Part shown: one piece after another, positions 1 through 64,000 of the stretch
Position numbering within the stretch: position 1 is the stretch's first letter
Layout of the letters: every line of letters begins with the position of its first letter
Virus record (IMG/VR): IMGVR_UViG_3300029413_000164
From: a virus
Reading direction: 5' to 3' (one strand)
DNA: 64,000 bases
Notes under the pieces: model-generated
The model's database searches: none
The model's input: the letters and a program-made list of their open reading frames with translations, nothing else
Told to the model about the DNA's origin: nothing
Made by a program: the position numbers and the translations under genes

Positions 1-13
1 TGACGCTGATATT

Positions 14-958
14 ATGCCTTGTAACGGAAATGAAGTAACTGGAACTGACGCAAATAAGTACAGGTCACTGCAAAAAGGCGACCGTCTGTTTTATTCTGAC
101 ACAGGGAAAAAGCTGACCGTAAGTGTTGACTATGTTGTTGACACAAGCTTTGAAGAAATACTAAAAAAAGGTGACAAAATAGATTTTGAGTGGCAAAAAT
201 CCCATTCAACAGAAAAATGCCCATGGAAAGAAAAAACATGGAAGGGCTTCCACAATAGTGACGGCACATTAAATGATACCGGAGAAAGCGCAAAGGCATG
301 GTATGAAATGGACGACTCTGCATATGAAGATATGGGAGTTATTTTCCCGGGAAATACTTATCCAGTGCTTTCATCAGCTAAAATTGATGACTACATTAAT
401 CAGATAAAGACCAGCAATGGCGGCAGCCTGTCGGCGCAGAGAGAGTCGGTAATAAGAGCAGGTCTTCAGTATGTAGGACGCTTCGTTTATGTTTACGCAG
501 GTGGTCACGGTTCGTATCCGAGTAAAGAGACAGCAGCGGCGACAGTTGGAAACAGTGGTGGTGTTGACTGTTCGGGATTCGTATCGTTTGTTACCAATCA
601 GGGTGGAGTATTCCATCATTCGGGAGATACCGGATATACAGCTCAGGGTGCCTGTGACTTTGCTCATTTTGGAAAAGCAACAAGCAAAGGTGCTTTGAAG
701 CCGGGAGATATTGTTGTAAAAAATGCTGAAGCCGGAGGTTCTACAACATCGAACAATCATGTAGTAATATACGGAGGAAAATTTGACACCGGCGACGGCG
801 CAGGCGTAATTGACAGATTTATTGAATGTACCACAACAAATAATTTAGTAGATGGTCAGGAAATACAGGAGTGTTCAGGCAGCCAGATTACAAAGCAGTC
901 AAGAAGTACGTATATTCTTAGCAAGTATATCTATTACAGAAATCCATATGGAGATTAA
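14..958 (+). CDS. NlpC/P60-like cell-wall hydrolase, 5' partial at window edge
   Basis: ORF open to the window start. Cys in the motif VDCSGFVSFV and downstream His (HVVIYGG) resemble the NlpC/P60 Cys/His catalytic arrangement. Confidence 0.5.
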   Translation: MPCNGNEVTGTDANKYRSLQKGDRLFYSDTGKKLTVSVDYVVDTSFEEILKKGDKIDFEWQKSHSTEKCPWKEKTWKGFHNSDGTLNDTGESAKAWYEMDDSAYEDMGVIFPGNTYPVLSSAKIDDYINQIKTSNGGSLSAQRESVIRAGLQYVGRFVYVYAGGHGSYPSKETAAATVGNSGGVDCSGFVSFVTNQGGVFHHSGDTGYTAQGACDFAHFGKATSKGALKPGDIVVKNAEAGGSTTSNNHVVIYGGKFDTGDGAGVIDRFIECTTTNNLVDGQEIQECSGSQITKQSRSTYILSKYIYYRNPYGD

Positions 959-970
959 ATTATACACAGA

Positions 971-1001
971 ACAGAGTGCAAAACAGCACTCTGTTTTTTT
1001 T
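971..1001 (+). terminator. Rho-independent terminator
   Basis: ACAGAGTGC AAAAC AGCACTCTGT followed by a T8 run. Confidence 0.65.
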
Positions 1002-1002
1002 A

Positions 1003-1035
1003 GAGAAAAAATAAATCATACTTAATGTAAAGACA
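1003..1035 (+). promoter_or_regulatory. Element-type promoter
   Basis: AAAAAATAAATCATACTTAATGTAAAG upstream of the 1063 start. Confidence 0.5.
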
Positions 1036-1062
1036 GAAAAATGAAGAAAGGAAGATAAGAGG

Positions 1063-1395
1063 ATGCAAAGTGTTTTTAAGACAATATTAGGAATTTTGAT
1101 TATGGTAATGATTTTGTTCTCAGGGCTTGGTATACTGTGGGCAAATAATGAGGCTGTTGCAGCGGAAAGCTACATTCAAAGAGTTGCGGATGAAGTAAGC
1201 TCGGCAAATCTAAGAACAGACGTGCTGGATGCTGAAGTGGATCAGGCGAAGAAAGACGGATATACACTTTCATACGACGTCATGGATGATAACCACGGTG
1301 TACGTCATTATGTTGTGTTAAAACTTCAGTATCAATACAAAGTAAGTGTTGCCGCATTATCGGGAACCCATGAAAAAACAATGACAGTTTACTAA
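1063..1395 (+). CDS. Small membrane protein (N-terminal TM helix)
   Basis: 110-aa ORF with a hydrophobic N-terminus (ILGILIMVMILFSGLGILWA). Promoter motif at 1003-1035 and a terminator directly upstream. Confidence 0.55.
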   Translation: MQSVFKTILGILIMVMILFSGLGILWANNEAVAAESYIQRVADEVSSANLRTDVLDAEVDQAKKDGYTLSYDVMDDNHGVRHYVVLKLQYQYKVSVAALSGTHEKTMTVY

Positions 1396-1410
1396 AAGGA
1401 GGAACAGAAG

Positions 1411-1518
1411 ATGAAAAAATTATTTGAAGGTATAGGTGAAATGATAGTTTACCTGATAGTGTTTCTCTGCATAATTATAGTACTTGGTATTACATATGGC
1501 AAACTGACATCTTATTAG
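1411..1518 (+). CDS. 35-aa hydrophobic peptide (Flp/pilin-like or holin-like, unassigned)
   Basis: ATG with an AAAGGAGG RBS 7 nt upstream. Single predicted TM segment. Too short for the supplied ORF track. Confidence 0.4.
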   Translation: MKKLFEGIGEMIVYLIVFLCIIIVLGITYGKLTSY

Positions 1519-1535
1519 AAAGGGGAGAAAAAGGC

Positions 1536-1679
1536 TTGAAGAATATATTTGAAGAGATTATGGACATGCTTGTTGAAATATTTCCAATGCTTTTATTCAT
1601 CTCTATCATGGCGGCGCTTGTAATAGGCGGATATATGAATGGATGGCTTGATAAGATAGCATCATGGATGTTTGGTTAG
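1536..1679 (+). CDS. 47-aa hydrophobic peptide (TTG start, alternative ATG at 1560)
   Basis: AGGGGAG RBS 8 nt upstream of the TTG. One TM segment. Confidence 0.35.
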   Translation: MKNIFEEIMDMLVEIFPMLLFISIMAALVIGGYMNGWLDKIASWMFG

Positions 1680-1695
1680 GAAGGAGTGATAACAT

Positions 1696-2334
1696 TTGAA
1701 TAAAATAATGGAGCATATACTTGAAATTGCATTATCAGCAATAATTGTAGTATTTCTCATCATTATTCTCTTTGCTGGAAAAATGAACGGCCAAAACGGT
1801 ATTCTTGCAGCTCTTGGCAATTCAAGATACAACACATTAAGCGATCATGTAAATCAGAATACAACTACAAAAGTAAGAGATGTCATGACAACTTTGCCGG
1901 ATGACTTCAACATAAACTATGTTGACGGCACACAGAAGATTGCCATGGTAGATAATAGTGGTGTGTGGAAAAACCTGTATAACTTTGAGGATTTTATAAC
2001 AATCAGGTATGAAAAAAGTGATTATAAATATGACAAATCATCAAAGAAATGGCTTATAAGAACTGGAAGCGGATATGTCAGCCAGACAGGCAGTGACCAG
2101 AAAAAGTTCAGGGTTTACGTTTCAGCTATCACCGATTCAAATGGTAAAAATGTGCTTTTGTCAGATAAGGTGGAAAATTTAAGTGACGATATTCCCGAAA
2201 AGATTTTGTATGATGAAGATAAGGACTTAATTGCTTGCTTTAATCCGGGGACATATAATTTTACGGCTAAAATTCAGGAAACAAATACAAAGAATGTAAT
2301 AGAAAAAACAATATCTATCCCATTTTCAGAATAA
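1696..2334 (+). CDS. Membrane-anchored protein, 212 aa (TadE/pseudopilin-like topology, unassigned)
   Basis: TTG start with an AAGGAGTG RBS. N-terminal TM helix followed by a soluble domain. Confidence 0.55.
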   Translation: MNKIMEHILEIALSAIIVVFLIIILFAGKMNGQNGILAALGNSRYNTLSDHVNQNTTTKVRDVMTTLPDDFNINYVDGTQKIAMVDNSGVWKNLYNFEDFITIRYEKSDYKYDKSSKKWLIRTGSGYVSQTGSDQKKFRVYVSAITDSNGKNVLLSDKVENLSDDIPEKILYDEDKDLIACFNPGTYNFTAKIQETNTKNVIEKTISIPFSE

Positions 2335-2349
2335 GGAAGAGGTGAAATA

Positions 2350-3069
2350 ATGCGAAATATGATAATCGGAATTTGTTCGGTTGTGTTTTTGCTGATGATC
2401 ATACTTGTAGGTTCTACTGTTTTCGGACGAAACGCAAGACAGACGGAGCTTGACAATGCGCTTAATACATCTATGAAAAATGCACTGGAGACACTTGATT
2501 CAGACCGTAACTACATTCCAAAGACAAACGATGAACTTGTGTCAGTTTTTACACAGCTATTTTTGCAGGAAATTGATTCAAAATCAGACGCAACTGTTGA
2601 AGTTCTTGATGTTGATGTGCAGAAAAAGCTTTTAAGCGCAAAAGCGACATTAACATATAATCATCTTAATGGTAAAAAGGGAACTTTAACATCAACAAAA
2701 ACCATTGTTATGGAACAATCAAAGAACCTGAATGGATTTGTAACGGTGAACTATACGTGGACAGATACAGATCCTGAAACAGGAGCAGCCTACGGAAAAT
2801 CGACCACATTCCATAACTATCAGGACAAATCTCTTAGTGTTAAAGATTCAGCAAAAACATGGAAACTTGCAGCAGCAACAGGTATTAAGGATTCAAATGA
2901 AAGCAGTGATGAGTCAACATATGAAGACGTTAAGTCAGTTGACTTCAAGGATGCAGCGGGTAATAAGGTAACACTTAAGGTTGGAGAGTCATACTCATGC
3001 GACACATTGAGTAAAATAAAAATTGACAATGTTGATGTGTACAGCTCGTTAAATTTTACACAAAATTAG
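2350..3069 (+). CDS. Membrane-anchored protein, 239 aa
   Basis: N-terminal TM helix (IIGICSVVFLLMIILVG). RBS GGAAGAGGTG. Followed by terminator 3076-3106. Confidence 0.6.
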   Translation: MRNMIIGICSVVFLLMIILVGSTVFGRNARQTELDNALNTSMKNALETLDSDRNYIPKTNDELVSVFTQLFLQEIDSKSDATVEVLDVDVQKKLLSAKATLTYNHLNGKKGTLTSTKTIVMEQSKNLNGFVTVNYTWTDTDPETGAAYGKSTTFHNYQDKSLSVKDSAKTWKLAAATGIKDSNESSDESTYEDVKSVDFKDAAGNKVTLKVGESYSCDTLSKIKIDNVDVYSSLNFTQN

Positions 3070-3075
3070 AAAAAA

Positions 3076-3106
3076 GCCTGTCATTTTTATAATGGCAGGC
3101 TTTTTG
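3076..3106 (+). terminator. Rho-independent terminator
   Basis: GCCTGTCAT...ATGGCAGGC hairpin followed by TTTTT. Confidence 0.65.
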
Positions 3107-3109
3107 CGT

Positions 3110-3140
3110 GCAAAAAAATATCATACTTATGATGAGAGAC
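3110..3140 (+). promoter_or_regulatory. Element-type promoter
   Basis: AAAAAAATATCATACTTATGATG upstream of the 3172 start. Confidence 0.5.
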
Positions 3141-3171
3141 TGTACAAAAGCGGTAGAAAGGATTTAAAAAA

Positions 3172-4236
3172 ATGGTTAAAGCTGCAGACGCAAAGGAAAG
3201 TATTAAAAATGTGCTTTTGGATGACAAAAAACAAAGAAAAATACGCAGGGGGCTTGTAGCTGGAGGTATAGTAATTGTACTTGCAGTAATGATAGTCGGC
3301 ATAAAAAATTTAAGAAACAATAACAGCCCGGGCAATCTGGCAAAAAAAGCTTATGAATATATAAATGATGGCACTTATTCAATGGAAGTTGACGGCAAGA
3401 CAGATATTACATGTACGTTTGAAAAATTTTCACTGCCTCTTAGTACAACGCTCACTACAAATGGAACGATTGATTCTGATGGCACCAATAAGAACATTAA
3501 GCTTACTTTAAACGGCGATATGAGTTCTGTTCTTGGAAATGACAAATATGAAGATACAAGCGTACAGATTTACACAAACGGAAAGAAAGCCTATTATGGC
3601 ATTGGTGATGAATTCACATGGAAAAAAGTATCAGATAAAAATATAATGAAGGCGGAAGCTGACTCGCCGCAGCAAGTATTAATCAGTTTAAAACAGGTAC
3701 CTGAGAGCAAGTTTTTAAAAGCTTTTTCAGATGGAAAAATTAAGGAAAAAGGCGATAAGACTATACTTACCGGAAAGCTTGACTTCACAAAACTGCGAAA
3801 TAGTAAAATAAAAGACCAGCTGTACGTGCTGTATGGAATGAACGATGTAAAAAAACTGACAGGTACAATATCCGTCACCTTTGACGCTGGGATACCCGTT
3901 TCAGGTGAAATTAAAATAGATGCTAAAAATACTGCGTCAGCAGATGATATGTACAACAAAATGAAAATAAAGGATGATGGAACACAGTCAGGCGAGACAA
4001 CGGATGTATATGACCAGATGAATGTTGACGATTATGTCACGGATGATAATTCTCTTGGAAATATGGTAACAGAAATAAACGGCAGTGTATCATTTACTTT
4101 TAATAAGCTTAAGGACGATATTGAAATTCCTGACATGTCGAAAGAAAAAGAAACAAAAGATACATCTGACGTGCCGTTGGAATGGTGCGGACTTAATAAT
4201 ACAATCAATTATTATTATTTGAAAGGGGACAAATAA
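3172..4236 (+). CDS. Membrane-anchored protein, 354 aa
   Basis: Single TM helix after a basic N-terminus, then a large soluble domain. Promoter motif at 3110-3140. Confidence 0.6.
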   Translation: MVKAADAKESIKNVLLDDKKQRKIRRGLVAGGIVIVLAVMIVGIKNLRNNNSPGNLAKKAYEYINDGTYSMEVDGKTDITCTFEKFSLPLSTTLTTNGTIDSDGTNKNIKLTLNGDMSSVLGNDKYEDTSVQIYTNGKKAYYGIGDEFTWKKVSDKNIMKAEADSPQQVLISLKQVPESKFLKAFSDGKIKEKGDKTILTGKLDFTKLRNSKIKDQLYVLYGMNDVKKLTGTISVTFDAGIPVSGEIKIDAKNTASADDMYNKMKIKDDGTQSGETTDVYDQMNVDDYVTDDNSLGNMVTEINGSVSFTFNKLKDDIEIPDMSKEKETKDTSDVPLEWCGLNNTINYYYLKGDK

Positions 4237-4241
4237 AGAAT

Positions 4242-5513
4242 ATGGCAGTAGTTAAAGCCTTTAAATGGATGCGTTTTTTAAGTGACGCTGATGAAATAAG
4301 AAAGAAAAAAGAAAAGACTAAAGACACAAATCCGGCTGAAATGCAAAAGTATAAAGATGCAGTCCATCTGCGAAATCTGGCTTTTGTGGAGCTTTTAAGA
4401 GCTGGAATACCATTTATATGCATAGAAGATGACGATATTATAAGAATAAGCCTTGATGAAACAAGCTATGATATTGACATCGCAACTGTAAAGTCTGCAA
4501 TGAATGATGAAGAGTACGACAGGATAATCAACAAAACGGACTTCTCAGATGGGTTCAACCCTGATAAAGAGATTGCAGTAGATGAACAGAAGAACAGTGA
4601 ATTTGAAATTTTGCAGCAGAAAATTGCTAGTTATGGAAGTGCTGAGGAACCAGACAGCAAAAAGGATGCGCCAAAAAGAACACACAGCGGTGAAAGTTCG
4701 TTTATTAATAAGGAGACTGCCACACATTCTGCAAGTGATCCGGATGCCAAGGATTATAATGAAGTGTTTGATTATCGTGTTGACACTGATGGAATAATAA
4801 GGGCAATCAACACAAAGGAAATTGCAGTTATCGGCATAGAACGCGGAATCGGAACAACACATACCGTTATGTTTATGGCACAGGTTCTGGCTAAGAATAC
4901 AGGTAAAAAAGTTGCAATTGTTGAGATTAACGGTTCTGGAACAATGCGAAACCTTGGGGAGTGGATACTTGGCCGGGAGATAGAAACCAACAATTATCCG
5001 CTCGGCAGTGTTGACGTATATTTTGAAATGGATTATCTTACATTTACCACAATGTACAAGGATGATTACGACTTTGTTATTGTCGATTTCGGCTGTTACA
5101 GCAGAAAACGCGAGTCAATGAAAGAGTTTATTAGAATTCAGAACAAGTATATCGTGGCAAGCGGTATTGACTGGAATCTTGGAAAACTTGAGGATTTTTA
5201 TGATGATTTCATTGTTGACAAGTACCATACGTCGGTATACCTTATTCCGTATCTTGAAGATGAAAAGCTTGAGCCGGTAAAGAAAATCGTAAGACCTAAT
5301 AAGGTATATTCAATGCCGTTTGTAATAAATCCATTCATGCCGGATAACAGAGAGTATGAAGATTATATATTAAAAGTTCTGGATGAATATACAGAGCCAG
5401 AACACGGTGAGGAATATGATGAGCCTGAAAAACAGGGCTTTTTCGACAGCCTGAAAGAAAAGTTTAGGTTCGGAAAGAAAAAGGAAGGTGAAAAGGATGC
5501 CGGGGAAGAATAG
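4242..5513 (+). CDS. ParA/MinD-fold protein with a degenerate P-loop (TadZ/CpaE-like pseudo-ATPase)
   Basis: IAVIGIERGIGTTHT occupies the position of the deviant Walker A KGGxGKT(T/S). A DYDFVIVDFG Walker-B-like stretch follows at the right spacing. The extra N-terminal domain is reminiscent of the TadZ receiver-like region. Confidence 0.5.
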   Translation: MAVVKAFKWMRFLSDADEIRKKKEKTKDTNPAEMQKYKDAVHLRNLAFVELLRAGIPFICIEDDDIIRISLDETSYDIDIATVKSAMNDEEYDRIINKTDFSDGFNPDKEIAVDEQKNSEFEILQQKIASYGSAEEPDSKKDAPKRTHSGESSFINKETATHSASDPDAKDYNEVFDYRVDTDGIIRAINTKEIAVIGIERGIGTTHTVMFMAQVLAKNTGKKVAIVEINGSGTMRNLGEWILGREIETNNYPLGSVDVYFEMDYLTFTTMYKDDYDFVIVDFGCYSRKRESMKEFIRIQNKYIVASGIDWNLGKLEDFYDDFIVDKYHTSVYLIPYLEDEKLEPVKKIVRPNKVYSMPFVINPFMPDNREYEDYILKVLDEYTEPEHGEEYDEPEKQGFFDSLKEKFRFGKKKEGEKDAGEE

Positions 5514-5829
5514 AGAAGTAGAGAAAACACATTCGAATGGAATGGCTGACATGTTCAGAGACAGAATAGAAGAAAGCCAGAGCGGGTTTGATGATGAACC
5601 GGAGGTAACAAAGGAAGCGCTTCAGGCTGGCAAGGCCGTCGCCGATGTCATTGGCGCAGGAGAAAAACAGGTCAGTAAATTTGCTTCTGTTGTGATTACA
5701 ATAATTGCAATATTTGTGCTCCTTGCAGCGCTCGAAATTGTGGCTTTATTATTTATGCCGAGTATCGGATATGAGATATTGTATAAAATAAATGATTTGT
5801 GGCAGATGCGCCCGCAGAGAAGAATCTAA
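5488..5829 (+). CDS. Small protein with a C-terminal TM helix
   Basis: 113-aa ORF overlapping the previous stop (possible start at 5497). C-terminal hydrophobic segment. Confidence 0.45.
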   Translation: MKRMPGKNREVEKTHSNGMADMFRDRIEESQSGFDDEPEVTKEALQAGKAVADVIGAGEKQVSKFASVVITIIAIFVLLAALEIVALLFMPSIGYEILYKINDLWQMRPQRRI

Positions 5830-5832
5830 GAA

Positions 5833-5860
5833 AGCACCGGTTTTTGCCGGTGCTTATTTT
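5833..5860 (+). terminator. Rho-independent terminator
   Basis: Hairpin GCACCGG...CCGGTGC followed by a T-run. Confidence 0.6.
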
Positions 5861-6002
5861 AACACGCCGTAAGCAAGAAATCCCCCACCTCTATAGGTGG
5901 TGGAATGAATTGCGGATTACACGGCGTTTTTGACTTTTCTATTTTATTATGTTATAATATATTTATAAATCAGTCGTATTTAGCAGAAAAGGTATAAGTG
6001 TA

Positions 6003-6410
6003 ATGAAATTAGATACAAATAATCATTCAGTGTTCATGTTGCATTATCATCTGATTATGTGCGTAAAATATCGAAATAAGGTAATAGATGATATTATTTC
6101 TAATCGTTTAAAAGAGATATTTGAAAAGATTGCTCCTACTTATAATATTGTATTAGAAGAGTGGAATCATGATATAGATCATGTACATATTTTGTTTAGG
6201 GGACAACCAAATACAGAAATCAGCAAATTCATCAATGCATATAAATCAGCAAGTAGCAGACTCATAAAGAAAGAATTTCCTCAAATACGTAAATCTTTAT
6301 GGAAAGAAATGTTCTGGTCACAGAGTTTTTGTCTACTGACTACAAGTGGAGTTACTGTAGATATTATTAAACAGTATATAGCATCACAGGGAAAGAAAAA
6401 TGGCAAATAA
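6003..6410 (+). CDS. tnpA: IS200-type Y1 (HUH) transposase
   Basis: 135-aa ORF with an HxH motif (HVHILF) and a C-terminal Tyr region (IIKQYIASQ). Confidence 0.8.
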   Translation: MKLDTNNHSVFMLHYHLIMCVKYRNKVIDDIISNRLKEIFEKIAPTYNIVLEEWNHDIDHVHILFRGQPNTEISKFINAYKSASSRLIKKEFPQIRKSLWKEMFWSQSFCLLTTSGVTVDIIKQYIASQGKKNGK

Positions 6411-7554
6411 AGCAATTAAATATCGCATATATCCTACAACTGAACGGAGAGTTATGTTTACTAAGACCTTTGGTTGTTGCCGCAAGGTCTATAATCTTAT
6501 GCTTGCAGATAAGATTGAGGGTTATAAAGCGACTGGGAAATTCCCTACTGTAACGCCTGCTAAGTATAAGGAAGATTATCCTTATCTTAAAGAAGTAGAC
6601 AGTCTTGCGCTTGCCAATAAACAGATGGATTTACAAGCAGCGTTTCGTAATAGATTCAATAAAAAACGTAAAAAGAAAAGTGAATTTCCTAAATTCAAAT
6701 CCGCAAAACATAGCCGCAAGTCTTATACTACGAATAATCAAAACGGCACAGTGGCTATTATAAATAATAAATATATCAAGTTACCTAAAATTGGTAAAGT
6801 GAAAGCCGTTATTCATCGTATTCCTAATGATAATTGGACTGTCAAGTCTGCTACTATATCACTAGCGTCAGATGGTAAGTATTATGCTTCTGTTCTTTTT
6901 GAATTTGATGAAATAGAAAATACCTATATAGCTGATAAAACTAACGCTATCGGATTAGATTATGCGTCTAATGGCTTATACGTAGATAATAATGGCAACG
7001 TAGGTACGAACCATAAGTATTATCGTGAAAGTTATGATAAGCTTGCCAAAGAACAACGCAAACTGTCTCGTATGCAAGGCTCTAAAAAGAATGAAGATAA
7101 GTCTAATAACTATATTAAACAGCTTCATAAAGTAAACAAAATTCATAGACATATTGCTAATCAACGTTTGGACAACTTACATAAAATATCTACTGAGATA
7201 GCCAATCAGTATGATGTTGTCTGCGTAGAGACGCTTAATATGAAAGCAATAGCAAATAAAAAATTTGGTAATGGTAAAGCTACTATGGATAACGGATATG
7301 GAATGCTTTTATCTATGCTTGAATATAAGCTATCTGATAGAAATAAGTATTTCGTAAAAGTGGATAAGTGGTTTCCGTCATCACAAATTTGTCATTGTTG
7401 TGGTACACGGCATCCAGAAATGAAGGATTTAGCTAATCGCAAAATGATATGTGATTGTGGTCTTATAATGAATCGTGACCAAAACGCAGCTATCAATATT
7501 TTGAATGAAGGATTACGCCTGCTTACTGAACGCTTGCTTAGTGAAGCGGCATAA
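6400..7554 (+). CDS. tnpB: TnpB (OrfB) RuvC-like protein
   Basis: 384-aa ORF with an N-terminal YRIYPT motif and a C-terminal zinc finger CHCCG...CDCG followed by DQNAAINI. Confidence 0.8.
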   Translation: MANKAIKYRIYPTTERRVMFTKTFGCCRKVYNLMLADKIEGYKATGKFPTVTPAKYKEDYPYLKEVDSLALANKQMDLQAAFRNRFNKKRKKKSEFPKFKSAKHSRKSYTTNNQNGTVAIINNKYIKLPKIGKVKAVIHRIPNDNWTVKSATISLASDGKYYASVLFEFDEIENTYIADKTNAIGLDYASNGLYVDNNGNVGTNHKYYRESYDKLAKEQRKLSRMQGSKKNEDKSNNYIKQLHKVNKIHRHIANQRLDNLHKISTEIANQYDVVCVETLNMKAIANKKFGNGKATMDNGYGMLLSMLEYKLSDRNKYFVKVDKWFPSSQICHCCGTRHPEMKDLANRKMICDCGLIMNRDQNAAINILNEGLRLLTERLLSEAA

Positions 7555-7700
7555 TCAAAATATACAGTAGGGATGGAATAGCCCAAACTTATACGCCTGT
7601 GGACATTATGTAAGACATTGAGCCGCGTAACATCGCGACTAACGCAGTGGTGGTCGAAGCAGGAAGCTCCGACTCCTATAAGTCGGAGTAGTTCACATCA
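7540..7700 (+). ncRNA. Candidate ωRNA/right-end RNA of the IS
   Basis: Region between the 3' end of tnpB and the right-end hairpin. Locally GC-richer with stem-loops. Inferred by analogy with IS605 TnpB systems. Confidence 0.35.
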
Positions 7701-8484
7701 TGTTTTCAATGTCCTCATAATGTTGAGGTTCAGGAAAGGAAGCGAACAATTCATATCCATGATCTTCCATCCACTTTGTGTATTCAGCATATTCCTCATA
7801 TTCCTTTTTAATTTCATCAAGAGCTTCTGCTGCATGCGGATTTTTGTTATTGTCCGGATGATACATTCTGACAAGATTCTTGTAAACCTTCTTTGCTTCT
7901 TCTGATGACATGTTCTGATACATTATCGGCCTGTATTTAACGGACTTTGGAGCATCGTAATTTGCGAAAATTTCATCGCGAAGCTGCATATTGTGCTCTT
8001 TAAGCTTCTTACTGCGGTTAATCATATCAATCACGTAATCAGGTCTTGAGTATTTAACAACAGAATTTGTATAAGTGTCCTGTATCGTGAGGTTTCCAAC
8101 GACGAGTCCCTCAAGAAGACTGTATCCTATGATTACAGCGCCTATGATAAAAATAAACTTAATACCCGTAACTGCCCATAAAACACCACCGCCGAACAGT
8201 GCTATAAAGCCAAATATGTAAAGCTTCCAGAATTTCATGCGATATAGTATTTCAAGCACAGCATTTGAAAGCATAAGTGACAGCAGCAGGCGACCGTAGT
8301 TTTTCTTTAATCCTTCCGGAGTTTCAAGCCAGTCACCCATGCCTCTTTTCTTTTCGGCTTCAGTAAGTTCTCTTTTGTCATTATTAATAAGCAGTATACG
8401 GTCTATAACCCTGATAAATTTTAAGGCATCATCATTCCTTCTGCCTTGATTCTCAGCTTCTTTGTTTATGTCATTTTTGCTCAT
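7693..8484 (-). CDS. J-domain (DnaJ-like) membrane protein
   Basis: C-terminal HPD motif (YHPDNN), 2-3 internal TM segments. Minus-strand promoter motif at 8529-8590. Confidence 0.6.
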   Translation of the reverse strand: MSKNDINKEAENQGRRNDDALKFIRVIDRILLINNDKRELTEAEKKRGMGDWLETPEGLKKNYGRLLLSLMLSNAVLEILYRMKFWKLYIFGFIALFGGGVLWAVTGIKFIFIIGAVIIGYSLLEGLVVGNLTIQDTYTNSVVKYSRPDYVIDMINRSKKLKEHNMQLRDEIFANYDAPKSVKYRPIMYQNMSSEEAKKVYKNLVRMYHPDNNKNPHAAEALDEIKKEYEEYAEYTKWMEDHGYELFASFPEPQHYEDIENMM

Positions 8485-8528
8485 AATATACCTCTATTTT
8501 TCTGTATGTGAGTTTTCTTATTATTTAT

Positions 8529-8590
8529 ATTTCCATATATAGTATGTCAGAATCAAAAAGCACAAACAGTTTTCCATATAAGATTTTATC
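8529..8590 (-). promoter_or_regulatory. Element-type promoter (minus strand) for the J-domain gene
   Basis: On the minus strand the upstream element CTTATATGGAAAAC is followed about 18 nt later by GACATACTATATATGG. Confidence 0.5.
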
Positions 8591-8614
8591 ACATTGTAGC
8601 TAAAATTTCAGAAA

Positions 8615-8645
8615 AAAAATAAAAAACATACTATGTTTATCAATA
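8615..8645 (+). promoter_or_regulatory. Element-type promoter
   Basis: AAAAAACATACTATGTTTAT, 40 bp upstream of the 8676 start. Confidence 0.5.
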
Positions 8646-8675
8646 GATAATTTCATTTTTCAGGAGGAAAAGGAT

Positions 8676-11141
8676 ATGAGTGAGAACTTTTCAGATGTGC
8701 TTGATCAGAAATACCGCCTTGACGAACTGTTTGCACTTCCGCAAAACAGGGATATTAAGGCTTTGTATAACTATCTTGACAACATCGCAAAAGAGGGTGG
8801 AGCGGCTATGCCTCCGATGGATTTCTGGATTTCAGAAATGGAAAAAGACCTTCCATTTAACGAGCCGGATGCAAATGTGCGCGACGTAAGAAAGGATGTT
8901 GAAGAATTCTACAAGGCAAATGGTGTAAAAGCTCCGCTTGGCAGAAAGACAATGGAAGCGTTGAACTTTGCAGGACGATATGAAAACCAGGATATTCCAC
9001 ATACAAAAGAGTTTGTGGAGAATTTTGAATCGCAGAAATTTGCTTCATCAACATCACACAGCATGACAAATGGTGCTTACATGGTAAGCGCAATAGCTGC
9101 AGTCTATAGAAGCGGTAATTCAGAGCTGGGAGACTGCCTTGTAAAAGCAGCAAATGCCCTTGCAGAACAGTCACAGCCGGGACACTTCCCTGTGCGTGAA
9201 TTTGGCCGATACAGTGAGCTTATCGTTTCTGATAATCTTAATATTGCCGATAAAGAAAAACTTGTAAATAGCATCAGTCAGCCGGAAGCAAGTGAAATTT
9301 ATACCAGCATGTTCAAACAGGAAAGACAGAATGGGCTTGATGCGCTTGAGAATTCAATGTCAGACATGATGGACAAGCTTGATGAAAAGAGAATTGAAGA
9401 GCAGAAGGCGGGATTTGCTTATTCTGAGGATTTCAGCTTCACAAAAGAAGATTACGAGAGACTTGCCGGAGAAGATATGGAAGCCTTTACGGAATATGTG
9501 AATAAAGTAAAGGAAACTCTGCCAAAAAGCATGCCGGAAGAAGAAAAGGAAACTGAAGCCTACAAGCTTATATCGGAAAGACAGGATGAACGTCTGTCTG
9601 CGGAGATAGAAGGCGTTGATAAGGACAACGAATTTCTTAAGAAGTTCGAAGCCTGCATAAAAGATATCCGCGAACTGCCAGCAGATCGTAAAGAATGTGA
9701 TTCTTTGATTAAATATGATAGTGATTTTATGCACCAGCTTAAAACATCAGAAAAACTTGGTCTTAAATTCAAGTGGATGGCAGGCAATGTAAAAGAAGAG
9801 GCTGTAAGAATGAAGGACGTCTCGCCTCTTATGAATAAAATCCAGAAAATCCACTGCGCATCGCTTACAGCAAAAATGGACGAGATAGTACAGACTATTG
9901 CAAGATGTAATGAAAAAATCACAGACCTGCAGCTTTCTGCAAAAGAAAGAGATCATCTTGGCACTTTTGCAATTGATATGAAAATAAAGGGACTTGAACT
10001 TATCCAGAAAGCATATGCCCGTAAATACAGCAATATGGTGGAAAAGAAGAATCTTTTAAGCCGAAAAATAGAAAAGAGTGACAGGGCTATAAATGACTAC
10101 CGTGCCCAGACAGAAGTTTCAGACCTGAAGTATCTCAGACAGCCAGAATTTAATAAATTCACAGAAAATGAGAAAAAGCTTTTGTATGACTTCTCAATGG
10201 CTGCGCATAAGAGTTTTACTGTTGAAGAGGCGAATATGATGCTTGGTGCGTATATAGCATCAGATGGAAGATTTAATCCGAACATGCTTGCAAAGTACGA
10301 AGGAAAAGATTTGTCAGAAGCAATTCTTTCTGCAAACAGGGTTGCGTTAGAAGACCAGACTGCTGTAACGCATGAGGAGCTTATGCAGACAAACAGGATG
10401 GATTTTACCCTTACAGATCATGCAGCTGAAATTCTTGGCAGCGAAAAGCTTGCAATGGGAATAACTGCTGCGCAGAAGCGTTTTATTATAGATGAGTACA
10501 ACACAGGAGCAAAGGTTGAAGACCTTCAGGCTATTGCTGGACAGTTCTATTCAAAGAGCGGATTTTCGGTTGAAGATGCAAGAATACATATGATAACATG
10601 CAGATTTGAGGATAAAAGTGCAGATGAGGCATATGAACAGGCCATGAATGGCACTTTAGGCGTTCCGGATAAGGATCCTCTGTCTCTTATGGCAAATGCA
10701 GCTAAAACAATGAATAAAACGCTTATGACAACATTTCAGGATTATGATACCAACACAATGTATCAGCTTAAGGCTGCAAAGAATGGCCGCCAGTTTACAC
10801 TTAAGAAGAGAAATCTTGAAACTGGGGAGACTGACCTTTTAAGGGGAACACAAACAATCAGGGATGAGCTTGCGCGCAATACAGACTATGGAATTGCAAT
10901 TACAAACAGCACAAGGGAATGTGTTGCAAATGCATTTTATGAGCAGCGTACCCAGCCGGTGGAAACTGTTGAGAAGGCAAAAGCGGCTTACAATAAAATT
11001 GCTGAAACTGCAAAAGAAGGATACAGCAGTACATATGACAAAGCTGCTGAAGTTGTTGGAAAGCCAAAACAGATTGTGGAAGATACTGTCAAGAGAGTAA
11101 AAAAGAAAATAAGAGACACAGCAGAATCCATCGAAATCTGA
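8676..11141 (+). CDS. Hypothetical acidic protein, 821 aa, coiled-coil rich
   Basis: Long ORF with an AGGAGG RBS. No motif I can assign. Confidence 0.6.
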   Translation: MSENFSDVLDQKYRLDELFALPQNRDIKALYNYLDNIAKEGGAAMPPMDFWISEMEKDLPFNEPDANVRDVRKDVEEFYKANGVKAPLGRKTMEALNFAGRYENQDIPHTKEFVENFESQKFASSTSHSMTNGAYMVSAIAAVYRSGNSELGDCLVKAANALAEQSQPGHFPVREFGRYSELIVSDNLNIADKEKLVNSISQPEASEIYTSMFKQERQNGLDALENSMSDMMDKLDEKRIEEQKAGFAYSEDFSFTKEDYERLAGEDMEAFTEYVNKVKETLPKSMPEEEKETEAYKLISERQDERLSAEIEGVDKDNEFLKKFEACIKDIRELPADRKECDSLIKYDSDFMHQLKTSEKLGLKFKWMAGNVKEEAVRMKDVSPLMNKIQKIHCASLTAKMDEIVQTIARCNEKITDLQLSAKERDHLGTFAIDMKIKGLELIQKAYARKYSNMVEKKNLLSRKIEKSDRAINDYRAQTEVSDLKYLRQPEFNKFTENEKKLLYDFSMAAHKSFTVEEANMMLGAYIASDGRFNPNMLAKYEGKDLSEAILSANRVALEDQTAVTHEELMQTNRMDFTLTDHAAEILGSEKLAMGITAAQKRFIIDEYNTGAKVEDLQAIAGQFYSKSGFSVEDARIHMITCRFEDKSADEAYEQAMNGTLGVPDKDPLSLMANAAKTMNKTLMTTFQDYDTNTMYQLKAAKNGRQFTLKKRNLETGETDLLRGTQTIRDELARNTDYGIAITNSTRECVANAFYEQRTQPVETVEKAKAAYNKIAETAKEGYSSTYDKAAEVVGKPKQIVEDTVKRVKKKIRDTAESIEI

Positions 11142-11202
11142 TGCAGACTCATCGAAAGACCAGAATTTATTTCTGGTCTTTTTTAATGCTTGATGCCAAA
11201 AA

Positions 11203-11235
11203 CAAAAAAACAAACATACTCTTTGTATAAAAAAG
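11203..11235 (+). promoter_or_regulatory. Element-type promoter
   Basis: AAACAAACATACTCTTTGTATAAAA upstream of the 11254 start. Confidence 0.45.
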
Positions 11236-11253
11236 AAGAATGGAGGAAACAAA

Positions 11254-12915
11254 ATGGCAAAGGAAATTTTAAAAGCAACTGACCTTTTTAAAATAAAAGG
11301 CAGTTATATCATAGGCGGAACAAGGGTTGAGACTGGAGTAAATGAGTACTCCAATAACCCGCAGTGCTTCGCAATGGAGCGTCCCGCGCAGTCTGCAACG
11401 GCTGCAGCAAAAATAACAGCTGTAATAAGACTGTTTGGAAGAATGAATGAAATCTCATTTTATGAGGCTGAAAACTCGCCTCTAGTGATGATTGAAAGTC
11501 ACGGAAATTTTATACAGGCTTGTCTCAAGTCTGACAGAACGATTGGCATACGCAGCACTTTTGACTGTGTGAAAAAAGATTTGTGGGTGGCAGTTGCTGC
11601 GCTCGCAATGGCAAAAAGTGTGAGAAATCTTGTCTCACCTAGCGAGCTTGGGGGCACTTTTGCTAACCTTGTTAGAACAATGACTGGAGGTGCCACATCT
11701 TCTCCGGAAAACACAAAACTACTTTCAAATCTTTTCTGTGACATTATTTATTATTACATGATAAAGGATTCACAGATTGAGCTGGAAAGCGGAAGCCTTA
11801 CCATAGAAGAGGTAAAGACAGCATACAATACTGGGTTGTTAACAACCCACAGCATGTTTGATCTAGTGCCTGATTCAGTAAAGCTTCAGGCAGAGCCTTC
11901 TCTTCAGAAGGAAAAAACAAAGACTAAGAAGAGCAGCAATGGCAAGGAATTTTTAAAGAATGCAAAAGCTGGAAAATTTCAGATTAGTTATGACTGGTCA
12001 GATGAGCAGAAAATGCATATCCAGCCTGCGTCATTTCTTGATACTTTTGTCAGCAGCCAGCAATTTGAAAGTCTGACAAAGAAAATCAAGCACAGACTTG
12101 ATAAAGTGCTTGAAAGACAGGCAGAGGGCGTGCAGTACATGGATGTAATTGGAAACGACTACATAAATGCACTTATGGTTGGAAAACCTGGTACCGGAAA
12201 AACAACACTAGCTTACGCACTCTCAGCTGCAACAGGGCTTCCGGTTTATACAACTGCAATAAGCCACAATACAGATGAGACAGAGTTCTCTGGTATTACG
12301 ACAATTGTAGATGGCAAGCCGCAGTTCTGCAGTACAAACTTCCTTGATGCATACAAGAATGGCGGAATCATCGTTCTTGAGGAGGTAAATCTTGCAAATC
12401 CTTCTGTCCTTATGGGCGGACTCGGACAAGCAATTGAATATCCTTTCATCATTAAGGAGAACGGTTACAAGGATGTAAGAAGACATCCTCTGTGTGTCGT
12501 AATAGGCACAATGAATGTCGGAACAGCGGGCTCAAAGCCGCTTAATGCAGCTTTTGCAAATCGTTTCAGACAGACATACACCTTAAATGACCCGACAAGG
12601 GATTCTCTTATCGAAGTCCTTGAAGCGGGTACGTCACTCAGCAAGAAGGCCTGCACATGGGTTTACGATGTTTACACAAACATTATTGCCCTGTTGTCAG
12701 ACCCGGATACTGACTGCGAGTGCGACAGAAATGATGTCATCGCAGGTCTGTCACTGCGTACCTGCATGGGTACGCTTGAAAACATGGAAGAGGGTGACGA
12801 CTGTTTCGATGCTGTTGACGATACAATGATTGGCTCTATAGCCAGACAGGACCTTGCACTTGCAAGGGAAATCTCAACAACAATAAGAAACAGTGTAAGG
12901 CCTCTTAAGATTTAG
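11254..12915 (+). CDS. MoxR/CbbQ/CobS-like AAA+ ATPase with a ~320-aa N-terminal extension
   Basis: Walker A GKPGTGKTT, Walker B IIVLEE, and a C-terminal region typical of the AAA_5/MoxR class. Confidence 0.7.
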   Translation: MAKEILKATDLFKIKGSYIIGGTRVETGVNEYSNNPQCFAMERPAQSATAAAKITAVIRLFGRMNEISFYEAENSPLVMIESHGNFIQACLKSDRTIGIRSTFDCVKKDLWVAVAALAMAKSVRNLVSPSELGGTFANLVRTMTGGATSSPENTKLLSNLFCDIIYYYMIKDSQIELESGSLTIEEVKTAYNTGLLTTHSMFDLVPDSVKLQAEPSLQKEKTKTKKSSNGKEFLKNAKAGKFQISYDWSDEQKMHIQPASFLDTFVSSQQFESLTKKIKHRLDKVLERQAEGVQYMDVIGNDYINALMVGKPGTGKTTLAYALSAATGLPVYTTAISHNTDETEFSGITTIVDGKPQFCSTNFLDAYKNGGIIVLEEVNLANPSVLMGGLGQAIEYPFIIKENGYKDVRRHPLCVVIGTMNVGTAGSKPLNAAFANRFRQTYTLNDPTRDSLIEVLEAGTSLSKKACTWVYDVYTNIIALLSDPDTDCECDRNDVIAGLSLRTCMGTLENMEEGDDCFDAVDDTMIGSIARQDLALAREISTTIRNSVRPLKI

Positions 12916-12956
12916 AAAGAAAAAGCCCCGCCATAAGACGGGGCGAAGGAGGAACA

Positions 12957-14789
12957 ATGAGTGAAGAAAAAGAGAAAAAGATGCTTGAACGGGATGCTTT
13001 CATGGTCCTGCAAAAGCCTCTTAAGGTAAGCTTTCTCCATAGCGGAGACAAGCTCGGATATACAGATGGTATGAGTAAAACTGTATTTATCGCGTGGGAA
13101 CACGAATACTATAAAGGTTTTACCCATGCAGAAACGGCATACTTCCGCAAGGGAGTGTTTGCACATGAGCTGCTGCATCAGTGTTTTACTAATTTCAAGT
13201 ATGACATTAAACTGATGTACAGTCTTAAAAGCGGGGTCGAGCGCCATGTTTACAGACTCTTTTCAAATACCCTTGAAGATCCGGCAATTGAGTATTTTGC
13301 TGATTCAAGGCTTGGGGAAGGGCTTGTGGATGCCCTCAGATTTACAATCAGGGAGATTTATAAGAAAAGTCCGTCAATAGACGAGGGTGAAACAACACCA
13401 TTTACTCAGCTTATGAATGCGTTGATACAGTTTGGTGATATGGGCCTTGTAAAGGGCAGTTTTACCTATAACGAGGCAAAAGAGTATTTTAAAAAAATCG
13501 CTCCGCTGTATTACAAGGGTATCAGGACATTTAACAATAAGGAGCGTCTTGACATTGCAGTAGAGTGCATGGAAGCATCACGTCCTCTGTGGGAAAAAGA
13601 GTTCAAGAGTGTAAAAGAATTTGAGCAGAAGCTAAAAGAGCTGCTTAAAAGACTTTCAAAAGAGAATGCAACGGGAAACAGCTTAGCCAATGCTGACTGT
13701 GGACTTAATCCCGATGAGGATGACAACGAAGATGGACAGAACGATATAGATGGTTCCGGTAAAAAACGGTCAGGGCAGGATTCGAATGGCAGTGAAGCAG
13801 AAGGCAGGCGGAAAGCCGCAGCAAAAGAACTTGCAGAAGTTCTTGAAAATGATGATGAAAAGGCGGCTGATGACATTTTGAAACGTATTGAAGCTTCAAA
13901 AAAAGAGGCTGACAAAAAGGCTGATGAGGAAATTAGGCCTGACATGAAAAAAATGTCGGAGAATGCGAAGAAAGCTGACTCTGAATCAGGAAAATTGCAG
14001 GATGACTTTTCAGATTCTGAAAAAGTCTGCAAAAAAATGCAGATAAAAAATCATACTGTAAGTGCAGATCCAATGTCTGTTACTCAGTACGCGAAAGTAA
14101 AAAATGCATTGAGTTCAGATATTAATTATCTGGCCAATTCTTTAAAACGCCTTTTTGAGGAGGACACGGACGAATATGTGCCTTTCACATCAGGAAGATA
14201 CGACGTGATGAGAGGCAGTATTGGAAAAACGGCAAAGGTGTTCAACAAGAAACGCGTACCCGCAGACAGGGCTGACATGGCGGTTCTGCTTGCCGTTGAT
14301 AATTCTGGCAGCATGAACGACTTTAACAACATACAAAACGCTGTATGTGCAGCTGTTGTTATTGCAGAAGCGTGTGAAAAGATGAAAATCCCTGTTTACA
14401 TTATGGGATTTACGAGAGAGCCAAGACAGTTTGTGCCTTGGAAGCACTCAAAAGAACAGCTTTCAAGCCTCATAAAAATGCGGGCAACGGGCGGCACAGA
14501 TGATGCCCTTGCAATTAAATTTGCAAGAGAAATTATAAACCGCGTAAACAGCGAACATAAATTTGTGTTCGTATTGTCAGATGGCTATGGAAGTCCACAG
14601 GAAATGAAAGAAGAGGTAAAAAAGACCAGAAAGACAGCGGACGTATTTGCGGTCGGACTGGGAAATATAGGCACTGAATATTTTAAAAATGTCTATGGGC
14701 AGGATTTTCTTCATATGAAAGATACAAATGGGCTTGCCAAGGAACTGAGCAAAAAACTTATAAAGCTCGTGAAAAGAACGGGCAGATAG
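12957..14789 (+). CDS. Metallopeptidase-like (HExxH) plus VWA protein, CobT/DUF2201-like
   Basis: N-terminal HELLH motif, a central acidic and Lys-rich region, and a C-terminal VWA domain with a MIDAS motif (DNSGSM ... TGGTDD ... LSDG). Confidence 0.65.
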   Translation: MSEEKEKKMLERDAFMVLQKPLKVSFLHSGDKLGYTDGMSKTVFIAWEHEYYKGFTHAETAYFRKGVFAHELLHQCFTNFKYDIKLMYSLKSGVERHVYRLFSNTLEDPAIEYFADSRLGEGLVDALRFTIREIYKKSPSIDEGETTPFTQLMNALIQFGDMGLVKGSFTYNEAKEYFKKIAPLYYKGIRTFNNKERLDIAVECMEASRPLWEKEFKSVKEFEQKLKELLKRLSKENATGNSLANADCGLNPDEDDNEDGQNDIDGSGKKRSGQDSNGSEAEGRRKAAAKELAEVLENDDEKAADDILKRIEASKKEADKKADEEIRPDMKKMSENAKKADSESGKLQDDFSDSEKVCKKMQIKNHTVSADPMSVTQYAKVKNALSSDINYLANSLKRLFEEDTDEYVPFTSGRYDVMRGSIGKTAKVFNKKRVPADRADMAVLLAVDNSGSMNDFNNIQNAVCAAVVIAEACEKMKIPVYIMGFTREPRQFVPWKHSKEQLSSLIKMRATGGTDDALAIKFAREIINRVNSEHKFVFVLSDGYGSPQEMKEEVKKTRKTADVFAVGLGNIGTEYFKNVYGQDFLHMKDTNGLAKELSKKLIKLVKRTGR

Positions 14790-14797
14790 GAGAAACA

Positions 14798-15226
14798 ATG
14801 TTAGAAACAGCTAAATACATAGATGGCGATAATTTTGTCGTCATCTACAAGAACTTTACAAAAATGACAACAGAGGAAAGGATTCATCTCATGGAAGCCA
14901 TAAACGGCGCCGAGATGTTTCCGGCTGCAGGTGTTGAGCCTGACACAGGAAAAGTTGAAATAAAGTCGCTTGACGACTTCACAACCCAGATGGCACTGCC
15001 TCCGGAGAAAAGAGATATGGCGGCTATCAGGGCGTACCTGCATGACTCAGTGCAGGCAATGGATCCTGATGAGATAAAAAACTGGTCAAAAGGCCAGGTA
15101 ACAAGCTTTGTTAAAATATATCAGCCATTTATAGCCAAACATGTGTGGACTCTTATAAGAAGAGCTAACAATGACGGCTACGAGATGGCAAAAGATTTAT
15201 TAATTTGCCTGAAAGAGACTGTATAA
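14798..15226 (+). CDS. Hypothetical protein, 142 aa
   Basis: ORF immediately after the VWA gene with a GGAGAAACAATG RBS. Last gene of the apparent operon. Confidence 0.5.
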   Translation: MLETAKYIDGDNFVVIYKNFTKMTTEERIHLMEAINGAEMFPAAGVEPDTGKVEIKSLDDFTTQMALPPEKRDMAAIRAYLHDSVQAMDPDEIKNWSKGQVTSFVKIYQPFIAKHVWTLIRRANNDGYEMAKDLLICLKETV

Positions 15227-15242
15227 TAGTCTTATGATAAAA

Positions 15243-15275
15243 AATCCCGCCGGCTTATTCCGGTGGGGTTTCTTT
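15243..15275. terminator. Bidirectional terminator
   Basis: Hairpin CCCGCCGG...CCGGTGGG with an A-run before and a T-run after. Overlaps the 3' end of the minus-strand XRE gene. Confidence 0.5.
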
Positions 15276-15602
15276 TGTCTTGTGGCTGTCTAATGCATCA
15301 ATCATCTGAAGTATGATGCGCTGCGTTTCTATGTCGAGAGTTGACAGGCGCATGCGAAGCTCTGGGAGAATGCCGTCATCGCGTGGCAGACCTGCTATAT
15401 CATCAAGGGATATGTGGCATCCTTTAGCATATGTAATCAGTATATTTGCACTTGGAATATTAACACCACGTTCGACGGCACTTAAATAGTTTTTGGATAT
15501 ACCGGTTTTGGCCGAAACATCTGTCTGCGACATTCCAGATAATTCTCTGAAATATTTCATACGCTGTCCTAAATCAGTAATATCTGCAATTGGTTTGTCC
15601 AT
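15255..15602 (-). CDS. XRE-family HTH transcriptional regulator (repressor-like)
   Basis: HTH_3 pattern MSQTDVSAKTGISKNYLSAVERG. No element-type promoter upstream. Confidence 0.7.
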   Translation of the reverse strand: MDKPIADITDLGQRMKYFRELSGMSQTDVSAKTGISKNYLSAVERGVNIPSANILITYAKGCHISLDDIAGLPRDDGILPELRMRLSTLDIETQRIILQMIDALDSHKTKETPPE

Positions 15603-15824
15603 AAAATTACCTCTTTATTAATCCTAATCTGTGTTTTGTGGGGATTTTGATGTGGGGGAGTAATATTGCCAATTTTTTCCATTTACATAAATATATTAAC
15701 ATATTTTTTGGATAAAATACATAAAAAGTAAAATTTATATAAAATAAATCTTGAATATAACTGAATACAGGTATAAAATGATAAATAGTAACTGAATATT
15801 GTTACAACTAAGATGGTGATTAAT

Positions 15825-15855
15825 AATAAAAAAATCATACTTGTTTTGTAACAGA
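15825..15855 (+). promoter_or_regulatory. Element-type promoter
   Basis: AAAAAAATCATACTTGTTTTGTAAC, upstream of a 42-aa ORF (15879-16004) and the sigma-like gene. Confidence 0.5.
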
Positions 15856-15960
15856 AACAAAGGAGAATGGAGGAGAACATGACATTTAGTGAAGCTATTG
15901 CCTTTCAGAAGGCAGAGGAGAAAGTCAATTCAAATCCGCTTTTGAAGGAGGCTAAGAAAA

Positions 15961-16896
15961 ATGATCAGAACAACAGGAAAGGTGATCAAAGCAAAAGAAA
16001 ATGAGAAGTATGAATACGATCCTCAAAGAATGAAAGAGATGATCGACTTCTACAACGACGGGGCTGACGAGGAAGAAAAGAAAGAGATTATGCTTTTCTT
16101 CGTTAACTCACTCTATGGTCTTATGGTCGAGGAGTGCAATAAATTTAAAAATTCCCGTTATTCGTTTGAGGAGCTGATGTCTGAGTGTCAGACAGAAGTA
16201 ATCGCAAACATCGGAGGATATGAGCCAATCGGACCAAATGGTGGGTTTAGAAAGCCAAGTACATACTTTGGCTACATAATTAGGCATGCGGTGCAGAGCC
16301 TTTTTAACCCAGAGTCGTTAACGGGGCATTTTGCACACATCGAGAGACAGCTTAAAAAGGCGGCTGCTGAGTATGGTATTCCTTACGAAAAGGAATATAT
16401 CAGACGACTCGCAAAGATAGCCGATGTGTCGTACCAGTCGGCACTGTCTGCTTTTGTACGTTCAAACACGACACATGAGGAGTATAATGGAGAGACAGCA
16501 GAGCAGTCTGAAGATTACGGACAGCCAGAGGTGGTCGCAGCTGAAAAAGCTAAGAGAGAAGCCATAAGGGAGCTTATTGACAGGCTTCCGGTAAGAGAGA
16601 GATATGTCGTAATGCAGGTATACTTCAATGACATCTCGATTGATGAGCTCGTAATTGAAATGTCCAAAGTTACAGGAGAATCTCTGAGCAAAAAGGATGT
16701 TATAAAAATCCAGCGCTCAGCCTTTAACAAGCTCGAACCAATGCTCAGAAAACAGGGTTACGGCGGAAGATGTGGATACTTCCATCCGGTATTTGTCAGA
16801 TCAGATGAGGAGCTCGATGAGGAGATGATGGACATCGCAAACGCATTTGATGACGATGCAGGTTCTACAATCCTTATTAAGTTAAACCTCAAATAA
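15961..16896 (+). CDS. Sigma-70-family-like transcription factor
   Basis: C-terminal segment RERYVVMQVYFNDISIDELVIEMSKVTGESLSKKDVIKIQRSAFNKL resembles the sigma region-4 HTH. The N-terminal half is region-2-like (FFVNSLYGLMVEE). Strong GAAGGAGG RBS. Confidence 0.5.
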   Translation: MIRTTGKVIKAKENEKYEYDPQRMKEMIDFYNDGADEEEKKEIMLFFVNSLYGLMVEECNKFKNSRYSFEELMSECQTEVIANIGGYEPIGPNGGFRKPSTYFGYIIRHAVQSLFNPESLTGHFAHIERQLKKAAAEYGIPYEKEYIRRLAKIADVSYQSALSAFVRSNTTHEEYNGETAEQSEDYGQPEVVAAEKAKREAIRELIDRLPVRERYVVMQVYFNDISIDELVIEMSKVTGESLSKKDVIKIQRSAFNKLEPMLRKQGYGGRCGYFHPVFVRSDEELDEEMMDIANAFDDDAGSTILIKLNLK

Positions 16897-17041
16897 GAGA
16901 AAAATGTCACAAAAGAAACCGAGGCTTTACAGCCCCGGTTTTTCTTTATCTTTCTTTTTCTCTTCCTCAAACATATGCAGCATTCCAGCGTAACACATCT
17001 TCCTATCTTCGCATTCCAGGCATTCCGTGTACAAAACGATA

Positions 17042-17749
17042 CTATTTGTCAGTGGACAGTTCCGACTCACGTTTCACCATATGATAAAGAAATTCATCCC
17101 TTGCCGAATAGTCAAGAGATTTATGAAACAATTCAAGAGGGGTTTCGCAAATACTCTTACGGAATGCGTCAAGAAGATTGTGGTCTTTAATAAATTTTAA
17201 GGCATCAGGACTGGCAAAGAACTTGTAGAGTTCATACTGACTTTTGTAACTTAAGAAATTCTGAATACAGTAACCGAGGCAGAGAGCTGTATTCTCCGGC
17301 TTGTTCCAGAAGCCTTTTGAATACGAATAATCGTTTGGGTCGTTAACATATTTTCCAAGATGGTTGACACGTTCATGCTCATCAATTGCACGTTTTGCGG
17401 CAGAATATTTAGCCTCTTTTGGATAAACAAGAGCAACTGCAAAATCGTAATTCATATTTTTAGATACATGAGGACGTTTATCTGGCGGAATATGCTGGAA
17501 TGATGGTTCCAGACGCATCTGCTTTACAAATTCTGAGTCAACAAATGCTACAGCCTGATCATAATCCCAGTGACATATGTCTTTTATAGCGTATGACCAC
17601 CACAAGGCAGCCACATCATCTATTTTATCCTTTTTATCCTCTGTTTTTGGAACTGAAAACTTTTTCTTGTTTCCCAGTAATACTTTTTCATATTCGCTAA
17701 GAACACAATATACGTGGTCATCCACATAACGATCCTTTAAACTGGCCAT
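17042..17749 (-). CDS. Hypothetical protein, 235 aa
   Basis: Minus-strand ORF with its own minus-strand promoter motif at 17805-17858. Confidence 0.55.
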   Translation of the reverse strand: MASLKDRYVDDHVYCVLSEYEKVLLGNKKKFSVPKTEDKKDKIDDVAALWWSYAIKDICHWDYDQAVAFVDSEFVKQMRLEPSFQHIPPDKRPHVSKNMNYDFAVALVYPKEAKYSAAKRAIDEHERVNHLGKYVNDPNDYSYSKGFWNKPENTALCLGYCIQNFLSYKSQYELYKFFASPDALKFIKDHNLLDAFRKSICETPLELFHKSLDYSARDEFLYHMVKRESELSTDK

Positions 17750-17804
17750 TTTTAGATAATTCCTCCTTTAAATTGCGCTTATACAAGATAACATGATTAT
17801 TTTA

Positions 17805-17858
17805 CTACAAATAGTATGTTTTTTTTATTTTGCAATTATAGCCTTCTATATAAGTTTT
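17805..17858 (-). promoter_or_regulatory. Element-type promoter (minus strand)
   Basis: On the minus strand CTTATATAGAAGGCTAT is followed about 19 nt later by AAAACATACTATTTGTAG. Confidence 0.55.
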
Positions 17859-17915
17859 GATTACATTTTACATAAATTATAAAAGAAAAACCACTGTATA
17901 ATGCGAAAACCGAAA

Positions 17916-17972
17916 ATCTTATATAGAAAGCAAAAGCGCAGACAAGAAAAAATCATACTTAAAGCAGAAAAA
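17916..17972 (+). promoter_or_regulatory. Element-type bipartite promoter
   Basis: TTATATAGAAAGC, then 18 nt, then AAAATCATACTTAAAG. Confidence 0.55.
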
Positions 17973-17991
17973 AGAAAAGGTGGGAAGATAT

Positions 17992-18474
17992 GTGAAAAAG
18001 AAAATTTTATGTATCCTGCTAATGCTGTGTTTTACATTTACAGGATGCGGCGCAGAGAGAGAAGAAAGCACAGAGAATACGGATGACAATTACTGCGGAA
18101 TTGTAGTCGAGGAGTCCAGATTGTACAACATATCAGTTGATACAAATTATGGAATTTATTCAAGCGATAAAGTTTTTGATTTTCTGCATGATTTTGTTCC
18201 GGCATACTCAATATCTCAGACAGGAACGATAATTAACATCAAGTTTACAAAAGATGAAGTTGCCAAGTGGAACGAAACTGTAAGCAGTCAGCTGTTTGAC
18301 GGAATAAGAACCGACGGAATGAACATTTACGTGTCCACTGGATTTGATACACAGTTTACAGAAAAGATAGCGGATACAATTACGGTACTTAAAATAAACC
18401 AGCAGTTAAACGGTGGCGATGACGTCGTACATATATATCTGGAGGGCAAGGACCAGGCGGTAATGTCGTTTTAA
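17992..18474 (+). CDS. Lipoprotein, 160 aa
   Basis: GTG start. Signal peptide with lipobox LCFTFTGC. RBS AAGGTGG. Confidence 0.55.
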   Translation: MKKKILCILLMLCFTFTGCGAEREESTENTDDNYCGIVVEESRLYNISVDTNYGIYSSDKVFDFLHDFVPAYSISQTGTIINIKFTKDEVAKWNETVSSQLFDGIRTDGMNIYVSTGFDTQFTEKIADTITVLKINQQLNGGDDVVHIYLEGKDQAVMSF

Positions 18475-18475
18475 A

Positions 18476-18502
18476 AGTTTAAAACATACTTAATATGTAG
18501 CA
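18476..18502 (+). promoter_or_regulatory. Element-type promoter
   Basis: AAAACATACTTAATATGTAGC upstream of the 18527 start. Confidence 0.5.
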
Positions 18503-18526
18503 AAACAAGATAGAAGGAGGAACAAT

Positions 18527-19366
18527 ATGAGATCAGAACTTTTAGGGGTTGAAATCCCTACAACATTAACAGAGGACGGGTTAAATATTATAACCCACGA
18601 CACATTACGAAGGGTGGTGCGTGAGTATCCAAGGCTCAATATAACGTTGAAGCCTTTAACGCTCACACCGCAGATGTGCGTGTTTGAAGCGACAGCGCTC
18701 GACACTGACACTGGAAGAAAAGAAACCGAGATCGGCGAAAGTAATCCAGCGAGTCTCAAGACTGAGATTTCAAAGGAAAACCCTGCGGTCATGGCTTATT
18801 ACAGAGCTTACGACAGGGCATTGATTCAGCTTCTTAACCTGCCGGAGGGAAAGGTGTACTCCAACAATGAAATCGCGAAGTACAAGCCTGTCAAGCCAGC
18901 AGTTAAGGAAGATCAGAAACAGCATGAGCAGGCAAAACAGCCTAAACAGCAGCAGTCACAGCCGAAAGAGCAGAAGGATCAAACAGCAGGACCGAAGGTC
19001 TTAGCCGAAGCTTATGGCTGTAAAATCTGTGAAAACGGCGGCAAAGTCATAATTTATGATGTTGCCAAGAAGTCATGGCTTAAACATAAGGACGGAAGTG
19101 CTTTTGCCTTCGACAGCAAGGAGAAAGCCATGAACGCTCTTAAACAGAGGGAAGCAAAGAAAGGCAGCGGCGGTAAGCAGCAGGCTCAGGCGGCACTGCC
19201 TGATGACACCGTAATTGCCTTTGGCAAGTTCAAGGGTAAAAAGTTCGGCGATATTAAGGAGTCAAATGAGTTCAAAGAATTTGTTCAAAACCTTAAGGAT
19301 TCGCCTGTAAGCTACGGCGACGGTGTTCAGGCACAGGTAGATGCTATAAAGGCACTGGCTGTTTAA
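18527..19366 (+). CDS. Hypothetical protein, 279 aa, Q/K-rich middle (possible recombination/DNA-binding protein)
   Basis: RBS AGAAGGAGG. No assignable motif. Sits just upstream of an exonuclease gene. Confidence 0.55.
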   Translation: MRSELLGVEIPTTLTEDGLNIITHDTLRRVVREYPRLNITLKPLTLTPQMCVFEATALDTDTGRKETEIGESNPASLKTEISKENPAVMAYYRAYDRALIQLLNLPEGKVYSNNEIAKYKPVKPAVKEDQKQHEQAKQPKQQQSQPKEQKDQTAGPKVLAEAYGCKICENGGKVIIYDVAKKSWLKHKDGSAFAFDSKEKAMNALKQREAKKGSGGKQQAQAALPDDTVIAFGKFKGKKFGDIKESNEFKEFVQNLKDSPVSYGDGVQAQVDAIKALAV

Positions 19367-19424
19367 GACAAAAGAAGAAAAAGGAAGGAGAAACGGCAGG
19401 TGAAACACCCTGCCGTAAACAAAA

Positions 19425-20234
19425 ATGAAAAACGCATATGAAATCAAAGAGCTTCTTGATAACGGAGGCTCCATCTGTATCTACGATACGGAGACAACAG
19501 GGCTCAAAAAGCCCGAAAGCAGAATTCTATCGTTTTCTGCAATCATTGTAAGAAAAGTTGACGGACATCTACAGGAGGAAAAGAGGATGGATATTCTCAT
19601 GGATCCAGAGTGTGATATTCCGGACTTTATTACTGATATTAATCATATCAGCAATGAAGATGTTGTTGGATGTCCAACCGAGAAAGAGATGTGCCAGCAG
19701 ATTATTGATTTTCTTGAATCTGCTGATGTGATCACTGGCTACAACAGTCATAATTTTGATAACTGGTTTATCGACCAGATGTCAAGAAGAGTGAGAGGCC
19801 GTGGCTGGGAGCCACCAAAGGATGACTTTGATGTCTTTGTCTTTGTAAAGGATAAGATAAAGAAGAGTCCAAAAGTTCCTAACCAGAAGCTCGGCACGAT
19901 TGCTGAGCATCTTAAAGTAACAGAAGGACTTGAGTTTCACAACTCTATTGATGATGTCATTGCAACATCAAGAGTCTTGGAGAAGGTCCTTAATATGTAC
20001 AGCGATGAGGATGCAAAAAACCAGACCGCTGTTATTCCTATTTCCGCAACGGTATGGCAGAAAGGCAGTCTCAGCAGACTGTACATAAACAATAACAAGA
20101 ACCACTCTGTATATTTTGACATCATTGGCAGAGAGTGGTCATTCACGAGCCCAGAGGATGAGCAGATGATAGAAAAACTGCTTGGGGCTTACAACCTTGA
20201 GGTTTTGATCAAAAATGGCAGAACTATGTTTTAG
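19425..20234 (+). CDS. DnaQ-like 3'-5' exonuclease (DEDDh family)
   Basis: Exo I motif YDTETTG, Exo II motif GYNSHNFD, Exo III motif HNSIDDV. Confidence 0.7.
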   Translation: MKNAYEIKELLDNGGSICIYDTETTGLKKPESRILSFSAIIVRKVDGHLQEEKRMDILMDPECDIPDFITDINHISNEDVVGCPTEKEMCQQIIDFLESADVITGYNSHNFDNWFIDQMSRRVRGRGWEPPKDDFDVFVFVKDKIKKSPKVPNQKLGTIAEHLKVTEGLEFHNSIDDVIATSRVLEKVLNMYSDEDAKNQTAVIPISATVWQKGSLSRLYINNNKNHSVYFDIIGREWSFTSPEDEQMIEKLLGAYNLEVLIKNGRTMF

Positions 20235-20253
20235 AGGTTTATGCCACAAAAAT

Positions 20254-20290
20254 GCACTCCGGTTTGATTTGCCGGGGTGTTTTTATTTTG
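20254..20290 (+). terminator. Rho-independent terminator
   Basis: Hairpin CACTCCGG...CCGGGGTG followed by a T-run. Confidence 0.5.
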
Positions 20291-20389
20291 CGCTTTTTAT
20301 GTTTCATGCAGGACGACTTTTAGATGATTGAAAATCTGGTACTTTATTTTTATATTTTCGCACAGCAGGCATGTATTGAAAAAACGTTA

Positions 20390-20418
20390 GAAAAAAAAAT
20401 CATACTTGCAATGTAGAA
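20390..20418 (+). promoter_or_regulatory. Element-type promoter
   Basis: AAAAAAATCATACTTGCAATGTAG upstream of the 20446 start. Confidence 0.5.
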
Positions 20419-20445
20419 AACTAAATAAGGAGATTTACAAAGAAA

Positions 20446-20727
20446 GTGCTTAAGATTAAAGAAGACCGATTTTACGAAATTCTCGACAAATATGAAGAGA
20501 ATGGATGTGACATTCCGGAGGATAAGTACTATCCATCCATTGATGAGATAAGGGAGCATTTGGGCTGCAATGACAGGCAGGAGACAGAGGACATTGTTGA
20601 TTACCTCGTTTTCTTCAGCTTCAATCCATTTAAGGGAATTGCCGGATTCGACGATGACGAAAGCTATCTTGAGACACTGCGTTTTATTGATTACGTTTTG
20701 AAACACGACATTATGCTTGTCGCGTAA
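20446..20727 (+). CDS. Small, highly acidic protein, 93 aa
   Basis: GTG start. Very high Asp/Glu content. Confidence 0.45.
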   Translation: MLKIKEDRFYEILDKYEENGCDIPEDKYYPSIDEIREHLGCNDRQETEDIVDYLVFFSFNPFKGIAGFDDDESYLETLRFIDYVLKHDIMLVA

Positions 20728-20784
20728 AATGGAAAGAGGAACATGATGAACAGAAAATTGTTTTCAGACAATGAAAACGAAAAA

Positions 20785-20815
20785 TAAAAAAAATATCATA
20801 CTATGTGTGTAATAA
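20785..20815 (+). promoter_or_regulatory. Element-type promoter
   Basis: AAAAATATCATACTATGTGTGTAAT upstream of the ssb start. Confidence 0.5.
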
Positions 20816-20845
20816 AAACAACTTAGAAAAACGGAGGAAAACAAA

Positions 20846-21289
20846 ATGAACAAAGTAGTACTTATGGGAAGACTGACAAGAGACGCAGAGGTCCGCTATT
20901 CACAGGGAGATAACTCACTTGCAATAGCAAGATTTTCACTTGCAGTAGACCGCCGCTACAAAAAAGATGGTGAGGAGCAGACAGCAGACTTCATCAGCTG
21001 CGTAGCTTTCGGAAAGACAGGCGAGTTCTTTGAGAAATTCGGCAAAAAAGGAACCAAATTTGTCATTGAGGGCCGAATCCAGACCGGCAGCTATACAAAC
21101 AAGGATGGACAGAAGGTATACACTACTGACGTCGTAGTGGAGAGCGCAGAGTTTGCAGAGTCTAAGTCAGCCGCATCAGGAAATGCAGGCGGATTTGCAC
21201 CGGCAGACAGACCTGCACCTAGCCAGGCTGCTGGGGATGGCTTCATGAACATTCCGGACGGACTCGACGAGGAGCTTCCATTCAATTAA
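20846..21289 (+). CDS. ssb: Single-stranded DNA-binding protein
   Basis: OB-fold SSB sequence (MNKVVLMGRLTRDAEVRYS...) with a Gly-rich linker and an acidic C-terminal tail DEELPF. Confidence 0.8.
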   Translation: MNKVVLMGRLTRDAEVRYSQGDNSLAIARFSLAVDRRYKKDGEEQTADFISCVAFGKTGEFFEKFGKKGTKFVIEGRIQTGSYTNKDGQKVYTTDVVVESAEFAESKSAASGNAGGFAPADRPAPSQAAGDGFMNIPDGLDEELPFN

Positions 21290-21340
21290 AATATAGCAGT
21301 TTCAACTGCTATATAAAAACTTAAAACTTAATATTGTTCA

Positions 21341-21378
21341 TAAAAAGACCGCAGAAATTTAATTTTCTGCGGTTTTTC
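21341..21378. terminator. Bidirectional terminator between convergent genes
   Basis: AAAAAGACCGCAGAAA...TTTCTGCGGTTTTTC. A second hairpin lies at 21291-21315. Confidence 0.55.
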
Positions 21379-21419
21379 TTTGCAAAAACACAATACAGCC
21401 TGCTGAAAATCCGAAATGA

Positions 21420-22439
21420 TTAATTCCAGATAGGAATAGAATAACCGATGGGAATACCAAGAGTGGCTATGAGTTTCTCGTCAGGATAAAAACAATCAAC
21501 ATTCTCGCACACATCAGGGCATTTAGCCCATTCTCCACTTGCCGCAACAAGAATGGTCAGGGATGAGAGGATTCCATAACCAAAGTTTGAGGTGCTCCCC
21601 AGTTTCGCATAATCTGACTCTTTAGCTTTGTTGGCCGGAATGGCTTTACGAAACGATGTCCGCCCACATTTCTCCCTTGCGTTGAAGATCATATCACCGA
21701 CGCGGGTGTTCGCGCGGTATGAACTTGTAAGGTAGTCATAGTCTCGGCAGACGAATTCAGCTTTTTTTCCTGTCTTGTCATATTCGTGGATATAATAGCA
21801 GCCGCAGAGGCTCTTTAAGCGTCTTACAATTTCGCCGCCCTCTGTGCCATTTGCTTTGATGCTTCCCTCAACAAGAAAATCTTCCCAGAATTTATCTTTT
21901 CTTACAAAAGTGTCGAAAAACTTCTTGTTTGCTTCCAGATATACAGACTCCGGGATAACCTCGCCAGGTTTCAGATATCCTGTAATATCTATGAAGTTTC
22001 CTGCAAATACAAGTACTGTACGCAGGCTTTCCTCGTCATATTTGTCAATGTCATCAGAAAAGACCATCTTGTATATGGCTTTTCTTGTCTGCCTGTGCAT
22101 ATAGGCAAACAGCAGGCCAAGATAAATATCCTCCCTGTAGACTCGGCGGCGCTGTACTTCAATGAGCTTTGCCACAAATTTGTAATCTTTATCATTGAGG
22201 TCTCTTGCCAGTGTTGCCTGAAATACATTGAGAAGGCCTATCATGTATGAATCGCGCTCGTCCATGAGGGCAATCAGCTTATACATCCTGTGTTCCTTAA
22301 CCTCCCATGTTTTCTTTATGTAATTCTTATAATCTTCAGGATACTCCCTGAGCCATTTGTCCGTTGTTACATTATAAAACTTTTTTCCATTGTAATCGGT
22401 TAGTTCTATGCTGAAAAATCCCATTTTCCGTTCCTCCAT
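21420..22439 (-). CDS. Hypothetical protein, 339 aa
   Basis: Minus-strand ORF. RBS GGAGGAACGG, read from the minus strand. Own promoter motif upstream. Confidence 0.55.
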   Translation of the reverse strand: MEERKMGFFSIELTDYNGKKFYNVTTDKWLREYPEDYKNYIKKTWEVKEHRMYKLIALMDERDSYMIGLLNVFQATLARDLNDKDYKFVAKLIEVQRRRVYREDIYLGLLFAYMHRQTRKAIYKMVFSDDIDKYDEESLRTVLVFAGNFIDITGYLKPGEVIPESVYLEANKKFFDTFVRKDKFWEDFLVEGSIKANGTEGGEIVRRLKSLCGCYYIHEYDKTGKKAEFVCRDYDYLTSSYRANTRVGDMIFNAREKCGRTSFRKAIPANKAKESDYAKLGSTSNFGYGILSSLTILVAASGEWAKCPDVCENVDCFYPDEKLIATLGIPIGYSIPIWN

Positions 22440-22527
22440 ATCTGATACAAAAGCTACTACATAGTGTAGTGCTTAATTATGTTCCTTCTATATAAATTCT
22501 TAACAAATGTCAAATTATCTACATTTC

Positions 22528-22590
22528 CATATATAGTATGTTTGACTCAGAACTCATCATTGTCTTTCTATATAAAATACCACCACTTAA
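22528..22590 (-). promoter_or_regulatory. Element-type bipartite promoter (minus strand)
   Basis: On the minus strand TTATATAGAAAGAC is followed about 18 nt later by AAACATACTATATATGG. Confidence 0.5.
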
Positions 22591-22627
22591 AGGAAAAAGC
22601 AAAGAAAACAGACAATATGTCCGGCTT

Positions 22628-22660
22628 TAAAAATTCTAACATACTTCTTATATATAAAGA
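22628..22660 (+). promoter_or_regulatory. Element-type promoter (variant)
   Basis: TCTAACATACTTCTTATATATAAAG upstream of the 22679 start. Confidence 0.4.
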
Positions 22661-22678
22661 GAAACGGAGGAAGCAATA

Positions 22679-23374
22679 ATGAGCGCACAGGTAAATTACA
22701 ACACAGAAGCAATTTATGAAAACGTAGATACACTCGCTCTTTGTGAGATACTGGGCATCCCGGTGAAAAAGAAGGGCGCAACGTATTTTTCAGAATGTCC
22801 AAACCCGGAGCATCATGAGGAGAAGATATTTTCCCACAATAAGATATATCCGGGAAACGGGGGATGCCATTGTTTTGCATGTGGCAAGACATACAGACCG
22901 TATGGAATGGCAAAGGACTGGCTTGAAAAGCAAGGACAAATAGTATCTGGTTCTGAAATTTATGGCATTCTTGGCGATGCAGCAGGCGGAAGGGAACAGT
23001 ATATTATCAAGGGACGTTTTAAGCCAGAAGAGAAATTTCCTCTCAGCAAAAAGCTGATGGATATACTGGACTTTAAAACCAATACAGGGTTTAACGAAAT
23101 AAAATCCTGCGAGACGGATAAAGACGGCATGATCCTGTCATCAAAAGAACAGTATGCAGCGGGACTTTCTGTAAAGCAGCTCTGGCTGTCCGACAAAACA
23201 GCTTTCTGGTACATCGTTGGGACCAGATGCAGACAGATGCTTGAAAAATACAGAAAATTTGCCAATGTGTTCTCAAAGTCGAGAACCGCATCCGGACAGG
23301 CAATCGCCGGAGTGTACAAGAGCAATGCACTGGAGATAAAAGAGTTCATGCTTGCAGTGCAGAACAAAATTTAA
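22679..23374 (+). CDS. DnaG-type primase zinc-finger (CHC2) protein
   Basis: The CPNPEHHEEKIFSHNKIYPGNGGCHCFACGKT sequence matches the CHC2 zinc-binding pattern. No clear TOPRIM domain is visible in the 231-aa ORF. Confidence 0.5.
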   Translation: MSAQVNYNTEAIYENVDTLALCEILGIPVKKKGATYFSECPNPEHHEEKIFSHNKIYPGNGGCHCFACGKTYRPYGMAKDWLEKQGQIVSGSEIYGILGDAAGGREQYIIKGRFKPEEKFPLSKKLMDILDFKTNTGFNEIKSCETDKDGMILSSKEQYAAGLSVKQLWLSDKTAFWYIVGTRCRQMLEKYRKFANVFSKSRTASGQAIAGVYKSNALEIKEFMLAVQNKI

Positions 23375-23389
23375 TACCAAAAAAAGTCT

Positions 23390-23445
23390 TCCTTATATGG
23401 AAGGCTTTTCTTTTTTGAAAGAAAAAACATACTCTTCGTAAAAGA
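23390..23445 (+). promoter_or_regulatory. Element-type bipartite promoter
   Basis: TTATATGGAAGGC, about 21 nt, then AAAAAACATACTCTTCGTAAAAG. Confidence 0.5.
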
Positions 23446-23471
23446 GAAAAGAAGAAAGGAGAAAACAACAT

Positions 23472-26400
23472 ATGATACACACACACGTTCACACGCAATC
23501 GCTGTTTGATTCAGATATGAATCACAAACTGCTTGTGAAAAAAATCAAAGAAAACGGCTGGAAAGGAATAGTTGTTACAAATCATGGAGTTGTAAGTGAC
23601 ATTTATGATTTACAGCCACTGTTTGCAGAGAATGGCCTCAAGCTTGGCTGTGGATGCGAATTTTATGTAGATGGAGGAATTTTAGGAAGACTCCATCTTA
23701 TAGGAATTGCAAAAAACAATCTTGGCTGGAAGGGACTTTCAAAGCTTGTAACAATGTCAAACACAAATGTAAAAGGAGGCTTTCCTCTTGTAACATTTGA
23801 CATGCTAGAAGAACTGTTTGGAGCAGACGGACAGTATAAAGACAGCATGTATGTAACATCTGCCTGCATGCAGGGTGTTATTCCTGCCATATTCAGACAG
23901 AATGAAACAATTGAAAAAACGGTTGAAAAACTGGTCAGAAAACAGAAAAAATTAAAGAATCCTTCAGACCGCGGATATGCTGATGCGCAGGTTAAGGTTT
24001 CGGAAATCAAAAAGCGCATAGAGCTGCTTACTGAAGAAAAGAAGAGTGCTGAAAAAATTGCAAAACAGAGTTTTGTAAAGCGTTCAAAGCAGATTGCAAA
24101 GTTGACAGGAGACATGAAAAAAGAGGCAGAGATGCTTCTTGATGAAGACAGAAGGGCAGCCGCAGAAGCAGCAGTGAAACTTGAAAAGCTGAATCCGGAA
24201 ATAAAATCCATAAAAGCAAAGCTTACGACCAAAAACAAGGCGCTCAAAAAGATTGAGGAAGAAATTGGCAGATGGCTTGAAATTGAGGATGAGGTGGCAG
24301 GTCTTAAAAAGGAACTTAAAACACCGGATGAACTCTGGGATGTAGCGGTTTCGGAAGCAGAGAAGTACAAAAATCTCTTTGGTGATATGTTCTACATAGA
24401 GATTCAGTATCACGGTATTCCTGAAGAAGTAAACTGTTACCAGAAGTCGGTTGACATTGCAAGAAAGCTTAACATCCCGCTTATCGCCTCTAACGATGCG
24501 CATATTGTTGAAAAGACTGACGATGAGAGACTGAGAAGACAGATAATGCGCTCAATACGATTTGATGAGTGGCAGGAAGAAGGAACCGGGGACAGTGAGT
24601 TATATCTTAAAACAGAAGATGAGCTTCGCGACATGCTTTCTGAGATTTATCCACAGGATGTAATTGATGAGGCAGTGGCAAATACTGACAAGCTTTTTGA
24701 TTCGCTTGATGTAACTTTTGTCAAGGAAAACCACTATCCGAAGTTTAAGGATAACACAGGCCGCACAGTCGATGAAATTTTTGACGACTTAATCAAAACC
24801 GGAATTACATGGAGATTCAACGGACATCTTGAGAGAGAGTACCAGAAAAGACTGGAATATGAAATCGGCATCATCAGAAAGATGGATGTTGTAGATTACC
24901 TTGTCGTAGTAAGAGACTTTCTTGAGTATGCCAGACTCCTTGGATATGTACCTGATAAGGAACTGCCTGATGCACCGCTTACAATAGACTCGTTAAAGCA
25001 GTTTATTAAAGACCGCGGCTATAAGAATCCGGGAATGTCAGTCGGCCCTGGAAGAGGTTCAGGAGTTGGCAGCCTTGTGTGCTACCTGCTTGGAATCACG
25101 AACCTTGATCCGCTTAAGTACGACCTCTTATTCGAGAGATTCCTTAATCCGTCGCGAGTTTCAATGCCTGACATTGATTCAGACCTTGCAAAGGGAGTCC
25201 GTGAAAAAACAATTGAGTACGTCCGCCATAAATATGGTGAGAAAGCAGTATGTCTTATCATGACAAAGGCTGTAAAGGCCCCAAAAGGTGCGGTAAAGGA
25301 TGCTTCGAGATTTTACGGACAGAAGATGTATGGCGAAAAGCTCACAGCACTTGGAGATAAATTGTCAAAGGATATTCCTTCAAGAGTCAATCTGTCATTT
25401 GATTCACCATATGATGAGAATGATGAAGGTAAGGAAAATTACCAAAGTGTATATGAAGTCCTTAGAGAAAAGTATGCAGACAACAAGGATGCGCTTGAGG
25501 TCTTAAGATGGGCAAAATGCATTGAAGGCATGTTTTACGCATATGGAGAGCATGCTGCCGGTGTTGTTATTTCTGATAATAATGATGTGTCAGATTATGT
25601 ACCGCTTAAGTACAACTCTTCGTCAAAACAGATGGACTGCCAGCTTAACATGGTTCAGGTTGAGGAGAACGGACTTCTTAAAATGGACTTTCTGGGACTT
25701 AAAACATTAAATATCGTTACAGATGCAATGAGACTGATAGAGAAGAATTGCGGAAAAATTATTGACCCGTTAAAGATAAACCTCGAAGATGAACACATCT
25801 ATAAGGAAATCTTTTCAAAGGGTCTTACAAATGCCGTGTTCCAGTTTGAGTCTGATGGCATGAAACAGATGCTTAAAAGATTCAAGCCGACATGTTTTGA
25901 GGATATTATCATTCTCGTCAGCATGTTCAGGCCGGGACCACTTCAGTACATTGACGGCGTAATAGATGTCAAGAACAAGGTCAGACCAATGACTTTTCTG
26001 TGTGAAGAGCTTAAGCCAATCTTGAGCAAAACATACGGTGCCATTGTATATCAGGAGCAGGTTATGCAGCTCGTACAGAGCCTTGCGGGATTTTCGCTTG
26101 GTGATGCCGATAATGTAAGACGTTTCATGTCAAAGAAAAAAGCTGAAAAGCTCGCTCATGAGAGGGACGCATTTATTTATGGTGACGAGGGCAGAAACAT
26201 CAAGGGATACATAAAAGTACACCTTGAAAACGTGAATGCTGAAAATATGTCACAGGCAGAAGCTGAGGCAGAGAAGAAGAAGGCTGAAAATGTTGCGAAC
26301 GAAATCTTCGACCAGATGACGGATTTTGCAAAATATGCATTCAACAAATCACATGCCGCTGCATATGCGTTTAATGCGTATATTACTGCATGGCTTAAAT

Positions 26401-27602
26401 ATTATTATCCTGCTGAATTCTTCGCAGCAGCGCTTAACTGGGCTGCAAACAGCGAAAAAATGGCAGCTCTGGTAAGAGAAGCAAGAGTATGTGGCGTTAA
26501 AATTATGTGTCCGGATGTAAACAGGTCGGCAGAAAAATTCACAGTAGAAGGAAATGCTGTGCTTTTCGGATTAAGCGCCATAAAGGGCATTAAGTCAAGT
26601 GCTGAAAAAATTGTTGAAATCAGAAAAGCGCAGGGAGTATATACGTCTGTAAAGGATTTTATAATAAGAAGCGGAATTTCCGTTGCGAATGTGGAGTCCC
26701 TCATACAGGCTGGTGCGCTTGATGAGTTTAATGAAAACCGCGCAGGAATGACATGCAACATCGGTGACGTGAAGGACGCAGCTAAAAAACTTGCTGACAA
26801 GGAAAAACTCTTCAATAGCATAAACCTTGTTATAGACAATTACGACAGAATAGAAACAGAAGATGAGCTTGAAAAAATACAGGGAAACTGTATTGCAGTA
26901 AAAAAGCTGGTAAAAAAGGATACGCTGATAAAGAGGCGCGACAATTATCAGACAACAATAGATCTGTTAAAAGGCTACATTGAAGAAATCCATGTGCCGG
27001 ACATCATAGAGGACAGGCTTGAAAGAATGCAGAAAGAAAAGGAATATCTCGGGGTGTATGTTACAGAGCATCCGATTTCCCTGTATCCAAAGCAGAAAAC
27101 AACGCCTATCATCAATATTGATGAGTCTCAGAGAAGGATATTTGGAGTTGTCGATGACCTTGAAATCAAATACAGAAAAGCAGACAACAAGCCAATGGCT
27201 TTCTTTAGGCTGACCGATGAAACAGGCTCTGTCAAGTGTTCATGCTTTACAAAGTCTTATTCAAGGCTTTCTGACATGTTAAAAGAAGGCTACGGATTAA
27301 TCCTGACCGGAAAAGTAACAAAAGATGTTCTTGATGTGGATGAAAACGGCAACGAGATAACAGAATTTAATTTTGTCATCGAAGATGCTCAGAGGGTTGC
27401 AAAAGAGGAAAGATCCATTTATATGGAAGTATCTTCATACCCGACATTTCATATCATGGAAGAGGAGGGATTCAGAAAGCAGTATGAGGTACAGGAAGGA
27501 GGCCACCCATTCTATATCTTTGACACCGCACAGGGAGTATTAAGAAAAGCTCTTTACAAAGTCTCAGACGATGTAATGGGGCTTCCGGGAACAAGAATCT
27601 AA
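23472..27602 (+). CDS. dnaE: DNA polymerase III alpha subunit (DnaE-type) with insertions
   Basis: N-terminal PHP domain (HTHVHTQ), polymerase core motifs (FNKSHAAAYA, GxxxxDxD region) and a C-terminal OB-like region. A coiled-coil insertion of about 170 aa sits in the PHP region. Confidence 0.75.
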   Translation: MIHTHVHTQSLFDSDMNHKLLVKKIKENGWKGIVVTNHGVVSDIYDLQPLFAENGLKLGCGCEFYVDGGILGRLHLIGIAKNNLGWKGLSKLVTMSNTNVKGGFPLVTFDMLEELFGADGQYKDSMYVTSACMQGVIPAIFRQNETIEKTVEKLVRKQKKLKNPSDRGYADAQVKVSEIKKRIELLTEEKKSAEKIAKQSFVKRSKQIAKLTGDMKKEAEMLLDEDRRAAAEAAVKLEKLNPEIKSIKAKLTTKNKALKKIEEEIGRWLEIEDEVAGLKKELKTPDELWDVAVSEAEKYKNLFGDMFYIEIQYHGIPEEVNCYQKSVDIARKLNIPLIASNDAHIVEKTDDERLRRQIMRSIRFDEWQEEGTGDSELYLKTEDELRDMLSEIYPQDVIDEAVANTDKLFDSLDVTFVKENHYPKFKDNTGRTVDEIFDDLIKTGITWRFNGHLEREYQKRLEYEIGIIRKMDVVDYLVVVRDFLEYARLLGYVPDKELPDAPLTIDSLKQFIKDRGYKNPGMSVGPGRGSGVGSLVCYLLGITNLDPLKYDLLFERFLNPSRVSMPDIDSDLAKGVREKTIEYVRHKYGEKAVCLIMTKAVKAPKGAVKDASRFYGQKMYGEKLTALGDKLSKDIPSRVNLSFDSPYDENDEGKENYQSVYEVLREKYADNKDALEVLRWAKCIEGMFYAYGEHAAGVVISDNNDVSDYVPLKYNSSSKQMDCQLNMVQVEENGLLKMDFLGLKTLNIVTDAMRLIEKNCGKIIDPLKINLEDEHIYKEIFSKGLTNAVFQFESDGMKQMLKRFKPTCFEDIIILVSMFRPGPLQYIDGVIDVKNKVRPMTFLCEELKPILSKTYGAIVYQEQVMQLVQSLAGFSLGDADNVRRFMSKKKAEKLAHERDAFIYGDEGRNIKGYIKVHLENVNAENMSQAEAEAEKKKAENVANEIFDQMTDFAKYAFNKSHAAAYAFNAYITAWLKYYYPAEFFAAALNWAANSEKMAALVREARVCGVKIMCPDVNRSAEKFTVEGNAVLFGLSAIKGIKSSAEKIVEIRKAQGVYTSVKDFIIRSGISVANVESLIQAGALDEFNENRAGMTCNIGDVKDAAKKLADKEKLFNSINLVIDNYDRIETEDELEKIQGNCIAVKKLVKKDTLIKRRDNYQTTIDLLKGYIEEIHVPDIIEDRLERMQKEKEYLGVYVTEHPISLYPKQKTTPIINIDESQRRIFGVVDDLEIKYRKADNKPMAFFRLTDETGSVKCSCFTKSYSRLSDMLKEGYGLILTGKVTKDVLDVDENGNEITEFNFVIEDAQRVAKEERSIYMEVSSYPTFHIMEEEGFRKQYEVQEGGHPFYIFDTAQGVLRKALYKVSDDVMGLPGTRI

Positions 27603-27627
27603 CAGTAAATAATTTGTATCATTGAAA

Positions 27628-27658
27628 AAGACAGTTCGACAAGGGCTGTCTTTTTTTG
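27628..27658 (+). terminator. Rho-independent terminator
   Basis: GACAG...CTGTC hairpin followed by a T7 run. Confidence 0.6.
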
Positions 27659-27661
27659 TAC

Positions 27662-27690
27662 AAAGAAAAAATCATACTATCCGTGGAATC
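27662..27690 (+). promoter_or_regulatory. Element-type promoter
   Basis: AAAAAATCATACTATCCGTGG upstream of the 27741 start. Confidence 0.45.
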
Positions 27691-27740
27691 AAAGTAAAAT
27701 CCGGAATTCTCCGGAAATTTTAACAGGAGGGCTAATTAAA

Positions 27741-28646
27741 TTGGCAAGACAAAATACAGTATTTCTACTCGGCCAGGTATATAAAGAGCCGAAACTTAAG
27801 GCTGCCGAAGACGGCGGTTATGCCTATGCCATGTGCTACGTGGATGTTGTGAGAAGTCCGCGAAACGTAGAAGATGGAAGTTCATATGCAAGACATGATA
27901 TACCGGTTATTATAACAAAAACACCTGTTATAGCAACCGAAATGAGCAACTGGAAAAAGCATGACATAGTGTTAATCAAGGGTGTTTTCACAACAAGAAA
28001 TATCAACAAGACATCACACTGTCCGCACTGCGCAGAGACCGGACATGATCAGGCGAATGTATCAGCAGGAACTTTGGCTTATATCGAGCCTATTTTTGCA
28101 GAAAAGATTGCGGAAATGGGAAGCGACGAAGAAGCCGCAAAATATCTCGCAAAGCATAAGGAAATTTCCAATCAGATTTACTTCATAGGAAACCTTACAA
28201 GAGACCCTAAAAAGATAAAGACTGAAAAAGGTGTGGTTTTAACACAGTATCAGATTGCCGCAAACAGAAAATTCAGGGCAAAGACAGACCTGCCGGAAAA
28301 CAGGACAGATTATCCGTGGGTAAAGACATACGGAGAACATGCGGAAGAGGACAGAAACCATTTACACTGCGGTTCGGGAGTGTTTGTTGATGGAGCAATA
28401 CAGGCAAGAGCAGTCAAACGTACAATGAAATGTCCTGTGTGCGGAGAGTTTTATTCATGGAAAGACAAAACAATGGAGATAGTCGCTTACGCGACGGAGT
28501 ATCTCAGTAATTTCTATACAGATGAAGAAATTGCAAGCATGAGAAATGCAAAGTTAAAAGACAGCCTTGCAAAGATTTACGGCGAGGATGAAGATGAATT
28601 TTTTGACGATGATGTACCAGAGGATGAGATTCCGGTGGATGAATAA
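27741..28646 (+). CDS. Divergent two-OB-fold SSB-like protein with CxxC pairs
   Basis: Two OB-like halves, two CxxC pairs (CPHC, CPVC) and an acidic C-terminal tail DDDVPEDEIPVDE. Confidence 0.45.
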   Translation: MARQNTVFLLGQVYKEPKLKAAEDGGYAYAMCYVDVVRSPRNVEDGSSYARHDIPVIITKTPVIATEMSNWKKHDIVLIKGVFTTRNINKTSHCPHCAETGHDQANVSAGTLAYIEPIFAEKIAEMGSDEEAAKYLAKHKEISNQIYFIGNLTRDPKKIKTEKGVVLTQYQIAANRKFRAKTDLPENRTDYPWVKTYGEHAEEDRNHLHCGSGVFVDGAIQARAVKRTMKCPVCGEFYSWKDKTMEIVAYATEYLSNFYTDEEIASMRNAKLKDSLAKIYGEDEDEFFDDDVPEDEIPVDE

Positions 28647-28663
28647 AAGGGGGATAGCAGAAA

Positions 28664-28840
28664 ATGAGCGCAAAGAAAATCATAGGATGCTGCATCGCAG
28701 GAGCTGCAGTATGCGGGGCTGCTATTGCAGCTGTTAAAATCGTTATGGATATTCTTGAAGAAAGGAAATATGTCAGTGTCAGAAAACGCGACCGCAAAGA
28801 CGATGACGAATGGGATGAGGACATAGCTGAAGAATTCTAG
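28664..28840 (+). CDS. Small membrane protein, 58 aa
   Basis: ATG with an AAGGGGGA RBS. N-terminal hydrophobic segment and an acidic C-terminus. Not in the ORF track because it is under 60 aa. Confidence 0.4.
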   Translation: MSAKKIIGCCIAGAAVCGAAIAAVKIVMDILEERKYVSVRKRDRKDDDEWDEDIAEEF

Positions 28841-28909
28841 GATACGAAGATCAGAAGGGGGCGGAGAAATCCGTCCTTTTTTGTGTGTATTATATGCAAA
28901 CCGTGTGTT

Positions 28910-28962
28910 TCTTATATAGAAAAGCATTTGCAGTCAGAAAATCTAACATACTGTATATAGAA
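28910..28962 (+). promoter_or_regulatory. Element-type bipartite promoter
   Basis: CTTATATAGAAAAGCAT, 17 nt, then AAAATCTAACATACTGTATATAG. Confidence 0.55.
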
Positions 28963-29007
28963 ATACGAGAATCAAGAGGTTTGCAATTAATAAGAGGTTA
29001 ATTTTTT

Positions 29008-31203
29008 ATGGAACAAATATATAAAAAAGTATTATTGGAGAAAATTTTATATCCATACGGAGTAAGGCATGTGGAAGATGAGTTTGCGCTGCTTTTATGC
29101 ACAGACGAAACAGGAAAGTCCGTTAAATTCAAAATGCTGTCAGGAACAGTCAGAACAGGGGATGAGTATCATGTTACATACCATACAGAGAATGATTCCA
29201 GATACGGAGAAACTAATGTCATAGACAGCATCCTTGAATATGATGACCTTGACTCAACTGTCGGAATCAGAAAATTTATTTCAAAAATCACAAGCGGCGA
29301 CATTGCCAAAAGAATCAGTGATAAATATGGAATGAAAATAATAGAGGTCTTAAATAAAGAGCCCGATGAGGCCAAGAAAGAGCTAAAGACTGTTAAGGGC
29401 ATAGGAAGCGCGCGCGCACAGATTATCATTGATAAATACAATGAAAAGAAAAGTCTTCTTGCGGCTACCCTTGCACTTGGGAAATATGGATTTACAGAAC
29501 CGCAGCTTAAGCTGATAAAAAACTTCTACAAGGACATTACAAAAGCGGTCTGCGCCATTCAGAAAAACATATATGCACTGACATATATAGATGGAATTAA
29601 ATTCCACGATATTGATAAAAAGGCGCTTGACCTTAATTATCCATGCAACGACGGCCGCCGCATGATAGCGGGTTTACGTTACTGTTTTATACAGGCACTG
29701 GACAGATATGGCTGGTCATATATGAGGGAAAAACAGATTTATGCCATGGTAAATGAGTGCAAAATCCCAAACTTTTCGCCTTATGTCAAATCAGCAATTA
29801 ACTATATGGTTGAGCATAAGTGTATCAACATCACCGGAGCACAGAAAGTGTATTCACTGTCCAAGCTTTACAATGTGGAAGCGGATATAATGAGAGAGCT
29901 TTACAGAATAGCTGCCGGAAATATAGAGAGGATATCAGACTCTGTTCTTCAGGAACACCTCGATAATTTAACTACATACAATGAGGACCAGCTTGATTTT
30001 GTGAAAAAAGCTGCAAATTCAGCACTTTCTGTTGTTACAGGAGCTGCCGGTACAGGAAAAACATACAGTGTGCAGGGCGTGGTAAGCCTGTTTAAGCATG
30101 AAGTATGCTACGGCTGTGCTCTTTCCGGAAGAGCTGCTGCAAATCTAAAAGAAAGTCTTGGAAAAGTGGAATGCTCAACAATACACAGAGCCATTCCAGA
30201 GCTGATGGGAAATTTCGGGGCAAACAATGAGAATTTTGACAATGCAAAGGTAATCATTGTTGACGAGAGCACGATGATTGACGGAGAGATTTTTCTCACA
30301 CTGCTTAAACATGTGAAGACCGGCACAAGACTGATACTGATGGGAGATATAAAACAGCTTCCGCCTATCGGAAAATGCCAGATATTCCATGACATTCTTC
30401 TTTCCGAGCAGTTTACATATTCAAACCTTACAAAGCCTTGCCGTCAGGATGCAGACAGTGGAATACTTGCCTATTCATTCAAGGTTGTTGAGGGAGACAT
30501 TGAAGGAAGATATAAAATACTTGATAATTTTTCAGACATTTCAGAAGCAGACTACGGCCTGGATGCGATAGAAAATTATTTCTTCGCAGAGCTTGAAAAT
30601 TATAACTCGCTGCGCGAAGTGCAGATATGCATGGCAATGAGAGCAGAGTGTGCTGTGGTAAATGAAAGGATACACAACAAACTTAAAGAAAAAGGCATTT
30701 TAAAAGAAGCAGAGCTTAAGCTTAAAAAGAAGTCGGGCGACGAGCTCAAGATACAGGTGGGAGATAAGCTGATTAACACAAAGAACATATATAAAGACCT
30801 GTATGACCAGAATGGAAACAATGCAACATGCATGAATGGCGAAATCGGCATTGTCAAAAAGATAGAATTTGGCATTGTAACAATTGCCTTTATTCAGAAT
30901 GACCAGATTGTGGATATTAACTTTGAAAAGTCACAGCTTGAGAACATGGAATACGGCTATGCGTGCACCTGCCACAAGCTGCAGGGAAGTGGTTTCTCAT
31001 CTGTTATTGTCGGTATGGGAAACAGTTTTTGCGGAATGTATACAAGGGAGTGGTTTTACACTGCGGTAACAAGGGCAAAGAAAAATGTGAAGATATTCAC
31101 CACGGACACAGCTTTAAAGCATGCTTTCTATAACTGTGAAACAAATAAAAAGCAGACCTTCCTTGAGGCGATGCTAAACAAAGATGAAAGACTTGTCGGC
31201 TGA
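29008..31203 (+). CDS. RecD2-like (Dda-like) superfamily-1 DNA helicase
   Basis: HhH segment LKTVKGIGSARAQ, Walker A VVTGAAGTGKT, Walker B IIVDESTM, and a C-terminal SF1 domain. Confidence 0.7.
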   Translation: MEQIYKKVLLEKILYPYGVRHVEDEFALLLCTDETGKSVKFKMLSGTVRTGDEYHVTYHTENDSRYGETNVIDSILEYDDLDSTVGIRKFISKITSGDIAKRISDKYGMKIIEVLNKEPDEAKKELKTVKGIGSARAQIIIDKYNEKKSLLAATLALGKYGFTEPQLKLIKNFYKDITKAVCAIQKNIYALTYIDGIKFHDIDKKALDLNYPCNDGRRMIAGLRYCFIQALDRYGWSYMREKQIYAMVNECKIPNFSPYVKSAINYMVEHKCINITGAQKVYSLSKLYNVEADIMRELYRIAAGNIERISDSVLQEHLDNLTTYNEDQLDFVKKAANSALSVVTGAAGTGKTYSVQGVVSLFKHEVCYGCALSGRAAANLKESLGKVECSTIHRAIPELMGNFGANNENFDNAKVIIVDESTMIDGEIFLTLLKHVKTGTRLILMGDIKQLPPIGKCQIFHDILLSEQFTYSNLTKPCRQDADSGILAYSFKVVEGDIEGRYKILDNFSDISEADYGLDAIENYFFAELENYNSLREVQICMAMRAECAVVNERIHNKLKEKGILKEAELKLKKKSGDELKIQVGDKLINTKNIYKDLYDQNGNNATCMNGEIGIVKKIEFGIVTIAFIQNDQIVDINFEKSQLENMEYGYACTCHKLQGSGFSSVIVGMGNSFCGMYTREWFYTAVTRAKKNVKIFTTDTALKHAFYNCETNKKQTFLEAMLNKDERLVG

Positions 31204-31431
31204 CAGGTCTTTTTTCTTCGTTTTAAAAAGAAAAAACCTTTATTGAGCCTGATGATTTCAGCAGAAAAATAAAAGCAGAAAAACTTGATGAGTACGTTGA
31301 AAATTCGTACATCTTAAAAGAGCTTGCTGAATACGTAAAGGACAATACTGAAAAGCTCCTCGAAGGAAAACTGAATAACAGCAAAAAGGCGTCTGAATAA
31401 GGCGTCTTTTTTTGTGCACAAAAAATGAATG

Positions 31432-31460
31432 AAAAATCTATCATACTTATAATATAGGCA
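31432..31460 (+). promoter_or_regulatory. Element-type promoter
   Basis: AAAAATCTATCATACTTATAATATAGG upstream of the 31481 start. Confidence 0.5.
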
Positions 31461-31480
31461 TAAATAAAAAAAACAGGAGG

Positions 31481-32572
31481 ATGAAATTTATGTTACTTAT
31501 CGTAATACTTATTATTCTTGCAGTAATTGTTTTGGCAAATGTAAGGACTGTACATCAGGGACACGTACAGATTGTGGAAAGACTTGGAAAATTCCATGAT
31601 GCATGGGGAGCAGGACTCCATGTTAAGGTTCCCTTTATTGATGCAGTCAGAAAAGATGTATCTCTTAAAGAGCAGACATATGATTTTCCAGAGTCACAGA
31701 TGATTACAAAGGATAACATTGTTATTGTAGTAGATTCCGTAGTTTACTCTAAGGTATTCGATGCACAAAAATATTACTATGGCATTGAGGATCCGGTATT
31801 TGGTATTGAAAATCTTACAACTACAACTTTGCGAAGCATTGTAGGCTCAAAAAACTTCGATGAGCTCTTAAACGGCCGTGACGCAATCAACGCACAGCTT
31901 AAGCAGGAAATTGATTCCGCAACAGATCCATGGGGCATTTCAATTACCAGAGTAGAAGTTAAAAAGCTTCAGGCTTCAAGAGAGGTGCAGGAGACGATGC
32001 AGAAAGAAATGACTGCTGAGCGTAACAAGAGAGCCACAATCCTTGATGCTGAAGCACACCAGAAGTCAATTATTACAGCTGCAGAAGGTGACAAGAAAGC
32101 GGCTATCCTTGCTGCAGAAGCGCAGGCTGAGTCAACAATCAAAAAAGCAGAGGCAGATGCAGAAGCAATCAGAAAGGTTGCAGAAGCAAGGGCGTATGAA
32201 GCACAGATTATGGCTGATGCAATCGGTTCAAGTTCATACGTTACAATCAAGGGCTATGATGCTCTTAAGGAAGTTGCTGACGGAAATGCTACAAAGATTT
32301 ATGTACCAGCTGACCTTGCGTCAAACATTGTCAGGGCCGGAGTTGAAGGCGACAGTTTTGTTGAGGGATTTAAGAGCCCTGCTGCAAAGAAGCATGTTGA
32401 AAAGCCAAGAATCGACCACTGCGAGACGAAGAATGCAGCACATAAGGAAGATGCTGCGCAGATTGGTGACATGATTGATAGTAAGAGCGGCTTCACAGCG
32501 ACATCAAAAAAGTCGGACAAAAAGAACGGTGAGCTTACGGATGCGATTGTTGAGGCGCTTGGACTTAACTAG
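31481..32572 (+). CDS. SPFH/band-7 (stomatin/HflK-like) membrane protein
   Basis: N-terminal TM helix, an SPFH core (VVDSVVY..TLRSIVGS) and a coiled-coil tail. An alternative start lies at 31490. Confidence 0.65.
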   Translation: MKFMLLIVILIILAVIVLANVRTVHQGHVQIVERLGKFHDAWGAGLHVKVPFIDAVRKDVSLKEQTYDFPESQMITKDNIVIVVDSVVYSKVFDAQKYYYGIEDPVFGIENLTTTTLRSIVGSKNFDELLNGRDAINAQLKQEIDSATDPWGISITRVEVKKLQASREVQETMQKEMTAERNKRATILDAEAHQKSIITAAEGDKKAAILAAEAQAESTIKKAEADAEAIRKVAEARAYEAQIMADAIGSSSYVTIKGYDALKEVADGNATKIYVPADLASNIVRAGVEGDSFVEGFKSPAAKKHVEKPRIDHCETKNAAHKEDAAQIGDMIDSKSGFTATSKKSDKKNGELTDAIVEALGLN

Positions 32573-32592
32573 AAGCAGGATTATATAAGGAT

Positions 32593-32627
32593 AGTCTCCC
32601 GGTAATAAGCTGGGAGATTATTTTTTA
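32593..32627 (+). terminator. Rho-independent terminator
   Basis: TCTCCCGG...CTGGGAGA hairpin followed by a T-run. Confidence 0.6.
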
Positions 32628-32636
32628 AATAATAAA

Positions 32637-32692
32637 AACTTATATAGAAAGCCATAATAAAGGAATAAATCTATCATACTTATGGTGTAAGA
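32637..32692 (+). promoter_or_regulatory. Element-type bipartite promoter
   Basis: CTTATATAGAAAGCCAT, 17 nt, then AAATCTATCATACTTATGGTGTAAG. Confidence 0.6.
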
Positions 32693-32737
32693 AAAAATGT
32701 GCTACAGGCACTGAATTATCAAAGGAGGACATAAAAT

Positions 32738-33010
32738 ATGTCAAAGACAGAGTTAGTCGCAGCAATTGCGGAGAAAACAGGACTTACAAAGAAGGACTCA
32801 GAGGCGGCAGTAAATGCATTCATTGGAACAGTAACAGAGCAGCTCAAAAAAGGCGAGAAGGTACAGCTTATCGGATTTGGTACATTTGAGGTATCTGAGA
32901 GAGCAGCAAGAACAGGAAGAAATCCACAGACTGGCGCTGATATGACAATTGCAGCATCTAAGGCTCCTAAGTTCAAGGCTGGAAAAGCACTTAAGGAATT
33001 GCTCAATTAA
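32738..33010 (+). CDS. hup: HU/IHF-family DNA-binding protein
   Basis: 90-aa ORF with a classic HU sequence (GFGTFEV...RNPQTG). Confidence 0.8.
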
Positions 33011-33054
33011 GCGCTTAGACACAGCGGAGTATAACCAAAAAAATTTTACGATTT

Positions 33055-33540
33055 TTGAAAAACACAGCATATATGCTAAACAAAAAGATCCATCAGAAAA
33101 TGATGGGTCTTTTTTCTTACGTCAATGCAGAAGAAATCTCAGTTTTTGCTTCAAATAATGTAAATGCCGATATTGTGCTGATGCAGAAAGATATATATTT
33201 AGACCTTACCAATTTTGAAAAATATTTGAAGCGGTCGTTGAAGAACAAAGGTATTAATACAGATAATATAAAAATTCAAACAGGTAACACAGAGACAGAA
33301 GATACAAGCGATTCGGGCACTTCTACAATGTTTAATGAATTTACCGCGCAGAAGGTTGACGTGACAGCTGCGATAACAGCAAAAAGTGGTAACAATATTA
33401 TTACACCTTCTAACAAAGTTTGCGTATATAATAGTATATAATATAATCGCCAAAACGGATTATCAACCGGATGCTAAAGCGGAAGCTATAATATTGGACT
33501 CACACTGACAAAGGAATAAGAAAACGCAGATTAAGGATAT
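33055..33540 (+). pseudogene. Degenerate, frameshifted copy of the shared C-terminal module (remnant)
   Basis: About 85% nucleotide identity over roughly 200 bp to 42964-43170 and 54133-54338. The reading frame is broken after ...KVCVYNSI. Confidence 0.5.
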
Positions 33541-33566
33541 AGCTAATGGCTATATCCTTTTTTTTG
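33535..33566 (+). terminator. Rho-independent terminator (shared-repeat copy)
   Basis: GGATATAGCTAATGGCTATATCC hairpin followed by a T8 run. Confidence 0.6.
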
Positions 33567-33586
33567 AATTTTGATGTTTTTTAGAA

Positions 33587-33615
33587 AAATAAAAATCATA
33601 CTTATATTATAAGAC
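33587..33615 (+). promoter_or_regulatory. Element-type promoter (first of a tandem pair)
   Basis: AAAAATCATACTTATATTATAAG. Confidence 0.5.
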
Positions 33616-33649
33616 AGTATACAATGCCTGAAAAATATAATACTTTTTA

Positions 33650-33705
33650 AAAACTTATATAGAAGGCCATAAATGAAAAATATTTCTATCATACTTATGA
33701 TGTAG
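33650..33705 (+). promoter_or_regulatory. Element-type bipartite promoter (second of the tandem pair) ahead of the RNA gene cluster
   Basis: AACTTATATAGAAGGCCAT, 17 nt, then TTTCTATCATACTTATGATGTAGC. This is the closest match to the consensus. Confidence 0.6.
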
Positions 33706-33823
33706 CGGTGAGAGCCATACATAAAACACAAAACACACTATGCCCACGGTCAAGTCCGTTAAGTTCGTTTTTATGCGAAGAACCGACAGGGAGAAGCAGA
33801 GAGGCGAGAAGAGGCATAATTGT

Positions 33824-33895
33824 CGCAGGATACGTTAACGGCTAACCCCAAGGCTCATAACCTTTGGAATGCGGGTTCAAATCCCGCTCCTGCAA
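33824..33895 (+). tRNA. tRNA-like element with a CAU anticodon loop (possibly degenerate)
   Basis: Good T-arm (GCGGGTTCAAATCCCGC) and acceptor 3' strand, and a CTCATAA loop. The D-arm does not fold canonically. Confidence 0.3.
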
Positions 33896-33920
33896 CTAAG
33901 CCTTAAAAAGCTTTACATCC

Positions 33921-34218
33921 GGGGTTGTAAAGGTTTCGACAGGGTTACAAAAGTGCAGAATTCGCCCGAGTGATGACGCAATCATCAAAACTTAAAATTA
34001 AACGCAAACAATAGATGTTTAGCAGCAGCCTAATGGCTGCACCAAAACGTTCCAAGATAATGCTGGTAGGGGCTGAGGTTCAAAAACAAGCGTGTTAGAA
34101 GTTCTCTGTATACATAGGAACAGAGTGGTGGGCTAGACTGGACTACAGGCGCAAAAACGGCGTAAAGGTTCTGTATGAGTACTAATTCTGGACACGGGTT
34201 CGATTCCCGTCAGCTCCA
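33921..34218 (+). ncRNA. ssrA: tmRNA (SsrA)
   Basis: 5' end GGGGTTGTAAAGGTTTCGACAGGG matches the tmRNA consensus GGGGnnGnnnnGGnTTCGACAGGG. Internal tag-like reading frame ...ANNRCLAAA followed by TAA. 3' tRNA-like end GGACACGGGTTCGATTCCCGTCAGCTCCA. Confidence 0.65.
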
Positions 34219-34240
34219 TATCCGGCATGACCGGGAAAAT

Positions 34241-34312
34241 AGAAGGATAGTGTAAGTGGTAGCACAGTGGTCTCCAAAACCACAAATTTGGGTTCAAATC
34301 CCAATCTTTCTG
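34241..34312 (+). tRNA. tRNA-Trp (CCA)
   Basis: Manual cloverleaf: acceptor AGAAGGA/TCTTTCT, anticodon stem GTGGT/ACCAC with loop CTCCAAA, T-arm TTGGGTTCAAATCCCAA. Confidence 0.6.
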
Positions 34313-34385
34313 CTGCATGGGAAATCCTGTGCAACATAAGCAACCTTTCAAATATGTACAACGTGACAGCAATGCTGCCACGCAT

Positions 34386-34459
34386 GGCTCCGTGGTCTAG
34401 CTGGTTAGTGATACGGCCCTTTCAAGGCTGTGACGCGGGTTCAATTCCCGCCGGAGTCA
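34386..34459 (+). tRNA. tRNA-Glu (TTC)
   Basis: Acceptor GGCTCCG/CGGAGTC, anticodon stem CGGCC/GGCTG with loop CTTTCAA, T-arm GCGGGTTCAATTCCCGC. Confidence 0.6.
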
Positions 34460-34646
34460 TTCTGCCATTGTTTCCATTCTTTTGCGGTGGCAGACTCATA
34501 AAAACCTCATAATTATAAAAGAAGCAGGGCTAAGCTGCTTCGTCTCCCATCTGCCATCAGAGCAGCATTGCAGGTGCAGTTCCTGCAGGGAGATTTTGTC
34601 GGATAAGAAAGGTCTCTGCCGACTATTTTTTGATTCCGGACATTTA

Positions 34647-34720
34647 GTGCCCGTAGCTCAATTGGTTAGAGCATCCGGCTCATAACCGGACGGTCGAAGG
34701 TTCGAGTCCTTCCGGGCGCA
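34647..34720 (+). tRNA. tRNA-Met (CAT)
   Basis: Acceptor GTGCCCG/CGGGCGC, D-arm GCTCAATTGGTTAGAGC, anticodon stem TCCGG/CCGGA with loop CTCATAA, T-arm GAAGGTTCGAGTCCTTC. Confidence 0.65.
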
Positions 34721-34723
34721 TTT

Positions 34724-34773
34724 TATCCAGTACTAAAACTGCCTACCGACTGTTTCGGTACTGGATATTTTTT
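34724..34773 (+). terminator. Rho-independent terminator closing the RNA cluster
   Basis: 9-bp stem ATCCAGTAC/GTACTGGAT followed by a T-run. Confidence 0.6.
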
Positions 34774-35180
34774 ACGATTGCGGAAAAGCAAAACATTGTC
34801 TGCATTAAGCTCATTATAACGGCAAATAATGCAGACGTTTGCTTATGCGTTAGGTTCCTTCTACGAATACATATGGATCATTTATAAATTACCTGACGCG
34901 ATTGCCACAGTCTTTGTTCCGGCTATGTTAAGACTTCCTTCTTAATACTACAGATTAAAACACATTTTTTTAGTGTTGATAATTTCCGGAACGTAATAAC
35001 AATTGAAAAGCAGATATGCCGCAGCTTCCTTCTTTCTCAAAGGTCTGATAAACTTTAAAGTTAGCTGTAACAATCACTGCGAAACAGGCTATGATAGCAG
35101 TTCCTTCTATATGCAATATTGAGGAAAACAATTTTTCACTGCTGTCAATTCCCAGTTTTTATCAAAGGAGAAAATTCATT

Positions 35181-37340
35181 ATGGAAAATTCAGTATTTAG
35201 CATCATTTTAAGAAGAAAAAACAGAGTGTTTATCAATGATAATGATATGCTTAAATCCCTTTCTGGCGCGGCCGGTGAAAAGAATAAGCAGATTGTTGCA
35301 ACAATGAATAAGAACATAGAAGTCTTTGGCTATACAATGTCAGAGGCTCTTTTTGACAAGCTTGTGCACATGAAAGTTAAGAACCGTGAAGTGGTGTATG
35401 ATGCCCTTGTAAACGGACTTAAGGAACTTACAGGTGCTGATAAGGTGTACAATCCAATGTATCCTAATTTCCCTGAATCTGTCATGGAAAAGGATGATTT
35501 TGAACTGTATTTCAATGCTATCGTTCATTACTGGTCTTTTGGCACCCTTCTGCCTTATGAGGAGAAAAAGGAGAGAGTACCTCTTTTTAACACTGCAAAG
35601 GTTAAGGTCCTTGAAGCAGGTTCGTTTGATGACTTAAATGACATCTTTAATAATTTCTGTGCATCAAAGACATCTCTTTCAAAGAGTGATGTGGATGACA
35701 TGGTCTTTATTTTAAATTCAGCAAAGGTTACTTTGCCGGATGAGATTCCGTTTAAGGAGAATACTGCGTGCATATGCAGACTGCTTGTTGATACCGGTGT
35801 TGACACAGATGGCTCTTTATGCAGAAAATACATAAAAACTGCAACTGATGTACTGCGTCTTGTTACAGCAATGTCTGATGGTGACGTCAGTCTTGCAGAA
35901 AACACTAAGTTCAGAAACTTAAAGAGAGGCGAGCGCAGAATTATCATGAACCTGCTTGCAGGCTGTGGAAATGCAGCTGAGGATATGAGCAGATATGCCG
36001 GAAGATGGATCCGTGTAGGCGAAAAACTGCACCCGGGTGAGTTTGCTAAGAATGAGCGCTATACAAAAGTTGTTCAGGCATTTGGCGTCATAAGAAATGA
36101 TGGTAAAATTCAGTCGTTTGCAGGCAGAATGGATGCGGCTGTTGCGTCAGGCGATGTAAACACCGTTGTTTCCCTGCTTAAAAAGCGCCCGGGAGAGTTT
36201 GCAAGAAGAATTGATTTTCTTCTTCGCACATTTGACAAGGATGCCGACAGAAAGGCTGTTATCATGGGCTTTGCTTCTGTTGCAAAGGATGTATCGTCTA
36301 CAGTACTTTTGCAGGTAAGAGAGCATTTTATCAATAAGCTTGACGGCAGTGATGACATGAGGGTTTTCTTTCCAAAGGGAAATCTTGCAAGGTCATACTA
36401 TGTCAAGAATGACAAAACAGAGGCTATTCCTGAGGATGCAATGATAATGGTTATTGCTGTCTGCGAGAATGCGCTTGTCAATATATATGGAAGTAGGGCA
36501 TTTCTTGGAAAAGTGTATATTGACAAGGCTCTTAGAAACTACACAGTACCGTTTTCGTTAAGAAGCGCGGGCAAGACAATGACCGCTGTTTCAAGAGGCT
36601 CACGTATTGCAATAGACGACAGTGTAAAGATTATCAGACCATTCATCTGGTGGACTAATACCAAGAATAATATTATTGATGTTGACCTGTCAGTAGCAGT
36701 TTTTGCTGACAACTGGGATTGTCTTGAGCATGTATCATATACAAATCTCAAGTCAAGTAGGTTTGGAATCTGCCACTCTGGTGACATTACAAATGGCGGA
36801 CCTGTTGACGGAGAAGGTGTGGCTGAGTTTATCGACCTTGATATTGAGAAAGCTTTATCTGCAGGTGCGAGATATGCGGCATTTAACGTGTACAATTTTT
36901 CAGATGAGAATTTCTCGAAAATGGAGCATGCAGCTTTTGGCTTTATGACGAGAAATGATATGAAGAGCGGGGAAATCTTTGAGCCGTCTACAGTAAAACA
37001 GCGAATGGACCTTGCATCAGCAACAACCACATGCATTCCGGTCATTTTTGACCTTAGGGAGAGGGTGCTCATATGGTGTGACATGGCTCTTACCGCTGAC
37101 CATGTGCGTGCTGGATACGGCGGAATCAATGTGGAGAGCAATCTGCCATCAGTAGTCGTTACCTGTAAGGCTATGGTTGATGTTAAAAAACCTAATCTGT
37201 ATGACCTGTTTACATTCAATGCTAAGGCAAGGGGTGTCATTACCGACAATCCGGATGAAGCAGACATAAGATTCGGTCTTGATGATAACTGCGATGTAAA
37301 ACCAAGTGATATTGATGTTATCGTTGGCAAATATCTGTAG
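35181..37340 (+). CDS. Large TerD-domain protein, 719 aa
   Basis: C-terminal HSGDITNGGPVDGEGVAEFIDLDIEK...AAFNVYNF matches the TerD/TerZ Ca-binding core (SGDnxtGeGdGDDE). The roughly 480-aa N-terminal region is unassigned. RBS AAGGAG. Confidence 0.55.
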   Translation: MENSVFSIILRRKNRVFINDNDMLKSLSGAAGEKNKQIVATMNKNIEVFGYTMSEALFDKLVHMKVKNREVVYDALVNGLKELTGADKVYNPMYPNFPESVMEKDDFELYFNAIVHYWSFGTLLPYEEKKERVPLFNTAKVKVLEAGSFDDLNDIFNNFCASKTSLSKSDVDDMVFILNSAKVTLPDEIPFKENTACICRLLVDTGVDTDGSLCRKYIKTATDVLRLVTAMSDGDVSLAENTKFRNLKRGERRIIMNLLAGCGNAAEDMSRYAGRWIRVGEKLHPGEFAKNERYTKVVQAFGVIRNDGKIQSFAGRMDAAVASGDVNTVVSLLKKRPGEFARRIDFLLRTFDKDADRKAVIMGFASVAKDVSSTVLLQVREHFINKLDGSDDMRVFFPKGNLARSYYVKNDKTEAIPEDAMIMVIAVCENALVNIYGSRAFLGKVYIDKALRNYTVPFSLRSAGKTMTAVSRGSRIAIDDSVKIIRPFIWWTNTKNNIIDVDLSVAVFADNWDCLEHVSYTNLKSSRFGICHSGDITNGGPVDGEGVAEFIDLDIEKALSAGARYAAFNVYNFSDENFSKMEHAAFGFMTRNDMKSGEIFEPSTVKQRMDLASATTTCIPVIFDLRERVLIWCDMALTADHVRAGYGGINVESNLPSVVVTCKAMVDVKKPNLYDLFTFNAKARGVITDNPDEADIRFGLDDNCDVKPSDIDVIVGKYL

Positions 37341-37349
37341 ATAGCACAA

Positions 37350-37375
37350 AAGGACGGGAGAAATCCCGTCTTTTG
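37350..37375 (+). terminator. Rho-independent terminator
   Basis: GACGGGA GAAA TCCCGTC followed by TTTT. Confidence 0.55.
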
Positions 37376-37394
37376 CATAAAGGAGAAAAATGAT

Positions 37395-38075
37395 ATGGAA
37401 ATCAATAAGGTATTGCTAATTCAGAAACTGGCAAAAAATAAAATGAGATATGTTCTTGAACTTACAGATATGCCGGACTTTACTGATGAAAGTGGAAATA
37501 AAGTTAAAGTGGTTCATTGTACTGCTTTTATGGAAAGAGAAACCAATGTTTTTGATAATAGTGAAAATATTCACTGTCATTTTTCTGCAACCGATGAATT
37601 TGGCCACACACACGATTATAAATTCAATTCTGTTACAGAAAATATGTTTGCTGTTAACATAATGGATCAGTTTGTAGACAAAATAGCGCCAGTATTCCCT
37701 GTTGTTGAATGTGGCAAATCCTGCACTTTTAAAGAATATGAGGCACTTGTAGAAGAGACTGTTAAATTCTCTTGTATGCAGTCATCATATCTGACATTTG
37801 GTGTTTCGCTTACATTTGGTATTCCATTTGGCGTTGAATATGCTGGCGGAGTTATTACTGACATCAGAGATTATCCTGATAACACTTTGTTCACCGAGTT
37901 GAAAGATAGTCACATATTCAAGGCTGACGGCAGGGTATATAGGGAAAAAGTTCGTTTGAATAATCCTGCTATCACTACCATTAAAAACCTCTGGCCAAAT
38001 GAAAAAATTGATGACAATGATCCAAGAACATGGACCTTTATTGTCAGCGAGGCGGAAGAATTAATCAGGTATTAA
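37395..38075 (+). CDS. Hypothetical protein, 226 aa
   Basis: ORF with an AAGGAGAAAAATGATATGG RBS region. Confidence 0.5.
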   Translation: MEINKVLLIQKLAKNKMRYVLELTDMPDFTDESGNKVKVVHCTAFMERETNVFDNSENIHCHFSATDEFGHTHDYKFNSVTENMFAVNIMDQFVDKIAPVFPVVECGKSCTFKEYEALVEETVKFSCMQSSYLTFGVSLTFGIPFGVEYAGGVITDIRDYPDNTLFTELKDSHIFKADGRVYREKVRLNNPAITTIKNLWPNEKIDDNDPRTWTFIVSEAEELIRY

Positions 38076-38086
38076 CAAAGATGTAT

Positions 38087-38145
38087 GAGGCGGGCAAATA
38101 TCTGTAGACGGTGCGAAAAAGGCGGGAAAAATCCCGTCTTTTTAT
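38087..38145 (+). repeat. Duplicated gene-end plus terminator module (copy of 37316-37375)
   Basis: GGCAAATATCTGTAGA...AAAAGG(C/A)GGGA(A/G)AAATCCCGTCTTTT occurs twice. The second copy retains a vestigial ...GKYL stop. Confidence 0.55.
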
Positions 38146-38195
38146 ATGGAAGGCCATTTGCAAACATTATTTCTGACATACTCATATTAAAAGGA
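38138..38195 (+). promoter_or_regulatory. Element-type bipartite promoter
   Basis: TTTATATGGAAGGCCATTTG, 17 nt, then TTCTGACATACTCATATTAAAAGG. Confidence 0.55.
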
Positions 38196-38211
38196 AAGGA
38201 AGCGTTTTAAA

Positions 38212-38511
38212 ATGGAAGAACTAATCAGACGCATCAGCAGAGACAACGAACCATATGAAGTAGACAAGGCGGATCCTGTAATAATACAAAGTTTGAGTGG
38301 CAGGACCCTGTCAGAAGATGAAATTAATCAGCTTGATACAAAAGAGCAGACGACACTCAAAGAAGGAATGCGACAATTTTTGGATACGCAGGCGGCGTGC
38401 TTAAATGATATAGTTGTAAGAAATGGGTGTTATTTTGAAAGCCGTTTTGCTGGAAATTACAGGATAATCAGAAGAATCATTAAAATGGACGGACAAAGAG
38501 TTGCAAATTAA
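38212..38511 (+). CDS. Hypothetical protein, 99 aa
   Basis: ORF 26 bp downstream of the 38138-38195 promoter. Confidence 0.5.
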   Translation: MEELIRRISRDNEPYEVDKADPVIIQSLSGRTLSEDEINQLDTKEQTTLKEGMRQFLDTQAACLNDIVVRNGCYFESRFAGNYRIIRRIIKMDGQRVAN

Positions 38512-38540
38512 TCTTTTGCAGCAGGAAAGGAGAAAAAATA

Positions 38541-40325
38541 ATGGGACAAAAAAGCCGGCTTAAAAAATTTGCCAGGAATGCTATAAACCAGAAAGACATT
38601 AATAATGCGTTTCTTGGCAAACTACCTGATGGATTAAAAACCAGGGTTACGGACAATATAAAAACACAGGACACACAGATGGCTCAGATGTTAAAAGGAT
38701 TCGCTGAATCATTTAATGGGCTGGATTTTAAGACGGAGCCGCAGGCATCAGACAGGGAGATAGGATACTTCTTCGTGCAGGGCTTTCTGACGATTGATAT
38801 GAGACTGGATTTTTTCGCAATAGCTAATGATTTTTTCATAAACTGCCCAGGTATCTGCAAAACCTTCAATGAGGAATATTATGACGAAAATCTTGATTTT
38901 CTTTACGGCAAAAACGAGGATGATGTTGTGTATTTCCCAAGTGCTGAAGGAGACTGGTTTAAAATAATGATACTTCATTATATATACCGTGTCGCAGTTG
39001 ACATGAACAATGATTTCTGTAAAAAACAGCTCCTATATTTGTACAGGACATATTATAAGAAAGAATACAATCAGGTAAAACGGTTCTCAGAAATAACATT
39101 AAAAGACGTACTAGACATATTAGGAGATACAAATGCCGGTTCCATCGCAAGGATTATTGTAATGGCAAAATTTATGGGTAAGACCGTAAAACCTGAGTAT
39201 CCGGATGGCAGACTTCTTCAGCTCATGCATAAGGATTTTACAGAACGTACCATAGCTGAACAATACGATTTTTACGAGCCTGTCATTCTTGAAGAATCAC
39301 TTGACGAAAGCAGAGACCATATGCAGAAAGCTCAGGACATGGCTAAAAAATACATGAAAAAATATAAATCTGTAATAGAGGAACTAAAAGCTTCTGCATC
39401 AAAGCTTATGTTCAGGTATTTCGCCTTAAGAGAAAGAAAAGAACTTTCGTGGATTGCAGACAGATGGCATGAAGATGATGGCATAGTTGAAAAATACATA
39501 GGATATGCAATAGCACTTGCCATATCAGATCCTGAATATGATTACGGTTTTCTAAATAAAAGTATTTTAGACGAAGAAACTGAAGGATGTATTGCCAAAA
39601 TGATGTTTATGGCATTTACCTGCTATTTAAGCAATGAATTATTGTGTGCGCAGGTTGCTGAAACGCTTGATACGTCATTTCTGTTTTCAACAGAACCAGA
39701 TATCGAAGTGCATTATAAAGGTATAGAAATAACAGCAGAAGACAGCAAGGAAACAGATGATGCAGAAGACACTCAGGAAAGCGTACAGGGTGAGGAACTG
39801 ATTACAGACCTTGAATCGGAGATAAAAGCGCTTAAGTCAAAAATCAAGATGCAGGAAACCGAAATAAGCTCGCTAAGGGAAGAAAATAGAAAAGTAAAAG
39901 ACCTGCAGGAAGAACTTGAGAGAGAAAAACAGGGGAATGCAGATGATAAAAAAGAGCTGGCAGCATTGCGGACATTTGTGCATGAACTTGATGACGAAGG
40001 AAACAAAAGCAGCAGGACAAGCATTGATGAGATGAAAAAGCTGTTAAACTCAAAGAAAGTGACTATAATAGGAGGACATCAGAATCTTGTCAACTATCTG
40101 AAGCAGGAATTCCCTAACTGGACATACACGGCAACGGAAGTAAGGTCTGATATTCCATTGTCGAAGCTTTTAAATCAGGATATTACAATCTTCTGCGCCG
40201 AACATATCTGCCACGCGTTTTATTACAAATATCTGCATATGGCAAGGAAAAATGACCTTAAAATAGGCTATATACAGGGTTCAAATGTTGAGCAGATAAT
40301 AACGCAGATATACGGACAGATATAA
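38541..40325 (+). CDS. Hypothetical protein, 594 aa, with a C-terminal coiled coil
   Basis: Long ORF with an AGGAAAGGAG RBS. Confidence 0.55.
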   Translation: MGQKSRLKKFARNAINQKDINNAFLGKLPDGLKTRVTDNIKTQDTQMAQMLKGFAESFNGLDFKTEPQASDREIGYFFVQGFLTIDMRLDFFAIANDFFINCPGICKTFNEEYYDENLDFLYGKNEDDVVYFPSAEGDWFKIMILHYIYRVAVDMNNDFCKKQLLYLYRTYYKKEYNQVKRFSEITLKDVLDILGDTNAGSIARIIVMAKFMGKTVKPEYPDGRLLQLMHKDFTERTIAEQYDFYEPVILEESLDESRDHMQKAQDMAKKYMKKYKSVIEELKASASKLMFRYFALRERKELSWIADRWHEDDGIVEKYIGYAIALAISDPEYDYGFLNKSILDEETEGCIAKMMFMAFTCYLSNELLCAQVAETLDTSFLFSTEPDIEVHYKGIEITAEDSKETDDAEDTQESVQGEELITDLESEIKALKSKIKMQETEISSLREENRKVKDLQEELEREKQGNADDKKELAALRTFVHELDDEGNKSSRTSIDEMKKLLNSKKVTIIGGHQNLVNYLKQEFPNWTYTATEVRSDIPLSKLLNQDITIFCAEHICHAFYYKYLHMARKNDLKIGYIQGSNVEQIITQIYGQI

Positions 40326-40386
40326 TGGAAGGAAGAAGCGTTCATGGAAATTAACAAAAAGCAGATATTAATTAGGAGGAAAACAC

Positions 40387-41016
40387 ATGCAAAAGAGAAG
40401 AATTGTTATGGCAGCGGCTGTTGCAGTGCTTGCTGTCGGACTGACTGGATGCGGACTGCTTGACAGTGAGGTTAACGAATTGAATGGGACCATAAAAGGA
40501 AATACATATAATGTTTCCTTTTACAGTAATGAAGGCGAAAACTTTATGAACATGAGCGGCGAAAAAATAGACATGTCGTCAAATACTGTAGAAGAGCCTG
40601 TTTACACAGACGATGGCTGGGGATATTCGGAGACAATGAGCTCCGTTGTAACAGTAACCATTGATGGAAGCGAAGTAGAAAGCTGTGGAAGCACAATGAT
40701 TTTCGCAGAGGATGGACTTAAGCCGGAAGTGGATTTTAAAAGCCCGGAACTGATTGAAAGCGCATCAGGCAGTTCAGTCAAGGATTATACATTCATCGCT
40801 GGCATTGTCAACAAGGTTAAGAACAATTTTGGAAAGAGCAGGGTGGTTGTAATCCAGTCGCAGCTTGGCGATCCGATATGCGCATACTCAGGTGACGAAG
40901 TATATTGGAAAGTTTGCAAAGACCTGCCAAAGACAACAAAGTTAATGATAGACGGAAAAGCTCTGTATATCCACAGAGCTAATTTCCAGATAATTGATAA
41001 GGAATTATTGAATTAA
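40387..41016 (+). CDS. Lipoprotein, 209 aa
   Basis: Signal peptide with lipobox LTGCG. RBS AGGAGG. Confidence 0.6.
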   Translation: MQKRRIVMAAAVAVLAVGLTGCGLLDSEVNELNGTIKGNTYNVSFYSNEGENFMNMSGEKIDMSSNTVEEPVYTDDGWGYSETMSSVVTVTIDGSEVESCGSTMIFAEDGLKPEVDFKSPELIESASGSSVKDYTFIAGIVNKVKNNFGKSRVVVIQSQLGDPICAYSGDEVYWKVCKDLPKTTKLMIDGKALYIHRANFQIIDKELLN

Positions 41017-41028
41017 GGAGGATTAAAC

Positions 41029-41529
41029 ATGAGCATTATAACAGTAGGAAATATGGAACTTGAACTTTTACCAGATGAGGTGGAGCGATTAAGCAGGGAG
41101 CATATACAGACGAAAATTGAGAGCCTGCTTATGCATGGAATACAGGAGATTAACCCTGATTTAAGCAGAGAGGCTGTGGAGGTACTGGCGCAAACAATGA
41201 AATCATCAGTTATCGCAAAATACGAGACGGCGGCAGACAGGCTGATGCGAGAGTTTGCTGATGAAGCATTGAAGACATACGAATCAGACCTTGAAATGCG
41301 CCCATGCACGTTACATATCGAATTTATTGATTATGACGGCGAAGTGCCAGATGACAGACATTTCCAGACGAGAAAAGAGGTTTTTGCCGCGATTGATGAA
41401 TTTGTGATGAGCGTATACAACAAGAACCCAAACCATACATATACTTTCAGGAAAGTCAATCCGAAGAAGGAGTATGAAATAAGAGAGAAGGGCGAAGCAA
41501 TTATCAAGATGTATATCAGAGAAGACTAA
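41029..41529 (+). CDS. Hypothetical protein, 166 aa
   Basis: ORF with an AAGGAGG RBS. Confidence 0.5.
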   Translation: MSIITVGNMELELLPDEVERLSREHIQTKIESLLMHGIQEINPDLSREAVEVLAQTMKSSVIAKYETAADRLMREFADEALKTYESDLEMRPCTLHIEFIDYDGEVPDDRHFQTRKEVFAAIDEFVMSVYNKNPNHTYTFRKVNPKKEYEIREKGEAIIKMYIRED

Positions 41530-41546
41530 GAAGATGCGAAATTATA

Positions 41547-41580
41547 TGAACCGGGGGCATATGCTGCTTCCGGTTTTTCC
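41547..41580 (+). terminator. Rho-independent terminator
   Basis: AACCGG...CCGGTT hairpin followed by a T-run. Confidence 0.5.
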
Positions 41581-41585
41581 GCAAG

Positions 41586-41612
41586 AATAAAAAATCATAC
41601 TCATAACAGATT
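41586..41612 (+). promoter_or_regulatory. Element-type promoter
   Basis: AAAAAATCATACTCATAACAG upstream of the 41637 start. Confidence 0.45.
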
Positions 41613-41636
41613 ACAAAGAAAGGATAGGCATAAGCT

Positions 41637-43130
41637 ATGAATATCAAGAGAAGAATAACAGCAATAGGACTGATATGTAGTCTTATGGTACTGATTTTTG
41701 GAGGACAAAGCCCTGCAACTGTAATGGCAGATGATACTAAAATAGTAGAAGCTGTTAATCATTCAGGACCTTATTGGAGTAACGGTGGCTCATGGAATAG
41801 TTGGAAAAATTGGTATATTAACAAAGGATATACTATCATGGGATCTGGGAAAACAACATTATGGTGGAATAAAAAATATTATGAAGCATGGTGGTTGGGA
41901 GTCAAAGATAAAAACGGAAACATGAAATGGGCTTTATTGTTTGATAGTGTTCAAACAACTTCAGGCAATTATATTACTCGATATGATGCATGGATGCCGG
42001 TACGCGAGGGAAATGACATAGTCTGGTACTATTTAGATGATGAAGGGCTCACATACACTAATACGTGGTTACATACAAGATGTGTAGATTCAAATTATAA
42101 ATCTTCAGATAAACATGGTTATTTTTATTTTAACGGAAGTGGCAAGTTACAAACAGGATGGCTTCGGGACAGCAGCGGCGGATGGTACTATTCAGATAGT
42201 ACAGAGGGCAGCGTAAATCCCGGCATAAGCGAACATGGCGGATTGACTTGGACAATGATAAAAAACCAAACGTCATACGAGAAAGATGGCCTTTATAGTA
42301 ATGGATTATATTATCTTAACGGCCTGAATGTTGTAACAAACGTGTATAGAATGAACACTAATGGCTCTTATGATTATATAGGAAACACAGTAAACAATAT
42401 CAAAGTTGGAGATGGCAATGACCAAATAAATCCCCTAAAAGAAAAGACGATAAATGCAGATACAGATTACGTAAATAAACAGATTTATAATTCAAAAGGA
42501 TTGTTTATTAATGCAAATGCAGAAGGAAGCTGTACTCAGCAACAAAATCTGGCTTTGAAAAATAATAATTATAAACAGATAAAAATCAATGAATTTACAT
42601 ACTATATTGACAGGAAAAAATTTACTTTGACTCAAAATATAAATAGTGATGCAGAAACAACTAAAACATCATCAATATATTTTGAAGGCGCAACAACCAT
42701 TGAAGATCCATCTGTCAAGGCAGGATATACATTTACTACATGGAATCTACAAGGGAATGGAAGTGAATTGAATGGCAGGACATTTATAATGGGAGATGAG
42801 GATGCTATTCTTACTGCACAGTGGAAGTATAATACTATTCATGTTAAGATACCCCAGACTCTTATTGGGGATTCAAAAGGTAACAGTTCATTTCGTGTTA
42901 AATGTGACGACTTAAAAGCTGGTAACATCAAAGTGACAGTTCCAAACAGCCTTCTATATAAGCAGGCTGGCAAGACTGACATAACAGCTGCAATAACAGC
43001 AAAAAGTGGTAACAATACCATTACACCAACAAATAAGGTTTGTGTATACGATATAGCCACCACTAACGGATTATCAGCCGGATGCTGGCAGGGAAGCTTT
43101 AACATAGGACTCACGCTGACAAAAGAATAA
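41637..43130 (+). CDS. Secreted protein with cell-wall-binding repeats and the shared C-terminal module (receptor-binding/adhesin-like)
   Basis: Signal peptide. Repeats of the choline-binding/cell-wall-binding type (GWLRDSSGGWYYSDS, WYYLDDEGL). The last roughly 100 aa are shared with the 52996-54297 product. Confidence 0.55.
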   Translation: MNIKRRITAIGLICSLMVLIFGGQSPATVMADDTKIVEAVNHSGPYWSNGGSWNSWKNWYINKGYTIMGSGKTTLWWNKKYYEAWWLGVKDKNGNMKWALLFDSVQTTSGNYITRYDAWMPVREGNDIVWYYLDDEGLTYTNTWLHTRCVDSNYKSSDKHGYFYFNGSGKLQTGWLRDSSGGWYYSDSTEGSVNPGISEHGGLTWTMIKNQTSYEKDGLYSNGLYYLNGLNVVTNVYRMNTNGSYDYIGNTVNNIKVGDGNDQINPLKEKTINADTDYVNKQIYNSKGLFINANAEGSCTQQQNLALKNNNYKQIKINEFTYYIDRKKFTLTQNINSDAETTKTSSIYFEGATTIEDPSVKAGYTFTTWNLQGNGSELNGRTFIMGDEDAILTAQWKYNTIHVKIPQTLIGDSKGNSSFRVKCDDLKAGNIKVTVPNSLLYKQAGKTDITAAITAKSGNNTITPTNKVCVYDIATTNGLSAGCWQGSFNIGLTLTKE

Positions 43131-43175
43131 AGAAACGCAGATTAAGGGTATAGCTAATGGCTATATCCTTTTTCA
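42964..43175 (+). repeat. Shared gene 3'-end plus terminator module, copy A
   Basis: About 200 bp at roughly 85-90% identity to 54133-54340 and 33360-33566, including the GGTATAGCTAATGGCTATATCC terminator hairpin. Confidence 0.65.
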
Positions 43176-43177
43176 TT

Positions 43178-43205
43178 GAAAAAAATATCATACTTATAAT
43201 GACAA
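43178..43205 (+). promoter_or_regulatory. Element-type promoter
   Basis: AAAAAATATCATACTTATAATGAC upstream of the 43254 start. Confidence 0.5.
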
Positions 43206-43253
43206 ATTTAAAATAAATCACAAAAGAGGATTTTGTGGGGAAAGGAAGAAAAA

Positions 43254-46200
43254 ATGATGAATTTCAGAGATGAATTGAAGAAAATGAGATTCAAAAAGAA
43301 ACCGCGTGATGGTAAGAAGCATGATCTGTCAACACCGGGCAGGAAGACCGTTTTGTCAGCCGGAGCTGTTCTCATAGCAGGCGGACTGCTTACAGCGGGA
43401 ATTCTTAATGCAAATACGGGTGCTTATACAAGCAGCTTTTTGTCTGACAACAGCAGTTCGCGTAAAATAACCAACGAGAACTACGACTATAAAATGGCAG
43501 ACAAGCACCTTATCGTAAAAAGCGCTTCAAGTCTCAAAGAGTCTGACGGATACAAAAAGATTGCTGATGGGCTGTATCTTGTGGACAAGGATAAAGAGCT
43601 TGATGGAAGCGTTACAACATATGAGGATGGAGATGTTGTAGTCGCTGATGCTGAGGATGATGAAGTGAATCCTGAAGAAGATGTGGATACAGGTGACAAG
43701 ACTGAGAATACAGAAATATCAGGCGAGACACCTGATGATAACAATACCGATGTTGGTGATGTAAAAGAAAACGATAAAACTAATGAATCGGCAGAGTTGA
43801 CTGACAATGAAAATAATGATGAAAGCACCGCTGATAAAGACACAGAAAAAGAAATTGTGCTTAAAACAGATGAGAGTGAGTCAAAAACACCAACATCAGT
43901 TACTGAAAGTGCATACAAAGAATCAGAAAAACAACTGAAGGAAGTTGAAAAAATAAACGAATGCTCAAAACTTGATAAATATTTGTCAACATTGACATTC
44001 GACAATGATATTAAGATAGCCGTTGTAGACTCGGGAGCGACTGTAGATAGTGACAGAGTTCTTAATGGAGCCAATTTTTCAGCAACGGGAGACAGACTCA
44101 GTATTGCAGATGACAACGGACATGGCTCGAAAGTTACAGAATTAATGCTCGAAAACACACCAGACAATGTATCTATATTGCCAGTCAAAGTAGTTGACAG
44201 CACAGGACATGGTACGCTACTGTCCTTATATCAAGGTATTGAATATGCAATAGAACAGAAAGTGGATATAATTAACATCTCACTTGCATCAAAGGCAATT
44301 GATACAGGATTGATTCAGAAAGCTGTCAATGATGCGAGAAATGCGGGTATTTTAGTAATAGCAGCCGCAGGAAATGACAACTCTGATGTTAAAAACTATG
44401 TGCCAGGCAATGTCAACGGCGTTATGACTATTGCTGGTATTGATGAGAATAACAATATAGCCCAATATTCAAATTATGGTAACACGATTAGCTATGCAGC
44501 TAACGGCGTTTATAAAGAGTATAAAGGAACATCTTTCGCTGCAGCAAGAGTTTCAGCCGTCGCAGCAATGATAAAAAGCAATAATAAAAATAATGATATT
44601 GAAAGTATTCTTGATAGATATGTATACAATCCAAAGATTGACAAAAAGTATATTGGCCGTGGAATGATTACTTTATCAGGAAAAATTACTGCAAATAAAG
44701 AAAAAGAGTTAAAAGAAAACGTTCAGGCAAAATTAGACGATTGGGAAAGTATTTCAGACAAAAAGGTGAATGATATTATCAAAGACATGCCTGCTGATGA
44801 GATAGCTTTTTTCTGGCAGTCGCTAACCGAAGAAAAGCAGAAAAAACTTTTAGAAAGATGCGCATATCTTAATCAGGATGTTACTATTAGCAACAAAGAT
44901 GGAGTACAGACAAAATCATTTGCTGAATATTTAAACAGCAATTTTACATTTGACGATACCGCGACAGCTGGTTGGGAACAGCAGACCATGTGGGATCAAA
45001 GCCGTGGATATTTCTGGTGCTGGGTAGATTATAGTGGCGCAAAGTGCTGGTATAAAATAGATGTGTCATTATCAAGAACAGACTCTATAAATGGTAATAT
45101 GACATTTGCTTCTAGTTTTTATTCTGGTACAAACGTTGCAACTATAAGCTGCGCAAATGGACAGACTAATGGTCATAATTATGCAGGTGGCACGACTGTA
45201 ACGGCAACGCCTAAGACGGGATATTTTATAAAAAACGGTGGTAATTATGGCTCTGGTGCTGTATCGACATGGTGTAACATAGGATGTTTAACAAACGCAG
45301 GATTTACATGTTCAAACAATGCATATCATGATTGGAAGACACGTCCGTGGAATAGTGATTCAGATATTAAATTTGTCGGAGCGCCGGGACTTCATGCAGA
45401 ATTTGATGTCGGAGATGCCAAAAATGCAACATGTACAGTCAATATGGATCCTACTTTAAGCGGAAAGGTCATCAACGGCGGAGGCGGACGAAAAGATTTT
45501 ACATTTGATGTATATAGTGGCAGCAATAAAATAAAAGATCGGGTTTACGATTTTAATGAAGATGTAGAGTATGGTTCTCATTTGTATATTAAAAGTGTAA
45601 GTGCACCAACAGGCTACCATATTACAGGTGACGATAAGGGTACTTACAACTTGGGAGTAATAAAAGAAAATAAAACAGGAAGCAAGACGATATACAAACC
45701 AAATATAGAGCCAAATACATACAATGTGGCTTATGAACAGAATAAACCATCGGACAAAATGCTTGATTACTACAAACCGTATGGTTCTACTGCAACAACA
45801 AAAGGCTGCACATATGGTGTTACGAACTACATTAGTTCATGCGGATATACCATGCCGGGTTATTCATTTAAAAACTGGAATACGGCTTCAAATGGCAGTG
45901 GAAAAACATACAATCCCGGGGATTCATTCACGGCTCTTACAAGTACAAACGGTGAAACAGTACATCTTTATGCTCAATGGACAAAGAACAGCTACACAAC
46001 ACACTTTGATCTGAATGGCGGTTCGGGCTATGCTCCTGACCAGACTGTTGCATATGGCGAAAATGTATCTCTTCCTATGGATGGATTTTCCAAGGAAGGT
46101 AAAACATTTATCGGATGGTCTTTAACTGCAAATGACATTGGTTCAACAGTACAGTCATTAAGGTCTGGCTTTTCATATGTCAATATGTATAAGACGGAGA

Positions 46201-48719
46201 CAAAATACTTTGACTCTCCGCAGGATGTAACACTCCATGCGATGTACTCAATTCCTGTATCGGATGTAAAATCTGTACAGTTGCGCGTGTTGCAGAAGAA
46301 TGGCCCACAGATGGATGTTAAGTCTATTTCAGATGTTAGCTTCCACAAGGACGGAGAAGCCTTCTACTCATTTATAGGAGCTTACAAACTTGTTCAAATG
46401 TTAAACTCTTCAGGCGGATATTATCAGGCTTACAACAACTATTATTGTAATCTTGGAGCCGACATTATAGCAACAGACAATGCTGGAAATGTTGGAACTA
46501 TCTGGAGGCTTGAACTTAATGGTGCAAACAATCCTGATCCGCCAGCACCTGAATACAGAACAGTTAAAACAGATCACTATATGTACAAGTATAAACTGGC
46601 AAGAAACAATAGTGGATTTGAATACTACGATACGACTGACGGCCAGCAGGTTCTCAAAGGAACAAGTTATGAGGCAGGTTTCCTGAATGAAAAGTCGAAT
46701 CCAAGGATTCCTGACGGATATGAACCGGTGCGCATGACTGTTAAGTTTCAGGATGTTCAGGGAGCTTCAGAAAGTGATATTATGAACAAATATAACGGCG
46801 ATAATGATGTTGATAATATATCTATAACTGAAAACACCTTCTATTCTGCATACTACATGCCGAAACAGTACAAAGTACATTTTAAGACTGCTTCAAATGA
46901 GTCTTTTATCAAAAACAAAAACGCTGATAACAGAAATTCAAAGTCATATCTGTATACAAACAATGAAATGCCTACAATGAACATTCATTATACAGAAGCC
47001 TTTGAAGAACTTCCATCAGCATCAAAAACCGGACACACATTCACAGGATGGTTTGTACTTGATGAAAATGGAAATGATACAGGCGTACAGATTAAGAAAG
47101 ATGAACCTTTTAATTATACCCGTGATATAACTGTAGTCCCTCACTGGGAAATTAACAGTTATAAGATTACTTATGACGCAGCAACAAACGGCGGCGTACT
47201 GTCAGGAAAGTCGTCTGAGTCGGTGCAGTATAATTCAAAAGTAAATATAGACACAAATAACTACAGTGCAGCAAAAGACGGTTTTAAATTCCTCGGATGG
47301 AACACCAATCCAAAAGCTACAGAAGTCAAGGGCGGCGTCTTTGAGGACGGCGCAAAAGTGCTTAATAACGGCAGGATGCCTGATAAAGACATAACGGTTT
47401 ATGCAATATACAGCCGTACTGTCACAGCAAAATTCTACAGTGCTTATTCGCAGGGAGAGCCTTATGAAATCGCACCTTCAGGAACACTTACTGACACTAT
47501 CAGCGTGACATACTACAATACTGATACATCAGGCGAAATTACAGCTCCAAAGTCAAAACAGGGAAACCTCGACTGGACATTCTGTGGATGGTCTACAGAG
47601 AACAACTGGAATTCACCTATTGCAATAGTGGCCGACAATAAGATAAGTATCAGCAAAGACACAGACTTTTATGGGCTGTACCAGAAAAATGTAACACTGA
47701 GTTACGAAAGCAACTGCGATGCGTCAGTTGACCCAATGACAGGAACAGCTTATTTTAATGCAGCTCCCGATGGAAAACAGGGTGACTATAAAAAGAATTT
47801 TGAAGGAAATCTTGACAGCTCACTGCAGAGCAATGAAGCAAACAGTTTCGTTGGCTGGGTACAGACGTTCCCGCAGACAAACTGTGCTGTATGCGGAAAC
47901 CCTACAAAGGACAGTATCATAGGTACAATCGACACAAGCGTTAACGGCTGTAAATGTAAGTGTTTCTATCCAAACAGCGGATATAAGAACAAGCGTCAGG
48001 ATGGATGTACATGTTGCTTTATGGCAAATGATGCATTCAGCATTGACCGTGATACAACTGTTGCTGCAAGATGGGATGCATATCCAACAATCAGTGCAAA
48101 GGATACTTATATCTCAGTTCAAGAAAAGAATGATTTTGAGAAAAAACTCCTTGACTCAGCGGAGTCAAATGATAACGAGGATGTTACAACACCAATAGTT
48201 ATACAGAATAAGAATGAGATTAAGAAAATCATAAACGGCACTGATGAAAATGTTGATGTGACAGTTATTTACAAAACAACTGATTCATATGGAAACATTA
48301 CAACAGAGAGCAAGATGCTTCATGTCATAAACACGGCATCAAAAGAAGCTGCAAACACATCATATGCAAGATTCATCAATACAAAAGCAAAGAACGCTTC
48401 TTACAATATGGGTGGACTTGAAGAAAATTCACTATGGCTCACAAAACAGTCATACAAAGATACGTTAAACACAGCTCTTTCAAATGCTGATAGCGTAAAG
48501 GGTAAAAAGATGGATACCGCTAATTCATATCTTCTTGGAAATGGAAAGGCATACAAGCCACAGTACGTACTTAAATACACAAACAGTGATATAAAGGCAA
48601 TAAAGAAATATCTGAAAAATAACGGATATGGAAAATTCCAGTCATCTACTGACATGGACAAAGGAAGCAGTATATTAAAGGACTACTTCAAGACATATGT
48701 TGAAGCATACGAAGAATAA
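43254..48719 (+). CDS. Giant secreted/anchored protein (about 1820 aa) with a subtilisin-like S8 peptidase domain and Listeria-Bacteroides-type repeats
   Basis: Catalytic triad context (VVDSGA, HGS, GTSFAA). Several ...NGGSG...F.GW... repeat units. N-terminal TM/signal segment and a D/E-rich linker. Confidence 0.6.
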   Translation: MMNFRDELKKMRFKKKPRDGKKHDLSTPGRKTVLSAGAVLIAGGLLTAGILNANTGAYTSSFLSDNSSSRKITNENYDYKMADKHLIVKSASSLKESDGYKKIADGLYLVDKDKELDGSVTTYEDGDVVVADAEDDEVNPEEDVDTGDKTENTEISGETPDDNNTDVGDVKENDKTNESAELTDNENNDESTADKDTEKEIVLKTDESESKTPTSVTESAYKESEKQLKEVEKINECSKLDKYLSTLTFDNDIKIAVVDSGATVDSDRVLNGANFSATGDRLSIADDNGHGSKVTELMLENTPDNVSILPVKVVDSTGHGTLLSLYQGIEYAIEQKVDIINISLASKAIDTGLIQKAVNDARNAGILVIAAAGNDNSDVKNYVPGNVNGVMTIAGIDENNNIAQYSNYGNTISYAANGVYKEYKGTSFAAARVSAVAAMIKSNNKNNDIESILDRYVYNPKIDKKYIGRGMITLSGKITANKEKELKENVQAKLDDWESISDKKVNDIIKDMPADEIAFFWQSLTEEKQKKLLERCAYLNQDVTISNKDGVQTKSFAEYLNSNFTFDDTATAGWEQQTMWDQSRGYFWCWVDYSGAKCWYKIDVSLSRTDSINGNMTFASSFYSGTNVATISCANGQTNGHNYAGGTTVTATPKTGYFIKNGGNYGSGAVSTWCNIGCLTNAGFTCSNNAYHDWKTRPWNSDSDIKFVGAPGLHAEFDVGDAKNATCTVNMDPTLSGKVINGGGGRKDFTFDVYSGSNKIKDRVYDFNEDVEYGSHLYIKSVSAPTGYHITGDDKGTYNLGVIKENKTGSKTIYKPNIEPNTYNVAYEQNKPSDKMLDYYKPYGSTATTKGCTYGVTNYISSCGYTMPGYSFKNWNTASNGSGKTYNPGDSFTALTSTNGETVHLYAQWTKNSYTTHFDLNGGSGYAPDQTVAYGENVSLPMDGFSKEGKTFIGWSLTANDIGSTVQSLRSGFSYVNMYKTETKYFDSPQDVTLHAMYSIPVSDVKSVQLRVLQKNGPQMDVKSISDVSFHKDGEAFYSFIGAYKLVQMLNSSGGYYQAYNNYYCNLGADIIATDNAGNVGTIWRLELNGANNPDPPAPEYRTVKTDHYMYKYKLARNNSGFEYYDTTDGQQVLKGTSYEAGFLNEKSNPRIPDGYEPVRMTVKFQDVQGASESDIMNKYNGDNDVDNISITENTFYSAYYMPKQYKVHFKTASNESFIKNKNADNRNSKSYLYTNNEMPTMNIHYTEAFEELPSASKTGHTFTGWFVLDENGNDTGVQIKKDEPFNYTRDITVVPHWEINSYKITYDAATNGGVLSGKSSESVQYNSKVNIDTNNYSAAKDGFKFLGWNTNPKATEVKGGVFEDGAKVLNNGRMPDKDITVYAIYSRTVTAKFYSAYSQGEPYEIAPSGTLTDTISVTYYNTDTSGEITAPKSKQGNLDWTFCGWSTENNWNSPIAIVADNKISISKDTDFYGLYQKNVTLSYESNCDASVDPMTGTAYFNAAPDGKQGDYKKNFEGNLDSSLQSNEANSFVGWVQTFPQTNCAVCGNPTKDSIIGTIDTSVNGCKCKCFYPNSGYKNKRQDGCTCCFMANDAFSIDRDTTVAARWDAYPTISAKDTYISVQEKNDFEKKLLDSAESNDNEDVTTPIVIQNKNEIKKIINGTDENVDVTVIYKTTDSYGNITTESKMLHVINTASKEAANTSYARFINTKAKNASYNMGGLEENSLWLTKQSYKDTLNTALSNADSVKGKKMDTANSYLLGNGKAYKPQYVLKYTNSDIKAIKKYLKNNGYGKFQSSTDMDKGSSILKDYFKTYVEAYEE

Positions 48720-48741
48720 TTTTTTTTGTATCACACAATTA

Positions 48742-48774
48742 GCAGGAGACCGTTCGCGGTCTTCTGTTTTTTTG
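48742..48774 (+). terminator. Rho-independent terminator
   Basis: AGACCG TTCG CGGTCT hairpin followed by a T7 run. Confidence 0.6.
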
Positions 48775-48957
48775 AGTGAATAAAAAAAGATTAGTCATAT
48801 TTGTCAGTGGAATGAAATGAGGTTTGTGAATTATTATATGTACTATCAAATTATAAATTGATAGTAAATTAGTGCTATACTCCTACGCATAAATATGCTA
48901 TACTATATGTAGTGTTTTTTTTAAAGACAAATTCAGATATATGCCCGAAAAAGAAAA

Positions 48958-49016
48958 AAATCTTATATAGAAGGCCATTCGCAAAAATGAAATCTAACAT
49001 ACTATATATGTAAAAA
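48958..49016 (+). promoter_or_regulatory. Element-type bipartite promoter
   Basis: TCTTATATAGAAGGCCATTCG, about 17 nt, then AAATCTAACATACTATATATGTAAAA. Confidence 0.6.
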
Positions 49017-49074
49017 AGGAACAGATTTTAGTTCCATGAAACACAGATCAGATTGAAGAGAAGGAGAAATATCA

Positions 49075-50586
49075 ATGAAAAAGAAAATTTTAATGGCCCT
49101 CCTGTGTGGAACAATGACAGCGTCATTATTCACAGGCTGCGGCAAGTCTGACAGTATAGAGCAGACAAAGGACAAAATGAAAGTTGAGGCAGGTGACACC
49201 TTCAATTTCAAGGTATCAGACTACTTCAAGCACTCAAACGGAGACGCTATCGGCGATGATGAGTACAAGCTCGATGCGACAGCGGTAAACACTGACAAGG
49301 TAGGAGAGTACACCGTAAAGGTTACATTCGGCACAGGTAATGATGCAAAGGATTACAAAGTGAAGGTAGCTGTGCAGGATACCGTTGCGCCAGAAATCAA
49401 GGCAAAGGGAGATGTCGCAAACAGTGGATATACATATGTCAATGACATGAGCACAGACATGTCACAGTATGTCGATGCAACAGACATCACAGACCTTAAG
49501 TATTCCACAAAGGCTGAGAAACTCGGAGACCTTGCCGAGGTAAACGACCAGTCAATTGCAGGCTATCTTGAGCAGGTGAAGACTGTAAATGACGCAGAAG
49601 CCGCAAAGCAGTCTGAAGCTTCAAAAAAGAGTGACAAAAAAGAGGACAAGAAGGCTGATAAAAAGGATGCAACAGAGAAAACCGACGGCACCGAAAAGGC
49701 TGACGGTACTGAAAGCGCAGCCCAGACAGCAGATGACCTCAAAAACATGGGCGAGGGCTTCTATCTTACAACAGTAACAGCCACAGATGCAGGTGGCAAT
49801 ACAGCAGATGTGTCGTTTCTTGTAATCTGCGACAAGACAGCGCCTGTTATATCATACAACGGACAGCAGCTTGCTGACGGAAGCACAATAGAGCTTGAGA
49901 AAGATATAAATGACGCATCAGAGGTAGTTTTTGATGTAACAGACAACACCCGTGGAAAGCTGGCAGACGGCGACTATACCAAGACGCTCGATAAGAGTAA
50001 TGGCTACAGCTTCAAGATTGACGCAGGGGATTCTGCAGGAAACCAGACTTCAATCAGCGTGAACGGAAGCGTGAAGAAACAGGAGGTGGCTGAGAACAGC
50101 AGCTCTGGTTCAAACAGCTCTGCTAACAAGGGAAGCGGAAAGAACAACGGTGGTTCAAAGAAGAATAACACTTCATCAGGAAAGAAGCACAACAGCAGCT
50201 CATCAGGTGGCAGTTCTGCACCTGCAAGCAATCCGGAAAACGGAGATAATACCGTGAGCGAGCCTGCTAATAATAATGTGCAGTATGGAGTGATTCAGTG
50301 GGATAGCAGAGGCGCTTATAAGGCTTGTTACAAGACGGAATCGGAAGCTAATGCAGCAGCTGATGCGTTTGTAAAAAACAAATTAGGAAGCTCATATACA
50401 GGCAATTGGGACGGCGGTGGCTGGGAGCATGGCGTTTATTATGTTGGTGGCATAACTGCAAGAATTGATAATGAAAATGCCAATGTCATTTACGATATGC
50501 GTCCAAATGTCGCCAAAGCGGTCAGTGGCTCAATCTTTAACGAATCTACATGGGAATGGGAAGATGCTAAAGATATAAGTTGGTAA
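49075..50586 (+). CDS. Lipoprotein, 503 aa, with low-complexity K/D/E and S/G-rich segments
   Basis: Lipobox LFTGCG. RBS AGAAGGAG. Confidence 0.55.
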   Translation: MKKKILMALLCGTMTASLFTGCGKSDSIEQTKDKMKVEAGDTFNFKVSDYFKHSNGDAIGDDEYKLDATAVNTDKVGEYTVKVTFGTGNDAKDYKVKVAVQDTVAPEIKAKGDVANSGYTYVNDMSTDMSQYVDATDITDLKYSTKAEKLGDLAEVNDQSIAGYLEQVKTVNDAEAAKQSEASKKSDKKEDKKADKKDATEKTDGTEKADGTESAAQTADDLKNMGEGFYLTTVTATDAGGNTADVSFLVICDKTAPVISYNGQQLADGSTIELEKDINDASEVVFDVTDNTRGKLADGDYTKTLDKSNGYSFKIDAGDSAGNQTSISVNGSVKKQEVAENSSSGSNSSANKGSGKNNGGSKKNNTSSGKKHNSSSSGGSSAPASNPENGDNTVSEPANNNVQYGVIQWDSRGAYKACYKTESEANAAADAFVKNKLGSSYTGNWDGGGWEHGVYYVGGITARIDNENANVIYDMRPNVAKAVSGSIFNESTWEWEDAKDISW

Positions 50587-50607
50587 AAGCAGTAAATGCT
50601 ATAGAGG

Positions 50608-50643
50608 ATAAGACATCTCTTTTTGGGATGTCTTATTTTTTTA
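50608..50643 (+). terminator. Rho-independent terminator
   Basis: AAGACATC...GATGTCTT hairpin followed by a T-run. Confidence 0.6.
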
Positions 50644-50644
50644 A

Positions 50645-50672
50645 AAGAAAAAATCATACTTATACCGTAAGT
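50645..50672 (+). promoter_or_regulatory. Element-type promoter
   Basis: AAAAAATCATACTTATACCGTAAG upstream of the 50707 start. Confidence 0.5.
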
Positions 50673-50706
50673 AAAATTTACAAATATCTAAGAAAGGAGG
50701 ATTTTT

Positions 50707-52956
50707 ATGCTAAGTAGGTTAAAAAAGATTGCAAAACGTGCGGGAGCAATTATCGTAGCAGGAATAGTTACATTAACTGTTTTGCCAGTAATTCCTGTAC
50801 AAGCGGCCGAAACCAAAAATTACCATTTGTATCAAAATGCTAAGCAAGTGTATGATTCTATTTCGGAAACAAGAGAAATTTACACGACACCAGATAACTC
50901 AGAGTTATTCTGGGTGACAAAGAGCAACAAGGCATCAAGCTCATCTCATCTGAAATACAGAACTCTTGGCTGGAGACTTGTTATATCGGGAAGCGGGTAT
51001 TCGCAGAAATGTGACCTGATACTCAACAACACAATCAAAAGGCCAGCAGGAGCATTAGGAGAGTATGAGAGTGGTGGTTACTATTATATTCTGTATACCA
51101 TAGACTTAAAGACGGTCTATAACAGAATGTGTGCCCAGAACAGCAGTATAGCAGCAGCGATATACGGCGGTTCATCATATCATATTGTGGCACATCCGAT
51201 AATGACAAAAGTACCGGCAAACAGCAGCCCAAGCGGATCGCTTACAGGAGAAAACTCAAACGGAACTGTTAACGCAAGTGGTTTTGTATGTTTCATGGAT
51301 GAAAATGGTGGCTACAACGCATTGAAGAATTGCGCTTCATGGAGTTCAGCTTCGTATGATGCGTTTAGTGATTTCCATTCTGGAAGAAATTGTGATATAA
51401 GCGCAATGAAATACAATGTCCAATATAGGATTGTGGATGGAAATGGCAATGCTGTTGAGAACACTTCTTTGTCTAGCGGTTTGAAAACAAATTCAGGCGG
51501 AGGTGTCGTTAATTCGAGGGGATCTGCGTATTCGCAGAATGTAACATCATTCGCTCCAATAAGCGCATTAAATGTTGCAATTACAAAACCTGGCTACACT
51601 CTTGAAACAGTATGGAAAAAATCCGGAACAAACTATGCAGTTGGTTTTGGCGGACAGATTACATCCTATGCGATAGGCGGCAACACAACCCTTGTAGCAA
51701 AGGTAACACCAAACACATATTATGTTGACTACTATAAGGATGGAAATGTTATCATGCGCCAGACATGTACTTATGACAAGAACTTCAGTACGTATGACGG
51801 CACATCTGTTTCGTGGGACAATTATGTATTCAAGAACTGGAATACACAGGAAAATGGAAAAGGAACAATATATAACTCAAAGCAGACAGTTAAAAATCTG
51901 ACGACCGTTCCAGGCGGAGTGGTTAAGCTTTATGCACAGAAAGAGCCGAAGGAATATGAAGTAACACTGAATCCTGTTGGAGGAAGTGGCGGCACAGATA
52001 AGGTATATGAGAAATATGGTATCAGATACACAGCTCAGAGTGAAAAAGTTGTAAATAATCCGGCATCAATAAGTGCTGTAACTTCACCAAAGAAATTTGG
52101 TTATGATTTTACCGGATATTTCACATCGGCTAATGGTGAAGGAAACAAGTTTGCAGATGGCGTAAACCCGTTAATGCAGACACCTAATGCAAACCACACG
52201 GTTGCTATCACAAAAGATACAGTAATGTTTAATGCAAAAAACACACATACTGTATATGCGAATTATACACCGCGTACACCGGTCATCAGTTTTAACAAGC
52301 AGGGCGGTTTAGGTGGCTCAGATTCAACAACAGCTACATTCGGCAGTGACCTGCCACTTGTTGACAACAACAAAAATTCTTTGTCAGCACCGTCAAAAGA
52401 AGGCTGGTCATTTAAGGGCTACTATACAGAGCCTGATGGCAGAGGAACAATGTTTTACAACGAATCTATGGGTGCAACAAAGACCTGTGATTTTGAAGAC
52501 AACCTGACTGTATATGCCTACTGGGTGGACAATATTCCGCCAACAGTAACTGTCGTGCCAACTACAAACGGATGGACAAATCAGGCTATAAACATCACCA
52601 TACGAATGCGTGACACAGGAAGCGGACTTAAAAAATCTGGCTGTGTTATCAAGATGGACGGCAAAGAAATTGGCTGGAACCGATGGTTTAGTGACGGATG
52701 CACAGACGAAGTTGTTACAACCATCACATGTACGACAGAGGGCATTCACAAGTATGAAGCTATTGCCACTGATATGTGGGGCAATGTAAGTTCTGCAATG
52801 ACCGTTGTATATTATGATATTACGGCGCCAAAAGGAAGTGTTCATGCTTACGGCCCGGGAGTTTCAGAAAGAATACCGATGACATATCTTAATAATAGCT
52901 CAGTATGGTACATCCGAGATGGAAAAGTTACAGACTACAATGTAAAATATGACTAG
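50707..52956 (+). CDS. Secreted protein, 749 aa, with Listeria-Bacteroides-type repeats
   Basis: Signal peptide (IIVAGIVTLTVLPVIPVQA). Repeat units YEVTLNPVGGSG and ISFNKQGGLGGS. Ends at a TAG that is in frame with the next ORF. Confidence 0.55.
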   Translation: MLSRLKKIAKRAGAIIVAGIVTLTVLPVIPVQAAETKNYHLYQNAKQVYDSISETREIYTTPDNSELFWVTKSNKASSSSHLKYRTLGWRLVISGSGYSQKCDLILNNTIKRPAGALGEYESGGYYYILYTIDLKTVYNRMCAQNSSIAAAIYGGSSYHIVAHPIMTKVPANSSPSGSLTGENSNGTVNASGFVCFMDENGGYNALKNCASWSSASYDAFSDFHSGRNCDISAMKYNVQYRIVDGNGNAVENTSLSSGLKTNSGGGVVNSRGSAYSQNVTSFAPISALNVAITKPGYTLETVWKKSGTNYAVGFGGQITSYAIGGNTTLVAKVTPNTYYVDYYKDGNVIMRQTCTYDKNFSTYDGTSVSWDNYVFKNWNTQENGKGTIYNSKQTVKNLTTVPGGVVKLYAQKEPKEYEVTLNPVGGSGGTDKVYEKYGIRYTAQSEKVVNNPASISAVTSPKKFGYDFTGYFTSANGEGNKFADGVNPLMQTPNANHTVAITKDTVMFNAKNTHTVYANYTPRTPVISFNKQGGLGGSDSTTATFGSDLPLVDNNKNSLSAPSKEGWSFKGYYTEPDGRGTMFYNESMGATKTCDFEDNLTVYAYWVDNIPPTVTVVPTTNGWTNQAINITIRMRDTGSGLKKSGCVIKMDGKEIGWNRWFSDGCTDEVVTTITCTTEGIHKYEAIATDMWGNVSSAMTVVYYDITAPKGSVHAYGPGVSERIPMTYLNNSSVWYIRDGKVTDYNVKYD

Positions 52957-52995
52957 GACGGAAACACAAAAATCAGATATCTGACGAGATTAAGC

Positions 52996-54297
52996 ATGGC
53001 GCAAGCCGTGCTTTTTTCGTTTATGGAAGAAAAATATATGATAGATAATCAATATCCAGCAAATGATGTGTATGCCATATGGAAACCTATTTCATGGACA
53101 GTGAAATATGATGCCAACGGTGGCAGCGACACAATGGCTGATACAACACATACCTATAATGCACATATTCCTATCTCAAATAACCAATTCAACAAAGCCG
53201 GTTATACATTTGATGGCTGGCAGGCAAGTCGTATAAGAAACGGAAAAATCGAATGGCTATGCAGCAATACGGACAATTCATGGATAAGTGGTGGCGAATG
53301 GTATGAAAAAGATAAAATACCTTCCAATAGAAAGATATTTCATTGGTCAGCTTCTGAACATTCGTCATGGACGACTTATATAGATGGCGATGTAATTACG
53401 CTGCATGCACAGTGGGAACCAAATATATATAAAAATAGATTTTGGCATTTTGTACAAGGGTTTAAAAATTCTGAAGGCAATAGCACTAATAAAAAGGCAT
53501 ACAAAGTAAAAGAAGATTCTTCAGTATCATTTACGTATGGGCAAAGCTATATAATAGATGCATCATATGCAACTCAAATTCCTAATGGATATTATCTTGG
53601 TTCTTCTTTTGGTTCTAGCTGGCATGCTGGGACTAATGGTATATGGGAACCGGGAGATTGGCTGAATTATAAAATGGGGACAACGATCTTGCAGGCAGCT
53701 GGCAGTATGTTTTTCGAATACGATTATTATCCATATGAATATACAATCACCTACAACCTGAACGTTGGCACAAATAACAGCTCAAATCCGTCAACATACA
53801 ATGTGCTTTACGGAATAAGCCTTAAAGCTCCGACAAGAGCAGGTTACACATTCACAGGCTGGTATGATAAAAACGGTAATAAAGTGACAGGCATAAACGA
53901 AGGATGTAATGCAACATTCGGCAGCACCGACGATTTGTATGCAAAACTTGCTACAAGGACTACTGGTAACAGGACTCTTACAGCACACTGGTCATACAAT
54001 CCAATAAGCGTTAAGGTACCACAAGTGTTGACTGGCGATCACACTGGCAAATCACAATTCAGGGTTAAGTGTGATGACTTTAAAGTTGGTAGCATTGAAA
54101 TAACAGTACCAAACAGCTTTCCATATAAGCAGACTGGCAAAGCTGATGTAACAGCTACAATTACAGCAAAAAGTGGTAACAATACTATTACACCAACGAA
54201 CAAAGTTTGTGTATATAATATAACCACCACCAACGGATTATCAGCCGGGTGCTGGCAGGGAAGCTTTAATATTGGACTCACGCTGACAAAAGAATAA
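52996..54297 (+). CDS. Listeria-Bacteroides-repeat protein carrying the shared C-terminal module (possibly the C-terminal half of the preceding gene)
   Basis: Same reading frame as 50707-52956, with a single intervening TAG. The C-terminal roughly 100 aa are shared with the 41637-43130 product. Confidence 0.5.
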   Translation: MAQAVLFSFMEEKYMIDNQYPANDVYAIWKPISWTVKYDANGGSDTMADTTHTYNAHIPISNNQFNKAGYTFDGWQASRIRNGKIEWLCSNTDNSWISGGEWYEKDKIPSNRKIFHWSASEHSSWTTYIDGDVITLHAQWEPNIYKNRFWHFVQGFKNSEGNSTNKKAYKVKEDSSVSFTYGQSYIIDASYATQIPNGYYLGSSFGSSWHAGTNGIWEPGDWLNYKMGTTILQAAGSMFFEYDYYPYEYTITYNLNVGTNNSSNPSTYNVLYGISLKAPTRAGYTFTGWYDKNGNKVTGINEGCNATFGSTDDLYAKLATRTTGNRTLTAHWSYNPISVKVPQVLTGDHTGKSQFRVKCDDFKVGSIEITVPNSFPYKQTGKADVTATITAKSGNNTITPTNKVCVYNITTTNGLSAGCWQGSFNIGLTLTKE

Positions 54298-54340
54298 GAC
54301 ATAATTTAAGGGTATAGTTAATAGCTATGCCCTTATTTTG
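54133..54340 (+). repeat. Shared gene 3'-end plus terminator module, copy B
   Basis: About 85-90% identity to copy A, including the terminator hairpin. Confidence 0.65.
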
Positions 54341-54408
54341 TCCACGAAATGAAAATCAATATAAAAAACGCGTGAAAAACTTTCGTAATTCACACGCCTT
54401 TTTTAAAT

Positions 54409-54609
54409 TTATAATTTTATGCTTTTTTCTCTAACTTCTTCCATGGTGCTTCCGTGTATAAATTGATTTTTTTCGTTATCTGACAAAGCGGCAACTGAAC
54501 AGCCATTTTGACGAGCTAGTTTTGTTAACCCGCGATAATCAATGTCGAAATTAGGTATTTCGCTAATTTTGTATACGTGTGGTTTAGATAATGTCGTCTC
54601 TCCAATCAT
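54409..54609 (-). CDS. Small hypothetical protein, about 66 aa
   Basis: Minus-strand ORF with a CAGGAGGTG RBS on the minus strand. The longer ORF-track version lacks an RBS. Confidence 0.4.
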   Translation of the reverse strand: MIGETTLSKPHVYKISEIPNFDIDYRGLTKLARQNGCSVAALSDNEKNQFIHGSTMEEVREKSIKL

Positions 54610-54719
54610 AGTTATACACCTCCTGTATTTAATATACATTTTAAAGGGTATTTGTGAAAAAAGCAATCTGTTCCATAAATACACATTAGCATAAAACAGC
54701 TTCATTTGGTTCGATTTTT

Positions 54720-54745
54720 GCCAAAATCATACTCATTTAATACAA
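54720..54745 (+). promoter_or_regulatory. Element-type promoter (distal, about 160-nt leader)
   Basis: CCAAAATCATACTCATTTAATAC. Confidence 0.35.
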
Positions 54746-54906
54746 ATCACGTCAAAAACGTATTCATTTTTCACGATTTATGCCAAAAATGGTATCATTT
54801 TTATGCCTTGAAAGCAATGTACAGTCAGTTTATAATCCAAGTAAGGTATTTAGCAGTTGTAATATATTTTAGAATGGGGATGAAAATTTCAGGAAGAAGG
54901 TGGAAC

Positions 54907-55668
54907 ATGATTTATCTAACAGGCGATACACACAATGATTTTTCAAAGTTGTCAAACAAATCCTTGAAAAAACACGATTTAAAGCTTACAGAGGATGATT
55001 ATATAATTGTTGCCGGTGACTTTGGACTTTGCTGGGCGCACGATAAAACCTTTGACTGGAACTGTAAATGGTTTGCCGAGAGGTCTTTCACAACGCTCTG
55101 GGTTCAGGGGAATCACGAAAACTATGACATGATTGCAGAATATCCACTGGAAGAATGGCATGGTGGTCTGGTACGCCATATCGTAAGAGATAAAGTCATT
55201 CTGCTTGAGCGTGGACAGATATTTAAAATTGATGGACATACATTCTTTACTTTTGGTGGTGCAGCTTCACATGATATTCCAGGCAGTGCTCTTGACCGAA
55301 ATGATCCGAAATTCGAAATAAAGCTTAAGGAACGCCGCAGAGACTGGATTCCGTATCGCATAATCGGCGAATCATGGTGGCCGCAGGAAATTCCGACGGA
55401 ACAGGAGATGCAGACAGGGATTGATAATCTTGCAAAAGCAGACTTTACTGTTGATTATGTAATAACCCACTGCTGTGCCACTGACTTGCAGACGGCCATC
55501 GTGCATTATCTCAACAAACCAAGCAAGGCAGATGTGCTGACAGATTATTTTCAGGCTTTGGAAGGGAAGCTGCATTATAAACACTGGTATTTCGGACATT
55601 ATCACTACTATTTGCAGACAGATGAAAAGCACACGGTATTGTATAATGATATAATTAAACTTGAATAA
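54907..55668 (+). CDS. Metallophosphoesterase (calcineurin-like)
   Basis: Motifs GDTHND, GDFG, GNHEN and GGAASHD. RBS GGAAGAAGGTGG. Confidence 0.65.
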   Translation: MIYLTGDTHNDFSKLSNKSLKKHDLKLTEDDYIIVAGDFGLCWAHDKTFDWNCKWFAERSFTTLWVQGNHENYDMIAEYPLEEWHGGLVRHIVRDKVILLERGQIFKIDGHTFFTFGGAASHDIPGSALDRNDPKFEIKLKERRRDWIPYRIIGESWWPQEIPTEQEMQTGIDNLAKADFTVDYVITHCCATDLQTAIVHYLNKPSKADVLTDYFQALEGKLHYKHWYFGHYHYYLQTDEKHTVLYNDIIKLE

Positions 55669-55680
55669 GGAGAAACTGAT

Positions 55681-56262
55681 ATGAACTATTATATAAGTGA
55701 CCTGCATCTGTTTCACGAAGCATCAATTCGCTTTGATAACAGGCCATTTGGCTCTTTGGATGAGATGCATGAGGCAGTTGTCAGCCGATGGAACAATAAA
55801 ATAAACAATGGAGATACAGTATACATCCTCGGTGACATGAGTATGCGCGGAAGGAAAGAAGACCTCATATCGCTTGTTGCTACATTAAAAGGTAAAAAAA
55901 TTCTTGTTAAAGGCAACCATGATGATGTGTCAGATTACAGATATAAGCAGCTCTTTTATGATGTATGCGATTACAGAGAGATACATGACTCATACGGTGG
56001 TAAGAATTATGACCTTGTACTGTGTCATTATCCTATATTTTCATGGAAAGGCATGAACAGAGGCACAATCCTGTTATACGGTCATACTCACAACAGTGCA
56101 GAGGACGTATATTTTCAAAAGTGTCTGGCAGGAATGGAAGAAAATGACTGTCGCCATGTAGGTGATAAGTCAATTCAGGCATACAATGTGGGCTGTATGA
56201 AGCCATGGATTGACTATGAACCAAGAAGTTTGAAAGAGATTGCAGGAGATTGCAGAATTTAA
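55681..56262 (+). CDS. Second metallophosphoesterase
   Basis: Motifs SDLHL, GDMSMRG, GNHDD and GHTH. Confidence 0.6.
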   Translation: MNYYISDLHLFHEASIRFDNRPFGSLDEMHEAVVSRWNNKINNGDTVYILGDMSMRGRKEDLISLVATLKGKKILVKGNHDDVSDYRYKQLFYDVCDYREIHDSYGGKNYDLVLCHYPIFSWKGMNRGTILLYGHTHNSAEDVYFQKCLAGMEENDCRHVGDKSIQAYNVGCMKPWIDYEPRSLKEIAGDCRI

Positions 56263-56405
56263 CAGCTTGTAATTGAGAAGAACATCACAATCTGTTATAA
56301 TACCTTCATAATCGAATAGGGAAAGAGTCGGGTGTGATTTTTCGGTTGCCCCTAGTACAGAAGGACATGCGGTTTATGTCTGGATGGAAAGGAGGAGTGG
56401 TAATT

Positions 56406-56492
56406 ATGAACACAATGGAAGTATTAACTCTGTTGCTTGTAATCTTTGCTGCACTGGCATACATAGACGGACATAATAATAAAAGAAAATAG
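56406..56492 (+). CDS. 28-aa hydrophobic peptide with a basic C-terminus (type-I-toxin-like)
   Basis: ATG with an AAAGGAGGAG RBS. Sequence MNTMEVLTLLLVIFAALAYIDGHNNKRK. Terminator directly downstream. Confidence 0.35.
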   Translation: MNTMEVLTLLLVIFAALAYIDGHNNKRK

Positions 56493-56525
56493 CACCCCTC
56501 TGGCCAAAGAATGGTGCTATTTTAC
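56491..56525 (+). terminator. Rho-independent terminator
   Basis: AGCACC...GGTGCT hairpin followed by a T-run. Confidence 0.55.
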
Positions 56526-56593
56526 AATAATACTTAACTGAGGCAATCGGAAGTTTTATATCCGATCAACTCTTTCTTTATCTCGATTATAAT

Positions 56594-56630
56594 ATAAGAC
56601 GGCTGATTTTTCAACCGTCTTTTTTTTATA
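56594..56630 (+). terminator. Rho-independent terminator
   Basis: AAGACGG...CCGTCTT hairpin followed by a T8 run. Confidence 0.55.
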
Positions 56631-56850
56631 ATACAAAATCGACTTCTGTCTATGATGATACTTGACCGGCTGCACACACAAAACTTATAATTATTTGCAT
56701 AAAAAGAAGAATTTGGAGAAAACAGATGAAGAAAAGTTTTAACGAGGAGCAGATAAGAGAATTCATTTTTCACTTTTTTTCTGAAAAAATTTTTTAAGTT
56801 ACTTAGAGGTAGAAAAGAAAACCAGCAGTAGTAAATAGACAAATTTATCT

Positions 56851-56876
56851 ATTCGCATAATTTCAATTATGCGAAT
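56851..56876. promoter_or_regulatory. Perfect 10-6-10 palindrome (candidate recombinase core site, dif/att-like)
   Basis: ATTCGCATAA TTTCAA TTATGCGAAT, about 160 bp upstream of the tyrosine recombinase gene in an AT-rich noncoding stretch. Confidence 0.45.
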
Positions 56877-57036
56877 AACGAGATACTTTAAATACTACAT
56901 ATGGGGTTCTTGGCTTAATTTAGTCCTATATATGGTATATTGTAAATCATTACACGCTACATGTTGTATTGTAAAAAATGGTATTTCTTGTTATAATTAT
57001 TTTATAAAAACAGATTACATTTACGGAGGAAATTAT

Positions 57037-58152
57037 ATGGCCCGCGAATATAAAGACCAGAAAAATGCTGAAACTGAAGCAAAGATATACAATTTAAAAT
57101 TGATGCTGCCTGATTTCTGTGCAGGTTATATCAGGTCAATAGCTGGTTATACAAAGCCTTTGACACAGTTAGCTTACTTACAGCGTATACAGTTTTTCTT
57201 AACGTGGTTGCTCGATTACAATGTTTATTTTAACAAGAAATATGATTCAATTGAGCAGTTTACAATTCAGGATTTAGACAAGCTTAAAAAGGCTGATTTT
57301 GAAGAATTTCTAAATCATATACAGAAATATGGCGCAGTTTTAAAGGAAGAACTTGATGCCAGAATGCAGACCGGTAAATATATTGTGCCATCAAAGTCAT
57401 CTACTAGAAACAATTACTTAAGCGCTCTCCGTTCGTTATACAATTATTTTCTTGAGAATGACATTGTAGACAAGGCTCCTGTGCTTAAAATCAGACAGAA
57501 AAAGGTTGACAAAACCATCCCCATTGCTCTTACAGACAGACAGGCTGAGTCAATATATGACACAATTCTTGGCGGTTCAGAACAAATCAGTGCAAGGCAG
57601 GAAGCTTCAAGGATAATTACGTCAGCAAGAGATCTTGCCATCTACACTCTCGCACTGCACACCGGAATACGTGTATCAGAGCTTGTTTCTCTTGATGTAC
57701 ATGATATTAATACTGATGAACATTGTTTCAAAATTATCAGAAAACGTGGAAATGAAGATATTGTTTACTTTGACAATACAACTGAGAATGTACTGTTGGA
57801 TTGGCTCGATGTACGTAAAAATATGAAGGAAACGCTTGGTATTGCAGATGATGAAGATGCTCTTTTTGTGTCAACAAAAGGCGTAAAGAAAGGCACAAGA
57901 TTGTCTGTACGAAGCGTTGAAATAATGGTGAAAAAGTATGCGCAAATTGCAGTTCCTGAAGTAACAAACTTCCATGCGCATTCTCTCAGAAGCTCATGTG
58001 CCACCAGCATATATGATAAAAGCCTTGATTTGGTATACACTCAGAGCCTACTGGGGCATGCAAATATCAGTACTACCATGAGATATGTGAAAAATGATGA
58101 GAAGAAGAAGAAAGAAAATAGAAATCTTCTGGACAAAAATAAAAATGAGTAA
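57037..58152 (+). CDS. Tyrosine site-specific recombinase/integrase (XerC/D-like)
   Basis: Conserved R...HxxR...Y context: ALHTGIRVSEL, HAHSLRSS, LLGHANISTTMRYV. RBS GGAGGA. No element-type promoter upstream. Confidence 0.75.
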   Translation: MAREYKDQKNAETEAKIYNLKLMLPDFCAGYIRSIAGYTKPLTQLAYLQRIQFFLTWLLDYNVYFNKKYDSIEQFTIQDLDKLKKADFEEFLNHIQKYGAVLKEELDARMQTGKYIVPSKSSTRNNYLSALRSLYNYFLENDIVDKAPVLKIRQKKVDKTIPIALTDRQAESIYDTILGGSEQISARQEASRIITSARDLAIYTLALHTGIRVSELVSLDVHDINTDEHCFKIIRKRGNEDIVYFDNTTENVLLDWLDVRKNMKETLGIADDEDALFVSTKGVKKGTRLSVRSVEIMVKKYAQIAVPEVTNFHAHSLRSSCATSIYDKSLDLVYTQSLLGHANISTTMRYVKNDEKKKKENRNLLDKNKNE

Positions 58153-58156
58153 AAAC

Positions 58157-58190
58157 ACAGCGGCATCATAGTCAGGATGCCGCTTTTCCA
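58157..58190 (+). terminator. Rho-independent terminator
   Basis: AGCGGCATC...GATGCCGCT hairpin followed by TTTTCC. Confidence 0.55.
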
Positions 58191-58303
58191 TTGCCTATTG
58201 TACATGTTGTATATATTATATATTTTATGTATATTATACAAGTTGTATAAGTTGTCCATTTTGATTGTGCGCAATGTCTCTTCACTGCTCTTTTGCTTTT
58301 CTT

Positions 58304-58693
58304 CTACTCTATTTCATCCAGATTGTCATCCAGATTATATAATTTCTTAAGGTATTCATACAGCTTATTCTTCTTCTCATCCGAAAGTCTGTAAATCATA
58401 TTCATCTCATCCGGTCTGCACAGAAACAAAAAATTATAATAGACATCTTTTTGAAGCATATATTCACTTTTTCCATACGCCGCATTAACAATCGTCTTTA
58501 AAAACAACTCTCCACGCTTTGTTTTTGCTGCAGGATAAAACTTTATTTTTTCATATATCATTCTGTCAAACACGCCAGCATAATGAAGATTTGGATCATG
58601 ACACTTCAAATAAGCCTCAATCTTTGCCAGCCGGTCTTCTTTTGCAAAGCACCATATATCTACGTCTTCAAATGGATACAACATCATTTTCAT
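58304..58693 (-). CDS. Hypothetical protein, 129 aa
   Basis: Minus-strand ORF without an assignable motif. Confidence 0.45.
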   Translation of the reverse strand: MKMMLYPFEDVDIWCFAKEDRLAKIEAYLKCHDPNLHYAGVFDRMIYEKIKFYPAAKTKRGELFLKTIVNAAYGKSEYMLQKDVYYNFLFLCRPDEMNMIYRLSDEKKNKLYEYLKKLYNLDDNLDEIE

Positions 58694-58851
58694 TATATTT
58701 CTCCCTCCTCATGTTTCAACCATTGACTCACTGCTATTTCTACTTCTCCTCTTTCAGTTATCTTTCACGACTAAATCAGCAGATTTTTAAATACTATATT
58801 TTTGTAAAAGTATTATTGCAGAAAATCAGCTTCCATATAAGACGCGATTCG

Positions 58852-58910
58852 CGCTTTTATATAGAAAGGCAATTTCATACATAATTTCTATCATACTCTA
58901 TATAAAGAAA
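58852..58910 (+). promoter_or_regulatory. Element-type bipartite promoter
   Basis: CTTTTATATAGAAAGGCAAT, about 17 nt, then TTTCTATCATACTCTATATAAAG. Confidence 0.55.
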
Positions 58911-59019
58911 AAGACGGCAATCAGCATAAGATACTACATTTAGGAGGCATTCTATCATATCAGTCAGAACACCACGTCTATAACACCTGCATAGGCGTGG
59001 ATGAATGGCCGTGCATTCT

Positions 59020-59070
59020 TATATGGAAACCTATAAACGGAAATATAAAAAATCATACTTATGTCAGAAA
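59020..59070 (+). promoter_or_regulatory. Element-type bipartite promoter
   Basis: CTTATATGGAAACC, about 19 nt, then AAAAAATCATACTTATGTCAG. Lies 25 bp upstream of the TnpB-remnant ATG. Confidence 0.55.
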
Positions 59071-59083
59071 GGAGTGCAGCCAT

Positions 59084-59552
59084 ATGTCTTACAGGGTAAT
59101 CCAGTGTCAGATAGCACAGGATAACTTAATATATGACTATTGTGACAGCAATGCTCAGAAAGCAAAGCTGTTGTATAACGCTGCACTCTTTCGTATCAGA
59201 CAGATTTTCACGGGCTGGGATAAAGACTCTCGTACTGACAATGAGAAAGAAGCCTTTGCTGAAGTAACTCTTTTACAGCAGACTTATCCCTCCATTAAGG
59301 TAAAAAGAGTCATTTCATACTGTCACCTTGAGAAACTGATGCGTGTTACGCATAACCCGCAGTCTTTACCGCTGCTCTAACGGCATGATCATTAATGCCG
59401 ACTGCAACGGCGCTGCAAATATCATGCGCAAGGCCATACCTGATGCATGGAATGGCATAACTGATTTTTCATTCCTCGCATCGCCTAAAGTGTCAGGATT
59501 CCACGAACTGAATCCCCTAAGCATTCCTGTAAAAGGGATAGCGGCCGCGTGA
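59084..59552 (+). pseudogene. Decayed TnpB (IS605/IS1341-type) remnant: N-terminal fragment joined to a frameshifted C-terminal zinc-finger fragment
   Basis: N-terminus MSYRVIQCQIAQ...KLLYNAALFRIRQ resembles the TnpB N-terminus YRIYPT...VYN. The shifted-frame CSNGMIINADCNGAANIMRKA matches the TnpB C-terminus C.CG...D.NAAINI. The RuvC core is absent. Confidence 0.5.
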
Positions 59553-59635
59553 ACGGCCCCGGCAGGTGGCGGACAGCTTAATTTTTAAGTTCGAAAGACG
59601 ACAAAGAAGTCTTATATTTTAAGACAACTTTTAAA

Positions 59636-59869
59636 GTGTCCTGTTGCTACCCAGATACCACTTCCATAGGAGCTATGCACCGCATGGGAGTTGGTAATTC
59701 ATTCAACGATACATGGGTATTTGATGACAAATATTTCATCATCTGCGGACCGAGCTGTTACGAAGTTCACAAGATGGATAAGGACGGCACCAATGTATAT
59801 GAAAGCGAGGCATTCATTGACTGTCTCAGATATGTATGGAACGAAATTCAAGTAAATGAACAATCATGA
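59636..59869 (+). CDS. Hypothetical protein, 77 aa
   Basis: ORF with no recognisable motif. Confidence 0.35.
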   Translation: MSCCYPDTTSIGAMHRMGVGNSFNDTWVFDDKYFIICGPSCYEVHKMDKDGTNVYESEAFIDCLRYVWNEIQVNEQS

Positions 59870-59976
59870 AAATAATCATATTTGTATTTATTATCGCTCT
59901 GCTTGCTGTTAACTTCCAATGGCAGCAAGCCTTATAGCGGCAAATGCCAAGTTCAATAAGGGAGGTGCATCAAAAA

Positions 59977-60042
59977 ATGGTTATGGCTATTTTGTTGGTA
60001 TTGGCACTATTGTTACTACTGCTATTATTGTTGCTGCATTGA
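59977..60042 (+). CDS. 21-aa poly-Leu hydrophobic peptide
   Basis: ATG with an AAGGGAGG RBS. Sequence MVMAILLVLALLLLLLLLLH. Directly upstream of the HNH gene. Confidence 0.3.
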   Translation: MVMAILLVLALLLLLLLLLLH

Positions 60043-60078
60043 TATTTGCTGCAAAAACGTTCTTTTAAAGGAGAAATC

Positions 60079-60477
60079 ATGAGTAAACACAAATCAATAC
60101 CCACAGCAACGCGCAAAAAGCTGTATGAAAAATACAATCACAGATGTGCTTACTGTGGATGCGAACTGGAATACAAAGACATGCAGATAGACCATGTTGA
60201 AAGTGTTTATCGCAACAACGATATTGCGCAGACAATGTCGGAAAAAGAAATGTATGACGAGAGTAATCTCCTTCCAGCGTGCAGACAGTGTAATTTCTAC
60301 AAGTCTACATTCACCATTGAACAGTTCAGGCAGAGACTAAAAAATGTCATGATGCCTAATTTGCAAAAAGATTTCCGCTACAGACTGGCAGCTAAATACG
60401 GACTGGTCGAGGAAACAGATAAAAGTATCATATTTTATTATGAAACTTTAGAGAAAGGAAATTCAAAAATATGCTAA
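60079..60477 (+). CDS. HNH endonuclease
   Basis: HNH core: CAYCG...DH...N...CRQCN. RBS AAAGGAG. Confidence 0.7.
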   Translation: MSKHKSIPTATRKKLYEKYNHRCAYCGCELEYKDMQIDHVESVYRNNDIAQTMSEKEMYDESNLLPACRQCNFYKSTFTIEQFRQRLKNVMMPNLQKDFRYRLAAKYGLVEETDKSIIFYYETLEKGNSKIC

Positions 60478-60836
60478 ATATCGAATATACGCATGAAACA
60501 ATTCAAAAATTAGCAGAGGGCATGAATGAGTATTTACACATTGATTTAAGTACACCTATGACTCTCGAAAAACTTACAAAAGCAATTATTTATATTGGAA
60601 TTGATATTGAATATGTCAATATAACAGATGCGAATAATCCTTTATTTGTAATGTCTGCGGAATATAAGAAAAGAGGCTGTCGTGATTATGTAATAAGAAT
60701 TAATAAGAACAAAGACGAAAAAGACTTGATTTTCCAAGTGGCGGCAGAATTTGGAAAAATTATCTTGTATGAACTGCCGGAAGATATAGAGAAATACGAA
60801 AAGGAGAAAGACAATGAAAGTCAGGGAACTGCTTAA
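60471..60836 (+). CDS. Hypothetical protein, 121 aa
   Basis: ORF overlapping the HNH stop, consistent with translational coupling. Confidence 0.45.
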   Translation: MLNIEYTHETIQKLAEGMNEYLHIDLSTPMTLEKLTKAIIYIGIDIEYVNITDANNPLFVMSAEYKKRGCRDYVIRINKNKDEKDLIFQVAAEFGKIILYELPEDIEKYEKEKDNESQGTA

Positions 60837-60999
60837 AAGCCTGCAAAGCCGGACCAAAATACATATTATTACCACCCCATATACAGACGATGAGTTTATA
60901 TGTAAAAATCCGGAACAGGCAATCATTAATTACGGCCATGAATCTGTAAAGAACTGGTTTGTAATGGATAACATAATATACATTAATCTGGAGGAATAA
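60814..60999 (+). CDS. Hypothetical protein, 61 aa
   Basis: Short ORF overlapping the previous gene. Confidence 0.35.
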   Translation: MKVRELLKSLQSRTKIHIITTPYTDDEFICKNPEQAIINYGHESVKNWFVMDNIIYINLEE

Positions 61000-61001
61000 A
61001 A

Positions 61002-61676
61002 TTGAAGATTATAAAAACACCTGCCGAAATAGATACCCGGCTAAAGTCATTCGTTGTTGTTGCAGATTCTGAAACAGCTATGAAAAATAGTATTGATATT
61101 GTCAGAGAATATGGATATGAAATAAAAATACTAGATTTTTGGCACAAAGATATTTCATGTCACTATAATCCATTTAAGTACGTTCATTCTGATCAAGATG
61201 TCTATGAAATGGCAGACTGTATATTTAAAGACATCAAAGGTATTGGCGGCATGGCGGAAAGACAAATGTTTATATGCATGATTTTATACCTCAGAAGAAT
61301 CCATTCACCAGAAAAACTGACCTTTGCAGATGTGATAAATCTGCCGTACAAAGAGATCAAAATTAATGGATTCCAATGCTTTGATACTTTGAATGGAAAT
61401 GGCGATGAAGCTTTTACAAAAGCATATTACAGGCTAAAAGACCTTTGTCCTGCGAACCGCATACAGGGCACTGCAATATCGCTCAGTGTGAAAATATGTT
61501 TAGCCGTTCCATTTCTTGATAATATTTTTGCGGATGATACTCTCGGTTTAAATGACAAATCTATTAAGTATGAAAAAACAGCAATATTTTTGCCTGATTA
61601 TGATGATGACATAACATTTAGAGATTTTTATAGATTAGCCGCCATGCAGTTAGAAAAAATTAGCCAGGAGGAATAG
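61002..61676 (+). CDS. Hypothetical protein, 224 aa
   Basis: TTG start with a GGAGG RBS. Confidence 0.45.
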   Translation: MKIIKTPAEIDTRLKSFVVVADSETAMKNSIDIVREYGYEIKILDFWHKDISCHYNPFKYVHSDQDVYEMADCIFKDIKGIGGMAERQMFICMILYLRRIHSPEKLTFADVINLPYKEIKINGFQCFDTLNGNGDEAFTKAYYRLKDLCPANRIQGTAISLSVKICLAVPFLDNIFADDTLGLNDKSIKYEKTAIFLPDYDDDITFRDFYRLAAMQLEKISQEE

Positions 61677-61701
61677 CAAAAGCGAAAGGAGAATGAAATA
61701 C

Positions 61702-62418
61702 ATGAAGAAAAAGAAAATCACACTGCTGGCAGTTGTATTAGCTACTGCTGCTATGTTTACAGGATGTACAATCGAGGATGAATATGTTCCAGTTGATACA
61801 GAGATACAAGTTATGGAGACAAATGATATGGGAGTACCGTCATTATCACAGACACTAGACATTCCTGATGAAGACTTCAAACTGGTCTGCGAGTACGGCA
61901 CCAACGGATATGATCTCAACAATTGGCGTGTAACGGATCCAAAACAGATAAGCATGAAAGTACATACACAGGGACTTCCTGATGGATATGATGTAGTAAT
62001 TGACCATGTTCACGCTGACATATCACTGCTGTCAACATCACCTCAGATTAACGGCATAACTCAGGACTCTATGGATGATACATTCCACGGCCAGACTCAG
62101 GATGGTTTTGCTATTTCAAATGACACTGAATACTACAATGTCTTCGCAATCGAGGGTTACACAGACCAGTTCTATGAATTGTGGGGATATGCATTTGGTT
62201 CATATGGAAGCTTATCTTCATCATATGAAAGGCTGACAGAAAACAATATCATACAGGTTGGCACATATGGTGAGAAAATCAGCGTTGTGTATGATATATC
62301 AATTAAAAAACCCGGCAGTGACAAGTATTATACAAAATCAGTTATGAGTACATTATGTGTTCCTGTGTCGCAGAAACTTAATAAAAAAGACGTTATAACA
62401 GGAAAACCTGTAGAATAG
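61702..62418 (+). CDS. Lipoprotein, about 238 aa
   Basis: Lipobox MFTGC. RBS AAAGGAG. Confidence 0.55.
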   Translation: MKKKKITLLAVVLATAAMFTGCTIEDEYVPVDTEIQVMETNDMGVPSLSQTLDIPDEDFKLVCEYGTNGYDLNNWRVTDPKQISMKVHTQGLPDGYDVVIDHVHADISLLSTSPQINGITQDSMDDTFHGQTQDGFAISNDTEYYNVFAIEGYTDQFYELWGYAFGSYGSLSSSYERLTENNIIQVGTYGEKISVVYDISIKKPGSDKYYTKSVMSTLCVPVSQKLNKKDVITGKPVE

Positions 62419-62488
62419 TCATTTACTAATACCCACAGGCAAGCCTGTGGGTTGTGCAACAAATAACATTATGGTCAGGAGTAATATT

Positions 62489-63220
62489 ATGCATATATAC
62501 TTATACATTAGCGCAGTATTGTTTTTCATATTGATTCCCATACTGTTCGCTCTGCTGCTGTGGGCGATTTATGACCGAAAGATTCGGCATATATACAATT
62601 CGGTACATTGTCAGTGCTTGTATTTGTTGTCAGCTTTGCATTTTTTGCAAAATATTTCACGGAGGGACTTTAGAATGAAGAATGTCAAAGTAATATTCAA
62701 TGACACAGATTACGAGCTGGTTAAAAAAGCGTGTCAACAATATGATAAGCTGGTAAAAGATTATCATGAGAAAAATTCTTTGTTCGGATTGTTCACTCTT
62801 ATTACAATTCCTAGCGGTTTTCTTATATTTGTATTTGCAGAGTGCATTTCAAATGCCAGCTTTGCTAATCGGATTATCATAGCATGTACTATTATTCTGT
62901 TTGTGATTTTTCTTGGACAAACATTGGCATACGAAAAGAAAATAGATATAGCCAGTCAATACAAGATAGACTGTTTCAATATAAAATACAGTTTAGAAGA
63001 TTTTATGAGGCACGGCGATCAAATACAATTTGACACAAGCAAAAGAAATGAATTATTTTACGAAATAATGGATCCAGAAAATACATATAAATGCTATGTA
63101 TTATGCAAAGTATCAGTTGCCAACGAAATCCCGGATACAGACAATATCATTTTAAGTCTCAAAGAAACTATAGACAAACGTGGACGTGTCAGCTATGTCT
63201 GGCAGGCAGAAAGTGTATAA
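62489..63220 (+). CDS. Membrane protein (at least 3 TM helices)
   Basis: ATG with a CAGGAG RBS. Hydrophobic segments at the N-terminus and mid-protein. Confidence 0.5.
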   Translation: MHIYLYISAVLFFILIPILFALLLWAIYDRKIRHIYNSVHCQCLYLLSALHFLQNISRRDFRMKNVKVIFNDTDYELVKKACQQYDKLVKDYHEKNSLFGLFTLITIPSGFLIFVFAECISNASFANRIIIACTIILFVIFLGQTLAYEKKIDIASQYKIDCFNIKYSLEDFMRHGDQIQFDTSKRNELFYEIMDPENTYKCYVLCKVSVANEIPDTDNIILSLKETIDKRGRVSYVWQAESV

Positions 63221-63249
63221 GAAAGAAAATCAGCAGGAATACTCTCCTG

Positions 63250-63308
63250 CTATTTTCATATAGAAGGCCATATTTAAAAACAAAAACTATCATACTCTTA
63301 TTGAATAA
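63250..63308 (+). promoter_or_regulatory. Element-type bipartite promoter
   Basis: TTTTCATATAGAAGGCCATATTT, 17 nt, then AAAACTATCATACTCTTATTG. Confidence 0.6.
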
Positions 63309-63361
63309 AAGAAAATATGTAATATTATACATAAGAATATCACAAAGAAAGGAATAATTTT

Positions 63362-63859
63362 ATGGACTTACAAAAATTTAAAAATAAAATGCAGACGGAA
63401 GACGCCCTGCCACTCAACATACTGCTTGATGAGGCGCAGAGTGTACATAAAAACGGCTCCATGGAAGTTGATGCTGCCGGAGAATTTATGCAGGACATTG
63501 AGGATAAACTCGGCATTACTAAAATGATATGCAAGGATCTGCGTACCGGAGAAATACCAGTTGACGACAATCCTGTAAAGCTTACATATAACAAAGTCAT
63601 ATGCATTGAGGAACTAACCGAGCTTGCCACCGCTATCATTGATTACGAAAGCTATTGCTCAGGTTCTGATACTGATGAAACAGTCAGGGAACATAATAAG
63701 AAACTGATTGATAAGAAATATGCACTGCTTGAGGAGTTCGCAGGCGTAACGATTTGTTTGCACTTAATGAAAAAGGCATATGGGCTGACAGATGAAATGA
63801 TAAGCAAAGCTGTAAGGATCAAGCTTGATAATTTTAAGAAAAAGAAGGAGAAAAAATGA
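63362..63859 (+). CDS. Hypothetical protein, 165 aa
   Basis: ORF about 55 bp downstream of the 63250-63308 promoter. Confidence 0.5.
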   Translation: MDLQKFKNKMQTEDALPLNILLDEAQSVHKNGSMEVDAAGEFMQDIEDKLGITKMICKDLRTGEIPVDDNPVKLTYNKVICIEELTELATAIIDYESYCSGSDTDETVREHNKKLIDKKYALLEEFAGVTICLHLMKKAYGLTDEMISKAVRIKLDNFKKKKEKK

Positions 63860-63862
63860 TGT

Positions 63863-64000
63863 TAAAAGAATTTGCCCAAAAGCTTAATGGGCGCGAATAT
63901 GGCTGGCCACAATTCACAAAGGAAGAACTCGCCATTGCCAAAGAGAATGGCTTTATTATTGTGCATGGTGCCAGTGATGACCTCATGGAAATTGAGGGCG
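63863..64000 (+). CDS. Hypothetical protein, 3' partial at window edge
   Basis: ORF MMLKEFAQKLNGREYGW... overlaps the previous stop and runs off the window. Confidence 0.4.

What the first reader, a model, noticed from the sequence alone, without database searches (positions are those of the whole stretch)
56530..58152. Tyrosine recombinase preceded by a perfect 10-6-10 palindrome in a 400-bp AT-rich noncoding region
The sequence ATTCGCATAA-TTTCAA-TTATGCGAAT at 56851-56876 has the geometry of a tyrosine-recombinase core site, with binding arms of about 10-11 bp around a spacer of 6-8 bp as in dif and lox sites.
- It lies about 160 bp upstream of an XerC/D-like recombinase gene that lacks the element promoter.
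- It is a candidate attP core, or a dif-like dimer-resolution site if the element replicates as a plasmid, that is, a phage-plasmid lifestyle.
Basis: partly seen in the sequence, partly recalled or inferred. Interest (0 to 1): 0.55.

Follow-up and report, generated by a model that had tools for sequence, protein, structure and literature searches.

The report
dif-like attachment site of integrating element
The palindrome is real and is the spot where this very large phage-like element joins the chromosome of the gut bacterium Agathobacter rectalis, using a site and enzyme that look copied from the bacterium's own chromosome-untangling (Xer/dif) system.

Summary
The palindrome exists as described. 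It is really 13-2-13, or 11-6-11 in recombinase terms (56850-56877), and is the only perfect palindrome of that size in 64 kb.

**Conservation.** In 15 distinct related upstream sequences the 20 arm bases never vary, 3 of the 6 centre bases vary, and 40% of the flanking columns vary.

**Family link.** The arms match the XerC-type arm of bacterial dif sites. The adjacent 371-aa recombinase is Xer-type, closest to XerS but below that family's cut-off. The same palindrome sits beside homologous recombinases in many bacteria and archaea. In several Firmicutes it lies exactly at the replication terminus.

**Decisive evidence.** In six independent long contigs (297 kb to 1.34 Mb), identity to the window stops at base 56877. 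It then switches to Agathobacter rectalis housekeeping genes at a GC-skew switch.

The palindrome is therefore the element's attachment (attP) core.

**Open points.**
- The second junction was not found.
- The one empty host locus I retrieved has no clear dif-like site.
- The host-side centre (TGTTGA) never matches the free form.
- No plasmid evidence was found.
- No virion genes were recognised in the window.

The parts
56850..56877 (.). attP core: left arm TATTCGCATAA (56850-56860), centre TTTCAA (56861-56866), right arm TTATGCGAATA (56867-56877)
   Evidence: Perfect palindrome, unique in the window. Arms are invariant and the centre is variable in relatives. The element/host junction lies here in 6 contigs.
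57037..58152 (+). Xer-type tyrosine recombinase, 371 aa (R212, H315, R318, H341, Y350; K236 is a candidate)
   Evidence: Pfam PF00589 scores 106.5 bits. The best NCBIfam match is XerS, full length, 164 bits, below the 267 cut-off. The catalytic motifs align with XerA, XerD and XerH.
56969..56997 (+). Predicted promoter of the recombinase (TTGTAA-17-TATAAT with TG extended -10)
   Evidence: Consensus scan. The block is invariant in relatives. This is a prediction only.
58159..58184 (+). Terminator-like hairpin ending the recombinase module
   Evidence: Homology of the portable module to other contexts ends at 58133-58170.
56903..56945 (.). Conserved block (GGGGTTCTTGGCTTAATTTAGTCC...) between attP and the promoter; role unknown
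   Evidence: Low variation in 15 distinct sequences. A similar G-rich block occurs at the chromosomal homologue L041. No Rfam match.
56662..56798 (+). Promoter-like site (TTGACC-18-TATAAT, 56662-56691) and short ORF (56727-56798) reading toward attP
   Evidence: The ORF frame is not kept in close relatives (23 aa against 34 aa), so it is probably not a conserved coding gene.
56597..56626 (+). Hairpin plus T-run resembling the terminator after dxs at the host integration locus
   Evidence: Inverted repeat I18. It is the window's best match (20/21, E 0.001) to the empty host locus L168. The link is weak.
56622..56978 (.). Segment bounded by 16/18 inverted repeats (56622-56639 and 56961-56978) that contains attP; seen inverted in one GenBank contig
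   Evidence: (I4). The flipped form is seen in 1 of about 60 loci.

Best explanation
The 28-bp palindrome is the attachment (attP) core of a large mobile element. The element is labelled bacteriophage in GenBank virome records. Contigs with the intact site are 95-322 kb.

**Proposed mechanism.** Two copies of the adjacent Xer-type recombinase bind the identical 11-bp arms and cut at the edges of the 6-bp centre. Recombination with a dif-like site at the replication terminus of Agathobacter rectalis (between dxs and a cytidylate-kinase-like gene) inserts the element.

**Origin.** The site-plus-gene module looks like a captured copy of a single-recombinase dif/Xer module found on Firmicute chromosomes.

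**Shown:**
- the site and its conservation pattern
- its dif-type sequence
- its linkage to this recombinase family
- one element/host junction exactly at the site
- the terminus-like position of the host locus

**Inferred:**
- that the element's own recombinase, rather than a host Xer, catalyses the reaction
- that crossover is at the left-arm/centre boundary (56860|56861), exchanging one pair of strands, so the centres need not match
For: **Junction.** Six contigs from six samples and several assemblers (L149, L152-L156; 297 kb to 1.34 Mb) match the window at 98.5-98.9% up to base 56877. They then continue into Cmk-like, RluD-like, LspA, SepF and YlmE genes.

**Host.** The Cmk-like protein is 99% identical to the representative of a 90%-identity cluster that includes A. 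rectalis WP_118369063.1.

**Terminus.** At the prophage-free locus L168 the genes converge and GC skew flips from +0.06 to -0.13.

**Conservation.** Arms 0/20 variable, centre 3/6, other columns 84/210.

**Centres.**

| Context | Contigs | Centres |
|---|---|---|
| Window-type element DNA on both sides | 44 | TTTCAA, TTTCGA, TTCCAA, TATCAA, TTTTAA, TTACAA |
| Element DNA on the recombinase side only | 17 | TTTCAA, TATCAA, TTTCGA |
| Element/host junction | 6 | TGTTGA in all |

No non-junction site carries TGTTGA. TGTTGA is also the centre of the site next to the chromosomal homologue in Agathobacter sp..

**Symmetric changes in homologues.** More distant homologues keep the palindrome with matching changes in both arms: L041 (72% identical) has AGTCGCATAA and L042 (58%) has TGTCGCATAA.

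**Distribution.** TCGCATAAT-N4-ATTATGCGA occurs in 92 species genomes. In 26 of the first 80 loci a homologous recombinase lies within 500 bp.

**Chromosomal dif.** In L050, L110, L091, L098, L080, L089 and L095 the site sits where skew and gene direction flip.

**Recombinase.** Xer-type with a complete catalytic set.
Against: - The other junction (host-site-recombinase) was not found in 20 places examined.
- The one prophage-free allele retrieved (L168) has only a poor match to a dif-type site at the homologous position (GTGTTTAATAATATAAAATAGCGGAG). A proper empty attB has therefore not been seen.
- The six junction contigs may descend from one or two old insertions rather than six events.
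- The junction centre differs from every free-form centre. This needs a non-canonical exchange or an unsampled attP variant.
- Nothing shows which recombinase acts.
- No virion genes were recognised in the window.
Confidence: 0.8

Rival explanations
1. The site is a dif-like attP, but the host's own Xer recombinase does the integration, as for IMEX elements. The element's recombinase would serve another task such as resolving multimers of the replicating element.
For: An Agathobacter isolate genome and a related metagenomic contig encode a 72%-identical recombinase next to a near-identical site: 11/12 bases per arm, centre TGTTGA as in the junctions. Known dif-targeting elements use host Xer (PMC12715192; PMC5357621).
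Against: The element keeps an intact, promoter-equipped recombinase gene right next to the site in every free-form contig. Site and gene also travel together between unrelated contexts.
Confidence: 0.15
2. The palindrome is only a multimer-resolution or circularisation site (like loxP/Cre of P1, or cer) for an element that lives as a plasmid. The junction contigs would be incidental.
For: The module descends from a chromosome-dimer-resolution system. Most contigs carry the site intact. A precedent exists in Bacillus Tyroviruses: Xer-like genes, an 11-6-11 palindrome and plasmid-type genes (PMC9703825).
Against: Six independent junctions with chromosomal DNA fall exactly at the site. No partition or plasmid replication genes were found in 64 kb. 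No close relative is in the plasmid collection. Resolution could still be a second function.
Confidence: 0.07
3. The palindrome is an operator or a DNA/RNA hairpin that regulates the recombinase gene, not a crossover site.
For: Perfect dyad symmetry and symmetric compensatory changes fit a dimeric DNA binder or a hairpin equally well. The strand folds much better than shuffles (z -4.9). A promoter-like site upstream reads through it.
Against: It lies about 90 bp upstream of the -35 of the predicted recombinase promoter. Its distance to the gene ranges from 40 bp to 2.3 kb in relatives. Some chromosomal copies sit at termini with no recombinase homologue detected in the 8-kb locus. The element/host breakpoint is at the site.
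Confidence: 0.05
4. The site lies in a 340-bp invertible switch (fimS-like) flipped by the recombinase at the 16/18 inverted repeats 56622-56639 and 56961-56978.
For: GenBank MT836204.1 joins the reverse complement of 56741-56622 to 56964 onward, exactly at the repeat.
Against: Only 1 of about 60 loci is flipped, and the reciprocal junction was never seen. The flipped piece is 93% identical while its flanks are 99% identical. The left repeat lies outside the portable module. Virome amplification can create such inverted chimeras (my own knowledge).
Confidence: 0.05

Closest known systems
IMEX elements (CTXphi, VGJphi, TLCphi, gonococcal genetic island; dif-targeting microviruses and DJR phages)
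   Same: A dif-like attP, insertion at a terminus-located dif-type site, and a junction that keeps a dif-type sequence. CTXphi-type integration with a single strand-pair exchange (my own knowledge) would also explain a junction centre that differs from the free form.
   Different: IMEX elements are defined as lacking their own integrase and using host XerC/D (PMC12715192). This element carries its own Xer-type gene next to the site. The element is far larger (intact-site contigs 95-322 kb), and both arms of its site are XerC-type.
XerS/difSL of streptococci and lactococci; XerH/difH of Helicobacter and Campylobacter
   Same: A single recombinase of about 355-370 aa with its site immediately beside the gene as one module (PMC5357621). 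XerS is the best-scoring family, aligned end to end.
   Different: The score is 164 bits against the 267 cut-off. The site is a classical 11-6-11 dif with CGCATAA/TTATGCG arms, not the 31-bp difSL with its 11-bp centre. Here the module is on a mobile element and is used, at least, for integration.
Cre/loxP of phage P1 and relatives
   Same: A symmetric two-arm site with an asymmetric centre close to the gene of a simple tyrosine recombinase that has no arm-type sites (my own knowledge).
   Different: loxP is 13-8-13 and serves plasmid-prophage maintenance. Here a chromosomal junction is seen and no plasmid genes were found.
Tyrovirus gp50 (Bacillus phages of about 169 kb)
   Same: A large temperate phage group. 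[quoted passage not shown]
   Different: That site was proposed from sequence alone, and no junction is reported in the passages I read. Its sequence was not compared here. The host is Bacillus, and the site lies downstream of the gene.

Membership tests
Tyrosine recombinase, Xer-type (simple, no arm-binding domain) | Catalytic domain with the Arg-His-x-x-Arg-His/Trp-Tyr set | tested here: met
   PF00589 scores 106.5 bits against a cut-off of 27.1. R212, H315, R318, H341 and Y350 align with XerA, XerD and XerH. The catalytic Lys (K236) is a guess.
Tyrosine recombinase, Xer-type (simple, no arm-binding domain) | Two-domain protein with no extra N-terminal arm-site-binding domain | tested here: met
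   The XerS model aligns residues 10-367 to positions 3-358 of 360. A weak SAM-like N-terminal domain is detected. No structure was predicted.
XerS (NCBIfam NF003462 equivalog) | Score at or above the curated cut-off | tested here: not met
   164.3 bits against 267. Chromosomal homologues also fall below the cut-off (164-193 bits).
XerS (NCBIfam NF003462 equivalog) | Cognate 31-bp difSL site with an 11-bp centre | tested here: not met
   The site is 11-6-11 with CGCATAA/TTATGCG inner arms. difSL is described in PMC5357621.
dif-type core site | 28 bp: two 11-bp inverted arms around 6 bp, with ..CATAA / TTATG.. inner arms and low G+C | tested here: met
   TATTCGCATAA-TTTCAA-TTATGCGAATA. The left arm shares 10/11 bases with P. 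aeruginosa dif GATTCGCATAA.
dif-type core site | Distinct XerC and XerD arms (right arm TTATGTTAAAT type) | tested here: not met
   Both arms are the same XerC-like sequence, as expected for a single recombinase.
Temperate-element attP | The element/host junction falls in the site | tested here: met
   Six contigs switch from element to A. rectalis DNA at 56877.
Temperate-element attP | Second junction, and an empty attB sharing the core | tested here: inconclusive
   The second junction was not found. The empty allele L168 has only a degenerate match.
IMEX | dif-like attP, and insertion at the host dif | tested here: inconclusive
   attP is dif-like. The host locus is at a skew and gene-direction switch. 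That the locus is the host's working dif is not shown.
IMEX | No recombinase of its own | tested here: not met
   A recombinase gene lies 160 bp from the site.
Invertible promoter switch (fimS type) | Both orientations present in populations | tested here: not met
   1 flipped in about 60, with no reciprocal junction.
Phage-plasmid multimer resolution (Cre/lox type) | Plasmid replication and partition genes; an extrachromosomal prophage | tested here: inconclusive
   None were found in the 64-kb window. The rest of the element was not available.
Tailed bacteriophage | Terminase, portal and major capsid genes | tested here: inconclusive
   None were recognised in the window. The 'tail' hits come from a protein with an NlpC/P60 domain. 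GenBank virome records match at 95-99%.

The most novel reading that the evidence does not exclude
The element carries a captured host chromosome-dimer-resolution module: a single XerS-like recombinase plus a symmetric dif. It uses this module to insert at the replication terminus of A. rectalis, leaving dif-type sites at its ends. Only one strand pair would be exchanged, so the centre need not match the host's. Lysogeny would then place a foreign Xer/dif pair at the terminus, where it could replace or interfere with the host's own dimer resolution.
Probability: 0.25. Interest if true: 0.75.

Novelty: new variant of a known kind. Interest (0 to 1): 0.6.

Why it matters
- It gives a base-precise attachment site, a host (Agathobacter rectalis, a dominant human gut species) and a chromosomal target for a very large, widespread gut element. 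One of its proteins is indexed in over 1000 blocks of the assembly collection.
- Large gut phages are rarely seen integrated: 13 of 518 genomes over 200 kb in one catalogue (PMC8241571).
- It is a dif-targeting element that brings its own Xer-type enzyme. This bridges the classical integrase/attP and IMEX strategies.
- The mismatch between free-form and junction centres makes the strand-exchange mechanism directly testable.
- The comparison also exposes a gene-linked, symmetric dif with an XerS-like recombinase at the termini of several Firmicutes. My searches found no paper describing this.

Tried and rejected
**Invertible switch.** The inversion seen in MT836204.1 looked at first like a fimS-type switch. 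I rejected it as the main story after 1 of about 60 loci proved flipped.

**Searches that found little.**
- IMG/VR held no relative of the recombinase, no flipped junction, and only 10 copies of the palindrome motif, one of them near a recombinase.
- Rfam found nothing in the region.
- The plasmid collection held no close relative. The 252-kb A. rectalis plasmid matches only at the HU gene.

**Other ideas rejected.**
- Hodor megaplasmids (PMC12934698) were considered because of the surface-protein genes and missing terminase. Their G+C (45-47%) and their features do not match this element, and none of my search terms occurs in that paper.
- Protelomerase target: rejected. The enzyme is an ordinary 371-aa Xer-type recombinase and the centre is not palindromic.
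- L011-type contexts as the missing second junction: rejected. Their homology starts 43 bp left of the palindrome and ends at the recombinase stop.

**Second junction.** Look-ups of the 129-aa neighbour and of the recombinase itself gave only intact-site contigs.

**Literature.** A search for XerS in Clostridia was uninformative.

Full report
**Observation.** The sequence ATTCGCATAA-TTTCAA-TTATGCGAAT is at 56851-56876. The dyad is longer than reported. It has 13-nt perfect arms with 2 nt between them (56850-56877). Read as a recombinase site, it has 11-bp arms around a 6-bp centre. It is the only perfect inverted repeat with arms of 13 or more in the window, and 30 shuffles gave none. The 28-mer is unique. 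The recombinase gene is 57037-58152 (371 aa; Pfam Phage_integrase 1.7e-30), 160 bp downstream of the palindrome. The noncoding region is 544 bp at 29% G+C. A sigma-70-type promoter with an extended -10 (56969-56997) precedes the gene, and a hairpin terminator (58159-58184) follows it.

**Conservation.** I collected about 70 related loci from metagenome and assembly collections.
- In 15 distinct upstream sequences, none of the 20 arm positions varies. Three of the 6 centre positions vary, and 84 of 210 other columns vary.
- The centres seen where window-type element DNA lies on both sides are TTTCAA (30), TTTCGA (6), TTCCAA (3), TATCAA (2), TTTTAA (2) and TTACAA (1).
- The stretch from about 56752/56807 to 58133/58170 contains the palindrome, a conserved block, the promoter, the gene and the terminator. 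It occurs in at least three otherwise unrelated contexts, so it behaves as a portable module.

**What kind of site and enzyme.**
- The recombinase has the Xer catalytic motifs (R212, H315-x-x-R318, H341, Y350). Its nearest solved relatives are XerA, XerD and XerH.
- The best NCBIfam match is XerS, aligned end to end. At 164 bits it is below the 267-bit cut-off, so it is XerS-like and not XerS.
- The arms equal the XerC-type arm of bacterial dif sites, for example P. aeruginosa GATTCGCATAA-TGTATA-TTATGTTAAAT and H. influenzae ATTTCGCATAA.. (PMC2731167). Both arms here are of that type, as expected for a single recombinase.
- More distant homologues keep the palindrome upstream, with changes mirrored in both arms. 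L041 (72% identity) has TTAGTCGCATAA-TGTTGA-TTATGCGACTAA. L042 (58%) has ATTATGTCGCATAA-TATCAA-TTATGCGACATAAT.
- A 63% homologue carries its palindrome 2.3 kb away. A 49% homologue has none in the 7-kb locus fetched.

**Wider distribution.**
- A scan of one genome per species for TCGCATAAT-N4-ATTATGCGA found 92 loci in very diverse bacteria and archaea. In 26 of the first 80, a homologue of the recombinase lies within 500 bp.
- In Eubacterium yurii, Peptoanaerobacter, Criibacterium, Erysipelotrichaceae and a Clostridiales genome, the palindrome sits exactly where GC skew changes sign and gene direction converges. In E. yurii this is at 51.5% of a 2.49-Mb scaffold. These are chromosomal dif sites.
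- In Blautia, the site and gene follow PBP2-RodA-DacB.
- In an Agathobacter isolate, a 72%-identical recombinase has the site 110 bp upstream.
- The module in the window is therefore a relative of a gene-linked, single-recombinase dif/Xer system of Firmicute chromosomes.

**Decisive evidence.**
- I looked up contigs that encode the window's 193-aa phosphoesterase (55681-56262). This returned ten long contigs. Four have the window's arrangement.
- In the other six, identity to the window (98.5-98.9%) runs to base 56877, the last base of the palindrome, and then stops. These are L149 and L152-L156, 297 kb to 1.34 Mb, from six samples and several assemblers.
- Next come about 300 bp and then Cmk-like, RluD-like, LspA, SepF and YlmE genes.
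- The Cmk-like protein is 99% identical to the representative of a 90%-identity cluster that contains Agathobacter rectalis proteins.
- In a contig without the element (L168), dxs and the Cmk-like gene converge here and GC skew flips from +0.06 to -0.13. The insertion point is therefore terminus-like.
- In lysogens the element's genes and skew continue the polarity of the adjoining replichore.
- Identity between the element's site and a host dif-type site is interrupted by the differing centre, leaving runs far shorter than assembler k-mers (my own knowledge of typical k-mer sizes). A repeated misjoin is therefore very unlikely.

**Mechanism and its weak points.**
- All six junction sites read TATTCGCATAA-TGTTGA-TTATGCGAATA-GGTAGTG.. 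One of them has TAGTCGCATAA as its left arm.
- TGTTGA was never seen in the 44 sites with window-type DNA on both sides, nor in 17 further sites with element DNA on the recombinase side only. It is, however, the centre of the site next to the Agathobacter chromosomal homologue.
- The simplest reading is that the left arm comes from the element, and the centre plus right arm come from a host dif-type site. That places the crossover at 56860|56861. It suggests exchange of one strand pair with the centres not needing to match, as for some Xer-dependent integrations. This is inference.
- Alternatives are an unsampled attP variant, or descent of all six contigs from one or two old insertions.
- The second junction was not found.
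- The one empty allele retrieved has only a degenerate match at the homologous position.
- Which recombinase acts is untested.

**Nature of the element.**
- The window encodes a PolIII-alpha-type polymerase, an exonuclease subunit, a RecD-like helicase, SSB, a sigma factor, HU, a tmRNA, four tRNAs, TnpB and large surface-repeat proteins.
- No terminase, portal or capsid gene was recognised in the window.
- GenBank virome contigs labelled 'Bacteriophage sp.' match at 95-99%.
- Intact-site contigs are 95-322 kb, with several between 210 and 233 kb.
- I call it a large phage-like element. Its virion status is open.

**Comparison and novelty.**
- It works like a phage attP with an adjacent integrase, and like an IMEX in mimicking dif. 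IMEX elements are defined as lacking a recombinase, and this element has one.
- It resembles XerS/difSL and XerH/difH in having site and gene as one module. It fails the XerS score and has a different site.
- Tyroviruses offer a sequence-only precedent for an 11-6-11 palindrome beside an Xer-like phage gene.
- I rate it a new variant of a known kind.

Noticed in passing
window 56622-56978; L001 1-125: GenBank MT836204.1 carries the left part of this 340-bp segment in reverse orientation, joined at a 16/18 inverted repeat. The segment contains attP. Only 1 of about 60 loci shows this, and the flipped piece is 93% identical while its flanks are 99% identical. It is either a real inversion, which would reverse attP polarity, or an amplification chimera.
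   Followed up: partly
L050, L110, L091, L098, L080, L089, L095, L100, L122, L127, L042: Several Firmicutes have a symmetric dif (TCGCATAAT-N4-ATTATGCGA) at the GC-skew and gene-direction switch. These include Peptostreptococcaceae, Erysipelotrichaceae and Lachnospiraceae such as Blautia and Agathobacter. An XerS-like recombinase gene often lies beside the site. This looks like a single-recombinase dimer-resolution system, and my searches found no paper describing it.
   Followed up: partly
window 33824-34720: The element encodes a tmRNA (33921-34218, tag ANNRCLAAA) and four tRNAs (Met, Trp, Glu, Met).
   Followed up: no
window 32738-33010: An HU-family DNA-binding protein gene (Pfam 4e-37). 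It is 74-83% identical at DNA level to Lachnospiraceae hup genes, including the one on the A. rectalis 252-kb plasmid NZ_CP143948.1.
   Followed up: no
window 6400-7554 and 58997-59552: A TnpB/IS605 OrfB gene lies at 6400-7554. A fragment with a weak TnpB-type match lies just right of the recombinase module. Relatives L151, L162, L170, L171, L174 and L178 have a full 443-459-aa copy at that second place, so it is a hotspot for insertion and loss.
   Followed up: no
window 56597-56626: This hairpin terminator is the window's best match (20/21, E 0.001) to the terminator after dxs, on the left side of the empty integration locus in A. rectalis (L168). It may be host DNA picked up beside attP.
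   Followed up: partly
window 56903-56945: A strongly conserved block (GGGGTTCTTGGCTTAATTTAGTCC...) lies between attP and the recombinase promoter, with a similar G-rich block at the chromosomal homologue L041. There is no Rfam match and its role is unknown.
   Followed up: no
window 58196-58262: An AT-rich intergenic stretch with 9-bp-spaced repeats and a third copy of TACATGTTGTAT (also at 56958-56969). It is conserved in relatives of the element but absent from the portable module in other contexts.
   Followed up: no
L100/L122 against L021-L024: The Blautia chromosomal site (AAG-TATTCGCATAATATCAATTATGCGAATA-CTT) is identical over 28 bp to the site of a sister lineage of the element (recombinase 85-89% identical). 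The Blautia recombinase itself is only 35-37% identical. This may reflect host-matched sites or may be coincidence.
   Followed up: partly
window 60471-60836: An IrrE/ImmA-type M78 peptidase domain (weak, 1e-4) is encoded by the gene immediately after an HNH endonuclease gene. This protease family is associated with switch regulation in temperate elements (my own knowledge).
   Followed up: no
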